Shown: piece after piece, positions 1 to 54,842 of the stretch
How the letters are laid out: every line of letters starts with the position of its first letter
How positions within the stretch are numbered: the stretch's first letter is position 1
NCBI GenBank assembly: GCA_018664115.1
Contig: JABJOX010000055.1
Span: 1 to 54,842, forward strand
Direction of reading: 5' to 3'
Source: Candidatus Woesearchaeota archaeon
Lineage (GTDB): Archaea; Nanobdellota; Nanobdellia; Woesearchaeales; GW2011-AR9
Length of the DNA: 54,842 nt
Position numbers and translations under genes: made by a program
Notes under the pieces: model-generated
Told to the model about the DNA's origin: nothing
Databases searched by the model: none
Seen by the model: only the letters and a program-made list of their open reading frames with translations

Positions 1-76
1 CTAAAGCTGGTCCTAATGGTGGTGCGGCTGTTGCCTTTCCACCTTCAATTAATGCTTCTACAGTTTGTTTTCCCAA
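1..76 (-). CDS. rpl11: 50S ribosomal protein uL11, N-terminal part (runs off window)
   Basis: Manual translation from TTG at 76 gives MGKQTVEALIEGGKATAAPPLGPAL, the archaeal uL11 N-terminus. SD AGGTGA at 83-88 (minus). Confidence 0.93.
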   Translation of the reverse strand, partial: MGKQTVEALIEGGKATAAPPLGPAL

Positions 77-171
77 TTTGATTCACCTATAATTATTATA
101 TTTGTGCGTAACTTTAGTTAAAATGAATGTTTTCTTTATAAGGTTTACGGGAAAGAATTAACAAGTATTAC

Positions 172-2022
172 CTAATCTTTTGCTTCATCTGAATCATCAA
201 TGTCATTACTGGGATCATTATTTTCTTCAGGTTCAGAGGTACAACTTTCATTGGAATCATCTCTTAAATCAGGGGAGAGATAAATTTCGTTTATTAATCT
301 ATGATTCCTTTCGTCTCTACCTTCTCCTAGAATAAGTGATTCTAAAGAATTTGTAGATCTCTCTTCTCTTGGTTCTCTATTAGGTCTTTCATTTATTGAG
401 CTTAAATAGTCTATAGGTTCAAATATATTATACATATTATTTAAATTATTTAAATTACGCTCGTTTAAAATAATATTGTTATTAATTAATGAGTCTAAGT
501 TATTATGATTATTATAACGAATTATTTCATTGTTAGCTGATTCTCTATTTAATTGATAAATCTCACTTATTGGTTCTCTATTAATTCGATAGATCTCATT
601 TGATGGTGGTATAACTGATCCACTCAAGATATCATACAAACTTCTTCCGTCACCATAAGGTATTTCATCTCTTGGTACCTCAAAACGATTATTCAAATTA
701 AGATTACTTAAAAGTTCATCACTTAAACCAAAATTATAAACAGAATCTCCTATAGGCCTACTTGGTGGAGTTATTAAAGCACTTGGATCAGTAATGCCAT
801 ACGATTTAAACAAAGCCAATTCTTGTGCTGAGAATTCTCTTTTTGCTAATGAAGCTAATAATTCAGGATGCTCTCTAACAATTTTGTCAAAAGCCACTAA
901 TTGTGTTTGAGGAACATTAAACGTAACAACCTTATTATCTTCGTCCCCATTTTTGTATTGAAAACCAATAGAATCCCAATCAACTGCTCTTGGTTTTAGT
1001 TCGTGCTTGCCAACTTTATATTCTTTAGCTGCTCTTCCAAAAGCACCGCCAAGACCACTCATCGCTTTTTCTTGATCAACTTCAGTAGTGTGAACATGTT
1101 TATATCCAATAGGTGAACCTTTAGAATCAATGTGTAATAATCTTTCTCCACTAACATGTTCCATTAATAATATTCTTTCATCTTCAGAAAGAACTTGATC
1201 AACATAAGGTTCAAATAATTGGAAATAATGTTCTAATAAACCCTGAGCACGCATAGTAATGTTTCTGCCATTTCTATCAACTAAATTTAATTTTGCATCT
1301 CTTCCATGTTTATTAATTTCAGGAGTTGGTAAAGCATAACCAGATCTAGATTTTGCTGGATTAATTTGTCCTGGTAAAGTGTAACGAAACTGTTCTTCAA
1401 TGTCTCTCATTGATGCGCCAAGTTTTAACATTTCATCAATTTTCTGAAACATAATTAATTGAAATGCTAATGCAGAAGTAACATTTTCAACGCCTGGAAT
1501 ATATTCTCCACAAACTTCAACTCTTCCTTGTGGTCTGTATCGATACATTCCCCCTTTACTATCTCTATTTTGAATAAATAATCTTAATGCTGGATTAACT
1601 GTTTTTGTTAAAAGATGAGCAATTTCTGCAGTTTTCTGTTCTGTATGAGGAAATGTAAAATTAAAATGTCCAGAATGACCTTGCAAATGAACTTGTTCAT
1701 GTTGATAAACGTTGGTATTATATGAATTAATTGCTTCAGTGACTAAATTAATATTTGCAAAAAGATTATGTGCAGTTGCTTCAGCAGAACCAGGTTGAAC
1801 AAAGAATGGTGCTGAAGTAACTTCTGGTGCGTCCCCATCAATATAAAAAGCACCACCAGTAGAAAGTCTTAAAGCACTGTTTCCTCTTTGAAAATGTTCT
1901 CCTTGAAGTCTTTGAGCAAATTGTCTGAAATAATCATTTAATGTATAATGGTCAGAGATTTTTCTATCTTTTCCTATTAACAAAAACTCATTTTCTACAC
2001 CCAATACAGCTTTTTTAGTCAT
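172..2022 (-). CDS. PafA/Dop-like (Pup ligase/deamidase, glutamine synthetase fold) carboxylate-amine ligase with Asn/acidic low-complexity C-terminal tail
   Basis: Collinear motifs GVENEF, LSTGGAFYIDGDAPE, SGHFNF, GRVEVCGE, GRNITMRAQGLLEHY and GAFGRAA...VDWDSIGF resemble PafA/Dop GIETEF, NGARLY(L/V)D..HPE, GCHENY, RRLHVIVGD, GRQASALDIQREY and GEFISAA...VDW. Reference motifs recalled from memory. Confidence 0.72.
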   Translation of the reverse strand: MTKKAVLGVENEFLLIGKDRKISDHYTLNDYFRQFAQRLQGEHFQRGNSALRLSTGGAFYIDGDAPEVTSAPFFVQPGSAEATAHNLFANINLVTEAINSYNTNVYQHEQVHLQGHSGHFNFTFPHTEQKTAEIAHLLTKTVNPALRLFIQNRDSKGGMYRYRPQGRVEVCGEYIPGVENVTSALAFQLIMFQKIDEMLKLGASMRDIEEQFRYTLPGQINPAKSRSGYALPTPEINKHGRDAKLNLVDRNGRNITMRAQGLLEHYFQLFEPYVDQVLSEDERILLMEHVSGERLLHIDSKGSPIGYKHVHTTEVDQEKAMSGLGGAFGRAAKEYKVGKHELKPRAVDWDSIGFQYKNGDEDNKVVTFNVPQTQLVAFDKIVREHPELLASLAKREFSAQELALFKSYGITDPSALITPPSRPIGDSVYNFGLSDELLSNLNLNNRFEVPRDEIPYGDGRSLYDILSGSVIPPSNEIYRINREPISEIYQLNRESANNEIIRYNNHNNLDSLINNNIILNERNLNNLNNMYNIFEPIDYLSSINERPNREPREERSTNSLESLILGEGRDERNHRLINEIYLSPDLRDDSNESCTSEPEENNDPSNDIDDSDEAKD

Positions 2023-2122
2023 ATTTTAACTAAAATAAAAGCTATTTATAAACTTTTCGTTTGTTTTGTCACTCGTTAGTTATTACAAACAATAATAAAC
2101 TATTTTACTTTGATATCACATA

Positions 2123-2785
2123 ATGAAACTAAAGATCTACCTATTCCGGCACGGGCAAACGTATTATAACAAGAAACATATCTTTACTGGCTGGAAAGAT
2201 TCTAAATTAACTCCTAAAGGAATTAAAGATGCTAAAAAAGTTGCTAATAAATTAAAACAAAAAAAATTTCAAATAGCATACCAAACAAGATTATCTCGTT
2301 CCAAAGATACTTTAAAACATGTTTTGAAATTTCATCCTGAATGTCAGAAAATTATCAAAGATGATCGGATGATTGAACGTTCTTACGGTAAATTGCAAGG
2401 TCAATCGCATAAAACTTTTGTTGAAGAAGAAGGTAAAGAAGATTATCAAACTTTATTACATTGGCATAAAGTTGACCATCTCAATGGTAAAGAACGAAAA
2501 GATTTTATCAAAAAAATGGGCGAAGCAGAATTAAAGATAGTAAGAAGAAGTTATGACGTCCCTCCTCCGAAAGGTGAATCTGTCAAGATGGTTGAAAAAC
2601 GAGTAAATTCTTTCATTAAAGACCTCTTAAAAAAGATGAAAAAAGAGAGAATTAACGTCGCTATTTCCGCACACGGAAATTCTATGCGACCATTTAGAAA
2701 ATATTTCGAAAAGCTATCTCGAGAACAAATGATGGAATTAGAGAATCCTTGGGATGATTACTTCGAGTATACTGTTAATGTTTAA
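2123..2785 (+). CDS. gpmA: 2,3-bisphosphoglycerate-dependent phosphoglycerate mutase (histidine phosphatase family)
   Basis: RHGQT, FTGW, ERSYGKLQG, RRSYDVPPP.GES and SAHGNSMR motifs. Confidence 0.85.
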   Translation: MKLKIYLFRHGQTYYNKKHIFTGWKDSKLTPKGIKDAKKVANKLKQKKFQIAYQTRLSRSKDTLKHVLKFHPECQKIIKDDRMIERSYGKLQGQSHKTFVEEEGKEDYQTLLHWHKVDHLNGKERKDFIKKMGEAELKIVRRSYDVPPPKGESVKMVEKRVNSFIKDLLKKMKKERINVAISAHGNSMRPFRKYFEKLSREQMMELENPWDDYFEYTVNV

Positions 2786-3141
2786 GAAATAGTAGTCTGC
2801 AGTTTCCGCTTCGGTTTCTTAACCTCTTTAAAATACTCTTTCACGTCAATAAACTGCTTAACTTCTTTGTTAATTTTATCCATGATCTTAACCCCTTTCT
2901 CAGTGAATTTGACCATTCTTTTCTCATATTCAATTAGTTTTTTATCTTCTAAAGTTTCCAGATTCTTATATAACGCTCGTTCCTGTTTTCCAACAATTCC
3001 CGACGCTAAAAGTAGTTCTATAAACGCTATTTTCGACGTTCGAAGACGTAAATGTTTCTCAGAAAGTGGTTGATTTAACGATTGGTAAAACTGTCTTAGA
3101 GAATACAAAATTAATTTCTGAGTTTTAGTGATTTTAATCAT
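2782..3141 (-). CDS. winged-helix protein (probable start ATG 3141, MIKITK)
   Basis: ALYKNLETLEDKKLIEY...KFTEKG wHTH pattern. The longer ORF extension overlaps the PAC2 gene and is probably not translated. Confidence 0.6.
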   Translation of the reverse strand: MIKITKTQKLILYSLRQFYQSLNQPLSEKHLRLRTSKIAFIELLLASGIVGKQERALYKNLETLEDKKLIEYEKRMVKFTEKGVKIMDKINKEVKQFIDVKEYFKEVKKPKRKLQTTIS

Positions 3142-3250
3142 ATTTAGAGTAAAAGACGTTGAAATATAAAAAGATATAGAGCCTAAATCAGTAATATTTA
3201 AATACCCTAATATAATAACAAAAATATCAACAAAAAAACAGGTGATACAC

Positions 3251-3958
3251 ATGAAAATAACTTTACTTAAAAAACCAAAAAATGTTACTCTTGTAGAAGG
3301 CTTTCCCGGTTTCGGATTAATCGGAACAATTTCCATTGAATTCTTAATGGATCATTTGAAAACAGAGAAGATTGGCGTCGTAGAAATGGAAGAAATTCCG
3401 GCAATGATTGCTATCCATCAAAACAAAGTTATTGAACCAATTTCTATTCACTATAACAAAGAATTTAACATGGTTTTAATCCATGCTATTAACGTCGGTA
3501 AAAATCTAGGTTGGAAATTAGCCGATATGGTAGAACAATTAGCTAAAGACTTAACTGCAAAACAAATTATTTCTTTAGAAGGTGTAGGTAGTCCTAATCC
3601 TGATTCTGGAAGAATATTTTATTATTCAACAACTAATGGAAATACTAGTAAAAAACTTGAAGAAACTGCAAAACCTTTAATGGAAGGGATTATCGTTGGC
3701 GCTACTGGCGCTTTGTTAGCTAAACAAATGAAAATTCCTTTATTAGCATTATTTGCAGAAGCTAAATCGGGTATGCCTGATAGTAAAGCAGCGGCAGAAA
3801 TTATTAAAGCACTAGATGCTTTTACAGGTTTAAAAGTTGATCCTAAACCACTTCTAAAACAAGCAGCAATGTTTGAAAACAAACTAAAATCTATTGTTGA
3901 GAAAGGTCAAAAAGCAGAAGACACACATCAAAAGAAAAAATTATCTTATGTTGGTTAA
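3251..3958 (+). CDS. PAC2-family proteasome assembly chaperone (PbaA/PbaB-like)
   Basis: LVEGFPGFGLIGTI, GIIVGATGALL and PDSKAAA motifs. SD GGTGAT precedes ATG 3251. C-terminus is SYVG. Confidence 0.88.
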   Translation: MKITLLKKPKNVTLVEGFPGFGLIGTISIEFLMDHLKTEKIGVVEMEEIPAMIAIHQNKVIEPISIHYNKEFNMVLIHAINVGKNLGWKLADMVEQLAKDLTAKQIISLEGVGSPNPDSGRIFYYSTTNGNTSKKLEETAKPLMEGIIVGATGALLAKQMKIPLLALFAEAKSGMPDSKAAAEIIKALDAFTGLKVDPKPLLKQAAMFENKLKSIVEKGQKAEDTHQKKKLSYVG

Positions 3959-3959
3959 A

Positions 3960-4229
3960 ATGGCTAAAGAAAAACAACCAAAACCAGAGAAGAAAGTAGA
4001 AGTTCCACAAACCCATAAAGAAGAAAAACACAGTTACTTCCCTAGACTATTAATTGTTTATAGTTTAATTGTAATTGTCATAGCACTAAACCACTTCTTT
4101 AATTGGTATTCTTTCCCAAGTTATGTAACCACTGTAATATTATTAATCTCTGGATTATGGATGTTAAAGATTGGTGTTGCTAAAGGTTTCTATGGGAGAA
4201 GAAAAGAAATATTTAAAAAATATATTTAA
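3960..4229 (+). CDS. small membrane protein (2 TM)
   Basis: ATG 1 nt after the PAC2 stop; two hydrophobic stretches. Confidence 0.65.
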   Translation: MAKEKQPKPEKKVEVPQTHKEEKHSYFPRLLIVYSLIVIVIALNHFFNWYSFPSYVTTVILLISGLWMLKIGVAKGFYGRRKEIFKKYI

Positions 4230-4981
4230 CACAAGAATTCTTCCAATATTTTATTTATTTCTTCTTTATTATCTAACATTACTACGTGTTTTCCTGGAAT
4301 TTTAATTATCTTGGAATATGATAATTCTTTGTCTAAGAAATTTACGACTTCTTCTTTAATTAATTCATCGTCATCACTTCGAATTATTAACGTATCTGTA
4401 TTAACTTCAGATAGATTTTTTGGCACACCATAATCCATTAACGCGTGAATGTTAGCATATAATCCTGCTGCAGAAGTTGCTCTTAAACCGTTTAAGAATG
4501 AGTAATGAGCGTTAGAAAACATTGCTCCAGATAAATCTGCTGGTTTATCTCTAACAGAATTATCATTCTTAGCAAACCCTTTAACAATTTCAAGTACATT
4601 ACGTACTAACTTAACCTGTAGTGTTAAAAAATAATCATTATATAATGCCGGATTAATTAAACAAACATAATCGACTTTATTTGGATGTTTAGTAGCATAT
4701 TCTAATGCTACTGCCCCACCTAAACTAAATCCCACAAGATCTACTTTTGGAATCTTTTCAGTCGTTAAAACTCTATCTAAAGATTCTGCTTGTCTAGGAA
4801 TAGAAGTTTTACCATCTGTTAAAAGAGATCTTCCGTGTCCTTCTAAATCAACTGCTAATGTAGACTTTAAAAGACCATCTAAGTAATTAATTTGATGGTT
4901 AAAAATAGAATGATCTTCTCCTAATCCATGTAAGAATACTATTGGTTTACCTACTCTTTTTTTAAATTCGTAATGTAACAT
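4226..4981 (-). CDS. alpha/beta hydrolase
   Basis: FLHGLG, DLEGHGRS, nucleophile elbow GFSLGG, late His (GKH). Confidence 0.88.
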   Translation of the reverse strand: MLHYEFKKRVGKPIVFLHGLGEDHSIFNHQINYLDGLLKSTLAVDLEGHGRSLLTDGKTSIPRQAESLDRVLTTEKIPKVDLVGFSLGGAVALEYATKHPNKVDYVCLINPALYNDYFLTLQVKLVRNVLEIVKGFAKNDNSVRDKPADLSGAMFSNAHYSFLNGLRATSAAGLYANIHALMDYGVPKNLSEVNTDTLIIRSDDDELIKEEVVNFLDKELSYSKIIKIPGKHVVMLDNKEEINKILEEFLC

Positions 4982-5124
4982 ATTAATTCATCATTTTTCC
5001 AGTTTTTATTAATTTTATGCATAATGAAACTTCTTACATTTGATTGTATCTTTTAAGTATTTAAGTTTTAGTTATTAGTCGCAAGAATCTTATGTTTTTC
5101 TGCTTAAAAGCTTTAAGTATTTCA

Positions 5125-5524
5125 AGAATAAAACCTTTAATCAAATCCAATAAATTTCAGAACCAAAATCACCCCAATAAAAACATTTTTATAGTCTAAA
5201 ATAATAACCCTAACATGATCAAAAAGTGGTTGATAAGAATCGCAATAGTAACAGGAATACTAATTTTCTTAGGGATTCTAACATACGGACAAGTGTTTAA
5301 CTTTGTATTGAAACCTTTTTCAGAAAGATGTGGTGTTTCTTCATTATTTGATTATGATCAAAATTGTGAATGCGATGGTTTCAGTTTTAATGAATTAACT
5401 GAAGGAAGCACAAATACTTATTGCTTAGGAACTTGCGGCGAATGTACTTGCAATGATTACATAAATGAAACTTGGCAAGAAACAGATTGCAAACAACCAA
5501 ACGCAGAATAAAACTTTTAATCAA
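5125..5524 (+). repeat. 20-bp direct repeat (19/20 identical) bracketing the Cys-rich gene
   Basis: AGAATAAAACCTTTAATCAA at 5125-5144 and AGAATAAAACTTTTAATCAA at 5505-5524. Confidence 0.7.
5215..5511 (+). CDS. small exported Cys-rich protein
   Basis: N-terminal hydrophobic anchor followed by 8 Cys. Confidence 0.7.
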   Translation: MIKKWLIRIAIVTGILIFLGILTYGQVFNFVLKPFSERCGVSSLFDYDQNCECDGFSFNELTEGSTNTYCLGTCGECTCNDYINETWQETDCKQPNAE

Positions 5525-5654
5525 TTCTTGAATTTTCCATTATCAACATTACCTCAAAAAAACCATTAAAAAAACGAAGCACTTATTTCTTGCAAAAGGC
5601 CGGCTTTTTTTAACAAAAAGTACTAAAAGTCGCTAAACGTCACACTTTATACAG

Positions 5655-5698
5655 AATGTTACGAAAAAAGTAATAAAATATGCTCAAAACGTAACATT
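5655..5698. promoter_or_regulatory. 9-bp inverted repeat immediately upstream of the recombinase TATA box
   Basis: AATGTTACG (5655-5663) ... CGTAACATT (5690-5698), followed by TTTAAATA. Confidence 0.4.
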
Positions 5699-5726
5699 TA
5701 AATAATCCGTTACCTTTTCTTCGAAG

Positions 5727-6347
5727 ATGAATGAAAAAGTGGTGAAGAAAGGACATAGCAGAAGCCAGTTTCATCTTTCTGAAGAACAAATCAAACAATT
5801 GATAAAACACACTGACAAATTAAGGGACAAAGTAATTATCAAACTTTTGGCATATTGTGGATTAAGACGTTTCGAATTAGCAAAAATAAAAATTTCTGAT
5901 GTTAATTTAGAAACTAACAAAATTTATATTCTTGGTAAAAAAAATATTGAACGACTTGCAACTCTTTTTTCTGATCAACTTGTTGAAGACATTAAGATTT
6001 ATATGCAATATGTGTTAAATAATGCAAAACAGGGATATCTCTTTCCAGCTGTTTCAAGTTTAAATGAACGAGAACATATTACCTCTACTCAAATCAATAG
6101 GATTGTTGCCAAAGCCGGGCATCGTGCTCAATTACATAATCCCATCCCTGGATTAAAGAATATTAACCCTCATATTTTACGTCATAGTTGCGCTAGGCAT
6201 CTTAAAGACAGAGGGCTTAGTTTAGAGGTAGTTCAGCGTGTTTTGGGCCATTTATCGTTCAAAACTACTATGGATTTGTATGGTACAAAGAGTATTTCTG
6301 AAATGGACGGTGAATTAATAGAAAAAGCGGGCAATTTGTTTGAATGA
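5727..6347 (+). CDS. tyrosine recombinase/integrase, catalytic domain only (206 aa)
   Basis: GLRRFE (R), GKK (K), HILRHS (HxxR), LGH and DLY (Y). No N-terminal core-binding domain. Confidence 0.92.
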   Translation: MNEKVVKKGHSRSQFHLSEEQIKQLIKHTDKLRDKVIIKLLAYCGLRRFELAKIKISDVNLETNKIYILGKKNIERLATLFSDQLVEDIKIYMQYVLNNAKQGYLFPAVSSLNEREHITSTQINRIVAKAGHRAQLHNPIPGLKNINPHILRHSCARHLKDRGLSLEVVQRVLGHLSFKTTMDLYGTKSISEMDGELIEKAGNLFE

Positions 6348-6517
6348 TTAAAATTCTTCTAAAATGGTTAATAAAATATTCTTGTTTTGATTGTAATTTA
6401 TTAGTTTGTTTCTTTTAGTTGTTGGTTTTAGTCTTTATGTTAAAAATAGTAAATAGTTCTTAGTATTTGATTAAATGATGAGTTATTAAAACATCTAATC
6501 AGAAATAGCAAGTTTTG

Positions 6518-7237
6518 TCATTGAAATTGGTCTGGAAAATTGCTATAAATCCCATCTACTGCTAAAAGTTTTAATCTTTCGATATCTTTTTTAGAATTTG
6601 CCACCCAAACATTAACTTTTAAATTGTTTTTATGTAAAAAATCAATCATTCCTTTCGTTGCTAAAGGCGATGTTAAATTAACTTCATTAACGTTTGCAGC
6701 TTTTACTCTTCTTAAGATCAATCTTTTTGTAATTGGCAAAATTAATAAACGAGAAATATCAAACAATATTTGTCCGAAATCAGTTTTTGTTGACCAATAA
6801 ATCAATGCGGACCTAATCCCTTTTTTTTTAGCTTCTAGTAAACTTTCTTTATGGTTAGAAGAAATAATGGTTTGTTTAACAAAACGTTCTTTAACAACAA
6901 TTTCTATAACTTTCTTGACAGAATTTAATTCTTTTATTTCAATATTTAATTTACATTTATTTCTACAAACTTTTATCACTTCTTCTAAAGTAGGAATCTT
7001 TTCTCCTTTCCCTGCATCTAGTTTCTTAAGTTCCTTTAATGTTAGTTCAGAAACTTTTCCTTTGCCATTAGTTGTTCTATTAACAGTTTCGTCGTGAATA
7101 ACAACTAACTTATGATCTTTTGTTAACTGTACATCTAACTCTATGGCGTCAGAATTAAGCTCTATCGCTTTCCTGAAAGAACGTAATGTATTCTCTGGTT
7201 CGTATCCAGAAGCACCTCTATGAGCGATTTTAAGCAT
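6518..7237 (-). CDS. glycerophosphodiester phosphodiesterase
   Basis: IAHRGASGYEPENT, ELDVQLTKD, HD, NIEIK and DGIYSNFPD. Confidence 0.93.
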   Translation of the reverse strand: MLKIAHRGASGYEPENTLRSFRKAIELNSDAIELDVQLTKDHKLVVIHDETVNRTTNGKGKVSELTLKELKKLDAGKGEKIPTLEEVIKVCRNKCKLNIEIKELNSVKKVIEIVVKERFVKQTIISSNHKESLLEAKKKGIRSALIYWSTKTDFGQILFDISRLLILPITKRLILRRVKAANVNEVNLTSPLATKGMIDFLHKNNLKVNVWVANSKKDIERLKLLAVDGIYSNFPDQFQ

Positions 7238-7395
7238 ACTAGAAGGAATGTTTTAGAAGTTATAAAGATTTCTTATTTGAATGGTTTAAATGTTTTAAAA
7301 TTGCCAGAACATGAACACCAAATAAATCAACCATTTTCTTTTGATTGATTTGACCTTTTTCTTGACCTCGGGAAAATGGTCCAGAATATCCACCC

Positions 7396-8244
7396 CTATT
7401 CTTTATGTTCTATCTTGTTCTTATCTTTAAAATGAATCTCTTCTGCATTTTTTTTGGTTACTACTTTTTCGCCCAATCTTTTTTCAATCCGATCTTTGGC
7501 AACTTTTGCAGTTGCTCCACCTTCTTTAGCAATATCTTTACTTTCATCAAAATTAGAAGGATCTTCTTTTTCAGAGATTTCTTTAGTTGCTGCTTCTGCC
7601 AACATGTTAAGAACTAATTCTATATTAGTCATGTTATCTCTTAAGTTTTCTTTTTTCAAACCCTTAAACTGCTTATAATCTTTGATTGTCTTTCCAGACC
7701 ATGCTTTAGTAATCTCATTTGTTAAAATCGCATAATCGTTTTGTTTGTTAATTCCCACTCTATTCCACTCATCAGTCAATTCTTTTCTGACTTCAATAGT
7801 TTTTAACCTTTGGTTAATCCAATCTTTAGAATAACCTTTTTGTAAATATGTCTTCATGGCCCTATCAATAGTTAACTCTGGATCAGACATTTCATCAATT
7901 CTCTCATTACCAACTTCTGCCAGCCACATCTTAAACGGTTCTGCCTTTTTAGAAGGTATTGACTGAATTAATCTTAAAAGTTGTTCTGTATCAGCACAAT
8001 CGGTTTCTCTTAATTTGCCATCAGATGCAAGTAATTTCAAACGGTGACAATTTGTCACCACTTCACTTCCTTCTTCTTTTAGTCTCTGACTTAACTTATT
8101 CCAATATTTTCTAGCAGTTTGAAAATCTACTTGCTCGGTCAAGATAGCAACAATATCAACTATTGAGAAATACCATTTTTCCTCATCTTCATTCCATTTA
8201 GTTCTTATTTTCTGATGTTCAAAGAGTTTTATAGCATTTTTCAT
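7396..8244 (-). CDS. Bro-N domain / antirepressor-like DNA-binding protein
   Basis: WYFSIVDIV, ARKYWNKL, RLIQSIPSKKAEPFKMWLA and LKKENLRDNMT. Confidence 0.82.
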   Translation of the reverse strand: MKNAIKLFEHQKIRTKWNEDEEKWYFSIVDIVAILTEQVDFQTARKYWNKLSQRLKEEGSEVVTNCHRLKLLASDGKLRETDCADTEQLLRLIQSIPSKKAEPFKMWLAEVGNERIDEMSDPELTIDRAMKTYLQKGYSKDWINQRLKTIEVRKELTDEWNRVGINKQNDYAILTNEITKAWSGKTIKDYKQFKGLKKENLRDNMTNIELVLNMLAEAATKEISEKEDPSNFDESKDIAKEGGATAKVAKDRIEKRLGEKVVTKKNAEEIHFKDKNKIEHKE

Positions 8245-8339
8245 ATTAAACTTAATAGTAGAACTTATTTATATATTATTTGTATACTTGACCAGTGGGT
8301 ATGTGGGTATTAAAAGCACCTTTTTAGAATCTATTTATC

Positions 8340-9698
8340 TTACTTCTTCTCTAATTTTTCTATCTTCTTATCTCGCATACCAAGTTTTTCATCAAGCTTA
8401 TCATTTTCATGGCTAAGCTTGATTATTTCCTTTTGTTTTTCTTTACTTTCAGCTTCAGTTTTCTTAATAGAATATTCTTTTCTTTCAATCTCTGCGTTTA
8501 GTTTGGAAATTTCTTTTTCCAACTTTTTAATTTCATTTTCTTGATCCTGATTTGAAACTTCTAAAGCTTTATACTTATCTTTTTCCTTCTTAATCCTTCT
8601 AAGCTCTTTATTAAAATAATCTGCACGTTCTTCTTCATCAAAGTTTTTTACAATTTCTTTGTATTCTTTCCGATCTTTAACAGGAGTAATTTGTATTTGT
8701 TCAGTTTCATCTTTTGAAGAGAACAAATAGTAACCTAACCCTGCAGTTTTTAATTTTTGAAAATTAACTTTAGGTATCCTTAATTGTTTTGAGAGGAAGA
8801 CTGCATCTTTATCTAATGATTCTTGGAAAGCAATAATAGTTCCGGCATTAGCCAAAATAGTTTCTGAGAAGTCTGTAGGCCTCTGTGAAGCTAGAATAAT
8901 ACCAACACCATACTTTCTAGACTCTCTCAATAATAATTCAACAGGAGAGCCTGGATACATCATTCGATGTGCTTCATCAATGATAATGTAAAGCCAATAA
9001 TCTTCACACTTTCCTTTAATGTACAGAAAGTTAACTAGTTTTTTTAATAATAAATCTGCTACCAATGCTTTAACTTCATCTGTAGGAAAATCTAATAATT
9101 CAATTACACTTAGATTTTTTATGATAGTGTCTAATGATAAAGAAGTACCATCAGCTTCCATGAACAGATCAACATCGAATAAAACTGAGATTTTTGCTAA
9201 TAGTTTTGGTACGCCTTGATTCTTTATTGGCGTATCGAAAATAATATCTCTGAAAAATGAGAATGGTAACAATTCGATATCGCCGTTGTTTGCTTTTTTA
9301 ATATCTTTAATACCTGACTTTAAGTAGAATGCTTTAATCGCTTCCCTAATAATAGCTTCTTGCACATCTCCTAAAGAGAAAACACTAGCAATCATTTTAG
9401 AAACTTTATAACAAACATCTAACGGCTTTTCATTAATTTGTACTTCTAACGGATGTAAAGTTGCTTTATCTATCTGTACTAAATTGTCTGCGAAAACTTT
9501 GAAATCATTATGAAAGTCTAGAATTATTGAGTTGATTTTACTCTTCTTTAATTCCAACATAATCGCTTTAAGAGTTTCTGTTTTCCCTGATCCTGAACCG
9601 CCTACTGTGATTAGATGCGGGTTCTTTTCTTGCTTCGGATTCCAGAATACTTTGTTTTTATTGCTAGTTCCCAAGTATACAGACAGTTCTTTAGTCAT
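8340..9698 (-). CDS. HerA/FtsK-superfamily ATPase (DUF87-type) with C-terminal coiled coil
   Basis: NPH + Walker A GGSGSGKT, Walker B IIIDEAH, LRESRKYGVGIILASQ; K/E heptad tail. Confidence 0.85.
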   Translation of the reverse strand: MTKELSVYLGTSNKNKVFWNPKQEKNPHLITVGGSGSGKTETLKAIMLELKKSKINSIILDFHNDFKVFADNLVQIDKATLHPLEVQINEKPLDVCYKVSKMIASVFSLGDVQEAIIREAIKAFYLKSGIKDIKKANNGDIELLPFSFFRDIIFDTPIKNQGVPKLLAKISVLFDVDLFMEADGTSLSLDTIIKNLSVIELLDFPTDEVKALVADLLLKKLVNFLYIKGKCEDYWLYIIIDEAHRMMYPGSPVELLLRESRKYGVGIILASQRPTDFSETILANAGTIIAFQESLDKDAVFLSKQLRIPKVNFQKLKTAGLGYYLFSSKDETEQIQITPVKDRKEYKEIVKNFDEEERADYFNKELRRIKKEKDKYKALEVSNQDQENEIKKLEKEISKLNAEIERKEYSIKKTEAESKEKQKEIIKLSHENDKLDEKLGMRDKKIEKLEKK

Positions 9699-9805
9699 TT
9701 GTCCGATATATACGTATTATGGGCTTTAAGAATCTTTTGGTTATTTGTAGGAAATGGTGCTGTTTGTGTGATATATCTGAATGGGGGGTTGTTATAGAGG
9801 AAGTT

Positions 9806-10852
9806 TTAAACATTTACACCCATTTTTCTTAATTTGTCTGTTAATTTAATTTCTAAATCATCCAAATCTTCCTTTTTAAATTCAATCAATGTTGTTTTTG
9901 ACTCTTTATATAAACGTTTTTTCTTTTTCATGTCTCGATCATAATCAAGATCACCCATCATACCCCAATATTCGATAACAACATTAAATTCACCTAAATA
10001 AAAATCTGGCCTAATCCAATTAGTTTTGTAACCATTTTCATTTCTTTCATTACCTTCTAATGTGATCTGTTCATCATAATCAAAAGAAATATTATTTTTA
10101 AACAAAAAATCAGCTATTTTTCTCTCTCCGTTTGATTGTACCCTTATTCCAGAATCTGTAGTTATTACTTTCTTTTCTTCTATTTCATTTTCAAAATTAT
10201 TATTTGAAGAAATAAGCGGTTCATCAATGGTATTATTATTTTCATCCTCTAATTCATCCTCTTCCATTAATTCTGGATTTTGTTCAATAAAAAGAGTCTC
10301 TAATTCTTCCATTTTTTCTGAAGATAATATTTTATTAAGAGCAATATTAATTTCTGAAGCGTCTTCAAGCATTTTTACTTTATTAAATATATTTTCAATG
10401 GTCATTATTCGTTCTCCCATCTTTTTAATTAAAGAAAAATTCACTTCAGTTTTATTAACTTCATTGGATAACAAATCAAGAAGTAATTCAACATAATCTG
10501 AAAAGAGAAGATAATATTTTTTCTTGGCTATTTTTTCTTGTAATTTCTGATTGTGATATTCATATAAATTAAATAATCTATCTAATGAATAAAAAAGTTT
10601 TTGCTTACAAATCATTTCAATTATAAACACTTTATTACAATATCTAAAAGATTCATCAAAAGAATGATTTATTAAATATTTTGATTTGTCAGAAAAATGG
10701 ACTTTTATTTTCTTAGTTTCTTTAAGATCCTCTTTGAGTTTAGAGACATAATTCTTATTTACTGTTTTAAATTTTCCATCAATCCCTTTAATCAATTCTA
10801 CTTCCTTTGGGCTCCAAATTCTTTTATCCGATAAAAAACATTTAATTACCAT
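9806..10852 (-). CDS. protein with C-terminal PD-(D/E)xK-like (DUF559/helicase-IV-tail-like) nuclease domain
   Basis: TDSGIRVQSNGERKIADFL...RPDFYL...VIEYWGM. Confidence 0.7.
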   Translation of the reverse strand: MVIKCFLSDKRIWSPKEVELIKGIDGKFKTVNKNYVSKLKEDLKETKKIKVHFSDKSKYLINHSFDESFRYCNKVFIIEMICKQKLFYSLDRLFNLYEYHNQKLQEKIAKKKYYLLFSDYVELLLDLLSNEVNKTEVNFSLIKKMGERIMTIENIFNKVKMLEDASEINIALNKILSSEKMEELETLFIEQNPELMEEDELEDENNNTIDEPLISSNNNFENEIEEKKVITTDSGIRVQSNGERKIADFLFKNNISFDYDEQITLEGNERNENGYKTNWIRPDFYLGEFNVVIEYWGMMGDLDYDRDMKKKKRLYKESKTTLIEFKKEDLDDLEIKLTDKLRKMGVNV

Positions 10853-10905
10853 TTTAAATTGATTTTTGATTACTTATATATAAAATTTATTTAAGATTAA
10901 TCAAA

Positions 10906-11010
10906 TTATTGCCTCCTTATCTTTCTAACAACCCATTTTCCCTGTATGTAAAATCCTAAAAACATACTAAAAGTAAAATAAAGTGTTAAAATAAGTGTTA
11001 ATGCATCCAT
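10906..11010 (-). CDS. 34-aa single-TM micro-protein (not in ORF track)
   Basis: MDALTLILTLYFTFSMFLGFYIQGKWVVRKIRRQ, preceded by a strong SD (GGAGG AAATTAAA ATG). Confidence 0.55.
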   Translation of the reverse strand: MDALTLILTLYFTFSMFLGFYIQGKWVVRKIRRQ

Positions 11011-11049
11011 TTTAATTTCCTCCAAATATTAAAAATCACTTTAGTTAAT

Positions 11050-11333
11050 TTAACCATATTTCTTTATGATCGCTCTTTTTTCTGAAGCACTTTTACGTTT
11101 CATTGTTTTTTCAGCTTTTCGAGGATTACTCGACCAAAATTTTGTTTTTCCTTCAAACTTTTTTCCTTTAGATATCCATTGACTCATTTTTAATACCCCC
11201 CACAACTATCTTTATGTTCTTTCCATCTTTTCGAAGTTGATCTTCTAGTCATTCCAACATAAACTTTCTTCTTTCCATCTTTTCGAGTACTTACACCAGT
11301 ATATACCCAGCCACCTTTTTTCTTATTTGCCAT
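11050..11333 (-). pseudogene. GIY-YIG nuclease split by a frameshift at a G6 run (not in ORF track)
   Basis: Frame A: MANKKKGGWVYTG...KVYVGMT...KRWKEHKDSCGGY*. Frame B: VLKMSQWISKG...PRKAEKTMKRKSASEKRAII. One extra G joins them. The start overlaps the upstream stop (TAATG). Confidence 0.65.
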
Positions 11334-11620
11334 TATTTATACCTCCTACCTTTTGCCGCGTTTCTTTGTCTCACTACATTTCCTTTTCCGCCCCTACCAT
11401 GTCCCCTGGAGACTCTTGGCCTATATTTATGGGCTAAAATTCCTATTTCTTCAGGTTTAGGGATTGTATGTCCTAGCTCGTCAAGTGCTTTATCAAAGAT
11501 TACCTGAACAGAAAGATTGTGTTTATCTATGAATTCCATCTGTGAAGGATAAAGTCTTATATTTGCTCGACAGATCCTTCTTTCACGTTGAAATATATTT
11601 TTTACATCTTCAAGTTTCAT
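11333..11620 (-). CDS. small basic DNA-binding protein (RHH/CopG-like), likely start ATG 11620
   Basis: RANIRLYPSQMEFIDKHNLSVQVIFDKALDEL strand-helix-helix pattern; SD GAGGTGA; basic tail. Confidence 0.55.
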   Translation of the reverse strand: MKLEDVKNIFQRERRICRANIRLYPSQMEFIDKHNLSVQVIFDKALDELGHTIPKPEEIGILAHKYRPRVSRGHGRGGKGNVVRQRNAAKGRRYK

Positions 11621-11645
11621 TTTGTTTGTCACCTCGCACGTTTAG

Positions 11646-11657
11646 TTGTACGTACAA
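11646..11657. promoter_or_regulatory. perfect 12-bp palindrome, candidate operator
   Basis: TTGTACGTACAA between the TATA box (about 11675-11683) and the SD of the RHH-like gene. Confidence 0.5.
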
Positions 11658-11727
11658 ACAGTAAGTACGGCTGAATATATAAATGTTTTGGTGATTGAGA
11701 ATATGAATTTATAAATAGATTATTTCT

Positions 11728-11760
11728 TCAGAAGCTTCTTTGTGTCTAAGAAGCTTTTGA
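11728..11760 (-). terminator. hairpin downstream of the 11770 gene
   Basis: AAGCTTCTT-7 nt-AAGAAGCTT stem (11732-11756), extendable by TCA/TGA. Confidence 0.35.
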
Positions 11761-11769
11761 GAGAACCAT

Positions 11770-12267
11770 TTAGTTCTTGATAACATTTGCTTTAATCAAA
11801 TCTTCTCTTAATATGCTACAACCAAAAATTTGTAAATCTTCACCAAAAACCTGAATTAATTTAATTCCTTCTTGTTGATAAAGTGCAATCTTTATCTTAG
11901 CTCTCTCATCATAATCTGGCTTATTAGAATTACCATATTTCATGCCCCAATATTCAATATATATCTTTGTCCCTTTAATAAGAAAATCAGGCCTCGCCCT
12001 TTGTACATAATCAGGTGTTTCTTCTTTACCAAATTCAACAAGAACATCGTATTCAAAATCAACATTATTACTCCATAAAAAATCAGCGATCTTTTTCTCA
12101 CCAAAAGACTGAACTTTAATTCCACTTTTAGTAGGTATAGTACACTTTTCTTTGACCATCTTTTCAAATTCTTTTGAATCTATTGGCGCAGGATTATATT
12201 TAGAATACTTTTGAACCCTGATTACTTTCCTGATAGGATTTCCATTCTCATCATAACTTACTCCCAT
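11770..12267 (-). CDS. stand-alone PD-(D/E)xK-like nuclease, paralog of the 9806-10852 C-terminal domain
   Basis: TKSGIKVQSFGEKKIADFL...RPDFLI...IYIEYWGM. Confidence 0.72.
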   Translation of the reverse strand: MGVSYDENGNPIRKVIRVQKYSKYNPAPIDSKEFEKMVKEKCTIPTKSGIKVQSFGEKKIADFLWSNNVDFEYDVLVEFGKEETPDYVQRARPDFLIKGTKIYIEYWGMKYGNSNKPDYDERAKIKIALYQQEGIKLIQVFGEDLQIFGCSILREDLIKANVIKN

Positions 12268-12362
12268 TTTAATTATATCTCATTAATTAGGTATTATATA
12301 AATAACTTATGATGTTCTCAATCACCAAAATCTATTTTAATTAACGTTGTATTTAGTTCAAT

Positions 12363-13022
12363 ATGCAAATAAAAGAAATGCCTTGGTGGAACAAACCGCA
12401 TCATCGGCTGAGAAGTAAAGGAGAAAGTAAACTTAATCCAGCAGAACTATTATCTTTAATTCTTTGGAGTGGGAAGAAAGGAGAAAATGCAATTGATGTT
12501 AGTAATAGGTTGTTGAACAAGTATAGTTTTAACAAACTAACTACCTTATCTTTAACAGAGTTAGAAAAAGAAGTAGGAAAAATACCTGCAGTTAAGATTA
12601 AAGCAATGTTTGAAATCTTTAAACTAACTAATTGGGTTAAAAGAGGCGGATTTAAACCAACAATAGAATCTGCTCAAGATGTTTACAATTACTTTGTAGA
12701 TTTTTTATCTGGGAAGAAGAAAGAACATTTCTATGTATTATGTTTAGATACAAAAAATAGAATTATTGAAAGAGAAGTTTTAGTTTCAAGAGGAACTTTA
12801 AATTCATCTTTAATACATCCCAGAGAAGTGTTTAAAGAAGCTATTAAACGAAGTGCTAATGCTGTTATTTTAGTACATAACCATCCTAGTGGCGATTGTA
12901 ACCCTAGTGATGAAGATTTACGTGTAACTGAGAAGTTAGTTTCTGCTGGTGAGTTATTAGGTATTAATGTCTTAGATCATGTCATTGTTGGTGAAGGTTG
13001 CTGGAGCTGGAAGGAGAGGTAA
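12363..13022 (+). CDS. radC: RadC (JAB/MPN domain) protein
   Basis: HPREVFKEAI, HNHPSGD.NPSDED and VLDHVIVG. Confidence 0.93.
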   Translation: MQIKEMPWWNKPHHRLRSKGESKLNPAELLSLILWSGKKGENAIDVSNRLLNKYSFNKLTTLSLTELEKEVGKIPAVKIKAMFEIFKLTNWVKRGGFKPTIESAQDVYNYFVDFLSGKKKEHFYVLCLDTKNRIIEREVLVSRGTLNSSLIHPREVFKEAIKRSANAVILVHNHPSGDCNPSDEDLRVTEKLVSAGELLGINVLDHVIVGEGCWSWKER

Positions 13023-13382
13023 TTATTTTAACATATTAAGATTGATATCAGGGAGTTTAAGATTATTTTCAAAAAAAGTCCTCCAAAGGGCTTTATTTTC
13101 TTTTTTATATTTATCATAAGCAATTCTAAGAGAAAAACGTAAATCATTTGCAATCTGTTCCATCAGTAATAAATATTTATTATCTTCCCTCTCAGATTTA
13201 TTAATCGTTGGGAAAAGTAACTTAAACTCATCAAGAAAATCCATAATTGTTTTATAAGCTTGATCCGAACTTAGTGATAATTTTTGGATTTCCTTAGATT
13301 TATTTATCCATCTTTCAACAAAATTTTTAATTAAATCTAAATTATTCTCACATGTTATTATTTTATTATTAACAATAATCAT
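13023..13382 (-). CDS. hypothetical protein coupled to hsdS
   Basis: 119-aa ORF with ATGA overlap with the hsdS stop. Confidence 0.55.
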   Translation of the reverse strand: MIIVNNKIITCENNLDLIKNFVERWINKSKEIQKLSLSSDQAYKTIMDFLDEFKLLFPTINKSEREDNKYLLLMEQIANDLRFSLRIAYDKYKKENKALWRTFFENNLKLPDINLNMLK

Positions 13383-14698
13383 ACTTTAACCTCAAAAGCT
13401 TCTCTTAATACTGCTTCCATTAACAGATTAGCATTTTTCTGATTTTCTTTAACTTTTATTTTTAATTCATCACAGAGTTTCATTAGTTGATCAATTTTTT
13501 CAACGATACGTTTTTGTTCGTTGAGTGGAGGAATTGGAATAATTAATTTTGGCATATCTGTTAAATTAAGTTTATTAGTATGTAAACCCCCAGCTTTAAT
13601 TTCAAGATATTGTTTATACATTATTGGAGAATTCATAAGTTGTTCAAAATAATCTTTATCAATAAAATTTGTGAAAAATTTTATTAGTCCTAAGCTTACG
13701 AAAATACTAAATTCTCTATCATCCCGAATTAATGCGCATCTGCCCAGTGTACCTATCCTACAAAACAACAGATCATTTTTTTCTGGTTTACAACGTTTAA
13801 TCAATTCTTTATGTTCATTTGAAGTAATGTGTCGGCAACTATTGTATGAGATCTTACCAAAATCAATATCTTTTATTGATAAAAATGGTACTCCTTCTTC
13901 TACATAACGAGGAGTATGATGAGTTCCATCTGTAATCTTGTAACAGACATCTATTATTCTAACAAAATCCCACCCACTTGGCAATTCAAACGGAATTTCT
14001 TCTTCTTTAATTGGAGGAAGAAATTTATCTTTTCTTATTTTTTTTTCTTTAATCATTTTTTCCTTCTCTTCTTTTATTTTCTTTAAAAGAACAGAAGCAG
14101 GTTCGTCATTTGGATTTTGAGAAATAATTTTTCCTTGTACTGCTTCTTGAAAAATTGCTTGACAAAGTTTATTTACGTAATTTTCGTTCTGGGCATAGAA
14201 ATGATTCATTTCATTAATCTCTTTACTGATATTATTGATTCTATCCCTAATATTCTCTTGGGTTGGTAAATCTGGAAGATCAATCTTAAGTGGTAAAAAG
14301 TGTTTTGGTTTCAATTCTGTTTTAATTCCACCCCTTACTTGACTTTGCATTACTTCCTTGAAAGTTCGACTCTTCAAAAACCATTTAAAGTAATCAATGT
14401 CAATTTGTGATTTATCAAAACCATAAGAGGAATAATGAATTGTAGCTAAAACATCTTCATCTCCTTGATAAATAGAAACCGCGCCCTTCTCAACGTTAAT
14501 ACCAGAAATAACTAAGTCTCCTTTCTTAATTAAAATCATATTAGTATTAGTTTGTTTACCCTCCAGTAAATGTATCTTTCCTGAAAAATCTATTTTATAC
14601 AATCTTTTTAATCCTAACTCATTTGCTTCAGCTGGTTTAAAACGATTCTTTCTCTCAGTTAAGAAAGAGCTAATCTCAATATTATTCCAAGTAGACAT
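13379..14698 (-). CDS. hsdS: type I R-M specificity subunit
   Basis: Two TRDs, EAVQGKI.SQNPNDEPAS, IPFELPSGW and PPLNEQKRIVEKIDQLM. Confidence 0.92.
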   Translation of the reverse strand: MSTWNNIEISSFLTERKNRFKPAEANELGLKRLYKIDFSGKIHLLEGKQTNTNMILIKKGDLVISGINVEKGAVSIYQGDEDVLATIHYSSYGFDKSQIDIDYFKWFLKSRTFKEVMQSQVRGGIKTELKPKHFLPLKIDLPDLPTQENIRDRINNISKEINEMNHFYAQNENYVNKLCQAIFQEAVQGKIISQNPNDEPASVLLKKIKEEKEKMIKEKKIRKDKFLPPIKEEEIPFELPSGWDFVRIIDVCYKITDGTHHTPRYVEEGVPFLSIKDIDFGKISYNSCRHITSNEHKELIKRCKPEKNDLLFCRIGTLGRCALIRDDREFSIFVSLGLIKFFTNFIDKDYFEQLMNSPIMYKQYLEIKAGGLHTNKLNLTDMPKLIIPIPPLNEQKRIVEKIDQLMKLCDELKIKVKENQKNANLLMEAVLREAFEVKV

Positions 14699-16126
14699 TT
14701 ACGAAGCCTCCTGAATTAATTTAAGTAATTCTTGAGTTTTATTCATGTTTTTCTCAATTTTACTAATTATTTCCTCTTTGCTTAATTGTTTTTCTTCTTC
14801 TATGACGTGTGGGTTCTTAGAATCTAAATTATAGTTCTTATTTTTTATTTCATCCATAGAAACTTTCCAGCAATATTGAGAAAATTTTACATCTTCCCTA
14901 TTATTCCACCATTCTTTCTCTAAACCAAATTCTGAATATCTAATTGGTTTGGTCTTTGTGTATTTTTTATAGCCTTCTGGTAGGGGATGTTCAAAATACC
15001 AAATATCTTTAGTTGGTTCTCCTTTTTTAAAGAATAATAAATTTGTATTTATATCAGTATAAGGACTAAAGACACCATTTGGAAGTTTAATAATAGTATG
15101 CAAATTAAAACCAGAAAGTAATTTATCTTTAATTCTAATAGCAACACCATCACCAGTCATTAAGCCTCCATCCGGAAGAACTATACCACATCTTCCTTCA
15201 TCTCTTAATAATTTCATTATCAAAACAACAAATAAATAAGCAGTTTCTTTAGTTCTATATAGAGAAGGGAAATTGAGTTCTACTCCTGGTTCAATTGCTC
15301 CGCCAAACGGAGGATTTGTAACAATAACATTAACCATATCGCTTGGACCATAACCAACTAATGGTTTCCCTAAGGAATCTTTATGTTCAACATTTGGCAC
15401 TTCAATATCATGCAATATTAAATTTGTAGTACACAGAAGATGAGGTAATGGTTTTAATTCAGAACCTAAAACATTTTTTTCAATTAGTTTATGCTCATCA
15501 ATATTTTTTACATTTTTTTTTAAATAATCTATAGAAGAAGTCAAAAATCCACCCGTCCCACAAGCAGGATCTAAAAGAAGTTCTTTTGTTTTAGGGCCTA
15601 CCATATCAACAATAAACCTAGTTACTGGCCTTGGCGTATAAAATTCCCCATAATCCCCTGCACTTTGTAACTCTTTTAATATCCCTTCATAGATATCATT
15701 AAATAAATGTCTGTCTTCACTTTTATTAAAGTCAATTTGATTTAATTTATTTATTACTTGCCTAATTAAAACACCATTTTTCATATAATTTATAGAATCT
15801 TCAAATAGTGATTTAACAATAAATCCTTTTGGGTTACCATCTGGAGTAGCACTTATTTCTTTTAATTTTTTAAACATCTCTTCAATAAATTTTAAGAGTT
15901 CTTCTCCAGTAATGCCTTCATTATTGGCTGCCCAACTCCTCCATCTGAATTTTTCTGGGATTATTGATATATATCCCTCTTCTAACCCCCATTCTTTTTC
16001 TTTGTCATCAAAAACTTTAAGAAAAATCATCCAAACTAATTGTTCAATTCTTTGAGCATCCCCGTTAATGCCTCGATCTTTTCTCATGATATCCCTTATT
16101 GATTTAATAACTCCCGATATTGCCAA
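14699..16126 (-). CDS. hsdM: type I R-M N6-adenine methyltransferase (probable TTG start at 16126)
   Basis: GEFYTPR, DPACGTGGF and NPPF; SD GGAGGTG before TTG. Confidence 0.95.
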   Translation of the reverse strand: MAISGVIKSIRDIMRKDRGINGDAQRIEQLVWMIFLKVFDDKEKEWGLEEGYISIIPEKFRWRSWAANNEGITGEELLKFIEEMFKKLKEISATPDGNPKGFIVKSLFEDSINYMKNGVLIRQVINKLNQIDFNKSEDRHLFNDIYEGILKELQSAGDYGEFYTPRPVTRFIVDMVGPKTKELLLDPACGTGGFLTSSIDYLKKNVKNIDEHKLIEKNVLGSELKPLPHLLCTTNLILHDIEVPNVEHKDSLGKPLVGYGPSDMVNVIVTNPPFGGAIEPGVELNFPSLYRTKETAYLFVVLIMKLLRDEGRCGIVLPDGGLMTGDGVAIRIKDKLLSGFNLHTIIKLPNGVFSPYTDINTNLLFFKKGEPTKDIWYFEHPLPEGYKKYTKTKPIRYSEFGLEKEWWNNREDVKFSQYCWKVSMDEIKNKNYNLDSKNPHVIEEEKQLSKEEIISKIEKNMNKTQELLKLIQEAS

Positions 16127-18476
16127 TCTGTCCACCTCCTGAATAAATATGATTTTCCAATTCATGAATTGCTTCAAAATATTGTTCTTTACCACCAAAG
16201 AAATTTATTATCTCAACTGGTGTTCCAAAATCACGTAAAGGATTTACTTTTAATACTTTTAAATCTTCCATATCTTCAATACCTTCATCAGTATATTTAT
16301 CTAGAAGAGCATTGATTACTGCACGAGCTTTCTCACCATATTTCGTAAAGTAATCTCTTTTCTTTACATTATCTGCTCGTTCTTTTCGTGTTAATGGTTT
16401 TTTGTCAAAAGCCACATGACAAATTAAATCAAATTCATCAAAGTCTTTCCCCACTTCATGTTTTAATTCATCAATTAATACACCCTGCTCTCGTAATTCA
16501 TTAAGAATTGCTGATTTCTTCTCGGCTGTATTCCACTTTTTTAAAAAATCATTAAGAGAACGATATTCCTCTTGTAATGTTTTTTTTGTAAAATCATTTA
16601 AAGTTTCAGTAATCAATTTTCCATCTTTATCATAATACTGAACTCTTTCATTAAGAACAGACACTTTTAGATTGTTGATATAATATTTTCTAGGTTTATC
16701 AGATGTTTCCCTGATTATGTCAACGGACGATTTAGTATCATAAATTATTTCCTCTTTTTCTACTTTTTTTGCTTCTTTTATCTTCAGCTCAGTTTCTAGT
16801 TTTGGTTCATATATTTGCACAGGTTCACCATCAAAGTCTGGATCGGCAAATAGATGAGTCACATGACGAAAGTCCATAATAGTAAAGTAATGTTTTCCAT
16901 AATCCTCCCTGATTCTTGTACCTCTTCCAATAATTTGTTTAAATTCGGTCATTGATTTAATATGACTATCAAGAACAATTAATTTACATGTTTGGGCATC
17001 TACCCCCGTAGTCATTAATTTTGAAGTAGTTGCAATAACTGGATATTTACTTGCAGGATCAATAAAATTATCTAACTGCTTTTTTCCAATATCATCATCA
17101 CCAGTTATTTTAAGAATATAATAGGGATTTTTAATCATTAAATCAGAATTTTCATTCGCAAGTGCCATTCTCATTCTTTCTGCATGGTCAATATCAACAC
17201 AAAATATAATAGATTTTGCAAATCTATCTCCACTATTCTTCAGAAATTCGCTAACTTTTTTAGCAACTAATCTTGTTCTGTCATCAATAACAATATTTCT
17301 ATCGTGATCAGTGACATTATATATCCTATCTGGAACATTATGGCCATACTTATCTTTCATTCCTTTTGTTGGCCTCCACCCCTCAACATCTTTATCAATA
17401 GAGATCCTTACAACTTTATAAGGCGCTAAAAATCCATCATCAATCCCCTGTTTTAATGAATAGGTATAAACTGGTTCACCAAAATAATCAATGTTAGAAA
17501 CTTCTTTAGTTTCTTTAGGTGTTGCAGTCATTCCAATTTGAGATGCTGTTGAAAAATATTCTAATATCTCTCGCCATGCAGAATCTTCTCTCGCACTTCC
17601 TCTATGACATTCATCAACCACAATTAAATCAAAGAAATCTCTAGAAAACTGTTTATAAATATTCTTCCAATCTTCATTTCCAGATAGACCCTGGTAAAGA
17701 GCTAAATAAACTTCATATGAAGTGTCAATATTTCTTTTTGTTACTTTGGTCATAATATCTTTAAATTTCTTAAAGTCATTATTTCTTGCTTGATCAACAA
17801 GAATGTTTCTATCTGCTAAAAATAAAATTCTTTTCTTTGCTTTTGATTTCCATAATTTATAAATAATCTGAGAAGCAACGAAAGTTTTTCCTGTTCCTGT
17901 TGCCATGACCAATAAGATTCTATCTTGTCCTTTGACAACAGCTTCAACAGCTTTATTAATAGCAACTTGTTGATAATATCGTGGCACTTTCCCTTTTTCT
18001 TCAAGATGATATTCTTGAGTGATTATTTCTTCTTCATTTTTATTAATTCCTTTCCATCTTTTGTAAGTATTCCATAATTCTATTGGACTTGGAAATCCAT
18101 CAATAGGGAGTTCTTTTTCAATCTCTTCTAATTGACCCGTCCTATCATGTAAAATAAAACCATCCCCATTAGAACTAAATACAAAAGGAATATCTAAAAT
18201 TTCTCCATATTCAATACCTTGTTGTAACCCAGAACCAATTGAATGTTTATTATCTTTAGCTTCAATAATTGCTATAGGGATATTAGGTTTGTAAAAAAGA
18301 ATATAATCAGCACGTTTTCTTTCCCCTCGCACAATCTTATCACCTTTGATAATGATTTTACCATTAGTAAAAGAATATTCCTCCCTAAAAATATCCCAAC
18401 CTGCTTGTTTTATTGCAGGAGTGATATACTTTGTACAAATGTCCCTTTCTGATAATTCTTTTTTATTCATTTTCAT
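16104..18476 (-). CDS. hsdR: type I restriction subunit (EcoAI/EcoEI-like, family IB)
   Basis: ADY..IEAK nuclease motif, MATGTGKT, DECHRG, QIIGRGTR and EcoEI-type C-terminus. Confidence 0.95.
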   Translation of the reverse strand: MKMNKKELSERDICTKYITPAIKQAGWDIFREEYSFTNGKIIIKGDKIVRGERKRADYILFYKPNIPIAIIEAKDNKHSIGSGLQQGIEYGEILDIPFVFSSNGDGFILHDRTGQLEEIEKELPIDGFPSPIELWNTYKRWKGINKNEEEIITQEYHLEEKGKVPRYYQQVAINKAVEAVVKGQDRILLVMATGTGKTFVASQIIYKLWKSKAKKRILFLADRNILVDQARNNDFKKFKDIMTKVTKRNIDTSYEVYLALYQGLSGNEDWKNIYKQFSRDFFDLIVVDECHRGSAREDSAWREILEYFSTASQIGMTATPKETKEVSNIDYFGEPVYTYSLKQGIDDGFLAPYKVVRISIDKDVEGWRPTKGMKDKYGHNVPDRIYNVTDHDRNIVIDDRTRLVAKKVSEFLKNSGDRFAKSIIFCVDIDHAERMRMALANENSDLMIKNPYYILKITGDDDIGKKQLDNFIDPASKYPVIATTSKLMTTGVDAQTCKLIVLDSHIKSMTEFKQIIGRGTRIREDYGKHYFTIMDFRHVTHLFADPDFDGEPVQIYEPKLETELKIKEAKKVEKEEIIYDTKSSVDIIRETSDKPRKYYINNLKVSVLNERVQYYDKDGKLITETLNDFTKKTLQEEYRSLNDFLKKWNTAEKKSAILNELREQGVLIDELKHEVGKDFDEFDLICHVAFDKKPLTRKERADNVKKRDYFTKYGEKARAVINALLDKYTDEGIEDMEDLKVLKVNPLRDFGTPVEIINFFGGKEQYFEAIHELENHIYSGGGQIGNIGSY

Positions 18477-19422
18477 TTTCCTCTAAATCATTTGTTTTCA
18501 ACCATTTGTTAAAAACTTTAGCAAATTTCTCAGCATTTTCAATTAACCAAGTAAACTGTTGTTTTTGATCATCTTCATCAGTGAAATCAGCTTTCTTTTC
18601 AATTTTTACTTGACAAAACTTATTCATCCTATACCAACCCGATTCAATACCTAAATCAGATTCAATTTCTTCTTTTCGTTCTTCTAATTTATCCATTATT
18701 GATTTAGGATCAAATTTAGATGAATTTATATAAACCCCACAAGTAATTAAATTTTTTCTTGAATCAACTGTTAACGTAACATGGGCATGAGAACTTCCTA
18801 AACTGAAATTATACCAATGTCGTGGTCGTGCTTTTCTAAAACTTAAAACGGATCCTTTTTTTGTAGCAAAATCTTGAAATTCTTTCCAATAATTTAATTG
18901 TGCTAATTTAGTTTCAGTTAATTGTTCATTCTTAACAGCTTGTTTGATTGTCTTCGCCCAGTCATTTGGACTTTCAATAATTTTAAAATGGGGTGCAGAT
19001 AATGATTCACCAATTTTCCACAGTTCTAATTCTATTGCAAAAAAATGAGTGTCTTCATCGGTTTTTCTGTTTAACCATTCAATTGCACTTTTATGTTCAT
19101 CATTAACTCTTTTACAAATCCAAATAATCATCTTTGCCTCATGGCCAGAGGCATAAGTGATTAGTTTTCCTAAATGATCATGATCTGTAGGTTCTAATTG
19201 ATTTTCGATTAAAACTACTTTTTCAGAATTTGCTTCTTTAGCTAAAATATCGGAATTATATTTTCCAACACTGGCTTCAGTTTCCACCATTTCAAGTTCG
19301 ATGTCAATAGCATCACCAAGAAGTTTTAGATTTTCTTCTTTAGCAAGCCAGGTAGTAAAATCATATGCTTCATGTTTCCATCCCTCTCTTAAATCCACTT
19401 TTGATAATTTTCCAAATTCCAT
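18463..19422 (-). CDS. DUF4268 protein with N-terminal NucS-like PD-(D/E)xK nuclease (start ATG 19422)
   Basis: WKHEAYDFTTWL, DILA...IENQL..TDHDHLGKLITYA and YW..F. Confidence 0.85.
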   Translation of the reverse strand: MEFGKLSKVDLREGWKHEAYDFTTWLAKEENLKLLGDAIDIELEMVETEASVGKYNSDILAKEANSEKVVLIENQLEPTDHDHLGKLITYASGHEAKMIIWICKRVNDEHKSAIEWLNRKTDEDTHFFAIELELWKIGESLSAPHFKIIESPNDWAKTIKQAVKNEQLTETKLAQLNYWKEFQDFATKKGSVLSFRKARPRHWYNFSLGSSHAHVTLTVDSRKNLITCGVYINSSKFDPKSIMDKLEERKEEIESDLGIESGWYRMNKFCQVKIEKKADFTDEDDQKQQFTWLIENAEKFAKVFNKWLKTNDLEENENE

Positions 19423-19447
19423 TTTATAATACTCCAGTCCCCATTTT

Positions 19448-20791
19448 TTATAAACTTTCCTCCATTTTAAACAATCCATTCAAATGTAACAGATTAAACC
19501 CTGCCCGAAAGTCTTCAGAGATTCCAAAATTATTGTCTTTGAAATCTAACCAAGTACCTTTCAAAGCTTTCTGAGTTTGGCCCATTTTCGTTAAAAGTTT
19601 ACAATAATCTTCTTCATCAATGTCTTTGATTACAAAAACATATTTCTTTGCTATTTTACCATCCATGTAACGTAAGATTCTACCATCGCGCTGAATTGAT
19701 TGCCGTTTAGTTTTAGTAAAACTTACTAAAACTCCAATAGAAGCATCAGGTACATCAAAACCCTCATCAACAATTCTAGCAGCAACCAAAATCCCATTAC
19801 TACTTTGCTTAAAACCGGCCAATTGTTGATGTTGTTCTTTTTTCTTTAATCCGCTATGAATTACAAAGATTTTCCTGTCAGGATAACTTTTTTTCAAAAC
19901 TAAGTTTATTTTTTCAACAAAACTAATTCGATCACAGAAAATAATTGTTTTTTTATCTAAACTGTTTGCTAAACCTCTGACTGCTTTTAATTTATTAAAA
20001 GCAGTAAAACGAATATTTTCCATCTTTCTAATTACGCCAATATAAGCTTTAGCTTCATCAACACCGGCTTCAGATAATTCTTTCAATTTCTTAAAAAAGT
20101 TCTTACTATTAGGATTTAAACCGTACAGTCTTTTCAATTTAGATAAAAAAACCCCTAATTTTTTCCTAAAAGTGTTATATCTTTCTGACTCATCTCCAGT
20201 TAATTCTACTCTAATCATATTAAAATCCATTGGTGCAAGTTCAACATGTTCTTTAGGTACATCAATCTTAGTCCCAAAATATTTAACAATTTCTTTAGTG
20301 CCTTCAGAATCATATTCTCTGTCTGGAGTTGCACTAATTCCCAACTTATAAGAAAATTCAATTTTCAACAAATCTTTATAAGTTTCTGCACCAACATGAT
20401 GAACTTCATCATGGATAACAAAATCAAATTTATTTTCCAATTGTTGATAAAAAAGATTTCTATCTCTGGCTGCAGAATTAATGACATAAATCATAAACTT
20501 CTTACCTGAAGAATTATCTTTTTTAGGTCCATAAAATTCGCCAATCTCTTCCTCTGAAACTCCAAGAAACTTAACCAATTCTTTCCTCCACTGTTTCAAC
20601 AAATTAATTGTTGGAACAACAATTACTGTTTTCAATCCAGGTTTTCTAAACCTCAACAAATCTATAGCCATCATCGCAAAAACAGTTTTGCCAGCAGCAG
20701 TAGGAGCTTCTACTAAAGCTGAATAATTTACATTAGAGAGCTCTTTCAAAGCCTTTTCCTGCCACAAGCGAGGTCTGAAATTAGTTTTCAT
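19448..20791 (-). CDS. SF2 DExH helicase, XPB/Rad25-like
   Basis: RLWQ, APTAAGKT, DEVHH, SATP, DEGFDVP and QRDGRILR. Confidence 0.9.
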   Translation of the reverse strand: MKTNFRPRLWQEKALKELSNVNYSALVEAPTAAGKTVFAMMAIDLLRFRKPGLKTVIVVPTINLLKQWRKELVKFLGVSEEEIGEFYGPKKDNSSGKKFMIYVINSAARDRNLFYQQLENKFDFVIHDEVHHVGAETYKDLLKIEFSYKLGISATPDREYDSEGTKEIVKYFGTKIDVPKEHVELAPMDFNMIRVELTGDESERYNTFRKKLGVFLSKLKRLYGLNPNSKNFFKKLKELSEAGVDEAKAYIGVIRKMENIRFTAFNKLKAVRGLANSLDKKTIIFCDRISFVEKINLVLKKSYPDRKIFVIHSGLKKKEQHQQLAGFKQSSNGILVAARIVDEGFDVPDASIGVLVSFTKTKRQSIQRDGRILRYMDGKIAKKYVFVIKDIDEEDYCKLLTKMGQTQKALKGTWLDFKDNNFGISEDFRAGFNLLHLNGLFKMEESL

Positions 20792-20793
20792 TT

Positions 20794-22173
20794 TTATATA
20801 TTCACATTAGCAGTATTAGAACCACTAGCTAATTGTTGTAAATTAGCTTTTCCCAATAAAAGCTGAATTTTATTTGCTAAATCTATTAATGAATTGCTAT
20901 AAGATGAAAGTTTCATCTCAGTCATTGAATTACTATTAATTTCATTAATAGCTTCTTCATCTGTTTTACATTCAGTAATTATTCTTGAAGTTTCTTCGAG
21001 ATAACTAAGATGGCTGCTAATCTGGCTTAAAAGTTCAGTATGTTTTGAAATTGTTGCCGGCTTTTCAGAATCCATCTTCTCAATATCACTAGCATACACA
21101 GTCTCAGAAATCAACATTTCTCCATCATTATCTAAAGATTTAACTAATTCTTTAAACTCTGCAAGATTAGGTATATTTCCTGTTTCTTTTTGTATTTCCA
21201 ATAATTTTTCAATTTTGTCCCTCTTTAAACATTTTGTAGTAAACAAAGGTCTTAATGGATTTAAGTATTCTTTGAGAGCTTTCGCTGCCGCTTTATACTT
21301 ATCTGATTGTTCCAAAAATAGATTTTTTGTAAAATTCACATCACAAAAATCAAAATTTAATTCACCACAAATTAAAGCCCTCTCTCCATGAATCCCAACT
21401 CCTATTTTATCATTTACTTTTATGATTCTCTTATTTTTATACAAATCAAAACCATATTCTTGATGTTTCTGTGACCGCTTAGTTTGTATTCTTAACACCC
21501 CAGTAATAATATCATCTTTTTCAGTTGTAATTGAAATTGGTTCTTCCATGATGTAATTATTTTTTTGAGGTATACATTTATAACCCTCTACAAATATCTC
21601 AATTTCTCCAGAATTAATAAATGCTTTATATCTTTCAGCGAGATATTCATTTAATCGGTCTGATTTCTTGCAGGTAGGAGTAAATAATAAATCGCTAATA
21701 ATTATTTCTGTTCCACTTGTAAAATCATTAGTAGAAGGATAACTTTTTATTGAAACTTCCCAATTATTTTTTTTTTCAAATTCTACTTTATCAAATTCAA
21801 CAATGTATTCTTCTTTAGAATTATTTTGTTTTGTTCTAATCGTTAGGATATTGCCTAAAGATAGACCCGCAGTTTTCATTCCTAAACCAAAAAAACCTAA
21901 TTTGCCTTTTTTACTTGATTTTCCCAAAACAATAGCCGCTCTTGCAGTTTCTTTATCCATACCTTTACCATTATCTTTAATGGATACTTCTTTACTAAAT
22001 TCATCAAGTTCTAAATCTATCTTAAGTTTCTTTCCAGGTATCCTGGCATCAATAGAATTATCCACTAATTCACTTATTGCATCTCTTAAATTATATCCTA
22101 CTTGTCCTAAATGCCCATATATTTTTGTATCTGGTACTGCATTAAATTTTTCAATTTTCATTTTTGTATTCAT
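20794..22173 (-). CDS. MORC-type GHKL ATPase
   Basis: AISELVDNSIDA, DNGKGM, LGFFGLGMKTA and GTEIII; S5-like middle domain; helical tail. Confidence 0.88.
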   Translation of the reverse strand: MNTKMKIEKFNAVPDTKIYGHLGQVGYNLRDAISELVDNSIDARIPGKKLKIDLELDEFSKEVSIKDNGKGMDKETARAAIVLGKSSKKGKLGFFGLGMKTAGLSLGNILTIRTKQNNSKEEYIVEFDKVEFEKKNNWEVSIKSYPSTNDFTSGTEIIISDLLFTPTCKKSDRLNEYLAERYKAFINSGEIEIFVEGYKCIPQKNNYIMEEPISITTEKDDIITGVLRIQTKRSQKHQEYGFDLYKNKRIIKVNDKIGVGIHGERALICGELNFDFCDVNFTKNLFLEQSDKYKAAAKALKEYLNPLRPLFTTKCLKRDKIEKLLEIQKETGNIPNLAEFKELVKSLDNDGEMLISETVYASDIEKMDSEKPATISKHTELLSQISSHLSYLEETSRIITECKTDEEAINEINSNSMTEMKLSSYSNSLIDLANKIQLLLGKANLQQLASGSNTANVNI

Positions 22174-22176
22174 TTT

Positions 22177-22317
22177 TTATACCCCTAGTGCTTTAATATG
22201 ATTGGGTGCACTAATCCCATATATTTTTTCTAACGCTCTTTGATTTCCCGTATGAATAAAACCCACAAAAGGAGTTTTTATTCCCCACCTAAATTTTTGT
22301 GTTTGTTTTTTTTGCAT
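22177..22317 (-). CDS. 46-aa leader micro-protein of the MORC operon (not in ORF track)
   Basis: MQKKQTQKFRWGIKTPFVGFIHTGNQRALEKIYGISAPNHIKALGV; SD GAGGTG; stop 3 nt before the MORC ATG. Confidence 0.5.
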   Translation of the reverse strand: MQKKQTQKFRWGIKTPFVGFIHTGNQRALEKIYGISAPNHIKALGV

Positions 22318-22489
22318 ATTTGACACCTCTTTCACAAGTATTGCTTCCAAAACTTGATAGTTTTATGATGAATAAACTGATATATGTACTTTTTGGGTGT
22401 AATAAACACATTTTAAGAAAAATACACATTTTGTTTATTTTTGTTTATTAAACGAAATATTTAAATAATCAAAGTCATTTATTACAAAG

Positions 22490-23434
22490 ATGGTAACAAG
22501 AAAAATAGTTCAACACGGAAGTTCTTCACTAACTGTAACATTACCTAAAAAATGGGTTGAAAAAAATAATTTAAAAAAAGGAAACGAGATTAAAGTTGAT
22601 GAAAAGGGAACATATCTGGTTATCGGAGGAAAAGGAAAACATATTAAATCAAAAACAACAATTACTATTCCTAATGATATGCCTTCTTCTGCATTAATGC
22701 ATTATACCGCAGCCCTTTATAGAGCAGGTTATGATCATGTTAAATTTATTTTTTCAACAGCAGAAGCATATAATAACATTGCAAAAGTTACAGGAAATGA
22801 CTTAAATAGTTGGGATATAATAGAAAATAAAAAAAATTCTTGTGTTATTGATTCTATTTCTTCTTTAGATCACACTCAATTTGAAAATGTCCTAAAAAGA
22901 TTACTATATGGGATTACAGAATTATCAACGGACAGTTTAGAAGCAATTAAAAATAAAAATATTGAAGAAATTAAATTAGCACAAACAAAAGAAAACACGA
23001 TTAATAGAAATGCAAATTTCTGTGAAAGAATTTTGATAAAAGAGGGGTATAAAGAACCAGATAAGATACCATTCTTATTTTATATCATAAAAGAGTTAGA
23101 AAATATCGGAGATGAATATAATGGTATTTGTTATTGTTATCTAAAAGATGGTAAAATAAATAAAAAAACACTAGAATTATACAAAGAAATTAATGATCTT
23201 TTAAATGAATTTAAAAAACTTTACCTAAAAGAAGAAGCACAGAAACCGTTGAATATTCAAAATGCAGCAGAATTACATTCAAAAATAAAAGAAAAACAAA
23301 AAATAGGATATAAACTTCTTGCAGGAAATCAAACTGATGACTGTATATTACATCACTTAATAACAGTGTTACGAAAAACAAAATCTTGTTTAGGTTGTTT
23401 GTTTTCAATAATGATTGCTGAGAAAAAAAATTAA
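22490..23434 (+). CDS. AbrB-PhoU-type archaeal regulator
   Basis: RKIVQHGSSSLTVTLPKKW AbrB domain, ALYRAGYD and ELENIGDEY PhoU-like helices. Confidence 0.85.
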   Translation: MVTRKIVQHGSSSLTVTLPKKWVEKNNLKKGNEIKVDEKGTYLVIGGKGKHIKSKTTITIPNDMPSSALMHYTAALYRAGYDHVKFIFSTAEAYNNIAKVTGNDLNSWDIIENKKNSCVIDSISSLDHTQFENVLKRLLYGITELSTDSLEAIKNKNIEEIKLAQTKENTINRNANFCERILIKEGYKEPDKIPFLFYIIKELENIGDEYNGICYCYLKDGKINKKTLELYKEINDLLNEFKKLYLKEEAQKPLNIQNAAELHSKIKEKQKIGYKLLAGNQTDDCILHHLITVLRKTKSCLGCLFSIMIAEKKN

Positions 23435-23459
23435 ACTATTGGATTCTATTTTATAATTA

Positions 23460-23729
23460 TCACAACATTTCTCTCATAAATAACCATTGTTCTGTTTTTT
23501 CTGGATTGATTTTGTTCTTCTTAGCATATTCAATTATTCTTTTTCTTAATTCTGACTGTTGATGGTTTCTAGCAGTAGTTCGTAATGTTCTAATTGTATG
23601 AACTTTACTTTTATTGGTTGAAATTAAATGCATATTAGATATTAATTTACAGACAAGCTTACTAAAATAATCATCATTCTCAAAAAGTTTTTCTAAACGA
23701 GGAAACTTTTGTTCAATATTAACTTTCAA
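23460..23729 (-). CDS. hypothetical protein
   Basis: 89-aa ORF co-oriented with the operon. Confidence 0.45.
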   Translation of the reverse strand: MKVNIEQKFPRLEKLFENDDYFSKLVCKLISNMHLISTNKSKVHTIRTLRTTARNHQQSELRKRIIEYAKKNKINPEKTEQWLFMREML

Positions 23730-23742
23730 CTTTTTTATTCGT

Positions 23743-24048
23743 TCATATTCCAGTTTTTCTTTTTTTTTTTTGAGATTTTAAACCAAGAATACCGTATCTA
23801 ATTAAGTATGTTTTCTCTTTTTTAATTTCTTTAAGATATTCTTCTTTTTGAATATCACCATCTGGTCTTCTATTTCCAAACCTTTTCTTTTTTCTCAGTT
23901 TATTAATTTTTTTCTGTAATTTTGAACCAAGCAGACCAAATTTGATCATATCTTTTTGCTCTAAATTCTTTTTTTTAATTTTAAGGTATTCTTCTTTAGA
24001 AAGATAACCGCCTGGTTTTCCATTCCCGCGTTTTTTCTTTTTTTTCAT
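23743..24048 (-). CDS. highly basic protein made of two about 50-aa repeats
   Basis: KKK.GN.(K/R)P.G...KEEYLK.....I(K/R)(F/Y)G.LG.K.QKK occurs twice. Confidence 0.55.
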   Translation of the reverse strand: MKKKKKRGNGKPGGYLSKEEYLKIKKKNLEQKDMIKFGLLGSKLQKKINKLRKKKRFGNRRPDGDIQKEEYLKEIKKEKTYLIRYGILGLKSQKKKRKTGI

Positions 24049-24130
24049 TTTTTAAAAGATCATAAAAAATTATGGATTAACTTTCTCCAATTCTTCAATT
24101 TTAGTTATAATTTCACCCATTAATTATTCT

Positions 24131-25561
24131 TTATTTCGTTAATTCCTTTAACCCATCAACAATCCAGATCATCCCTTCGGTATCCAGTTCGCAATACTTC
24201 AATAAATCCGCACGGACATCAGGACCATCTTCATAAGTCATCTTTAAATAAGATATCAATGCTAAACTACCATCGTTAATGTTTAAGTCAGCGTACGGAT
24301 TTTTACCAACTATAGCTGGTAAAACAGACTTTAACCCGCATTTACCTTTTTGTTTAGGATTGTAATATGAAAAAGTCTTAAATGGAACGATTAAATCTAC
24401 TACTCTACTGACAACAGATTCAACCCAATCTTTGTAAGCAGGAAAAACCAAAGCCATTTCTCTCAACATTCTAATTTCAAAAGATTGATTATAAGTGAGA
24501 ATAGTTCCTTTATCTCCCAAAACTTCTTTCAAAGTTTTAAGAAACTCTTCCCGGGGATCATCTTTAGATGAAGCTAAAAATTCATAATGCTTCCCTGAAA
24601 CATGTAAAGACCATTGAAATGATACTTGTTGGTATGGCCTTGTCCCATCCAACACAGGAACAGCAGACATAAAAGTTTCAAAATCTAAATAATTAACAGG
24701 TTCTTTCAAACTACCCAAAAATTTCTTCAATTCTTGCTTGTTAACATGAACAGTTTCATTTTTCTCACAAGCATGTTGAATACCTTGCTTATCATTAAGC
24801 AAATCTATTGGAACGTCTGTTAATAACTGCATTCCATCATCTAACCATTGAAACGCTTTCTTCTTTCTAATGTTATACAAATCAAACACAGAAGAAGATG
24901 GTAAGAAACCCCAACATTCATCTTCTAAAGGACAATCGTAAGGGTCAGCACAATCTAAAGAAATATTAACATCAGGACATAAATCACTTTTCATAACATT
25001 AATCATGTTTTCTATCCTTTCTTCAATACCAACAATAAATTCTTCAACTTGTGAGGTGATATCTTCTTTAGTAAGAATTTGGTTAGGATCAATCTCTCCA
25101 TTTTTAACAAACTTATTATTAATATGAGCAAGAAAACATTTCCTAATTTTTAATCCTGCTTTTTCATAAACATGTTTCTGAAAAGAAACATCGTGAATAT
25201 TAATGTCTTTAATGGAAGTACCACTTTTAACTTCAAGAATGTCCCATTCATCTCCTACTGGAATTAATATGTCTGCTCTTGAATATAAATTGCCCACCAT
25301 AAACGCAGGTTCAAAAAGTGGTTTACCTAAACCAAGAACTTCTTTAGTTTTTTCTAAGTTTTTCTTAAAATCTGCTTCAGGGATATCAATACCTTCAGGA
25401 TATAACTTTTTAGCTAAATGTCCAACTTTATGACCTTGGTCAAATAAGTGTTGGGTAGCTAAATCATGTTCAGGAAGCCTATCTTTCTCATGTAAAGATA
25501 CCCAGAAGTACTTTAAGCATTGTAATCCGTTCAAGTATTTAGATTTTGATAGTAGTGTCAT
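24131..25561 (-). CDS. DUF2779 protein (RecB/Cas4-like nuclease plus RNase H-like domain)
   Basis: LSKSKYLNGLQC.K, RADIL...ILEVKS, C..PYDCP, YLDFET, YNQSFE and LLKYCELDT. Confidence 0.85.
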   Translation of the reverse strand: MTLLSKSKYLNGLQCLKYFWVSLHEKDRLPEHDLATQHLFDQGHKVGHLAKKLYPEGIDIPEADFKKNLEKTKEVLGLGKPLFEPAFMVGNLYSRADILIPVGDEWDILEVKSGTSIKDINIHDVSFQKHVYEKAGLKIRKCFLAHINNKFVKNGEIDPNQILTKEDITSQVEEFIVGIEERIENMINVMKSDLCPDVNISLDCADPYDCPLEDECWGFLPSSSVFDLYNIRKKKAFQWLDDGMQLLTDVPIDLLNDKQGIQHACEKNETVHVNKQELKKFLGSLKEPVNYLDFETFMSAVPVLDGTRPYQQVSFQWSLHVSGKHYEFLASSKDDPREEFLKTLKEVLGDKGTILTYNQSFEIRMLREMALVFPAYKDWVESVVSRVVDLIVPFKTFSYYNPKQKGKCGLKSVLPAIVGKNPYADLNINDGSLALISYLKMTYEDGPDVRADLLKYCELDTEGMIWIVDGLKELTK

Positions 25562-26178
25562 TTTATGTCTCCCCCTAATTCTTTGATTTCTTTCAAGATT
25601 TTATCTCTTTTCTCTTTAATATATTCATCAACATCACCTTTTGGAAGTTGTCCTAAGTTCATTCCCCATTGAATCATTTCTTTTTTCTTAGTTGTTCCCC
25701 AATGGTAATAATGTTCTTTTAACTCTTCAATCTTTTTCTCTTTAGCTTTTTCTTTCTTTTTCTGGACTTCTGCTTCTTTCTTTGCCAAAACTTTTTCAGT
25801 CATATATTTTTCAATTATTTCTGGAGTAAAACCGGTTGTAATATCTATCCCACTATCTTTTGCCCATTTTGAAATATCATAATTTACCGCTCCCCTTCTG
25901 TGATCTATAGCAAACCAACTTCTGCCTGTTGCTAAAGATATTTCTTCACTAGTTTTTGTAGGCAAACATAATTGATAAGTTTCATTAGCTGTCCATTCGC
26001 AAGGAAAAGTTTTCTGTTGACCTAATCTTTTTCTATTAAAAGCATTAACATTCTCAAATTCAACAACTTCAAATATCCTTCCCAGTAACTCAATTAATTT
26101 TTCTTTCTGTTCTTCTGTAACCTCAATAGGATGTTCAAAGTCAAGATGTTTTTTTGTACCCACAAGTAATCTCATCAT
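25558..26178 (-). CDS. hypothetical protein with Myb/SANT-like HTH motif
   Basis: WTANE..L....TSEEISLATGRSWFAIDHRR; paralog of the next ORF. Confidence 0.55.
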   Translation of the reverse strand: MMRLLVGTKKHLDFEHPIEVTEEQKEKLIELLGRIFEVVEFENVNAFNRKRLGQQKTFPCEWTANETYQLCLPTKTSEEISLATGRSWFAIDHRRGAVNYDISKWAKDSGIDITTGFTPEIIEKYMTEKVLAKKEAEVQKKKEKAKEKKIEELKEHYYHWGTTKKKEMIQWGMNLGQLPKGDVDEYIKEKRDKILKEIKELGGDIK

Positions 26179-26561
26179 TTTATATCCTCTAAGTATTCTT
26201 TAATTAATTCAACAGTAATAAGAGCATTCTTTTTATTTTTTTTACTTGCCCAAGCATTGATATCATAAATTCTATTTCTGGAAAGTTTAATAGCCATTGA
26301 TGAACGTTTTAGTTTCCCAGCAAGAAACTCATCACTTTCATGGCTGTGATTTATCAGGTATAAAAAATCTGAAGCCCCCCATCTTTGTCCGCCAACGATT
26401 ACTTTTCCGTTATATTCTCTATCTGGTTCAATGGTGTTTATTTTTTCAACAGAACCAAATATTTTTTCTAATCCCAAAATAAATTCATCACGATTTTTAT
26501 CTTCTAAAAAATAGGGAGGTATTTTGAAATCAACTAAATTATCTCGTGTTTGTAAGATCAT
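26175..26561 (-). CDS. hypothetical protein, paralog of 25558-26178
   Basis: P....E..RDEFI..LEKIF..VE, WGASD, SDEFLAGKLKRSSMAI and INAWA...IT.ELIKEYL align with the neighbour. Confidence 0.55.
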   Translation of the reverse strand: MILQTRDNLVDFKIPPYFLEDKNRDEFILGLEKIFGSVEKINTIEPDREYNGKVIVGGQRWGASDFLYLINHSHESDEFLAGKLKRSSMAIKLSRNRIYDINAWASKKNKKNALITVELIKEYLEDIK

Positions 26562-27007
26562 TTTTTATTTACCTCATCTTCGCTTAAATCATAATCGCAA
26601 TTTATTAATTCATGTTTTTTTCTACTTTTCCATTGTCTTATTAAAAAAGCTTCAAATAAAAGAGTATCAGCATAAGCAAACTCGTTATTGTTGAAAATAA
26701 TATAATAGAATTCCATATTTTGCATGATATAATCTTTAGTGTCAGTATACTTAATCCCCATTTTTTTTTGAATATTTCTTCTAAATGAACTATTTGAACT
26801 TTTTGGACTATTGGATAAATGTTGTTTTATTCTTTTTTTAAGTTTGTTTGCCCGACCAACATATTTGACTTTTCTATCTTCATAAAAAATATACACTCCT
26901 GGATTATCTGGTAAATTCTTAATTAAATCATTAGTTATTTTTTTTGGAACGGCTTTACATACTTTTCGGTAATTCCTACTTAATTCTTCAAATATCTTTT
27001 TCTTCAT
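26558..27007 (-). CDS. GIY-YIG nuclease (UvrC N-terminal-like)
   Basis: LPDNPGVYIF...YVGRANKLKKRIKQH and FEAFLI...N. Confidence 0.85.
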   Translation of the reverse strand: MKKKIFEELSRNYRKVCKAVPKKITNDLIKNLPDNPGVYIFYEDRKVKYVGRANKLKKRIKQHLSNSPKSSNSSFRRNIQKKMGIKYTDTKDYIMQNMEFYYIIFNNNEFAYADTLLFEAFLIRQWKSRKKHELINCDYDLSEDEVNKK

Positions 27008-27282
27008 TTCAATTTCCTCCTGAGAACATCTACCAACTTCCGATCCATATAACCATAAACATCAGATATATCTAAGTTAAGTATCCGTTTTTTTAAATAT
27101 TGTGTAGGAAATTGCTTCCCAATCTCTGATCGTTGTCTTTCCTCAAAAACATAAACAATGTCAGCCCACTCTAGATCTTCTTTTTTAAGATTAACAAAAA
27201 CACCTGCATATTTACCACCAAAGATATTAGCAGCTGTCCGACTTCGATACTTTCCTAGATTACAAACAAACAATTTATTCAT
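27004..27282 (-). CDS. low-molecular-weight phosphotyrosine phosphatase-like protein (start ATG 27282)
   Basis: CX5R motif LFVCNLGKYRSRTA, LEWADIV and LDISDVYGYMD; ATGA overlap. Confidence 0.8.
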   Translation of the reverse strand: MNKLFVCNLGKYRSRTAANIFGGKYAGVFVNLKKEDLEWADIVYVFEERQRSEIGKQFPTQYLKKRILNLDISDVYGYMDRKLVDVLRRKLK

Positions 27283-27737
27283 TTTATAAATATACAAAAC
27301 CTCACTTTAATATTATCTGTCGTTGGACATTCAGTAGAATTAGGTACATAAGAACTACCTAAAACAATCCCAGTTAAATCAATACATGCCCAATCAAAAT
27401 AATCCATAATTAAGTGAACTAATGTCTGACGATTGTTTTTCTCAAGAACATAAGAAAAGTTTCCTAAAAATCTTTTATTTTTGATATTATTTACAAAAAA
27501 AGATTTAATTAAATCATAAATTTCTTTTTTAATTTCAATTAATGATTTACTTGGGTCTAAAGTATAATCAAGAGATATAACTTCATAATTAATGTTATTA
27601 AACAATTCTTTCGCTGAAGGGATTTCTTTATTATCAAGAAAAATGTTGTTTAACTTTTTATTTGCATCTGCCTGTTTATGAAATAAATCGTTACGAAATT
27701 CTTGAATTTCATTTAAACTAAGTCTATCTAAAATCAT
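27279..27737 (-). CDS. hypothetical protein
   Basis: 152-aa ORF with ATGA overlaps on both sides. Confidence 0.6.
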   Translation of the reverse strand: MILDRLSLNEIQEFRNDLFHKQADANKKLNNIFLDNKEIPSAKELFNNINYEVISLDYTLDPSKSLIEIKKEIYDLIKSFFVNNIKNKRFLGNFSYVLEKNNRQTLVHLIMDYFDWACIDLTGIVLGSSYVPNSTECPTTDNIKVRFCIFIK

Positions 27738-27934
27738 ATTATCACCCGCACTTCTTCTTTACCATAACGAACACCATAAACCGGATTGTCAGGAAGATCA
27801 TACCCAGAAATTAAAGCAATAAAATAATCCATCTCAAAACTTTTAGGAATAGTTACTAAAACTAGATTCCCCTTACCAGTAGGAGCAACTAAAACTTCAT
27901 GTCCTTCACAAAAATTAGTAATTATTTCTTCCAT
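27734..27934 (-). CDS. hypothetical small protein
   Basis: 66 aa, abuts the CARF gene stop. Confidence 0.55.
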   Translation of the reverse strand: MEEIITNFCEGHEVLVAPTGKGNLVLVTIPKSFEMDYFIALISGYDLPDNPVYGVRYGKEEVRVII

Positions 27935-28531
27935 TCATAACCTCGCAATCTTACCGGCATCCGTTAACTTTAAATCTTCTACTAAACCCATCTCTTCTAG
28001 TTCTTTGATGTTTCGGTACAACATTGCCCGAGAGATATCAATCTTTTCAGATAGAACCATTAAAGAAGTAAACTTTTTTTCCTCTAAATATTCAAGAACT
28101 TTTTTTTGTGATTCATTAAGTTGAAATTGTAATTTTGGTAAAAAAACTGGTAGTTCACCTTTTTCCTCAGGATAATAGAGTATTTTTTTTACTCTCGATG
28201 GCCTAGCATAAGCACCAAATAATAAACCAATAGCTTTAGTCTTCCTTCCAGAAGTAATATTTACAAAAATTTGATCATCTTTAGGTTGCATATCAATTAT
28301 TTCTACGGCTTTAGTTGCAATAGCAACAATGTCATAAACTTCTGTTTTAACAACTTTGATATCAATAACTCTACCTAAAGAGTTTTTTAACAACTCTAAA
28401 CTCTTTTCCTGCTCTTTAGAAGGGACTTTGTCAATAAGAAGATACATTCTGCTAGGACCAAGTTTATTAGCTGCCACTAATACTGGATCTACATTGTATA
28501 ATGTTGCAATTAAGATTTTGTGATTTCCCAT
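27935..28531 (-). CDS. CARF-wHTH regulator (Csa3-like)
   Basis: ILIATL, VNITSGRKT..IGL CARF motif, LP linker and ISRAMLYRNIKELEEMGLV...LTDAG wHTH. Confidence 0.85.
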   Translation of the reverse strand: MGNHKILIATLYNVDPVLVAANKLGPSRMYLLIDKVPSKEQEKSLELLKNSLGRVIDIKVVKTEVYDIVAIATKAVEIIDMQPKDDQIFVNITSGRKTKAIGLLFGAYARPSRVKKILYYPEEKGELPVFLPKLQFQLNESQKKVLEYLEEKKFTSLMVLSEKIDISRAMLYRNIKELEEMGLVEDLKLTDAGKIARL

Positions 28532-28588
28532 ATTTAAGTATTATAATGAACGCTTAGTTTATAAATATTTCTATTAAAAAGCATAAAA

Positions 28589-28606
28589 TTCTACAAATGA
28601 GTAGAA
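28589..28606. promoter_or_regulatory. palindromic operator candidate between divergent TATA boxes
   Basis: TTCTAC-N6-GTAGAA, flanked by TTTATAAA (28558-28565) and TTTAAATA (28610-28617). Confidence 0.5.
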
Positions 28607-28639
28607 AAGTTTAAATATAAGTATATCTCACATACTTCT

Positions 28640-28756
28640 ATGAACGACAAAAAAGCAGTCAAGATTCATGATATAAAGGAGGATGAATTTGTAGATTTTA
28701 TGAAAGACAGGAAAAACTATAAATCTTTTAAAAAAGAAAATGGACCAGATAACTGA
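28640..28756 (+). CDS. possible 38-aa leaderless micro-ORF
   Basis: MNDKKAVKIHDIKEDEFVDFMKDRKNYKSFKKENGPDN; ATG about 23 nt after the TATA box. Confidence 0.35.
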   Translation: MNDKKAVKIHDIKEDEFVDFMKDRKNYKSFKKENGPDN

Positions 28757-29042
28757 AATGTTAAAACAAAGTAAAGAAAATATTGCAATTAGATACTTAC
28801 CCAGAAAAGATTATGAAAAGCGAAAAGAAGATTTAATTCTAACTTTACAAGAAAACTTAAGTAAATTAGAAGATAAAAAACAAGAGTTCATGGAGATTGC
28901 TGTAGAATTATTAGAATCTAAAGAAAAATCTGAAAAGACTTTACAGTTTATTAAGAAAGACTTAGAAAAGATCAATACCACTATTGTGCAAACTAGAGGG
29001 TATGTTTCTCTGATCAATAATAATCCTTTCTTTAGAGATTAA
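28740..29042 (+). CDS. coiled-coil hypothetical protein
   Basis: 100 aa, heptad-rich. Confidence 0.6.
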   Translation: MDQITEMLKQSKENIAIRYLPRKDYEKRKEDLILTLQENLSKLEDKKQEFMEIAVELLESKEKSEKTLQFIKKDLEKINTTIVQTRGYVSLINNNPFFRD

Positions 29043-29174
29043 AAATGAAATTAAAAACTATACCACTCGCCAAGAATATCGCTTATAAGAATTTCCAGTA
29101 ACTAACATATCTATCAGAACTTCGAAATAGATATTAAAGGGTTAATTCTCAAATATAAAAAGGGGTGATTGAAT

Positions 29175-30194
29175 ATGAATACAGAAAGTTTTTTACCAAA
29201 TATTTATTTAAATAAACACATGAAACAAGCATTACTATTGCAGTTAGTTTCTAAAGAACCAATTAATATATTGTTTGTAGGCGATCCATATAGTGGAAAA
29301 ACAACGATACTACAAGAGATGGCTAAACAAAAAGAAAAAGCAACATTTTGTGATGGAATATTATTTACAAAAATACTTACACCTACAAATGTTTTAATTA
29401 AAGAGACGATGAATAACACAGAATTGCTATGTGTTGATGATGTTGATTCTTGTACCGCTGAAGATAGAATGGTTTTAAAAGATATTCTTAATTCTAAAAT
29501 GTCAGTATTAGCCGTAGCTAACCCTAAATTTGGTAGGTTTGATCCTTATGATTTAATCCGGAACCAAATTAGTCTTGATACTAAGACCATTTCTTCTTTT
29601 GACTTAATCTTTCCATTGAAAGATTTTCCGGAAGAAAAGAAAGACAGAATGTTAGCTAAATTAATGTTTAACAAATCAGAAAATAAATTGTTTGATTTAC
29701 CTAAAGGACATAAAGTAATAATTAACATAGAACTTGAAGAGAAAATGATTGATTATTATGTTAAAAATAGGGCAACACCAGTTGAAGATTTTGTTGTAAT
29801 TAAACATGTCTTGAGAACTTTTACTACTTTAATCAAACTAACTAAAGCTAGTGCAATCTTAAATGAAAGATTAACAGCAAATGAAGATGATCTCAATGTT
29901 GCTATTGAGATTATTGAATATAGTTTTAATCAGATGACAAAAGATGCCGAAAGTGGGGTTATTGATATTGATAGAATCTCTTCTGCAAATTTAACTGCTC
30001 CAAAAAGAAAAAATATTAACATAGTTTTAAAGATTATAGAAGATTTAACTGAAAGAAATGTTCTTGTAGAAGATATAATCGAAAAAGGAAAACGTTTAGG
30101 AATAGAAACAGAGATAATTGATGAAGCATTGGAACAATTAAGAAGAATGGGAGAAATATATGAACCTCACGTAGGTTTTGTAACTAAATTATAA
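29175..30194 (+). CDS. truncated, degenerate MCM-family AAA+ protein with C-terminal wHTH
   Basis: INILFVGDPYSGKT, CVDDVD, SVLAVANPKFGRFDPY, SSFDLIF, IDIDRI and GEIYEP; no N-terminal domain. Confidence 0.82.
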   Translation: MNTESFLPNIYLNKHMKQALLLQLVSKEPINILFVGDPYSGKTTILQEMAKQKEKATFCDGILFTKILTPTNVLIKETMNNTELLCVDDVDSCTAEDRMVLKDILNSKMSVLAVANPKFGRFDPYDLIRNQISLDTKTISSFDLIFPLKDFPEEKKDRMLAKLMFNKSENKLFDLPKGHKVIINIELEEKMIDYYVKNRATPVEDFVVIKHVLRTFTTLIKLTKASAILNERLTANEDDLNVAIEIIEYSFNQMTKDAESGVIDIDRISSANLTAPKRKNINIVLKIIEDLTERNVLVEDIIEKGKRLGIETEIIDEALEQLRRMGEIYEPHVGFVTKL

Positions 30195-30208
30195 AAGGGG
30201 GAATTAAC

Positions 30209-30367
30209 ATGACAAAACAAAAATTAAACAGAATTTCTATAGCGGGACTAACCATTGAATCAACAGATAGTATTGAAAAGATATCTAAAGTTGCAGATAA
30301 GATCTTAACTAAACATAAACATTTAGTTGAAGATAAGGTACAAGTGTTTCAAAACCCTTGTTATTGA
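30209..30367 (+). CDS. 52-aa hypothetical protein (not in ORF track)
   Basis: MTKQKLNRISIAGLTIESTDSIEKISKVADKILTKHKHLVEDKVQVFQNPCY; SD AGGGGG. Confidence 0.5.
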   Translation: MTKQKLNRISIAGLTIESTDSIEKISKVADKILTKHKHLVEDKVQVFQNPCY

Positions 30368-30369
30368 AA

Positions 30370-30618
30370 ATGTTACCTAAATATCAAGAAGTTTCAGATG
30401 AAAAATTAGGGGAAATGAACGCAGAAGAAAAGCTTACTGAAATTAAGAAAGCATTTAATGAAATACTTAAAAAGACAATTCCTCCAGAACCAGAAGATTT
30501 AATTGACGGAATGTATAAAAGATTAGAACCTCCTTTTAACAAAGGTACAATTAAAAGGTTAGAATTTAATCATTATCTGTATATTTGTTTTGCTGATGTT
30601 GTGCAAAGGTTGATTTGA
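30370..30618 (+). CDS. hypothetical protein (start ATG 30370)
   Basis: ATG 2 nt after the previous stop. Confidence 0.55.
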   Translation: MLPKYQEVSDEKLGEMNAEEKLTEIKKAFNEILKKTIPPEPEDLIDGMYKRLEPPFNKGTIKRLEFNHYLYICFADVVQRLI

Positions 30619-30624
30619 GAATAT

Positions 30625-31920
30625 TTATTCTTCTACAATTATCAACGGACCAGTATATTCTGGAAGAACTATTGGTTCTATTTCTACTGCATTGGGTAAA
30701 TTCATTTTTTTAATATTATAATAAGTGCAAAATCCTGAGGTTTCTAAAGAACTCCCTATTTCAGCATTAAACTTTTCTGCCCCTAGTTTTGTGGTGAAAA
30801 ATTCGCTTTCACTTTGTCCTAAAGCAACAACGTCATGTGGATTATTAATTCCAAATAATTCAGGGCCAGTACAATCATCAGATTCATAATGAATATTTAA
30901 AGTGGACATTCCCGGCCAATCGCCACCAGTTACAACCTTACCATTAAAACGTAAATAATAAACTTTATCAATGTTCACATCATAAATTGTAACATAAGTA
31001 GAGTGACCCAGTCCAGACATTGGTTTCCATCCCAAAACATAACCAACCTCTTTACCTTCAGAATCATAAACTTTTAACGACGGACCAGTTGGTCCCATCT
31101 CGCCAGGAATTCCTTGTTCACCTTGTAAACCAGTATTTCCAGTATCCCCTTTTAGTCCGGCCAATCCAGTTAAACCTTGGATTCCTTGTTCTCCTTTTAG
31201 ACCAGGAAGTCCTTGTAAACCAGTTTCTCCCTGAATACCTTGTGGACCCATAATACCCATTAAACCTTCTAAACCCTGTTCGCCTTTCGGTCCAACTGGA
31301 CCTTGTAATCCGGCATCTCCTTTTGGACCTTGAATTCCCTGATAACCCTGTTCACCTTTCGGACCAGTCTCTCCAGCAATACCTTGAGGACCTACTTCCC
31401 CTTGCAAACCAGTATCACCTTTGTAACCCTGAATACCTTGTTCTCCTTTTTCACCAGGTATTCCTTGAGAACCAACATCACCTTTAAGTCCTTGAATTCC
31501 CTGAAATCCTTGTAATCCTGTATCCCCTTTAATCCCTTGCAAACCCATAAGTCCCATTGGACCTTGCGGACCAGTTAATCCAGTTTCTCCTTGCGAGCCA
31601 GTTTCTCCTTTTTCCCCAGGAACTCCTTGTAAACCAGTATCACCTTTGTATCCCTGAATTCCTTGTTCTCCTTCTGAACCAGGTGTTCCTTGAGGGCCAG
31701 TTTCTCCTTGCAAACCAGTATCTCCTTTAGAACCAGGTATTCCTTGTAAACCAATAGGACCTTGCTCACCAACTAAAGGTGTTTGATTTTCTAAATATTC
31801 AACACGTTGTTCTAACTGAGCAATTTTTTCATTATAATTAGTTGAAGGATTATTATCTAGATCACAAGAAGGTAATGCTGCACAAGCTGCAAATAATAAA
31901 GTAGTAAGTGTTTTTCTCAT
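30625..31920 (-). CDS. collagen-like exported (lipo)protein
   Basis: Signal peptide ending LPSC, coiled coil, about 77 uninterrupted Gly-X-Y triplets (about 31078-31770), globular C-terminal domain. Confidence 0.92.
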
Positions 31921-31980
31921 TTATATCAAAATAGAGGTGTTTTTTAAAAATTTATGTGAAAAAAGAAAGAATTAAAGACT

Positions 31981-32409
31981 CTAGGGTAATGTCTCACAAG
32001 CAATTCCATCCCCATCTCTATCTAAATGATGTACATCAATACTGGGGCCACCATCTCTTTCAAATACTTTTTGAGCTTCAGCGTGAGTATTAAAATCAGC
32101 ACAATCATATATGTTGTTTGGGTCTTTTGAACCATCATAATCCGCCCCATATTTTTCTTTATATTGTTCTGTTTCTAGGGCTGTGTATTGATCACCAGAT
32201 GATTGATCATACATCATATCTTCATATAATTCATCTTCGTACGTATCAATCAGAAATACAAATAACATAATAGTAAAAAAATATCCCCAATGTTTCTTTT
32301 TGTCCGTTACTAAATTATAGAAAAAAAGAAATGCTAATATCACTACGAAAAACATCTTTGCATAAATTAGAGTCATTAATGTTGAAAATACCATTTTATT
32401 TAAGCCCAC
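31981..32409 (-). CDS. membrane protein with Excalibur calcium-binding domain
   Basis: YDCADF..HAEAQ...HLDRDGDGIACE. Confidence 0.85.
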   Translation of the reverse strand: MGLNKMVFSTLMTLIYAKMFFVVILAFLFFYNLVTDKKKHWGYFFTIMLFVFLIDTYEDELYEDMMYDQSSGDQYTALETEQYKEKYGADYDGSKDPNNIYDCADFNTHAEAQKVFERDGGPSIDVHHLDRDGDGIACETLP

Positions 32410-32412
32410 AGA

Positions 32413-32721
32413 TTATTTTTTAAACTTCCCTATATTTGGATTATCAATTTTAATTGACATAGCAATCAAAAATATAAAAATTGTGATTAGATACATTCTG
32501 TTAAGATACTTTGTGCCATAGTATTGTTCTTCATCTAAACAATCCCCCCAAGGTTCTGAAAGTTCTTTGTTTGCAGGATCAGAAATATTCTCAAAAATCT
32601 TTTCACTATACATATTACACAAATCTCTTTGGTCATCAAGCATTTTCTTATCCCAATACCCCAGAAAAGCAAGCATTAAGAGAAATGTAATTAATGTTAT
32701 AGTAAGAATTTTTATTTTCAT
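32413..32721 (-). CDS. 2-TM membrane protein
   Basis: Terminal TM helices with a Cys pair in the loop. Confidence 0.65.
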   Translation of the reverse strand: MKIKILTITLITFLLMLAFLGYWDKKMLDDQRDLCNMYSEKIFENISDPANKELSEPWGDCLDEEQYYGTKYLNRMYLITIFIFLIAMSIKIDNPNIGKFKK

Positions 32722-33083
32722 TTTCTTATCTTCTTTTTATACCATTTAGGTTCCAGAAAAGCCATAATTAAACACATTATGTGTCCGAACCAAGTTAAAT
32801 AAATGAATGGTTCATACATCTCTCCACCAACAGTACAACGAACATCATGTTCATTTAGTGGTGAGTCATCATAGGCGCTTTGTTTTTCATACCATTCATC
32901 TTCTGTGATTTCCCCACTTTGATATCTATCCCAAAGTAAATTTTCTATAATAGTACAAGGATTTCCAACTATCTTCGCTACTTTTCCATAAGGCAAGTAG
33001 CCGTTATTAGAATCAAGTTGAATGAAGAACGTTCCCAAAAGGAAAAAACCCACCGACAGAATAATCCATTGTATTTTATTCAT
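32718..33083 (-). CDS. 2-TM membrane protein
   Basis: Same topology as its neighbour; ATGA overlap. Confidence 0.65.
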   Translation of the reverse strand: MNKIQWIILSVGFFLLGTFFIQLDSNNGYLPYGKVAKIVGNPCTIIENLLWDRYQSGEITEDEWYEKQSAYDDSPLNEHDVRCTVGGEMYEPFIYLTWFGHIMCLIMAFLEPKWYKKKIRK

Positions 33084-33173
33084 AACATAATGAAATCACT
33101 TTTACTTTATAAATTTGTTCATAAATTGATGAGGGAAAATCTTCAGAAACTTCTGTACATCTAAAAAACAAAA

Positions 33174-33722
33174 CTAACTCAGCTCTCGCTTCAACATCTT
33201 ATGAGCTTTATTAACTTCTTTAAATTTCTCTGTACTACCGCCCTCAACATCAGGATGATATTCTTTAGCCATCTTTTTATAATGTTGACCGATTAATTCT
33301 AAATCATTACAATCTTCTTCAACACCAAGTAATTTACGAGCTTCTTTACGTTTTTCTTCCACATCACGATCTTCAGAAAAATCTAAAACAAATTGTTCAA
33401 CAGTTTTTTCTTTACTAAGAATTAAATCAACTTCAGCTTCAATCACTTTGAAAACAACATAAATATTTTCCACAAATTTTCTAGATAGCCCATAACTGTA
33501 ATAAAGATTCTGACCTTCAAAGTACCAAGAAGCAGATGCCTTACCTCGTTTGTATGCAACAGGTTGTAAAGGTATCTCAACATCATCTTCAACAACGCCA
33601 ATCTTTCTAAGTAAAGTGATGATATTGTTTTTGAATTGTAATGCTCTTCTGTCAAAAGAATCTCTAATTAAGGGAGCGTTAAATTCATGTCCTTTTACTG
33701 TCATTTTTGTAATATTAGCCAT
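33174..33722 (-). CDS. protein with C-terminal J domain
   Basis: EARKLLGV...YKKMAKEYHPDVEGGSTEKFKEVNKA (HPD motif). Confidence 0.85.
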   Translation of the reverse strand: MANITKMTVKGHEFNAPLIRDSFDRRALQFKNNIITLLRKIGVVEDDVEIPLQPVAYKRGKASASWYFEGQNLYYSYGLSRKFVENIYVVFKVIEAEVDLILSKEKTVEQFVLDFSEDRDVEEKRKEARKLLGVEEDCNDLELIGQHYKKMAKEYHPDVEGGSTEKFKEVNKAHKMLKRELS

Positions 33723-33839
33723 TTTTTGTGTGATTATACGAAATTCTACTCTCTGTTTATAAATGTATACTACAGAATATAAGTATTAAGAACACCAGAG
33801 AATAATAACAAATATAAACACTAAACATTTAATTCCCCT

Positions 33840-34112
33840 ATGGAAAACAAAGAATGGTTTGTTTATATCTTAGAATGCCACAACGATTCTCTTTATACAG
33901 GCATCACTAACGATTTAAAGAAACGTATGCTTACACATAAAAGCGGCAAAGGAAGTAAATATGTTCGTGCCAAAGGTTTTAAAAAACTATTACACGCAAT
34001 TTCTACAACAAATAAAAGTGAAGCAGCTAAGATGGAATATCAAATTAAACAATTAGAACGAAACGATAAAATTACTTTCTTTATGAAACATCCAAATCTA
34101 AAACTTCTCTAA
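33840..34112 (+). CDS. GIY-YIG nuclease (UPF0213/YazA-like)
   Basis: FVYILEC.NDSLYTGITND..KR...H.SGKGSKY and E..IK. Confidence 0.9.
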   Translation: MENKEWFVYILECHNDSLYTGITNDLKKRMLTHKSGKGSKYVRAKGFKKLLHAISTTNKSEAAKMEYQIKQLERNDKITFFMKHPNLKLL

Positions 34113-35642
34113 ACTCAGCTGTCCTTTACGTGTCCCTTTAGGAATCTCACGAACCTCAAGACCAAGCTGCTTATGAACGTCAACCGCTAATTTCACACCT
34201 AACATTTGTGCTAAAGAAGTTAAATCTGTTTTCTTCACATCACCCAAATCTTTTATCCCATTAATAACCATTTTTCTGGCACGAACACGACCAACACCTT
34301 TCAATTTTAATAAAGGTAACAACTCTTCTTTAACACCATTCTTAACACGAATTCTTAAATTATGAATTTCTTTGGTTAAACCACCAGCCATCATCGAAAC
34401 TCGAGCTAATTCTGAAGAAGCGTACAATAACCAATCAGCAATTTCAATTTTAACACGAATCTCTCCCGGACGAATATCAAAATTCTCTAATAAGAAATCC
34501 TCATTAGTTTCATTGATCCAAGCGTCAAAAAACAAGGAAGTTTTAATGGAATTAATAAATTCGTTATATTCTAAATCAAAAGCAGAAGGTTCTTCTTTCA
34601 ATAGTTTATCATAATTCTTAACCAGTTCTTCTTGAATTTTATCTTGTTCTTTTGCTTTAACTCTCAATAATGGCCGCATTTCTAAAGTATGACAAATCAT
34701 TTGTAAAAGAGAAAAACTATCTTTCTCAGAATTAAATTTTATTAAACAATCTAATAAATGTCTTGCAGTTAACGGATCAAGATACAATTCAGAAACTCTT
34801 TGTCCAAGCAAAGTAGCTTTTAATTTTCTAATTTCTTGATTCTTTTTGTTTAAATCTTTAGCAACAACAAAGTCATCTTGAACTCTATCTGCCCCAGAAA
34901 TTTTTACAAACTCCCATTCTTCTAACAGATTTAACATTTTATCCATAATCATTTCTAATTTAGCAAAATCTCGAAATTGTGAAGCCCAAAAAGTTTTTGA
35001 AAAGAAATCTTTCATATTCTTTTCATCTGTAATTATCCCAGAAGCGATTAAAGAAAGAAGATAAGTTCTTAACACCGGTTCAACAGCAAGTTTAGAATAT
35101 ATTTCTTCTGGTTTTCCTAAAACGTATCTGTCATAAATTTCTTGTTTATCATTTTCATCTTTTGCAACCGTTATCGCTTCTCCTTCTTTTTCAAACTCAG
35201 GCCGGCCAGCTCTGCCCGCCATTTGTAAATATTCTAAGACCGGAATCCAATCCATGCCCCATTTACCTGAAAACCTTTTAAGAGATTTGATAATCACACG
35301 ATAAGCAGGAAGTGACATCCCTGCTGCTAAGGTGGGAGTGCAACAAATTACTTTGATTTTCCCACTTCTAAACTCATCTTCAATCAAATCTTTTTGTTTC
35401 TGTACTAAACCAGCGTGATGAAAAGCAATTCCTTTCCTAACACAACGTGATAATCTCCGACACTGTTTTGTTGATGAAGAAGCAGCTTTAAGAACTTCTT
35501 CTTCCATTTCAGGATGTTGAAAATTAGTTAATTTAGAAATCTCTTCAGCAGATTTTTCTGCAGAAGCACGAGATGGTGCAAAAACTATTGCCTGCTTCTT
35601 CATCTTAATAGTTTCTACTGCTAATCGCTGAATATCATCCAT
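34098..35642 (-). CDS. Hel308/Hjm Ski2-like helicase lacking the first RecA domain
   Basis: GIAFHHAGL, TPTLAAGMSLPA, QMAGRAGRP, VSELYLDP and HhH LKGVGRVRARKM; no Walker A or DExH. Confidence 0.85.
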   Translation of the reverse strand: MDDIQRLAVETIKMKKQAIVFAPSRASAEKSAEEISKLTNFQHPEMEEEVLKAASSSTKQCRRLSRCVRKGIAFHHAGLVQKQKDLIEDEFRSGKIKVICCTPTLAAGMSLPAYRVIIKSLKRFSGKWGMDWIPVLEYLQMAGRAGRPEFEKEGEAITVAKDENDKQEIYDRYVLGKPEEIYSKLAVEPVLRTYLLSLIASGIITDEKNMKDFFSKTFWASQFRDFAKLEMIMDKMLNLLEEWEFVKISGADRVQDDFVVAKDLNKKNQEIRKLKATLLGQRVSELYLDPLTARHLLDCLIKFNSEKDSFSLLQMICHTLEMRPLLRVKAKEQDKIQEELVKNYDKLLKEEPSAFDLEYNEFINSIKTSLFFDAWINETNEDFLLENFDIRPGEIRVKIEIADWLLYASSELARVSMMAGGLTKEIHNLRIRVKNGVKEELLPLLKLKGVGRVRARKMVINGIKDLGDVKKTDLTSLAQMLGVKLAVDVHKQLGLEVREIPKGTRKGQLSLEKF

Positions 35643-35692
35643 ATTTATTCGGGATTAGTATAGATTTATTAAGTTAATGGTGATAAAGATTA

Positions 35693-36436
35693 TCATTTAG
35701 CTTGTTCCCAAATATGGTCAAAAAAAGTCCGAAAAGAATCAGCAACTTCTTTTCCTTTAATTACAATTAAGATAGGAATATCAGTCCATACTCCAAGAAG
35801 AGTATGATCTCTAAAAATATCTACTGTTGTCGGTGTTTCTTGAGAGGTATAACGTATATCACTATATTTTGATTTTGGTGCTAATTCAGGCGAACCTTTT
35901 ATTTTTTTGTTAGCAATCAATTTTTGATGAATACCAATTTGATCAGTTTTAACTCTCCAATGTTTGAAAAATAAAGCCCTTTCTTTTGACAATCTTTCTG
36001 GTAAACCAAAGGCATGCCAAACATCATTCTTTTTAGCATCTTTAATCAATAGATTAAAAACATTTTTTATGCCTGGCCACCCATTAAACACTTCTACAGA
36101 TTGATCTAATTTTTTTTCTTTCATTTCAGCAAGTAAAGTAGGAATGATTTTATTAAATTGTAAAGATTTTTCTTCAAATTCTTTTTTCTTTTTTTCTAAA
36201 TAATCTGGAATAAGTCGAGGGTCAATGGGATTAAATTTTTTCACACCATTTTCAATCACAGAACTTACAAAACCTTTTGTTTGTAAACGATCTAATATTT
36301 CATAAACTTTTGAACGAGAAATGCTAGCTATTTTTACTAATGGCCCTGCAGAAGTTAAACCAGTTTTCAATAAAGCAAGGTATACTTTACTTTCTCCTTT
36401 AGTCAAACCAATTTTTTCTAGTGCTCCAGTATCCAT
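35693..36436 (-). CDS. TrmB-family transcriptional regulator (start ATG 36436)
   Basis: LEKIGLTKGESKVYLALL...SRSKVYEILDRL..KG and VFNGWPGIK. Confidence 0.88.
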   Translation of the reverse strand: MDTGALEKIGLTKGESKVYLALLKTGLTSAGPLVKIASISRSKVYEILDRLQTKGFVSSVIENGVKKFNPIDPRLIPDYLEKKKKEFEEKSLQFNKIIPTLLAEMKEKKLDQSVEVFNGWPGIKNVFNLLIKDAKKNDVWHAFGLPERLSKERALFFKHWRVKTDQIGIHQKLIANKKIKGSPELAPKSKYSDIRYTSQETPTTVDIFRDHTLLGVWTDIPILIVIKGKEVADSFRTFFDHIWEQAK

Positions 36437-36477
36437 TTTTAGTATCAATACTTATTGGTTTATATATTTGTCTGTTA

Positions 36478-37428
36478 TTGTCACGTAGGGGGGAGACAAG
36501 AATTTTAAGATCACCAAGGGTCTTTCCAGAAGTAATTGAAATATTTCATGAAACTGTCTTTGATCTCTTCTGATTCTAAAACAAATGCAAATGGTTTCTT
36601 GGTCCAAAGAACTTGAGCAACTTTATTGCCGAAAATAATGATTACCATCGGTGAACTTAAGTGTTTAGGTAATTCACCGTATTTGTAATATTCATTTTTA
36701 TGTTTCTTAATATCTTTTGGTTTTAAACCCTGCAAAAAAGTTCCATGATCAACTAAATCATACATCAGATGTTTTTTTTCTACTCTTCTTTTCATCCAAT
36801 GTTCCCACCAATGTTTCAAAGGAGTGTTGTAAACACCTGAATTGCCACCAATCCAATGACTTGCTTTGTATTCTAAAGCTTCATTTAGTAAAGCTTTAAT
36901 TGCTTCATTTCCTCGATAAACTTCTGCTCTAATATCTGGTTTAGAAATGTTAAACAAGTCTTTAATCTGAGGTATTTGCTGTTTAAGATCTGTTAAAGAA
37001 TCTTCTTTCTTTTTGATCTCTTCTAATAATTTATTTGGATGAGTACATTGATAAGTTCTTTTACCTTTCTCAACGGTATATGAAACTAAACCTTTCTCAA
37101 TCAATTTGTTAAGTATGTCATAAATATTTCTTCTCTCAATACCCGTTTTCTCTTGAATTTTATTCAAACCTGTGATCCCTAACTCTAAAACTGCTGAGTA
37201 AACTGAGATCTGTCCATCGCTTAAACCAAGCTCTTTGAGATTTTCTAATTCCATTTTTATTGTAAATACTTTGTACTTTATAAGCTTTATGGCGTTGAAC
37301 GATACCACAAACATTTAAGTAACCAGGGAGTTCCTACTCATAAGTAAAGAAAAAGCAAACCTTATTTTTGTATAAAAATGGAGGAACAACAATAAAAATG
37401 CTTTTGTTGTCACGTAGGGGGGAGACAA
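36478..37428 (+). repeat. exact 22-bp direct repeat with palindromic ends flanking the second TrmB gene
   Basis: TTGTCACGTAGGGGGGAGACAA at 36478-36499 and 37407-37428. Confidence 0.9.
36511..37254 (-). CDS. TrmB-family transcriptional regulator (start ATG 37254)
   Basis: LKELGLS...VY..L, GIERRNIYDILNKLIEKGLV and EVYRG..AIK. Confidence 0.88.
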   Translation of the reverse strand: MELENLKELGLSDGQISVYSAVLELGITGLNKIQEKTGIERRNIYDILNKLIEKGLVSYTVEKGKRTYQCTHPNKLLEEIKKKEDSLTDLKQQIPQIKDLFNISKPDIRAEVYRGNEAIKALLNEALEYKASHWIGGNSGVYNTPLKHWWEHWMKRRVEKKHLMYDLVDHGTFLQGLKPKDIKKHKNEYYKYGELPKHLSSPMVIIIFGNKVAQVLWTKKPFAFVLESEEIKDSFMKYFNYFWKDPW

Positions 37429-37507
37429 CGCTTATATAATTATAAGTTCCCACTGATAAGTAAAGAATGCAGTTACTCTTTTGGATAAAGAGAGAGGGGG
37501 AGATAAG

Positions 37508-37690
37508 ATGTCGTATGAACTAAGAAAAAATTTAGCAAGAATCAGTTTAGATGAAATCGATAATTTAGCAGCCAGTTATCTGTGTGGTGAACGATTTTCA
37601 TTTGATGATATGCTTCCAATGATGTTTGATCCAGTTTTGAATATGAAAATAAAAAACATTGGAATGAAGTATGGGATTGCAAAAATATAA
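37508..37690 (+). CDS. small hypothetical protein (start ATG 37508)
   Basis: SD GAGGGGGAG; first gene after the TATA box at about 37432. Confidence 0.55.
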   Translation: MSYELRKNLARISLDEIDNLAASYLCGERFSFDDMLPMMFDPVLNMKIKNIGMKYGIAKI

Positions 37691-37714
37691 ATTAAAAACA
37701 CGGAGGAAAATAAA

Positions 37715-38050
37715 ATGTATGCACAAGAATATGAATCAAGATTAGGAGAAAAATTAGTAGTTGAATATAGAGATTTTGCTCGGCCAGGAAGAGTTTCAAC
37801 TTTCAAAGGTAGTTACCCAGTTACTTCACATGAAGAAGCAGTGAAAATCTATGAAGTTATGGATGGAAGAAAACACTTACGAGGAGAACTTTGGTTAAGT
37901 GATACACTTGGACAAAGACAAGCACATTACACTGACCAATTAGAAATCATTGACCATCTAGATAGATTGTGTCATGAAAGAATGGATGCTGATGATTTAG
38001 GATCAGAAGTAGACGCGTTTTTACACCAAAGAGATTTTGTTAGACGTTAA
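37715..38050 (+). CDS. hypothetical protein
   Basis: Leader CACGGAGGAAAATAAAATG. Confidence 0.7.
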   Translation: MYAQEYESRLGEKLVVEYRDFARPGRVSTFKGSYPVTSHEEAVKIYEVMDGRKHLRGELWLSDTLGQRQAHYTDQLEIIDHLDRLCHERMDADDLGSEVDAFLHQRDFVRR

Positions 38051-38067
38051 CACGGAGGAAAAATAAA

Positions 38068-38526
38068 ATGGAAAATGAAAGATTAGAAGTAAGACTTAGA
38101 GATGTTCCTGAAATAGTAAAGGAAACCATTAAAAAAATAACAAAATCAGATTATTTGACACAAAGAAGGATATATGTTGAAAGGACAGATAATCTTGAAG
38201 GACCGCATCATCAACCATTGTACTATATTATAACGTTAGGAAAAGAAGATGATTCTTTTACTGCACCCTACATAACATCATCTAAAACTGGAGCTGCACT
38301 AACAACTACTCATCCACAGATTTGGTTACATCAACAAAAAAACAGAATGAATATATCAATTAATAATGGTGGATTTACAGGAATTTGTGCTAGCGTGAAA
38401 AATGAGGATTTAGAGAACATTGTTTATGAAAAAAGAAAAGAATGTGAAATATTAACAATTCCCGTAACAGAACCACCAGGTTATCAATTAATGATCAGAA
38501 AAGAAGATTTAATGGAAATGTTTTAA
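38068..38526 (+). CDS. hypothetical protein
   Basis: Leader CACGGAGGAAAAATAAAATG. Confidence 0.7.
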   Translation: MENERLEVRLRDVPEIVKETIKKITKSDYLTQRRIYVERTDNLEGPHHQPLYYIITLGKEDDSFTAPYITSSKTGAALTTTHPQIWLHQQKNRMNISINNGGFTGICASVKNEDLENIVYEKRKECEILTIPVTEPPGYQLMIRKEDLMEMF

Positions 38527-38570
38527 ACAAAAACATTTGTATAAAATAAACAATATGGAGGAAAAATAAA

Positions 38571-38906
38571 ATGACATACAAAAAAATAGATGATAAATTT
38601 GGAAAAAAAGACCAAGTAGGTTATGACCCAAAAGAATATCGTAAATACGATGATTTAAAATTAGATGAATTTGAAAAAAAAGAACCAGTAAGTTATGACC
38701 CAAAAGAATATCGTAAATACGATGATTTAAAATTAGATGAATTTGAAAAAAAAGAACCAGTAGGTTATGACCCAAAAGAATACTCTAAATACGATCCTTT
38801 AAAATCGCCTAAAAAAGACGAATATGTCCCTCAGCCAGAAGAAGATAAACCTTGGGACCATTGGGACCCTAGAAAACCACCAGGACCAGGGGCAATGCTA
38901 TTATAA
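38571..38906 (+). CDS. charged repeat protein
   Basis: Leader GGAGGAAAAATAAAATG; 24-aa unit V(G/S)YDPKEYRKYDDLKLDEFEKKEP. Confidence 0.7.
   Translation: MTYKKIDDKFGKKDQVGYDPKEYRKYDDLKLDEFEKKEPVSYDPKEYRKYDDLKLDEFEKKEPVGYDPKEYSKYDPLKSPKKDEYVPQPEEDKPWDHWDPRKPPGPGAMLL
38615..38795 (+). repeat. 72-bp coding tandem repeat, about 2.5 copies
   Basis: GTTATGACCCAAAAGAATA at 38620, 38692 and 38764. Confidence 0.9.
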
Positions 38907-38919
38907 TAAAGTTTTTTTT

Positions 38920-39429
38920 TTATTTCTTCTTAGGAATATGTTTCCTTTTAGTAGGAACTTTGAACACGAACCAATCGTCTTTAGTTATCGGATGAAAGTG
39001 GTCTACTTCATTAATTAAAATACGAGCAGTTGTTTCTTTAACCGCGGCTATTTCTACCCGAACCCCTTCCGATTTCAAATGTCTAACCAACTCAACGTAA
39101 TCAGAGTCTCCAGACATGATAATGATTGAATCCACTTTAGAAGCTAGTTGTGTAGCTTTAATCGATAACGGAATGTCAGCAGACTTGTGACAAGGTATAA
39201 CTGAACCGTAATATTGATTATGTAATCTTTCAGCAAGTTTGTCAGAAATATTTTTCCCTTCTCTGAAATAGATTAATCGATTCAAACCTCGATTGCCTAA
39301 CAATTTAGGAATCAGTTTGTCAAAGTTGATCATTGCGCTAGTATTTTTAGCAATATCATGAATACTTCTTTCGATATTATTTCCATCACAAAGGATTGCT
39401 ACAGATTGATTAATTAATAATTGTGTCAT
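38920..39429 (-). CDS. NYN domain (LabA/DUF88) protein (start ATG 39429)
   Basis: ILCDGNN, KSADIPL and MSGDSDY..LV..LK.EGVRVE. Confidence 0.9.
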   Translation of the reverse strand: MTQLLINQSVAILCDGNNIERSIHDIAKNTSAMINFDKLIPKLLGNRGLNRLIYFREGKNISDKLAERLHNQYYGSVIPCHKSADIPLSIKATQLASKVDSIIIMSGDSDYVELVRHLKSEGVRVEIAAVKETTARILINEVDHFHPITKDDWFVFKVPTKRKHIPKKK

Positions 39430-39548
39430 TGTTATCACCCATTTTTTTGTGGGTACCAAAAAATTTTAATTTTTTCAGTACCTTTTTATTATTTTAATAG
39501 TACAAAGAAATCTATAAAAGTATTTAAGCGTTATGTTTTAGAATTAAT

Positions 39549-39683
39549 TTATTCTTTTTTCTCTTTTTGATATTTTTCGTAATTCTTCTTGCACTTATCA
39601 CAAATAACTGGCTGTCTACTTTCAACTAGAACCCATACATCTTTACAAACTCTACATTTCTTCTTAAATTGCAATTTTGCCAT
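39549..39683 (-). CDS. 44-aa CxxC...CxxC zinc-finger micro-protein (not in ORF track)
   Basis: MAKLQFKKKCRVCKDVWVLVESRQPVICDKCKKNYEKYQKEKKE; TATA about 25 nt upstream. Confidence 0.65.
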   Translation of the reverse strand: MAKLQFKKKCRVCKDVWVLVESRQPVICDKCKKNYEKYQKEKKE

Positions 39684-39870
39684 ATTAAATAAAAGTTGGC
39701 CGTTTATATAAGTGTTTGTGTTATTTTAGGTATTTATTAAAGATATTAACTAATTCACTTAAAAACCCAAAGCTTTATAAAACAAAACACTAATTCACTG
39801 ATATAATTTAATACCACAAGTAAGAGCACAACTCTTTCTTAGTATTATTTAATTTGGAGGAAAATATCAA

Positions 39871-40062
39871 ATGGAAGGAACAGTAAAATGGTTCAATGGC
39901 CAAAAAGGCTTCGGTTTTGTACAAGGCGAAGACGGAAAAGATTACTTTGTTCATTTTAGCGCAGTACCAGAAGACGTACGACTAAATGAAGGAGATAAAG
40001 TAACTTTCGATGTTGTTGAAACAGAAAAAGGCGAACAAGCACAAAACATTCAATTAGCATAA
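39871..40062 (+). CDS. cspA: cold-shock protein
   Basis: GTVKWFN, RNP1 KGFGFV and RNP2 YFVHFS. Confidence 0.93.
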   Translation: MEGTVKWFNGQKGFGFVQGEDGKDYFVHFSAVPEDVRLNEGDKVTFDVVETEKGEQAQNIQLA

Positions 40063-40172
40063 GATTTTATTTATAATTTATAATTATATTTATTAAATCA
40101 AACTTTTTTTTTCTTTATTTTTTCTCATTTTTTATCAATAAATATTTATAATCAAACAATTCTTTCTAATCT

Positions 40173-41153
40173 ATGGAACAAACTATTCTCAAAACATTAA
40201 AAAATAATTTACAATACCAAGAAGGAGAGAAAGTAGCAATTATTTATCAAGAATGGAATGATTCTTTCGATTCAGAGTTAAAACAATTCTTCATTAATTC
40301 TAAAGAAATCTCCAAAAAACTCTACAAAGTATTCAAAGAAAATAATATCAACACAAAACTTATCTCCTACATTCCATCAGAAGCTAGAAGTGGTGTTGAT
40401 GCTCCAAAAGAAATCTACGAACAAGCAAAAGATAAAGATATAATTTTCATGCCAACAGTATTTTCTTTAACCCATACAGATTTCACAAAAACTCAATTTC
40501 AAAGAGGAGCAAGACTTGCTAGTATGCCCAAATTTACTTTGCAATGGTTTGAAAAGTCTGGGCCAATGGACGTTGATCAAGATAAAATAATTGCTCTTAG
40601 TAAAGAATATAGCGATAAAATGAAAAATTCTTCTCAAGTGATAATCAAAGCACCAGAAACAGAAATTACAATTGAAATAAATCAAAATCTCGTACACGAA
40701 AGTACAGGAATTATTCCAAAAGGAGATTGTGGTAACCTTCCGGGAGCAGAAGTTTTCTGTGTTCCCAAAAATGCAAATGGATTTTTTACAATCTTCAAAG
40801 GTTGGGGCGGACCTTTTTCTTTAGAACATGATGTTAAATTCATCGTCAAAGATTGTAAAATCACAAACTTAGTTGGAAAAACAGAAGAAGCTAACAAATA
40901 TATTGAAGAAAAAGTCAAACCATTAATCTTCAAAGAAAAAAATTTCAATGTTCTAGCAGAATTTGGTATCGGCACAAATCCAAACGTAACTAAAGAATCT
41001 TTACAAAAATACGGTTGGTCTGGATTGTTAGCAGAGAAAATATTCGGAACAGTTCATTTCGCTAATGGCAATAGCGCAGGAATGGGCGGCGATAACAATG
41101 TTCCCGTGCATCTCGATTGGGTCATTGAGAATGCAGAACTAGAATGGAAGTAA
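40173..41153 (+). CDS. M29-family (aminopeptidase T-like) metallopeptidase
   Basis: GNLPGAEVF, AEFGIGTN, EKIFGTVHFANG and HLDWV. Confidence 0.85.
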   Translation: MEQTILKTLKNNLQYQEGEKVAIIYQEWNDSFDSELKQFFINSKEISKKLYKVFKENNINTKLISYIPSEARSGVDAPKEIYEQAKDKDIIFMPTVFSLTHTDFTKTQFQRGARLASMPKFTLQWFEKSGPMDVDQDKIIALSKEYSDKMKNSSQVIIKAPETEITIEINQNLVHESTGIIPKGDCGNLPGAEVFCVPKNANGFFTIFKGWGGPFSLEHDVKFIVKDCKITNLVGKTEEANKYIEEKVKPLIFKEKNFNVLAEFGIGTNPNVTKESLQKYGWSGLLAEKIFGTVHFANGNSAGMGGDNNVPVHLDWVIENAELEWK

Positions 41154-41204
41154 ACAATTTCAAACCCCTAATTTTATATATGTGTATTATTTAATAATAA
41201 AATC

Positions 41205-42413
41205 ATGGATGTTAAAGAAAAAGAGGTCATGAACAAAAACATCTGGAAATTTGGTTTATACAATTTTATAGATCACATTAGAATGATCTGGATGATTAAA
41301 ACTCTGTTTCTTTTATGGTTGGGATTTAATTTTACCAACATGAGTATCCATGAATCTATTTTGGCTTTAGTAATATTTTTGTTTGAAGTGCCATTAGGAG
41401 CTTTAGCAGATTTTATTGGTAAAAGAAAAGCAATCATTATTTCCGCAGGGTTGCATGGTGTTGGATTTATGTTAATGGGAATAATGAATGTTCCTGTTCA
41501 CTATTACTTTATTGCTATAATTATGGGTCTAGCATTTTCTTTCTTTTCTGGTTCTGATGTAGCATTACTTTATGATTCATTAAAAAAAGTAAACCGAGAA
41601 AAAGAATATAAAAAAATAAGAGGAAAAATTAATGCAATTGGACAGGTTGGTTCAATAATTGGTGTTTTTGTTGGACCTGCTCTTTATTTAGTAAATCCAA
41701 GATTAGGTTTTCTTTTAACAGGAGCAATATATCTGTTAGGAGCGATTGTTTTACTGACTATGAAAGAACCATATCAATTTCATCATAAATTTACACTTAA
41801 GAAACATTGGCAACAAACAATAGAAAGTTTAAAATTTTCTTTCAAACATGTTCAGGTAAGATGGATTATATTTTACTTTTTTGTAGGACATATTATCTAT
41901 GAATTAGTTTTTGCATTTTTTCAACAACCAATATTAACAAACGTAGGCGTTACGGTTGAATTTTTTGGAATATTATTTGCAGTAATGATGGGAATAAGAG
42001 CCATAGGTGCTTATTTTGCAGATCATATTGAAAAATTATTAAAAGAAAATTTAACTTTATTATTAGTTTTGTTAAGTCAAGTTGCTATTTTTTGGTTTTT
42101 AGCCAGTGGAAATTTATTTGTTGTAGTTCCTTTCATTGGTTTGTTGTACTTCATATATGGTTTTGAAGATGTTATTTTAGAAGATTACATTAATGCACAC
42201 ATTTCATCAAATAAAAGAGCGACAGTCCTTTCCGTTCAAAGCATGTTTCATAATGCAATGATGATTATCATTTTTATTGTTGTAGGTAAAGCGATTGATT
42301 TGTTTTCAATGGGAACAACCTTAAGATATATTTCAATAACATTGCTATTGTTTACTTTGATTCTATTTACATTCAAGAGAGGACTTACAGTAAATGGTAA
42401 GTTTCAAAATTAA
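41205..42413 (+). CDS. MFS transporter
   Basis: FEVPLGALADFIGKR motif A, SG...ALLYDSL and RATVLS; about 12 TM. Confidence 0.9.
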   Translation: MDVKEKEVMNKNIWKFGLYNFIDHIRMIWMIKTLFLLWLGFNFTNMSIHESILALVIFLFEVPLGALADFIGKRKAIIISAGLHGVGFMLMGIMNVPVHYYFIAIIMGLAFSFFSGSDVALLYDSLKKVNREKEYKKIRGKINAIGQVGSIIGVFVGPALYLVNPRLGFLLTGAIYLLGAIVLLTMKEPYQFHHKFTLKKHWQQTIESLKFSFKHVQVRWIIFYFFVGHIIYELVFAFFQQPILTNVGVTVEFFGILFAVMMGIRAIGAYFADHIEKLLKENLTLLLVLLSQVAIFWFLASGNLFVVVPFIGLLYFIYGFEDVILEDYINAHISSNKRATVLSVQSMFHNAMMIIIFIVVGKAIDLFSMGTTLRYISITLLLFTLILFTFKRGLTVNGKFQN

Positions 42414-42416
42414 TTT

Positions 42417-43766
42417 CTATACCAATTCTTTCTTCAACCAATCTTTTCTCCAGTAGAAATAATATGCAATTCCTGCAGAGATCACATTAGAAATCGGATA
42501 AGCAACCCAAATCCCTAATTGTTGCATCCCAACAATTGATGATAAAACATAACTAATCACAAATACCATAATTGTATTAAACAAAGCTAGAAACATTGCA
42601 GTTGTAGTTTTTCCAGCTGCTTTTAATGTTCCAAAGATTACCATTTGCATTCCAATAAAACCAAACGTTAATGCCATTATTCTAATAAAGAAAGCAGCTT
42701 CTAAAACCAATTCAATTTCATTCGGAACAAAGAAAGCCGAAATTGGTTTAGCAAAAATAAATAGTAAAACTCCTAATCCAGTTAAAGTTAAGAAACCAAT
42801 TTTCATTCCCGTTTTAACAATCTTCTCTGCTCGTTCATGCTGTCTTGCACCTAAATTATTACCAACAATTACTGAAGTAGCAATGGAAAAACCAATTCCA
42901 GGAATAATCACAAACATAAATATTCTCATTCCAATTCCAAAAGAAGCAATGGTTAAAGTTCCAAATAACGAAGCAACAAAAGTCATTAAAATCATTCCAA
43001 AAGAACGAGAACCCATTTCTAAAGATGACGGTAATCCTAATCTAAAAATTTTCTTCACCCAAGAAAACTTCATTTTTAAATCAGACCATCTTAATTTAAT
43101 CCCATAAGTTCCCCTAACCAATAGAATAATTCCAATAATTGCAGATAAGTATTCTGTGATTAATGTTGCAAGTGCAACTCCTGAAACTCCCATAGCGGGA
43201 ATGAATCTCCAACCAAACATTAATACTGGATCTAAAAAGAAATTCAACACAACCGTAATAGAAATAATGATTAACGGCACTTTAACTTCTCCAACCCCCC
43301 GTAATGATGATTGAAATAAAATGTAAACAAACATTGCTGTGATTGCTAAGAACGATATTTGTAGATAAGAAGTAGCTTGTTGTAAAACGGATAAATCTTT
43401 AGTGAGAAACGATAATAAATAATGTGAAGAAAAATATCCAACAACAGAAATAATTACTGCCATAATAGAAACTAAACTTAAACTTTGCCCAACAGTGGAT
43501 GAAACTTTATCAGGTTCACCTTTTCCATTATATTGAGCTACAAGAATAGATGAAGCCATTAATAAACCCATTGCTAAAGACATTAAAAAAAATAATATTG
43601 GAAAACTTAACGATACAGCCGCTACTGCTTCTACTCCTAACCGACCAACCCAGAATGTATCAATTAATTGATAAACTGTTTGCAAAATGTTGGCAAAGAT
43701 TATCGGCACTGCAATTATCAATAACGATTTTGTAATTGAACCGTTAAGTAATTTTTCTCTATTCAT
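42417..43766 (-). CDS. MATE family efflux transporter
   Basis: DTFWVGRLG..AVAAV, NFFLDP.L.FG and MGVSGVALAT. Confidence 0.92.
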   Translation of the reverse strand: MNREKLLNGSITKSLLIIAVPIIFANILQTVYQLIDTFWVGRLGVEAVAAVSLSFPILFFLMSLAMGLLMASSILVAQYNGKGEPDKVSSTVGQSLSLVSIMAVIISVVGYFSSHYLLSFLTKDLSVLQQATSYLQISFLAITAMFVYILFQSSLRGVGEVKVPLIIISITVVLNFFLDPVLMFGWRFIPAMGVSGVALATLITEYLSAIIGIILLVRGTYGIKLRWSDLKMKFSWVKKIFRLGLPSSLEMGSRSFGMILMTFVASLFGTLTIASFGIGMRIFMFVIIPGIGFSIATSVIVGNNLGARQHERAEKIVKTGMKIGFLTLTGLGVLLFIFAKPISAFFVPNEIELVLEAAFFIRIMALTFGFIGMQMVIFGTLKAAGKTTTAMFLALFNTIMVFVISYVLSSIVGMQQLGIWVAYPISNVISAGIAYYFYWRKDWLKKELV

Positions 43767-43859
43767 AATTAAGATGGTTTTAGAATTAGTTTATAAAATT
43801 AATTGTTAACTTTTTAATTACCGAAATAAATATAAACCACCCCGAAAAATAATAAAACA

Positions 43860-44126
43860 ATGGAAGCTAGATTAAGAAATGACGCTCATGAACTTATAAA
43901 GAAGAATCTAGATTTAGCAGATATGGTCAGTAAAGTTTATTACAAAAAGTTACCAAATTATATTCCTTTTAGTGATGTAAGAGATGCTGCGTATTTGGGA
44001 TTAGTAGAGGCTGCTAATAAATATAAAAATATTGGGATTGGCTTTGGTGCATTTGCAAGACCAAGAATATTTGGAGCCATTACTGATTATTTAAGAAAAG
44101 AAGATAACCTTTTTAGATCAGCATGA
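43860..44126 (+). CDS. FliA/WhiG-type sigma factor, region 2 fragment
   Basis: DV..AAYLGLVEAA.KY, F..FARPRIFGAITDYLRKED. Confidence 0.8.
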   Translation: MEARLRNDAHELIKKNLDLADMVSKVYYKKLPNYIPFSDVRDAAYLGLVEAANKYKNIGIGFGAFARPRIFGAITDYLRKEDNLFRSA

Positions 44127-44572
44127 AAAATGAAGTATTTAAAGCTAAAAGAAAATTAGAAAAAGAAAAAAAAGAAGTAAATAAAGAAAATCTTGCCAGA
44201 AAAATGGGTTTATCTTTAGATGAATATCTTGAACTAGAACAAGATTGGTCAATCAGCGTTAAAAATATAAATGAAGCTTTTACTGGTTATGATGGAAGCA
44301 AGACTTTTGCTGAAGTTTATAGTAATCATTCTCCAACTCCTGAAGATGAAACTTTATTAATGGAAGATAAAAGAATTTTATACCAAGCACTAAAAACAAT
44401 AAAAAATGAGAAAAAAAGAAAAGCAGTTGAATTATATTTCTTAGAAGGGGAAAATCAAGAAGTGATTGGAGAAATTTTAGGAGTCACTGCTAGTAGAATT
44501 TGTCAAATCCACACAGAAATATTACCACAATTGAAAGAAACAATTATTGAAATAAGAAGTGAAGGGATATAA
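44123..44572 (+). CDS. FliA/WhiG-type sigma factor, region 3-4 fragment
   Basis: LARKMGLSLDEY, PTPED, LYF.EG.NQEVIGEILGVTASRICQIH. Confidence 0.8.
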   Translation: MKNEVFKAKRKLEKEKKEVNKENLARKMGLSLDEYLELEQDWSISVKNINEAFTGYDGSKTFAEVYSNHSPTPEDETLLMEDKRILYQALKTIKNEKKRKAVELYFLEGENQEVIGEILGVTASRICQIHTEILPQLKETIIEIRSEGI

Positions 44573-44578
44573 AAAAAC

Positions 44579-46921
44579 CTACCCTTCCACAACCCAAACT
44601 TTAACAGTAAACGGTTGTTCTTCAACTGAATCGTCAACAACAACAGCTTCTTCAACAACTTCTGAATAAACATTCACAACCCATTCTTTGGTTACAGAAT
44701 CTCTACCATCTGAAACAACAACTTTAACTTTCTTCTTTCCAGGTGATGTAAATGTTCTTGTGATTGTATCAGTCCCAATAACTTTTTGCTGTCTTAAACC
44801 AAGATTCCATTCATACGACAATTTATCGTTATCTAAATCTTTAACCGCAACATGGAATACTGTTTTCACTCCAGTCTCAACTGTGATTACTTCTTCAGGT
44901 AAGAAATCTAATACTTCAGGCTTCTGATTAACATTCTTCACAATAACCTCAACAGGATGAACAACTTCTAAAGAACCATCAGAAGCAACAAAACTCAAAA
45001 ATACAGTTTCTTGTTCCTTGTTGAACTTTCTATTCCAAGAAGAATATTTACTAACAAGATTATTCAAAAATCCACCCGTCTTTTCAGCAACAGTACTATG
45101 AGCTGGTGCCCAAGTAAATTGGCCATCATTAAATGATGCGCCGAAAGGAATGTTATCTAACCTAATTTTAAGTTCATCATTGTCAGGATCAGTTGCTGAA
45201 ACCCAGAAACTAAATTCTTCTCCCTCATTAACAATGTGTTTATCTTTTTTGATTTTTAAAGTAGGTTCACGATTATTTTTCTTAACTGTTAAATAAACAG
45301 TTTCAGTATTACTCAATTTACCATCAGTAGCAGTAAGTGTAACCGGATAAATGTCTTGATCATCATAATCAGTACTCCATTTACCTGACCTTTTATTTAA
45401 TGGCCAACCATAATAAATTTTAACTTTATCACCATCAGGATCAACTGCTTCAGCATTAAAATCAACAGAATCTAATTCAGTAATTGTTAAATTTTCAAAA
45501 CTTGTAAATTGTGGCATTCTGTTAACATTGTAAACAATTAATTTAACTTCGTTAGAAGTACATAATTCTTTTCCACAAGCGGTTATTGTAAATGGCACAG
45601 TTTTTTTCTTCAAAAAATAATGTTCTAACTTTAACGAACTAAGTAAATTACTAACAAAATTACCTTTCCTTTTAATGTAATCATAACCTGGTGTCCAAGA
45701 GAAAACATTATCTTTTTGATCAAATTCAAAAACTTCTGGGAAGCCAGCAAAACTAACTTCAACTTTATCATTATCAGGATCAGAAACATCAATTTCCCAT
45801 AATAATTCTTCATTTTCATTAACATAAATTTTTTCAGGAACATTTAATACTGGCGCTAAATCAACATCTAAAACAATTATTTCAACTTCTTTTTCAACAC
45901 TAAATTCACCATCAGAAGCAACTAATTCCAAATTATACTTCCCTGCATCATTAAAATTAGTTTGCCATTCACCTTCCTTATCAAGTGGAGTTTCAAACGA
46001 ATAAGATAACACGTCACCATCTAAATCAACGTCTGGTAAATCTAAATAAACTAATTCGCCTTCTTTAACAGTTACTGATAAAACATCCAAAACCGGTTTT
46101 CTGTTAACATTTTCAATATTAATAGTCCATTCTTTTTCTGAACTTAAAGTGCCATCAGTTACAACTAATTCTAACAAATGTTCACCTGCAGAATTATAAT
46201 CTAGATAATATTCGCCGGAATTTTCTTCTCCAACAATTTCGCCATCAAATTTCCAGACAAAAGATAATTCTTCTTTATCACCATCAACAGCTTCAACATA
46301 AAATTCTAAATCCTCATCTTCTTCAAAATTAACAATTTTACCTTCTGAAAAAGTATTAATTATTTCTGGTGCTTGGTTTGTATTTGATACAGACACATCA
46401 ACTCTAAATTTTTCATTAAACTCACCATCACTTGCTTCAAATACAGTTACAAAGTTTCCTTCATTATCATAATCAGGTGTCCACTTACCATTGTTATCAA
46501 ATGGCGCATTAAAATTAAAACTGATTGGATCATCATCAGGGTCAGTAACAAGTTTCTTTAAATCAATAGTTTGAGTTTCTTTGATAGAAATTTTATTCTC
46601 TGATAAAATAGGAGGTTGATTTTTATTATCTACAATTACTTTAACTTCTTGTTTAACTTGGTTAACACCATCAGAAGCAGTGATCTCTAAATCATGTTCA
46701 CCAGCATCATCATAATCTGTTTGCCATTCACCTTTATCATCTAACGGCGGAGAATAATAATAAACAATCTTATCATTATCTAAATCAGTTGCTTCAGCTT
46801 TAACTTTAACTAAATCAGTTTCTTGAACATGAAAAGTTTTTACAGCTGCAAAAGAAGTATTAACTAACAAAAATAGAGTCATCAGTCCAATCAGAACTAA
46901 AATTGTTTTTTTATTGTTCAT
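44579..46921 (-). CDS. exported protein with tandem Ig-like/PKD/cadherin-like repeats
   Basis: Signal peptide; repeated D.D.D, GEWQT.YDDAG.Y..(A/V)SDG and N..P motifs. Confidence 0.85.
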   Translation of the reverse strand: MNNKKTILVLIGLMTLFLLVNTSFAAVKTFHVQETDLVKVKAEATDLDNDKIVYYYSPPLDDKGEWQTDYDDAGEHDLEITASDGVNQVKQEVKVIVDNKNQPPILSENKISIKETQTIDLKKLVTDPDDDPISFNFNAPFDNNGKWTPDYDNEGNFVTVFEASDGEFNEKFRVDVSVSNTNQAPEIINTFSEGKIVNFEEDEDLEFYVEAVDGDKEELSFVWKFDGEIVGEENSGEYYLDYNSAGEHLLELVVTDGTLSSEKEWTINIENVNRKPVLDVLSVTVKEGELVYLDLPDVDLDGDVLSYSFETPLDKEGEWQTNFNDAGKYNLELVASDGEFSVEKEVEIIVLDVDLAPVLNVPEKIYVNENEELLWEIDVSDPDNDKVEVSFAGFPEVFEFDQKDNVFSWTPGYDYIKRKGNFVSNLLSSLKLEHYFLKKKTVPFTITACGKELCTSNEVKLIVYNVNRMPQFTSFENLTITELDSVDFNAEAVDPDGDKVKIYYGWPLNKRSGKWSTDYDDQDIYPVTLTATDGKLSNTETVYLTVKKNNREPTLKIKKDKHIVNEGEEFSFWVSATDPDNDELKIRLDNIPFGASFNDGQFTWAPAHSTVAEKTGGFLNNLVSKYSSWNRKFNKEQETVFLSFVASDGSLEVVHPVEVIVKNVNQKPEVLDFLPEEVITVETGVKTVFHVAVKDLDNDKLSYEWNLGLRQQKVIGTDTITRTFTSPGKKKVKVVVSDGRDSVTKEWVVNVYSEVVEEAVVVDDSVEEQPFTVKVWVVEG

Positions 46922-46960
46922 TTTATTCCTACCATTCAAATAAAAAAAGATAAAAAAAAA

Positions 46961-47986
46961 TTAATTTAAATCCAAAGAGATGTCAGTAATCACTGGCGGC
47001 ATGTTTATGTCTTCAACAGTTACAGTAACTTTCTTAGTAACTTTGTCTTTACCATCATCAGCAACAACAGTAACTACATAAACTCCATGATCAGTAAAAC
47101 CAGTTTCCCAGACTCCATCATTTCCTAATGGTTCAGAGATAGTTAAAGTGATTTTATCTTCATCTAAATCTGTGATTAATGGTTTTAATTCAACAACTTC
47201 TCCTTCTTTAATAGTAACGTCTTCTAATCCAGATACTACAGGTAATTCATTAACATCATTAATAGTTAATAAAAAGGTTTTATCAGTATCTAATTCACCA
47301 TCACTAGCAACAACTTTGATATCATACTCTCCAGCAGAAGTGTGGTCAGTTACAAAAGTTCCAGACTTTAATGGTTCTGAAATTGATACTGAAACAGCAT
47401 CTCCGTTTGGATCAGCAACTTTTGGTTCAAAGTTAATTTGTTCACCCTCACTTACAGTAATATCTTTAACTCCAGTAATAGTTGGTGGAACATTAACTCT
47501 CTCCACAATGATCTTAACTTTCTTTTCTGTAGTTAGTTTTCCATCAGTTGCAGTTAAAGTAACTACATACTCACCAGCATCCCCATAATTAGTTTGCCAC
47601 TCACCTTGTTTGTTTAATGGTTTAGTGAAAGCATAAGTAACAACATCTTTGTCAGGATCACTAACTTGAACATTTAACTTTACTAATTCGTTTTCTTTAA
47701 CATTAATAACTTCTAAATCTGATTCATAAACATCAACTTCTTCAACATCTTCAGTTAAGTCTGGAAGAACAATATCTTCTTCAACTTCTTCAAGAAGTAA
47801 ATCTTCTTCAGCTAATTCTTCTTCGAGATTTAATTGCTCTTCAATATTAGCAATCTCATCAATAAGACTTAAATCTTCTTCTGTAACATCATCTGCTGGA
47901 ACATCATAAGCTTTATAATCTAAACATCCTACTAAAAACACAAACATAACTAAAACTGTTAAACTCACCATAACTTTTTTTATCAT
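46961..47986 (-). CDS. lipoprotein with three Ig-like repeats (same family as neighbour)
   Basis: LVGC lipobox-like motif, acidic linker, DPD.D...GEWQTNYGDAGEY..ATDG repeats. Confidence 0.85.
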   Translation of the reverse strand: MIKKVMVSLTVLVMFVFLVGCLDYKAYDVPADDVTEEDLSLIDEIANIEEQLNLEEELAEEDLLLEEVEEDIVLPDLTEDVEEVDVYESDLEVINVKENELVKLNVQVSDPDKDVVTYAFTKPLNKQGEWQTNYGDAGEYVVTLTATDGKLTTEKKVKIIVERVNVPPTITGVKDITVSEGEQINFEPKVADPNGDAVSVSISEPLKSGTFVTDHTSAGEYDIKVVASDGELDTDKTFLLTINDVNELPVVSGLEDVTIKEGEVVELKPLITDLDEDKITLTISEPLGNDGVWETGFTDHGVYVVTVVADDGKDKVTKKVTVTVEDINMPPVITDISLDLN

Positions 47987-48134
47987 TTTAAACTTCCCCC
48001 TCTTAAGACTGCAACAAACATGAGCCTCTTTTGATTAATTGAGTATTCTAGAATGATAACTCGTATTTAAAGATTTATACACAGGAAAGTATATTGTGCA
48101 GGAATAGTTTTAATTGTTAAGAATGAATAAAGAT

Positions 48135-49100
48135 TTAAAATTTCTTTGCAACATTACTAATTCTAACTTCATCAATAGCACCAATAAAACAATGTGCTGG
48201 TATTTGAGTGTACGGTTCTGAACCAATTCCCAAACCCATATTCTCAGTTTTAGTTATCGGTCCCGCTATTTCAAAAGAATCTAAACATTCACCATTAATA
48301 AATAATTTTGCAATTCCTTGTTCATAACTTAACCTTAAATGAGTAAATTTATCTGCTGGAAATAAATAATCAGCTTCCAATAAAACTTTATTTTGAGCAA
48401 TTCCTAAAACACCTACTAATTTAGAAGGTTTTTTTATGAAAAGACCATATCCTTTACATTCTCCATATTCTCCTAAAGGACAAGCAGCTTTATTAATTAT
48501 CCAACCCCGATCACCTTTAAAACTGGATTCTGTTGATTTAGGTTTAATTAATACATCAATGGTAATTTCATCTGGGTTAAGTTCCGGAAAATCAGACAAC
48601 ACAATTGCGGCATTACCATCAAAATATCTTGCATCACCTAAACCATTCTCAGAATTAACTTTTGTAGTCAAACCATATTCTACGGCTTCCTTTTCTGTAC
48701 AATCAGGTTTTAAATAATTTGGAGGTTCAAAATGAAATAAAGCAACACAATTTTCATCGGGTTCATAAGGTTCTAAAATTGATTGAGATATTTCATCAAC
48801 CATGTTTGAATCTTTAATTTCAATCAATTCCTCTAATTCTAAATCAAAAATATTCTTTTGATCTAAAAGTTCATTTTGACCAAATACATCATTAGGAATT
48901 ACTTCATTAAAAGAATCAATTAAATCTTTACCATAATAACTTTCACCATCTAAATTTACAACAGAATCTTTACTTAATGATTCTTCAATTCTAACATCAT
49001 TTGTTAAATCAACATTTGGAACCCAAGGGGCAGGTTTATTTACACATGCAGAAAAATAAGCCAAACTTCCGATTAATAATAATTTATTGTACCAGCGCAT
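48135..49100 (-). CDS. lipoprotein with LamG/concanavalin A-like domain
   Basis: FSAC lipobox-like motif, VALFHF, FDG, LFING and FIGAIDEVRISN. Confidence 0.8.
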   Translation of the reverse strand: MRWYNKLLLIGSLAYFSACVNKPAPWVPNVDLTNDVRIEESLSKDSVVNLDGESYYGKDLIDSFNEVIPNDVFGQNELLDQKNIFDLELEELIEIKDSNMVDEISQSILEPYEPDENCVALFHFEPPNYLKPDCTEKEAVEYGLTTKVNSENGLGDARYFDGNAAIVLSDFPELNPDEITIDVLIKPKSTESSFKGDRGWIINKAACPLGEYGECKGYGLFIKKPSKLVGVLGIAQNKVLLEADYLFPADKFTHLRLSYEQGIAKLFINGECLDSFEIAGPITKTENMGLGIGSEPYTQIPAHCFIGAIDEVRISNVAKKF

Positions 49101-49137
49101 AATATTCACTTCCCATTTATCACCAGAATAATAAAAG

Positions 49138-49249
49138 TGGCCCCGCCGAGATTTGAACTCGGGACTTCACGATGTCTAGACCATACTTGATATATCAGTT
49201 TCGCATCCAATAATGGAACGTGCGCTCTACCAAGCTAAGCCACGGGGCC
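49138..49249 (-). tRNA. tRNA-Ile(GAU) with two 19-nt introns (30/31 at 49200-49218; 37/38 at 49174-49192); CCA not encoded
   Basis: Acceptor GGCCCCG/CGGGGCC-A, T-arm CCGAG-TTCAAAT-CTCGG. Removing both introns gives anticodon arm CACGA-CTGATAA-TCGTG and a 74-nt body. Both junctions form BHB-type structures. Confidence 0.88.
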
Positions 49250-49495
49250 GTAATCAAGCAAAATCTACTCTTCTTTAAAAAGATTACGGCTGTTCTTAAT
49301 ATTAATAGCAAAAAACTAAATTCTCTATTTAGTAACACTGAGACAAATTCGTCATCAGTAGTAAAACTGTTTTTCACTTCCAGAATGGTATCGGGGTGGA
49401 GTATATATTTTAGACTTCAACATTATTTATAAACCGATTCTATTTCCAAAGAAGCTAGGTAGATGTTATAAAAAAAGAGGGGTGGGTGTTTTAAT

Positions 49496-49576
49496 ATGTC
49501 AAATAAAATTTCTTACAGGGCAGCAATGAGTTGTCACACATTAAGTTCTTTTATAGAAAGTGAAGAAGAAGAGTAA
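49496..49576 (+). CDS. possible 26-aa acidic peptide
   Basis: MSNKISYRAAMSCHTLSSFIESEEEE; G-rich SD-like GAGGGGTGGGTG upstream. Confidence 0.3.
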   Translation: MSNKISYRAAMSCHTLSSFIESEEEE

Positions 49577-49585
49577 TTTTTTTAT

Positions 49586-50320
49586 TTATTTTAATTTTTG
49601 ATTATAAAATTCTCTTGCTTGCTCTTTAGAATACTCTAAAGTTCCGCCAACATCCATGCTAACTAACTTAACTCCCTTCCGTTCAAACACTTCTCTGAAT
49701 TCAGAAGAATCATATTGTTTCTTTAATTTTAATTGAAACTCAAGATTCTCAAATTCACAATTATCATCTTTATCCCTAGAATCTAATCTATTAATTACTT
49801 CAGAAACATCTTCAATCGTAGGAACTATCATAAAATCCATTGGATGTCCATAACAGAAAGCGTTTCCTGACAATTTCATAATTTCATCCATGCTAAATTC
49901 TCTACCTAAATCTAAAGCAGTTTGCCGTTGATAAACAATACTTGTAGAAAAAGATCTACTTTGGTAAACATCAATCCCTGCTTCTAGAACCGGAAGTAAT
50001 AATTGTTCATACAAGATATGACGATCTAATGAATAACCTCCTGCAACTGTTTCCGGAGAATAAGTTCTACCATTCTTAGCAATTAACTCATCACGAACTA
50101 TTCTTCCAGCACCAACAAAAGTAGGTTCAGAAGTAAGAATAATATCATAGTTTCCAATAATTTCTTTTGGATTCGGGTGAAAATCATTTTCTTCCCAAAA
50201 CTTATGTACATCAAAAACTCTTTTTCCTGTTTTCTTTGCTTCTTCAACAAAAGTATCTATAATAACTCCTTTACCGCATCCATCTAGTCCATCAACAACA
50301 ATAAACTTACCTCTTTGCAT
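49586..50320 (-). CDS. tmk: thymidylate kinase-like protein
   Basis: GKFIVVDGLDGCGK, TSEPT, SLDR, SRSFSTSIVYQ and FENLEFQ. Confidence 0.8.
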   Translation of the reverse strand: MQRGKFIVVDGLDGCGKGVIIDTFVEEAKKTGKRVFDVHKFWEENDFHPNPKEIIGNYDIILTSEPTFVGAGRIVRDELIAKNGRTYSPETVAGGYSLDRHILYEQLLLPVLEAGIDVYQSRSFSTSIVYQRQTALDLGREFSMDEIMKLSGNAFCYGHPMDFMIVPTIEDVSEVINRLDSRDKDDNCEFENLEFQLKLKKQYDSSEFREVFERKGVKLVSMDVGGTLEYSKEQAREFYNQKLK

Positions 50321-50371
50321 AAGAAAAAGAAAATATAACTTATTAATAAATTATATGGTGCTAGAAAGATA

Positions 50372-51532
50372 TTAATCAAAAAACTTCATCTCATTCAATT
50401 CTTCAGGCAAATGTTCCTGCTTGAAGTTTTTCTTCTCTTCATCACTTAAATCGTGATAATATTGATAATCTTTACCCCAACCTTGATCTTTCAAAAAAGA
50501 AGTTTCTGCGTTCTTCAAATGTATCGGCACATCTAAATTTCCAGTTTCTTTAATCGTTTGTTTAATTTTGTTAACAGCAACATAAACTTGATTATTTTTT
50601 TCAGCTTTAGCTAAATAAACAATCAACTGAGCAAGAATAGTTTCACTTTCCGGCAAACCAATAACTTCATGAGCTTGAAAACATTTGATAGCAAATTCTA
50701 AAGCTTTGTTATCAGCAGCACCAATATCTTCAGAAGCAAATCTGATTAAACGACGAAAAATATATTTCGGATCTTCGCCACCATTTAACATTCTAAAAGC
50801 CCAATATAAAGAAGCATCAACATCACTATCACGCAAAGATTTGTGTAAAGCAGAAATAGTATTATAATGCCATTCCTGATCATAAAAAATATTTATATTA
50901 AGTAATTTCTTTGCTTCTTCTAAAGTCAAATTATCTTTTTTGGACAAAAATTCTAAACTGTTCAAAGATTTTCTTAAATCTCCATCTGAGATGGTACAAA
51001 TGAAATCTATAATCTCTTCTTTAATCTCAATCTTTTCATTCTGACAAACGTGAAATAAATATTTTTTAATTTCAGGTTCAGGAATCTTTTCAAACTTGAA
51101 CACTTTCATTCTGGAAAGCAAAGCATTGTTAACTTCAAACGCAGGATTTTCTGTGGTAGCACCAATTAAAGTCAATGTCCCTTTTTCTACGTGCGGTAAA
51201 AGATAATCTTGTTGCATTTTGTTAAAACGATGAATTTCGTCAACAAAAAGGATTGTTTTCGTTCTAGAAAATAAAAATAAGTTTTTAGCTTTCTCAACAC
51301 ATTCTCGAAGATCTTTTACTCCGCTAGTAACTGCGCTTAGTTCAATAAAATTCAAATCAAGAACGTTAGAAACAATTTTTGCTAACGTTGTTTTACCCGT
51401 TCCTGGAGGACCCCAAAAAAGCATCGAAAAAATGTTATTGTTATCAATATAATCTTTAAGAACAATATTTTCTGAAGTGAAAACAAAGTTGTCCATACTT
51501 TTTGGTCTGACCCGATGTGCTAAAGGTTCCAT
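50372..51532 (-). CDS. rarA: replication-associated recombination protein A (RarA/MgsA)
   Basis: PLA.RVRP, WGPPGTGKTT, DEIHRFNK.QQD, GATTENP, ASEDIG and VPIHLKNA. Confidence 0.95.
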   Translation of the reverse strand: MEPLAHRVRPKSMDNFVFTSENIVLKDYIDNNNIFSMLFWGPPGTGKTTLAKIVSNVLDLNFIELSAVTSGVKDLRECVEKAKNLFLFSRTKTILFVDEIHRFNKMQQDYLLPHVEKGTLTLIGATTENPAFEVNNALLSRMKVFKFEKIPEPEIKKYLFHVCQNEKIEIKEEIIDFICTISDGDLRKSLNSLEFLSKKDNLTLEEAKKLLNINIFYDQEWHYNTISALHKSLRDSDVDASLYWAFRMLNGGEDPKYIFRRLIRFASEDIGAADNKALEFAIKCFQAHEVIGLPESETILAQLIVYLAKAEKNNQVYVAVNKIKQTIKETGNLDVPIHLKNAETSFLKDQGWGKDYQYYHDLSDEEKKNFKQEHLPEELNEMKFFD

Positions 51533-51625
51533 ATCAACTCAGGAGTATAAGCATTTATTAAGATTTTCGTTGTTAGAGTGATTATGACAGAAACATTTAT
51601 ATATTATAGTCCACTATAGTGCACT

Positions 51626-51844
51626 ATGGCAACAACAATTCAGATTAGTGAAGATTTACAACAAGAACTTGCAAACAGAAAAATGTTTACTAAAGAAACT
51701 TATGAAGAAGTAATTTGGGATTTAATAGAGGATACTAAAGAACTTTCTGCAGAAACTCTAAAGAATATTGAGATTGCTAAAAAACAAATCAAAGAAGGAA
51801 AGACTCATAGCCATGAAGAAATTAAGAAAAAGTTAGGTTTGTAA
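51626..51844 (+). CDS. RelB-like antitoxin
   Basis: MATTIQIS...ETYEEVI...GKT.SHEEIKKKLGL, directly upstream of relE. Confidence 0.8.
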   Translation: MATTIQISEDLQQELANRKMFTKETYEEVIWDLIEDTKELSAETLKNIEIAKKQIKEGKTHSHEEIKKKLGL

Positions 51845-51847
51845 AGA

Positions 51848-52099
51848 ATGTACAAACTAATTTATTCTGATGAAGTTTTAAAACAATTAAAGAAATTAGA
51901 TAACATTCTTAGAAAAAGAGTTATTGCAACTTTAGAAAGAATGAGGTTTAGACCACATTCATACACTAAAAAACTTGTTGGGTGTCCTTATTTCTCTTTA
52001 AGAGTTGGAGATCATAGAATTATTTTAGATATTCAAGATAACAAATTAGTAATTTTTGTAATTGAACTAGGCCACAGAAGAAATATTTATAAGAAGTAA
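51848..52099 (+). CDS. relE: RelE/ParE toxin
   Basis: KQLKKL, KKLVG..LRVGDHRII and GHRRNIY. Confidence 0.9.
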   Translation: MYKLIYSDEVLKQLKKLDNILRKRVIATLERMRFRPHSYTKKLVGCPYFSLRVGDHRIILDIQDNKLVIFVIELGHRRNIYKK

Positions 52100-52115
52100 C
52101 TAATTCTCAAAGCAC

Positions 52116-52682
52116 ATGAACAAAATAATTTGCTTAGTTGGAATGTCTGGAAGCGGGAAAAGTGTAGTTGCAGATGTATTAGTTGAAAATGGATTTGAGT
52201 TTGCTCGCTTCGGTCAAATCACATTAGATATTGTTAAAGAAAGAGGCCTAGAACCTTCTGAAGAAAACGAAAGACCAATCAGAGAAGAAATGAGAAAGAA
52301 ACACGGCATGGGTGCTTATGCCACATTAAACATTCCTAAATTTGATAAACTTTTGAAAAAAGCTAACTTGGTCGCCGATGGATTATACAGTTGGTCAGAA
52401 TACAAAATTCTTAAAGAATATTATAAAGACAGATTAACTGTAGTAGCAGTTTTAGCACCGCCAGAAACAAGGTATGCCAGACTAGCGGGAAGAACAGAAG
52501 TTGATGAAAAAATGCGTAACAGACCAGCAACTAGAGAACAAGCTATTGCTCGTGATTATGCAGAAATTGAAAATATTGAGAAAGGCGGCCCGATCGCTAT
52601 GGCAGATTATTATATTCTTAATATTGGAAGTCAAGAAGATTTGGTTGAAGAAAGTAAAAAGTTGTTAGAAAAATTAAATTAA
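52116..52682 (+). CDS. P-loop NMP kinase-like protein (UPF0200/dephospho-CoA kinase-like)
   Basis: GMSGSGKS, DGLYSWSE, APPETRYARL and RD..E...I..AD. Confidence 0.8.
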   Translation: MNKIICLVGMSGSGKSVVADVLVENGFEFARFGQITLDIVKERGLEPSEENERPIREEMRKKHGMGAYATLNIPKFDKLLKKANLVADGLYSWSEYKILKEYYKDRLTVVAVLAPPETRYARLAGRTEVDEKMRNRPATREQAIARDYAEIENIEKGGPIAMADYYILNIGSQEDLVEESKKLLEKLN

Positions 52683-52687
52683 ACTAA

Positions 52688-53314
52688 TCACTTTATTTTC
52701 TTTCTTTTTACTTTGATCCAATAAATGATTCCTATAAACATCAAAATTACTAGAAAAATAACTAATAACAAATAATATTTTCCGAAAAAAGAAATTTTCA
52801 AATAAGGTACTGTTACTGCCGCACTTAGAATTTCTGATAATGGAAATTTTTCTATATCACCAACAGCTAAAACATATTTCCCCTCGTTATTAGAATTAAA
52901 TACTTTGATAACATAATTGCCGGCAGGTAACATTTCAGTACTTTTAAAATCCTCACCAATTTCTGGACCTTTTAAATAATAATCTTTACCAAACTCTTCA
53001 TAAAAAAATTCCCAATCATGATTTTCACCGTCTAAAAAATAAATAATTTCATTATTTCTTGATAATTCAGCTGAAACTTTATGTGTCAATTCAGTTCCCG
53101 GAATTAATACATTAATATAAACATTAAATTCTTGATCTGAATTCAAATAGTAATAGTGCGGTTCTCTATCTAAATTACTATAATATGCTTTAGATATTTC
53201 CGGTTCAATAATATTAGTTCCATCACTATTAACAATTCTTGGTTGGTGTGCAATAACAGAAATTATTAATGATAAAAAAATAACTAACAATAATAAAAAC
53301 ATTGTTTTTTTCAT
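52688..53314 (-). CDS. exported membrane-anchored protein
   Basis: Signal peptide (AHQP), C-terminal TM and basic tail. Confidence 0.75.
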   Translation of the reverse strand: MKKTMFLLLLVIFLSLIISVIAHQPRIVNSDGTNIIEPEISKAYYSNLDREPHYYYLNSDQEFNVYINVLIPGTELTHKVSAELSRNNEIIYFLDGENHDWEFFYEEFGKDYYLKGPEIGEDFKSTEMLPAGNYVIKVFNSNNEGKYVLAVGDIEKFPLSEILSAAVTVPYLKISFFGKYYLLLVIFLVILMFIGIIYWIKVKRKKIK

Positions 53315-53410
53315 TAAACGTTAACAAATATTAAGATTATATAAAACTATTCCTGAACACAACCTTTCTATTATAACAATCAATTTAAGTAAAGCAATCA
53401 TCCAATAAAC

Positions 53411-54421
53411 ATGATAATAGGAATTACAGGATTAGATGGTTCTGGAAAAAATATGGTTACAGAATCTTTAGGACAGAACGGTTTTATTAGAGTTAGTTTT
53501 TCAGACATTTTAAGAGAAGAATTAATTAAAAAGAATCTTAAGATAACTAAAGAGAATCTTATTGAAACTGGAAATAATTTGAGAATAAAGTATGGTCGAA
53601 AAATTCTTGCCAGATTAGCATTACAAAAAGTTGAAGATGGCGAAAATTACGTTTTTACTTCTATTAGAAATCCGTTAGAAGCAGAATTTTTAATGTCCAG
53701 ACACGATTTCTTATTAGTTAATGTTACTGCTCCAGAAAAAATCAGATTAAAACGTTTACAAATCAGAAAATCTGCTGGTGACCCAGAAACATTAAAAGAA
53801 CTAAGAAAACAAGATAAACATGAAAGTTCTCAAGATTCTAAAAAACAACAATTACACAAAGTCACAAAAATAGCTAAAGTAACAATTAACAATGATTCTT
53901 CTTTAGAAAAATTACAACTAAAAGTTAATCAAATGCTTAAAGACTGGATGTATAAATTACAAGATCCTAGACCAGATTGGGACCATTATTTCATGGAAAT
54001 AGCAGAAACAGTAAAATCAAGATCAAGTTGTATGTCACCCAAGAAAGGAGCATTAATTGTTAAAGATAAACAAATCCTTTCTACTGGTTACAATGGTACA
54101 CCCAGAAAGGTAAGTCATTGTACTGCTGGCTCTTGTGAAAGATGTTCATTAAGACATTCTGGAAAAATTAAGTCTGCTGATTATACTTCTGCAATTTGTA
54201 TCTGTGCTCATGCCGAAGAAAATGCTGTTGTGCAAGCTGCAAATACTGGCGCTTCTACAAAAGGAGCAACAATTTATACTACTTTTACTCCTTGTAATAT
54301 GTGTGCTCGAATGATTATTAACGCTGGAATAAAAGAAGTTATTGCTAAAGTTAAATATCCAGACGATGTAGGCACAAAATTGTTAAAAGAAGCGGGTGTT
54401 AAACTAAGAGTATTAAAATAA
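53411..54421 (+). CDS. P-loop kinase-like plus dCMP deaminase fusion
   Basis: N-terminal GLDGSGK; C-terminal RPDWDHYFM, TGYNG, HAEENA and PCNMC. Confidence 0.9.
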   Translation: MIIGITGLDGSGKNMVTESLGQNGFIRVSFSDILREELIKKNLKITKENLIETGNNLRIKYGRKILARLALQKVEDGENYVFTSIRNPLEAEFLMSRHDFLLVNVTAPEKIRLKRLQIRKSAGDPETLKELRKQDKHESSQDSKKQQLHKVTKIAKVTINNDSSLEKLQLKVNQMLKDWMYKLQDPRPDWDHYFMEIAETVKSRSSCMSPKKGALIVKDKQILSTGYNGTPRKVSHCTAGSCERCSLRHSGKIKSADYTSAICICAHAEENAVVQAANTGASTKGATIYTTFTPCNMCARMIINAGIKEVIAKVKYPDDVGTKLLKEAGVKLRVLK

Positions 54422-54436
54422 AAAATTAGAAAAAAA

Positions 54437-54790
54437 TTATATCTTTCTTCCTAAATCAAATGGACCAGTTTCTTCATGAGCTTTAATTGCTCGATCAACA
54501 CAATGATGTGGTTCTTGATAATCTCCAGGAATCCTATTAAGAGTAGCACTATTCAATTCAGGAACAATTGAACGAGGGATAACAGAAACTGGTTGCTCTG
54601 ATCCAATATTAAAATTTTTGTCTTTATAACAATCCGGACAATCATTACCAGTTAACGGAACATAATCAGTGTGATAAGTATCTCCACATTCTTGACAAGA
54701 ATATGCATTATCTTCAACTATATTCTGTTGAATGGTTACCATTGCGTCATCAAAATCTTCTAATATTTCAACTAAATCATTATTTACCAT
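54437..54790 (-). CDS. zinc-ribbon hypothetical protein
   Basis: CQEC...CPDC. Confidence 0.6.
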   Translation of the reverse strand: MVNNDLVEILEDFDDAMVTIQQNIVEDNAYSCQECGDTYHTDYVPLTGNDCPDCYKDKNFNIGSEQPVSVIPRSIVPELNSATLNRIPGDYQEPHHCVDRAIKAHEETGPFDLGRKI

Positions 54791-54842
54791 TGGAAAACTA
54801 AAAAAATATATGTTGTATATAAAAGTTATGGAAAATCTAGAA

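Follow-up and report, generated by a model that had tools for sequence, protein, structure and literature searches.

A FliA/WhiG-like sigma factor gene split at the region 2/3 boundary in a woesearchaeotal genome

Architecture of the split gene

We found that the window, by which we mean the whole stretch of 54,842 nucleotides that was analysed, carries two overlapping open reading frames, ORF1 and ORF2, which together cover the regions of one sigma factor (Table 1). An earlier note on this DNA had described a FliA/WhiG-type sigma gene in an archaeal genome, divided into a region 2 piece of 88 aa and a region 3-4 piece of 149 aa by an ATGA overlap, and this description is borne out by the ORF layout, by the profile matches and by the archaeal host. 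Upon comparison with Pfam, ORF1 matched Sigma70_r2 (PF04542; E 1.8e-7, 31.3 bits, above the cut-off of 24) and ORF2 matched Sigma70_r4 (PF04545; E 6.9e-10, 38.7 bits, above the cut-off of 24.1), with a weak match of ORF2 to Sigma70_r3 (PF04539) at 20.2 bits, below the cut-off of 25.3. The top NCBIfam model for both ORFs was FliA_WhiG (TIGR02479), which aligns through the region 3 unit of ORF2. Since ORF1 covers positions 2-77 of this model and ORF2 positions 84-222, the break removes hardly any of the model; the scores, 44.2 bits for ORF1 and 63.5 bits for ORF2, are far below the curated cut-off of 189.6 bits. The break falls on the sigma-2/sigma-3 boundary, and ORF1 ends at the conserved 'RS' of the region 2.4/3.0 junction.

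Table 1. Coordinates of the split sigma gene and its surroundings in the window, and of three further interrupted sigma genes in the same family
Feature	Position	Strand	Description	Basis or remark
Accessory insert, 3.4 kb	41148..44579	.	MFS transporter, MATE transporter, split sigma	
BRE/TATA-like promoter stretch	43823..43837	+	-37 to -23 from the ORF1 ATG	fits a leaderless mRNA
ORF1	43860..44126	+	88 aa, sigma region 2 (sigma-2 domain)	Pfam Sigma70_r2, TIGR02479
TAG closing the ORF2 frame 5' of the ORF2 ATG	44114..44116	+		three-frame translation
ATGA stop/start overlap of ORF1 and ORF2	44123..44126	+	7-nt length difference (after 44122/44123) and T/A polymorphism at 44124	
ORF2	44123..44572	+	149 aa, sigma regions 3-4	Pfam Sigma70_r4, TIGR02479, AlphaFold2
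Eight-A run in the A-rich part of ORF2	44166..44173	+		public contigs tend to break here
L053	G082:C13 1034-2391		RpoD-like sigma, frameshifted just after region 2.4	37-nt overlap
L054	G065:C1 977-2486		RpoD-like sigma, frameshifted just after region 2.4	41-nt overlap
L055	G065:C1 605-1348		sigma gene cut by an in-frame TAG inside region 2	

The closest solved structures of both pieces belong to sigma-28/WhiG (9wsf, 6pmi, 1rp3, 6pfj), with FliA 9wsf/9wsm, 6pmi and 1rp3 being the closest solved relatives of ORF1. For ORF2, an AlphaFold2 model based on an alignment of 30 sequences reaches a mean pLDDT of 86.7 and comprises a confident three-helix unit in region 3 (residues 2-43), a low-confidence flexible linker (residues about 44-70) and the four helices of the region 4 helix-turn-helix (residues 73-146, pLDDT above 90). 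Among the matches listed, those of this model in the PDB by Foldseek were bacterial sigma chains almost throughout. Furthermore, the window protein keeps 31 of the 45 family-conserved columns, compared with 23-36 in nine archaeal FliA-like relatives, where a column counts as conserved at 70% identity or more across 78 FliA-like library proteins; these 78 rows were chosen as ORF2 matches, so the C-terminal half is possibly flattered in the count.

The ORF1 stop occupies 44124-44126, and together with the TAG at 44114-44116 it confines the frame change to about 44117-44123, an interval that had been predicted from the sequence and that contains the actual site of a 7-nt indel described below. 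Two kinds of recoding were considered and rejected. Programmed -1 frameshifting was set aside upon finding by eye no slippery heptamer in 44117-44126, the sole T-run shifting into the TAG at 44114, and reading of the TGA as a sense codon was set aside on the ground that the ORF1 frame would still end at the TAG at 44157.

Upstream of the 810 ORF starts examined across the genome, we observe a signal that is A-rich, then T-rich, then A-rich at -37 to -23 from the ATG, a pattern that fits putative BRE/TATA promoters on leaderless mRNAs. We scored positions with a matrix built from these 810 starts and compared them with 20,000 random positions. The -38 to -22 stretch of ORF1 (43822-43838) scored 3.91 bits, which corresponds to the 81.5th percentile of gene starts and the 99.4th of random positions, in agreement with the archaeal BRE/TATA promoter that had been proposed there. 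Upstream of ORF2 the same matrix detects no promoter-like signal (1.2 bits, 48th percentile of genes), and no Shine-Dalgarno-like bases were seen by eye in the sequence preceding it. ATGA-type overlaps occur in 73 other ORF pairs of the genome. The composition is also host-like, as had been claimed; the GC content of the split gene is 0.29, against 0.319 +/- 0.031 for the genes of the genome, and only 11.8% of gene fragments of the same length are closer to the codon usage of the genome. Additionally, the codon usage of both pieces is far nearer to that of the genome in frame than out of frame.

Host genome and junction alleles in public data

The window is the entire 54.8-kb contig of a 1.12-Mb draft genome in 68 contigs, which is 86.6% complete with 1.2% contamination and in which each contig has 29-34% GC. 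On the contig itself we find genes for PAC2, an MCM P-loop protein, two TrmB regulators and an archaeal helicase domain. Elsewhere in the genome, TFB lies on contig C20 and RpoH on contig C34, and the single Rpb1-type large subunit is archaeal and adjoins rpoB; the genome is therefore archaeal. A bacterial alpha-CTD was not found in this 86.6% complete genome, and TBP (PF00352) likewise gave no match in it although TFB and RNA polymerase subunits are present, an absence that may be due to assembly incompleteness. The taxonomy of the contig, which the earlier note had wanted confirmed, thus comes out as archaeal from its own genes, from flanks that are syntenic with two congeners and from the TFB, RpoH and archaeal A' of the genome.

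The contig also carries a run of mobile-element and defence genes at 5727-30194, with an integrase, a BRO-N protein, a HerA/TrwB-like ATPase, RadC, DUF4268, helicases, a complete type I restriction-modification set, a MazE-like protein, a GIY-YIG protein, a CARF-HTH protein and an MCM-like P-loop protein. This is followed at 30625-31920 on the minus strand by a 431-aa protein with collagen triple-helix repeats (Pfam Collagen, E 2.9e-40), and then by an Excalibur-domain protein.

Turning to the split, 48 public contigs carry the exact ORF1 protein and 35 the exact ORF2 protein (NCBI, JGI, Logan and ENA), the longest being 94.6 kb, and the 1-kb stretch around the gene is present in 20 marine or seawater runs from 17 studies (2016-2019), of which 0 of 20 are RNA. 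Since several pipelines return the same split proteins and many studies contain the stretch, the split is real and no assembly error. The view that it is an artefact, whether an assembly or sequencing indel or a bacterial contig misbinned with the archaeal genome, could appeal to the draft state of the genome and to the position of the junction beside A-rich low-complexity sequence where contigs break; contig ends in the marine runs cluster at 44146-44190, around the A-run of ORF2 at 44166-44173. It is made extremely improbable by these recurrent identical proteins, and, as regards misbinning, by the archaeal genes of the contig, by the syntenic flanks and by a promoter and codon usage that match the genome.

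The junction is polymorphic in wild populations. Upon comparing four of the 20 runs over the 1 kb (X17-X20, picked for the lowest share of words), the only listed difference was at position 44124. Run X20 has a contig across the junction with zero differences from the window, and in runs X17 and X19 no contig bridges the junction. In run X18, a single 428-nt contig at a depth of 3.4 differs solely by T>A at 44124, which changes the ORF1 TGA to AGA and the ORF2 ATG to AAG, so that the ORF1 stop and the ORF2 start are both lost. The protein P0156, a 122-aa gene call, starts at Met28 of ORF2, which fits loss of the ATG at 44123 as in the T>A allele.

A third allele emerges from the proteins P0159 and P0161 (106 aa, each on one 1,143-bp ENA contig), which run from ORF1 straight into the first residues of ORF2 with two extra residues between the two sequences. 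These are known as protein records; a 39-base stretch of the window had no match among metagenome contigs, a collection from which near-identical records may be missing. The DNA of the longer allele was deduced by insertion modelling, in which all insertions of 1, 4 and 7 nt near the junction were generated by script and compared with the first 105 residues of the two proteins. Only 7-nt insertions at 44122/44123 reproduce them, with 48 synonymous solutions, and no insertion of 1 or 4 nt does so. Relative to an in-frame allele that is still in circulation, the window allele therefore lacks 7 nt. With the 7-nt insertion placed in the window sequence, the computed frame stays open through ORF2, and the end of both proteins at 106 aa may be a contig end or a second defect. 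A full-length fused protein is not on record among the ORF2 search results; of 33 candidates in the range of 81-261 aa, three matched, namely the cluster of ORF2 itself and two distant proteins. The earlier note's concern that reads might reveal an indel error at the junction is answered by the many public contigs with the same split and by the identical X20 contig. The split form it described is common, but it is accompanied by the T>A allele and by the 7-nt longer one.

Each pair of the three alleles (the ATGA form of the window, T>A and 7 nt longer) is one event apart, and the length difference is exactly one 7-nt unit, lying beside a near-copy of itself in a short A-rich repeat. Such an arrangement invites the reading of a reversible switch, in which one or two copies of the repeat unit would switch the gene, within the population, between a fused sigma and a form that is split or silent. 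The three junction alleles in otherwise near-identical DNA, the restriction of the listed differences to 44124 and the exact unit length are in its favour. We nevertheless hold a switch to be quite improbable, given that one versus two copies of a 7-nt unit are a poor substrate for slippage, that the return from one copy to two takes no simple slip, that the window allele is one base off the simple product of repeat loss, and that the other alleles are known from two protein records and one low-depth contig only.

Accessory setting, relatives and sigma genes of the lineage

We next consider the surroundings of the gene. The split sigma has a MATE transporter, an MFS transporter and PKD-domain surface proteins as neighbours. 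In congener G001 (contig C6), only 31 bp separate the end of the counterpart of window 40173-41153 from the homologue of the PKD gene that starts at 44579 in the window, and the whole 3.4 kb with MFS, MATE and the split sigma has no equivalent at the syntenic site. In congener G002 (C48), 1.1 kb of other DNA occupies this slot and encodes a 167-aa ORF and a HicA/HicB-like pair (L084, 3200-4600). Absent from one congener and replaced in the other, the block places the sigma gene in a strain-variable accessory slot, and the slot, lying between two convergent genes, looks like a hot spot for accessory genes. At 44579-49109 on the minus strand, convergent to the sigma gene, we observe three consecutive predicted surface proteins (PKD, cadherin-like, Big_9, LamG), whose homologues are conserved in both congeners. 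The MATE gene is missing from both congeners and is 83% identical in another genus, with matches at E <= 1e-20 in 11 of 112 family genomes; it was rejected as a linked partner, no sigma gene being adjacent to the MATE relatives. Beside seven archaeal FliA-like relatives there is neither a conserved neighbour nor an anti-sigma gene.

Relatives of the gene itself are distant. Upon searching 1.84 billion cluster representatives with ORF2, we obtained 778 matches at E <= 1e-3 and only 5 at E <= 1e-10, and, an identical 70-aa fragment aside, the best non-self match was 37% identical; no relative lies between 37% and 99% identity, and the variants within the protein clusters are known at protein level only, which precludes dN/dS. 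When partitioning 59 other genomes by family, ORF2 matches were found in seven, all of the same family (7 of 35), and in 0 of 24 from other families of the order. The best of these is an intact 240-aa FliA-like gene of congener G002 at 29% identity, whereas the N-terminus of RNA polymerase A' is 91% identical to G002 (87% to G001), so the two sigma genes are not simple orthologues. The homologues that the earlier note had hoped to find in related genomes thus exist as intact, distant FliA-like archaeal genes, but an equally split relative was not found among the relatives of ORF2.

In a tree of 52 rows the window protein sits on a branch of 1.84 with no supported sister. The tree was built from 34 library proteins of 220-340 aa, 14 proteins from the loci of relatives, three genes of contig C56 of the same genome and the window protein; its library rows came from P0003, P0004 and P0008-P0041 with P0012 left out, and all other matches were left out. 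The archaeal RpoD-like sigmas, including the three C56 genes, group apart from the window gene in a clade of their own, supported by 100% SH-aLRT. Assignment of a donor by phylogeny was abandoned for a protein on so long a branch without a supported sister, and a viral origin was rejected upon finding no relative among viral contigs.

Archaeal sigma factors were reportedly first described by Rinke et al. in 2013. Of 60 other genomes of the family, 43 have a Sigma70_r2 match, as do 57 of a sample of 150 others drawn from the whole phylum. The FliA_WhiG model finds matches at E <= 1e-5 in 81 of the 112 other genomes of the family, with 0 of 113 genomes of the archaeal family exceeding the cut-off of 189.6 bits. 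The controls of the profile search behaved as expected, the bacteria among them matching and the archaea among them not. The passages on these genes in Castelle et al. 2021 (PMC8204110) already report sigma-70 genes (fam00359) as prevalent in Woesearchaeota; the same passages state that mis-binning was ruled out and that no anti-sigma factors were found. Sigma-70 genes are accordingly a lineage-wide feature of these archaea that is not new here, and the window gene is a broken or two-piece copy of an already known archaeal sigma oddity.

Breakage recurs in the family, with three further interrupted sigma genes, one in G082:C13 and two in G065:C1 (Table 1). All three detectable splits, namely the window gene, L053 and L054, lie at the region 2/3 junction. 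In addition, G022:C39 has a single open frame of 1,552 aa with three separate Sigma70_r2 matches.

Interpretation of the split and comparison with known systems

We put the chance at about even that the split sigma is a recently frameshifted accessory gene, disabled as a single sigma unit and thus a putative young pseudogene. In the course of events that we propose, the starting point would have been a FliA/WhiG-like member of the sigma-70 family, resident but accessory in a marine archaeon with a small genome of the DPANN type. An archaeal BRE/TATA promoter belonging to the gene would drive its transcription, and the mRNA would probably be leaderless. A presumably recent 7-nt deletion at the short A-rich repeat would have cut it between region 2 and region 3. 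ORF1, with the sigma-2 domain, would still be translated from the 5' end, and the region 3-4 piece with its helix-turn-helix is perhaps still made through reinitiation at the ATGA overlap. The intact protein may have acted by DNA binding as a transcription regulator. We lean towards loss of function because the gene is accessory and has no close relative, because an allele that removes both stop and start is tolerated, and because sigma genes of the family break repeatedly. Evidence against loss is the coincidence of the break with a domain boundary at hardly any cost in model positions, the standing of the split allele as the commonest in public data, and the conserved residues and in-frame, host-like codon usage of both halves. 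Intact domains, conserved residues and a tidy overlap are what one would see in a very young pseudogene and in a working two-piece protein alike.

The alternative of a working two-piece sigma, in which ORF1 and ORF2 are expressed from one leaderless mRNA, ORF2 by termination-reinitiation at the ATGA, and the pieces cooperate, is in our judgement possible though clearly the less probable. It draws on the same domain-boundary break, on the 73 other ATGA-type overlaps in the genome, on residues conserved as well as in intact archaeal relatives and on the two confidently folded domains of the ORF2 model, and it is kept alive by how far the ATGA allele prevails in public contigs (48 for ORF1 and 35 for ORF2, while each of the two read-through proteins is on a single one) and by the precedent of SigO-RsoA, a two-subunit sigma described as existing naturally in Bacillus subtilis in the part of the source that treats it (PMC7826278). 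The alleles could also be ordered from the in-frame form through deletion of a repeat unit, giving the X18 form, to an A>T change that created stop and start together, an order that would resemble rescue of the C-terminal piece; however, a direct 7-nt deletion would yield the window allele in one step. Also against cooperation of the pieces are the lack of an equally split relative and of any above 37% identity, the ORF2 start with neither Shine-Dalgarno-like bases by eye nor a promoter-like signal of its own, the existence in X18 of an allele destroying both stop and start, and the untidy breaks of other family sigma genes near the same region. A further step, that a two-subunit archaeal sigma is in the making, with a deletion followed by a base change that restored ORF2 and with spread of this allele across a widespread marine population because the pieces cooperate, appears unlikely. 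Nothing supports a decoy aimed at a bacterial partner, an idea that had also been raised for this gene.

Upon comparison with bacterial FliA/WhiG (sigma-28, group 3), the window gene shares the best model and structures, the sigma-2/sigma-3/sigma-4 order and 31 of 45 conserved columns, whereas it differs in being in two pieces, in scoring under the cut-off and in residing in a host with only archaeal RNA polymerase. Among the locus neighbours of the split sigma we find no FlgM, RsiG or flagellar gene context, and the bacterial sigma-28 promoter consensus is not enriched in the genome (1 full match against 0.4 expected from Markov simulations). With the DPANN sigma-70 genes, as treated in the relevant passages of Castelle et al. 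2021, the window gene shares a bacterial-type sigma in a small archaeal genome with TFB and no anti-sigma nearby; it is distinguished by being FliA/WhiG-like rather than RpoD-like, by its long branch, by its strain-variable slot and by the split. SigO-RsoA is, in the part of PMC7826278 that describes it, an established and conserved design that works on bacterial RNA polymerase, whereas the split in the window is a population variant with an in-frame allele still circulating, and its two separate polypeptides are predicted from the sequence.

The locus bears on the role of bacterial-type sigma factors in archaea that have only archaeal RNA polymerase. FliA-like copies can be strain-level accessory genes, and breaks in the sigma genes of this lineage are frequent and recur near the region 2/3 junction. 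The natural series of in-frame, frameshifted and ATGA-coupled alleles can be used to ask whether the pieces are still needed, and a two-piece form that proved functional would give archaea a counterpart of the two-subunit sigma of bacteria.

Finally, the genome has other sigma genes of its own. On the minus strand of C56 (86-4498, L013) there are three tandem intact RpoD-like genes of 475-482 aa, and a near-identical partial fourth copy lies at a contig end (C53:3-602, L014). They share with the split gene the superfamily and the archaeal host, and differ in being intact, twice as long and in a separate clade. C56 also carries TrmB- and Lrp-like regulators and an IleRS gene, the latter about 9 kb from the sigma genes, and in two relatives a gene for a class I (IleRS-like) tRNA synthetase comes immediately downstream of sigma genes (L023 in G016:C48 and L057 in G112:C60).
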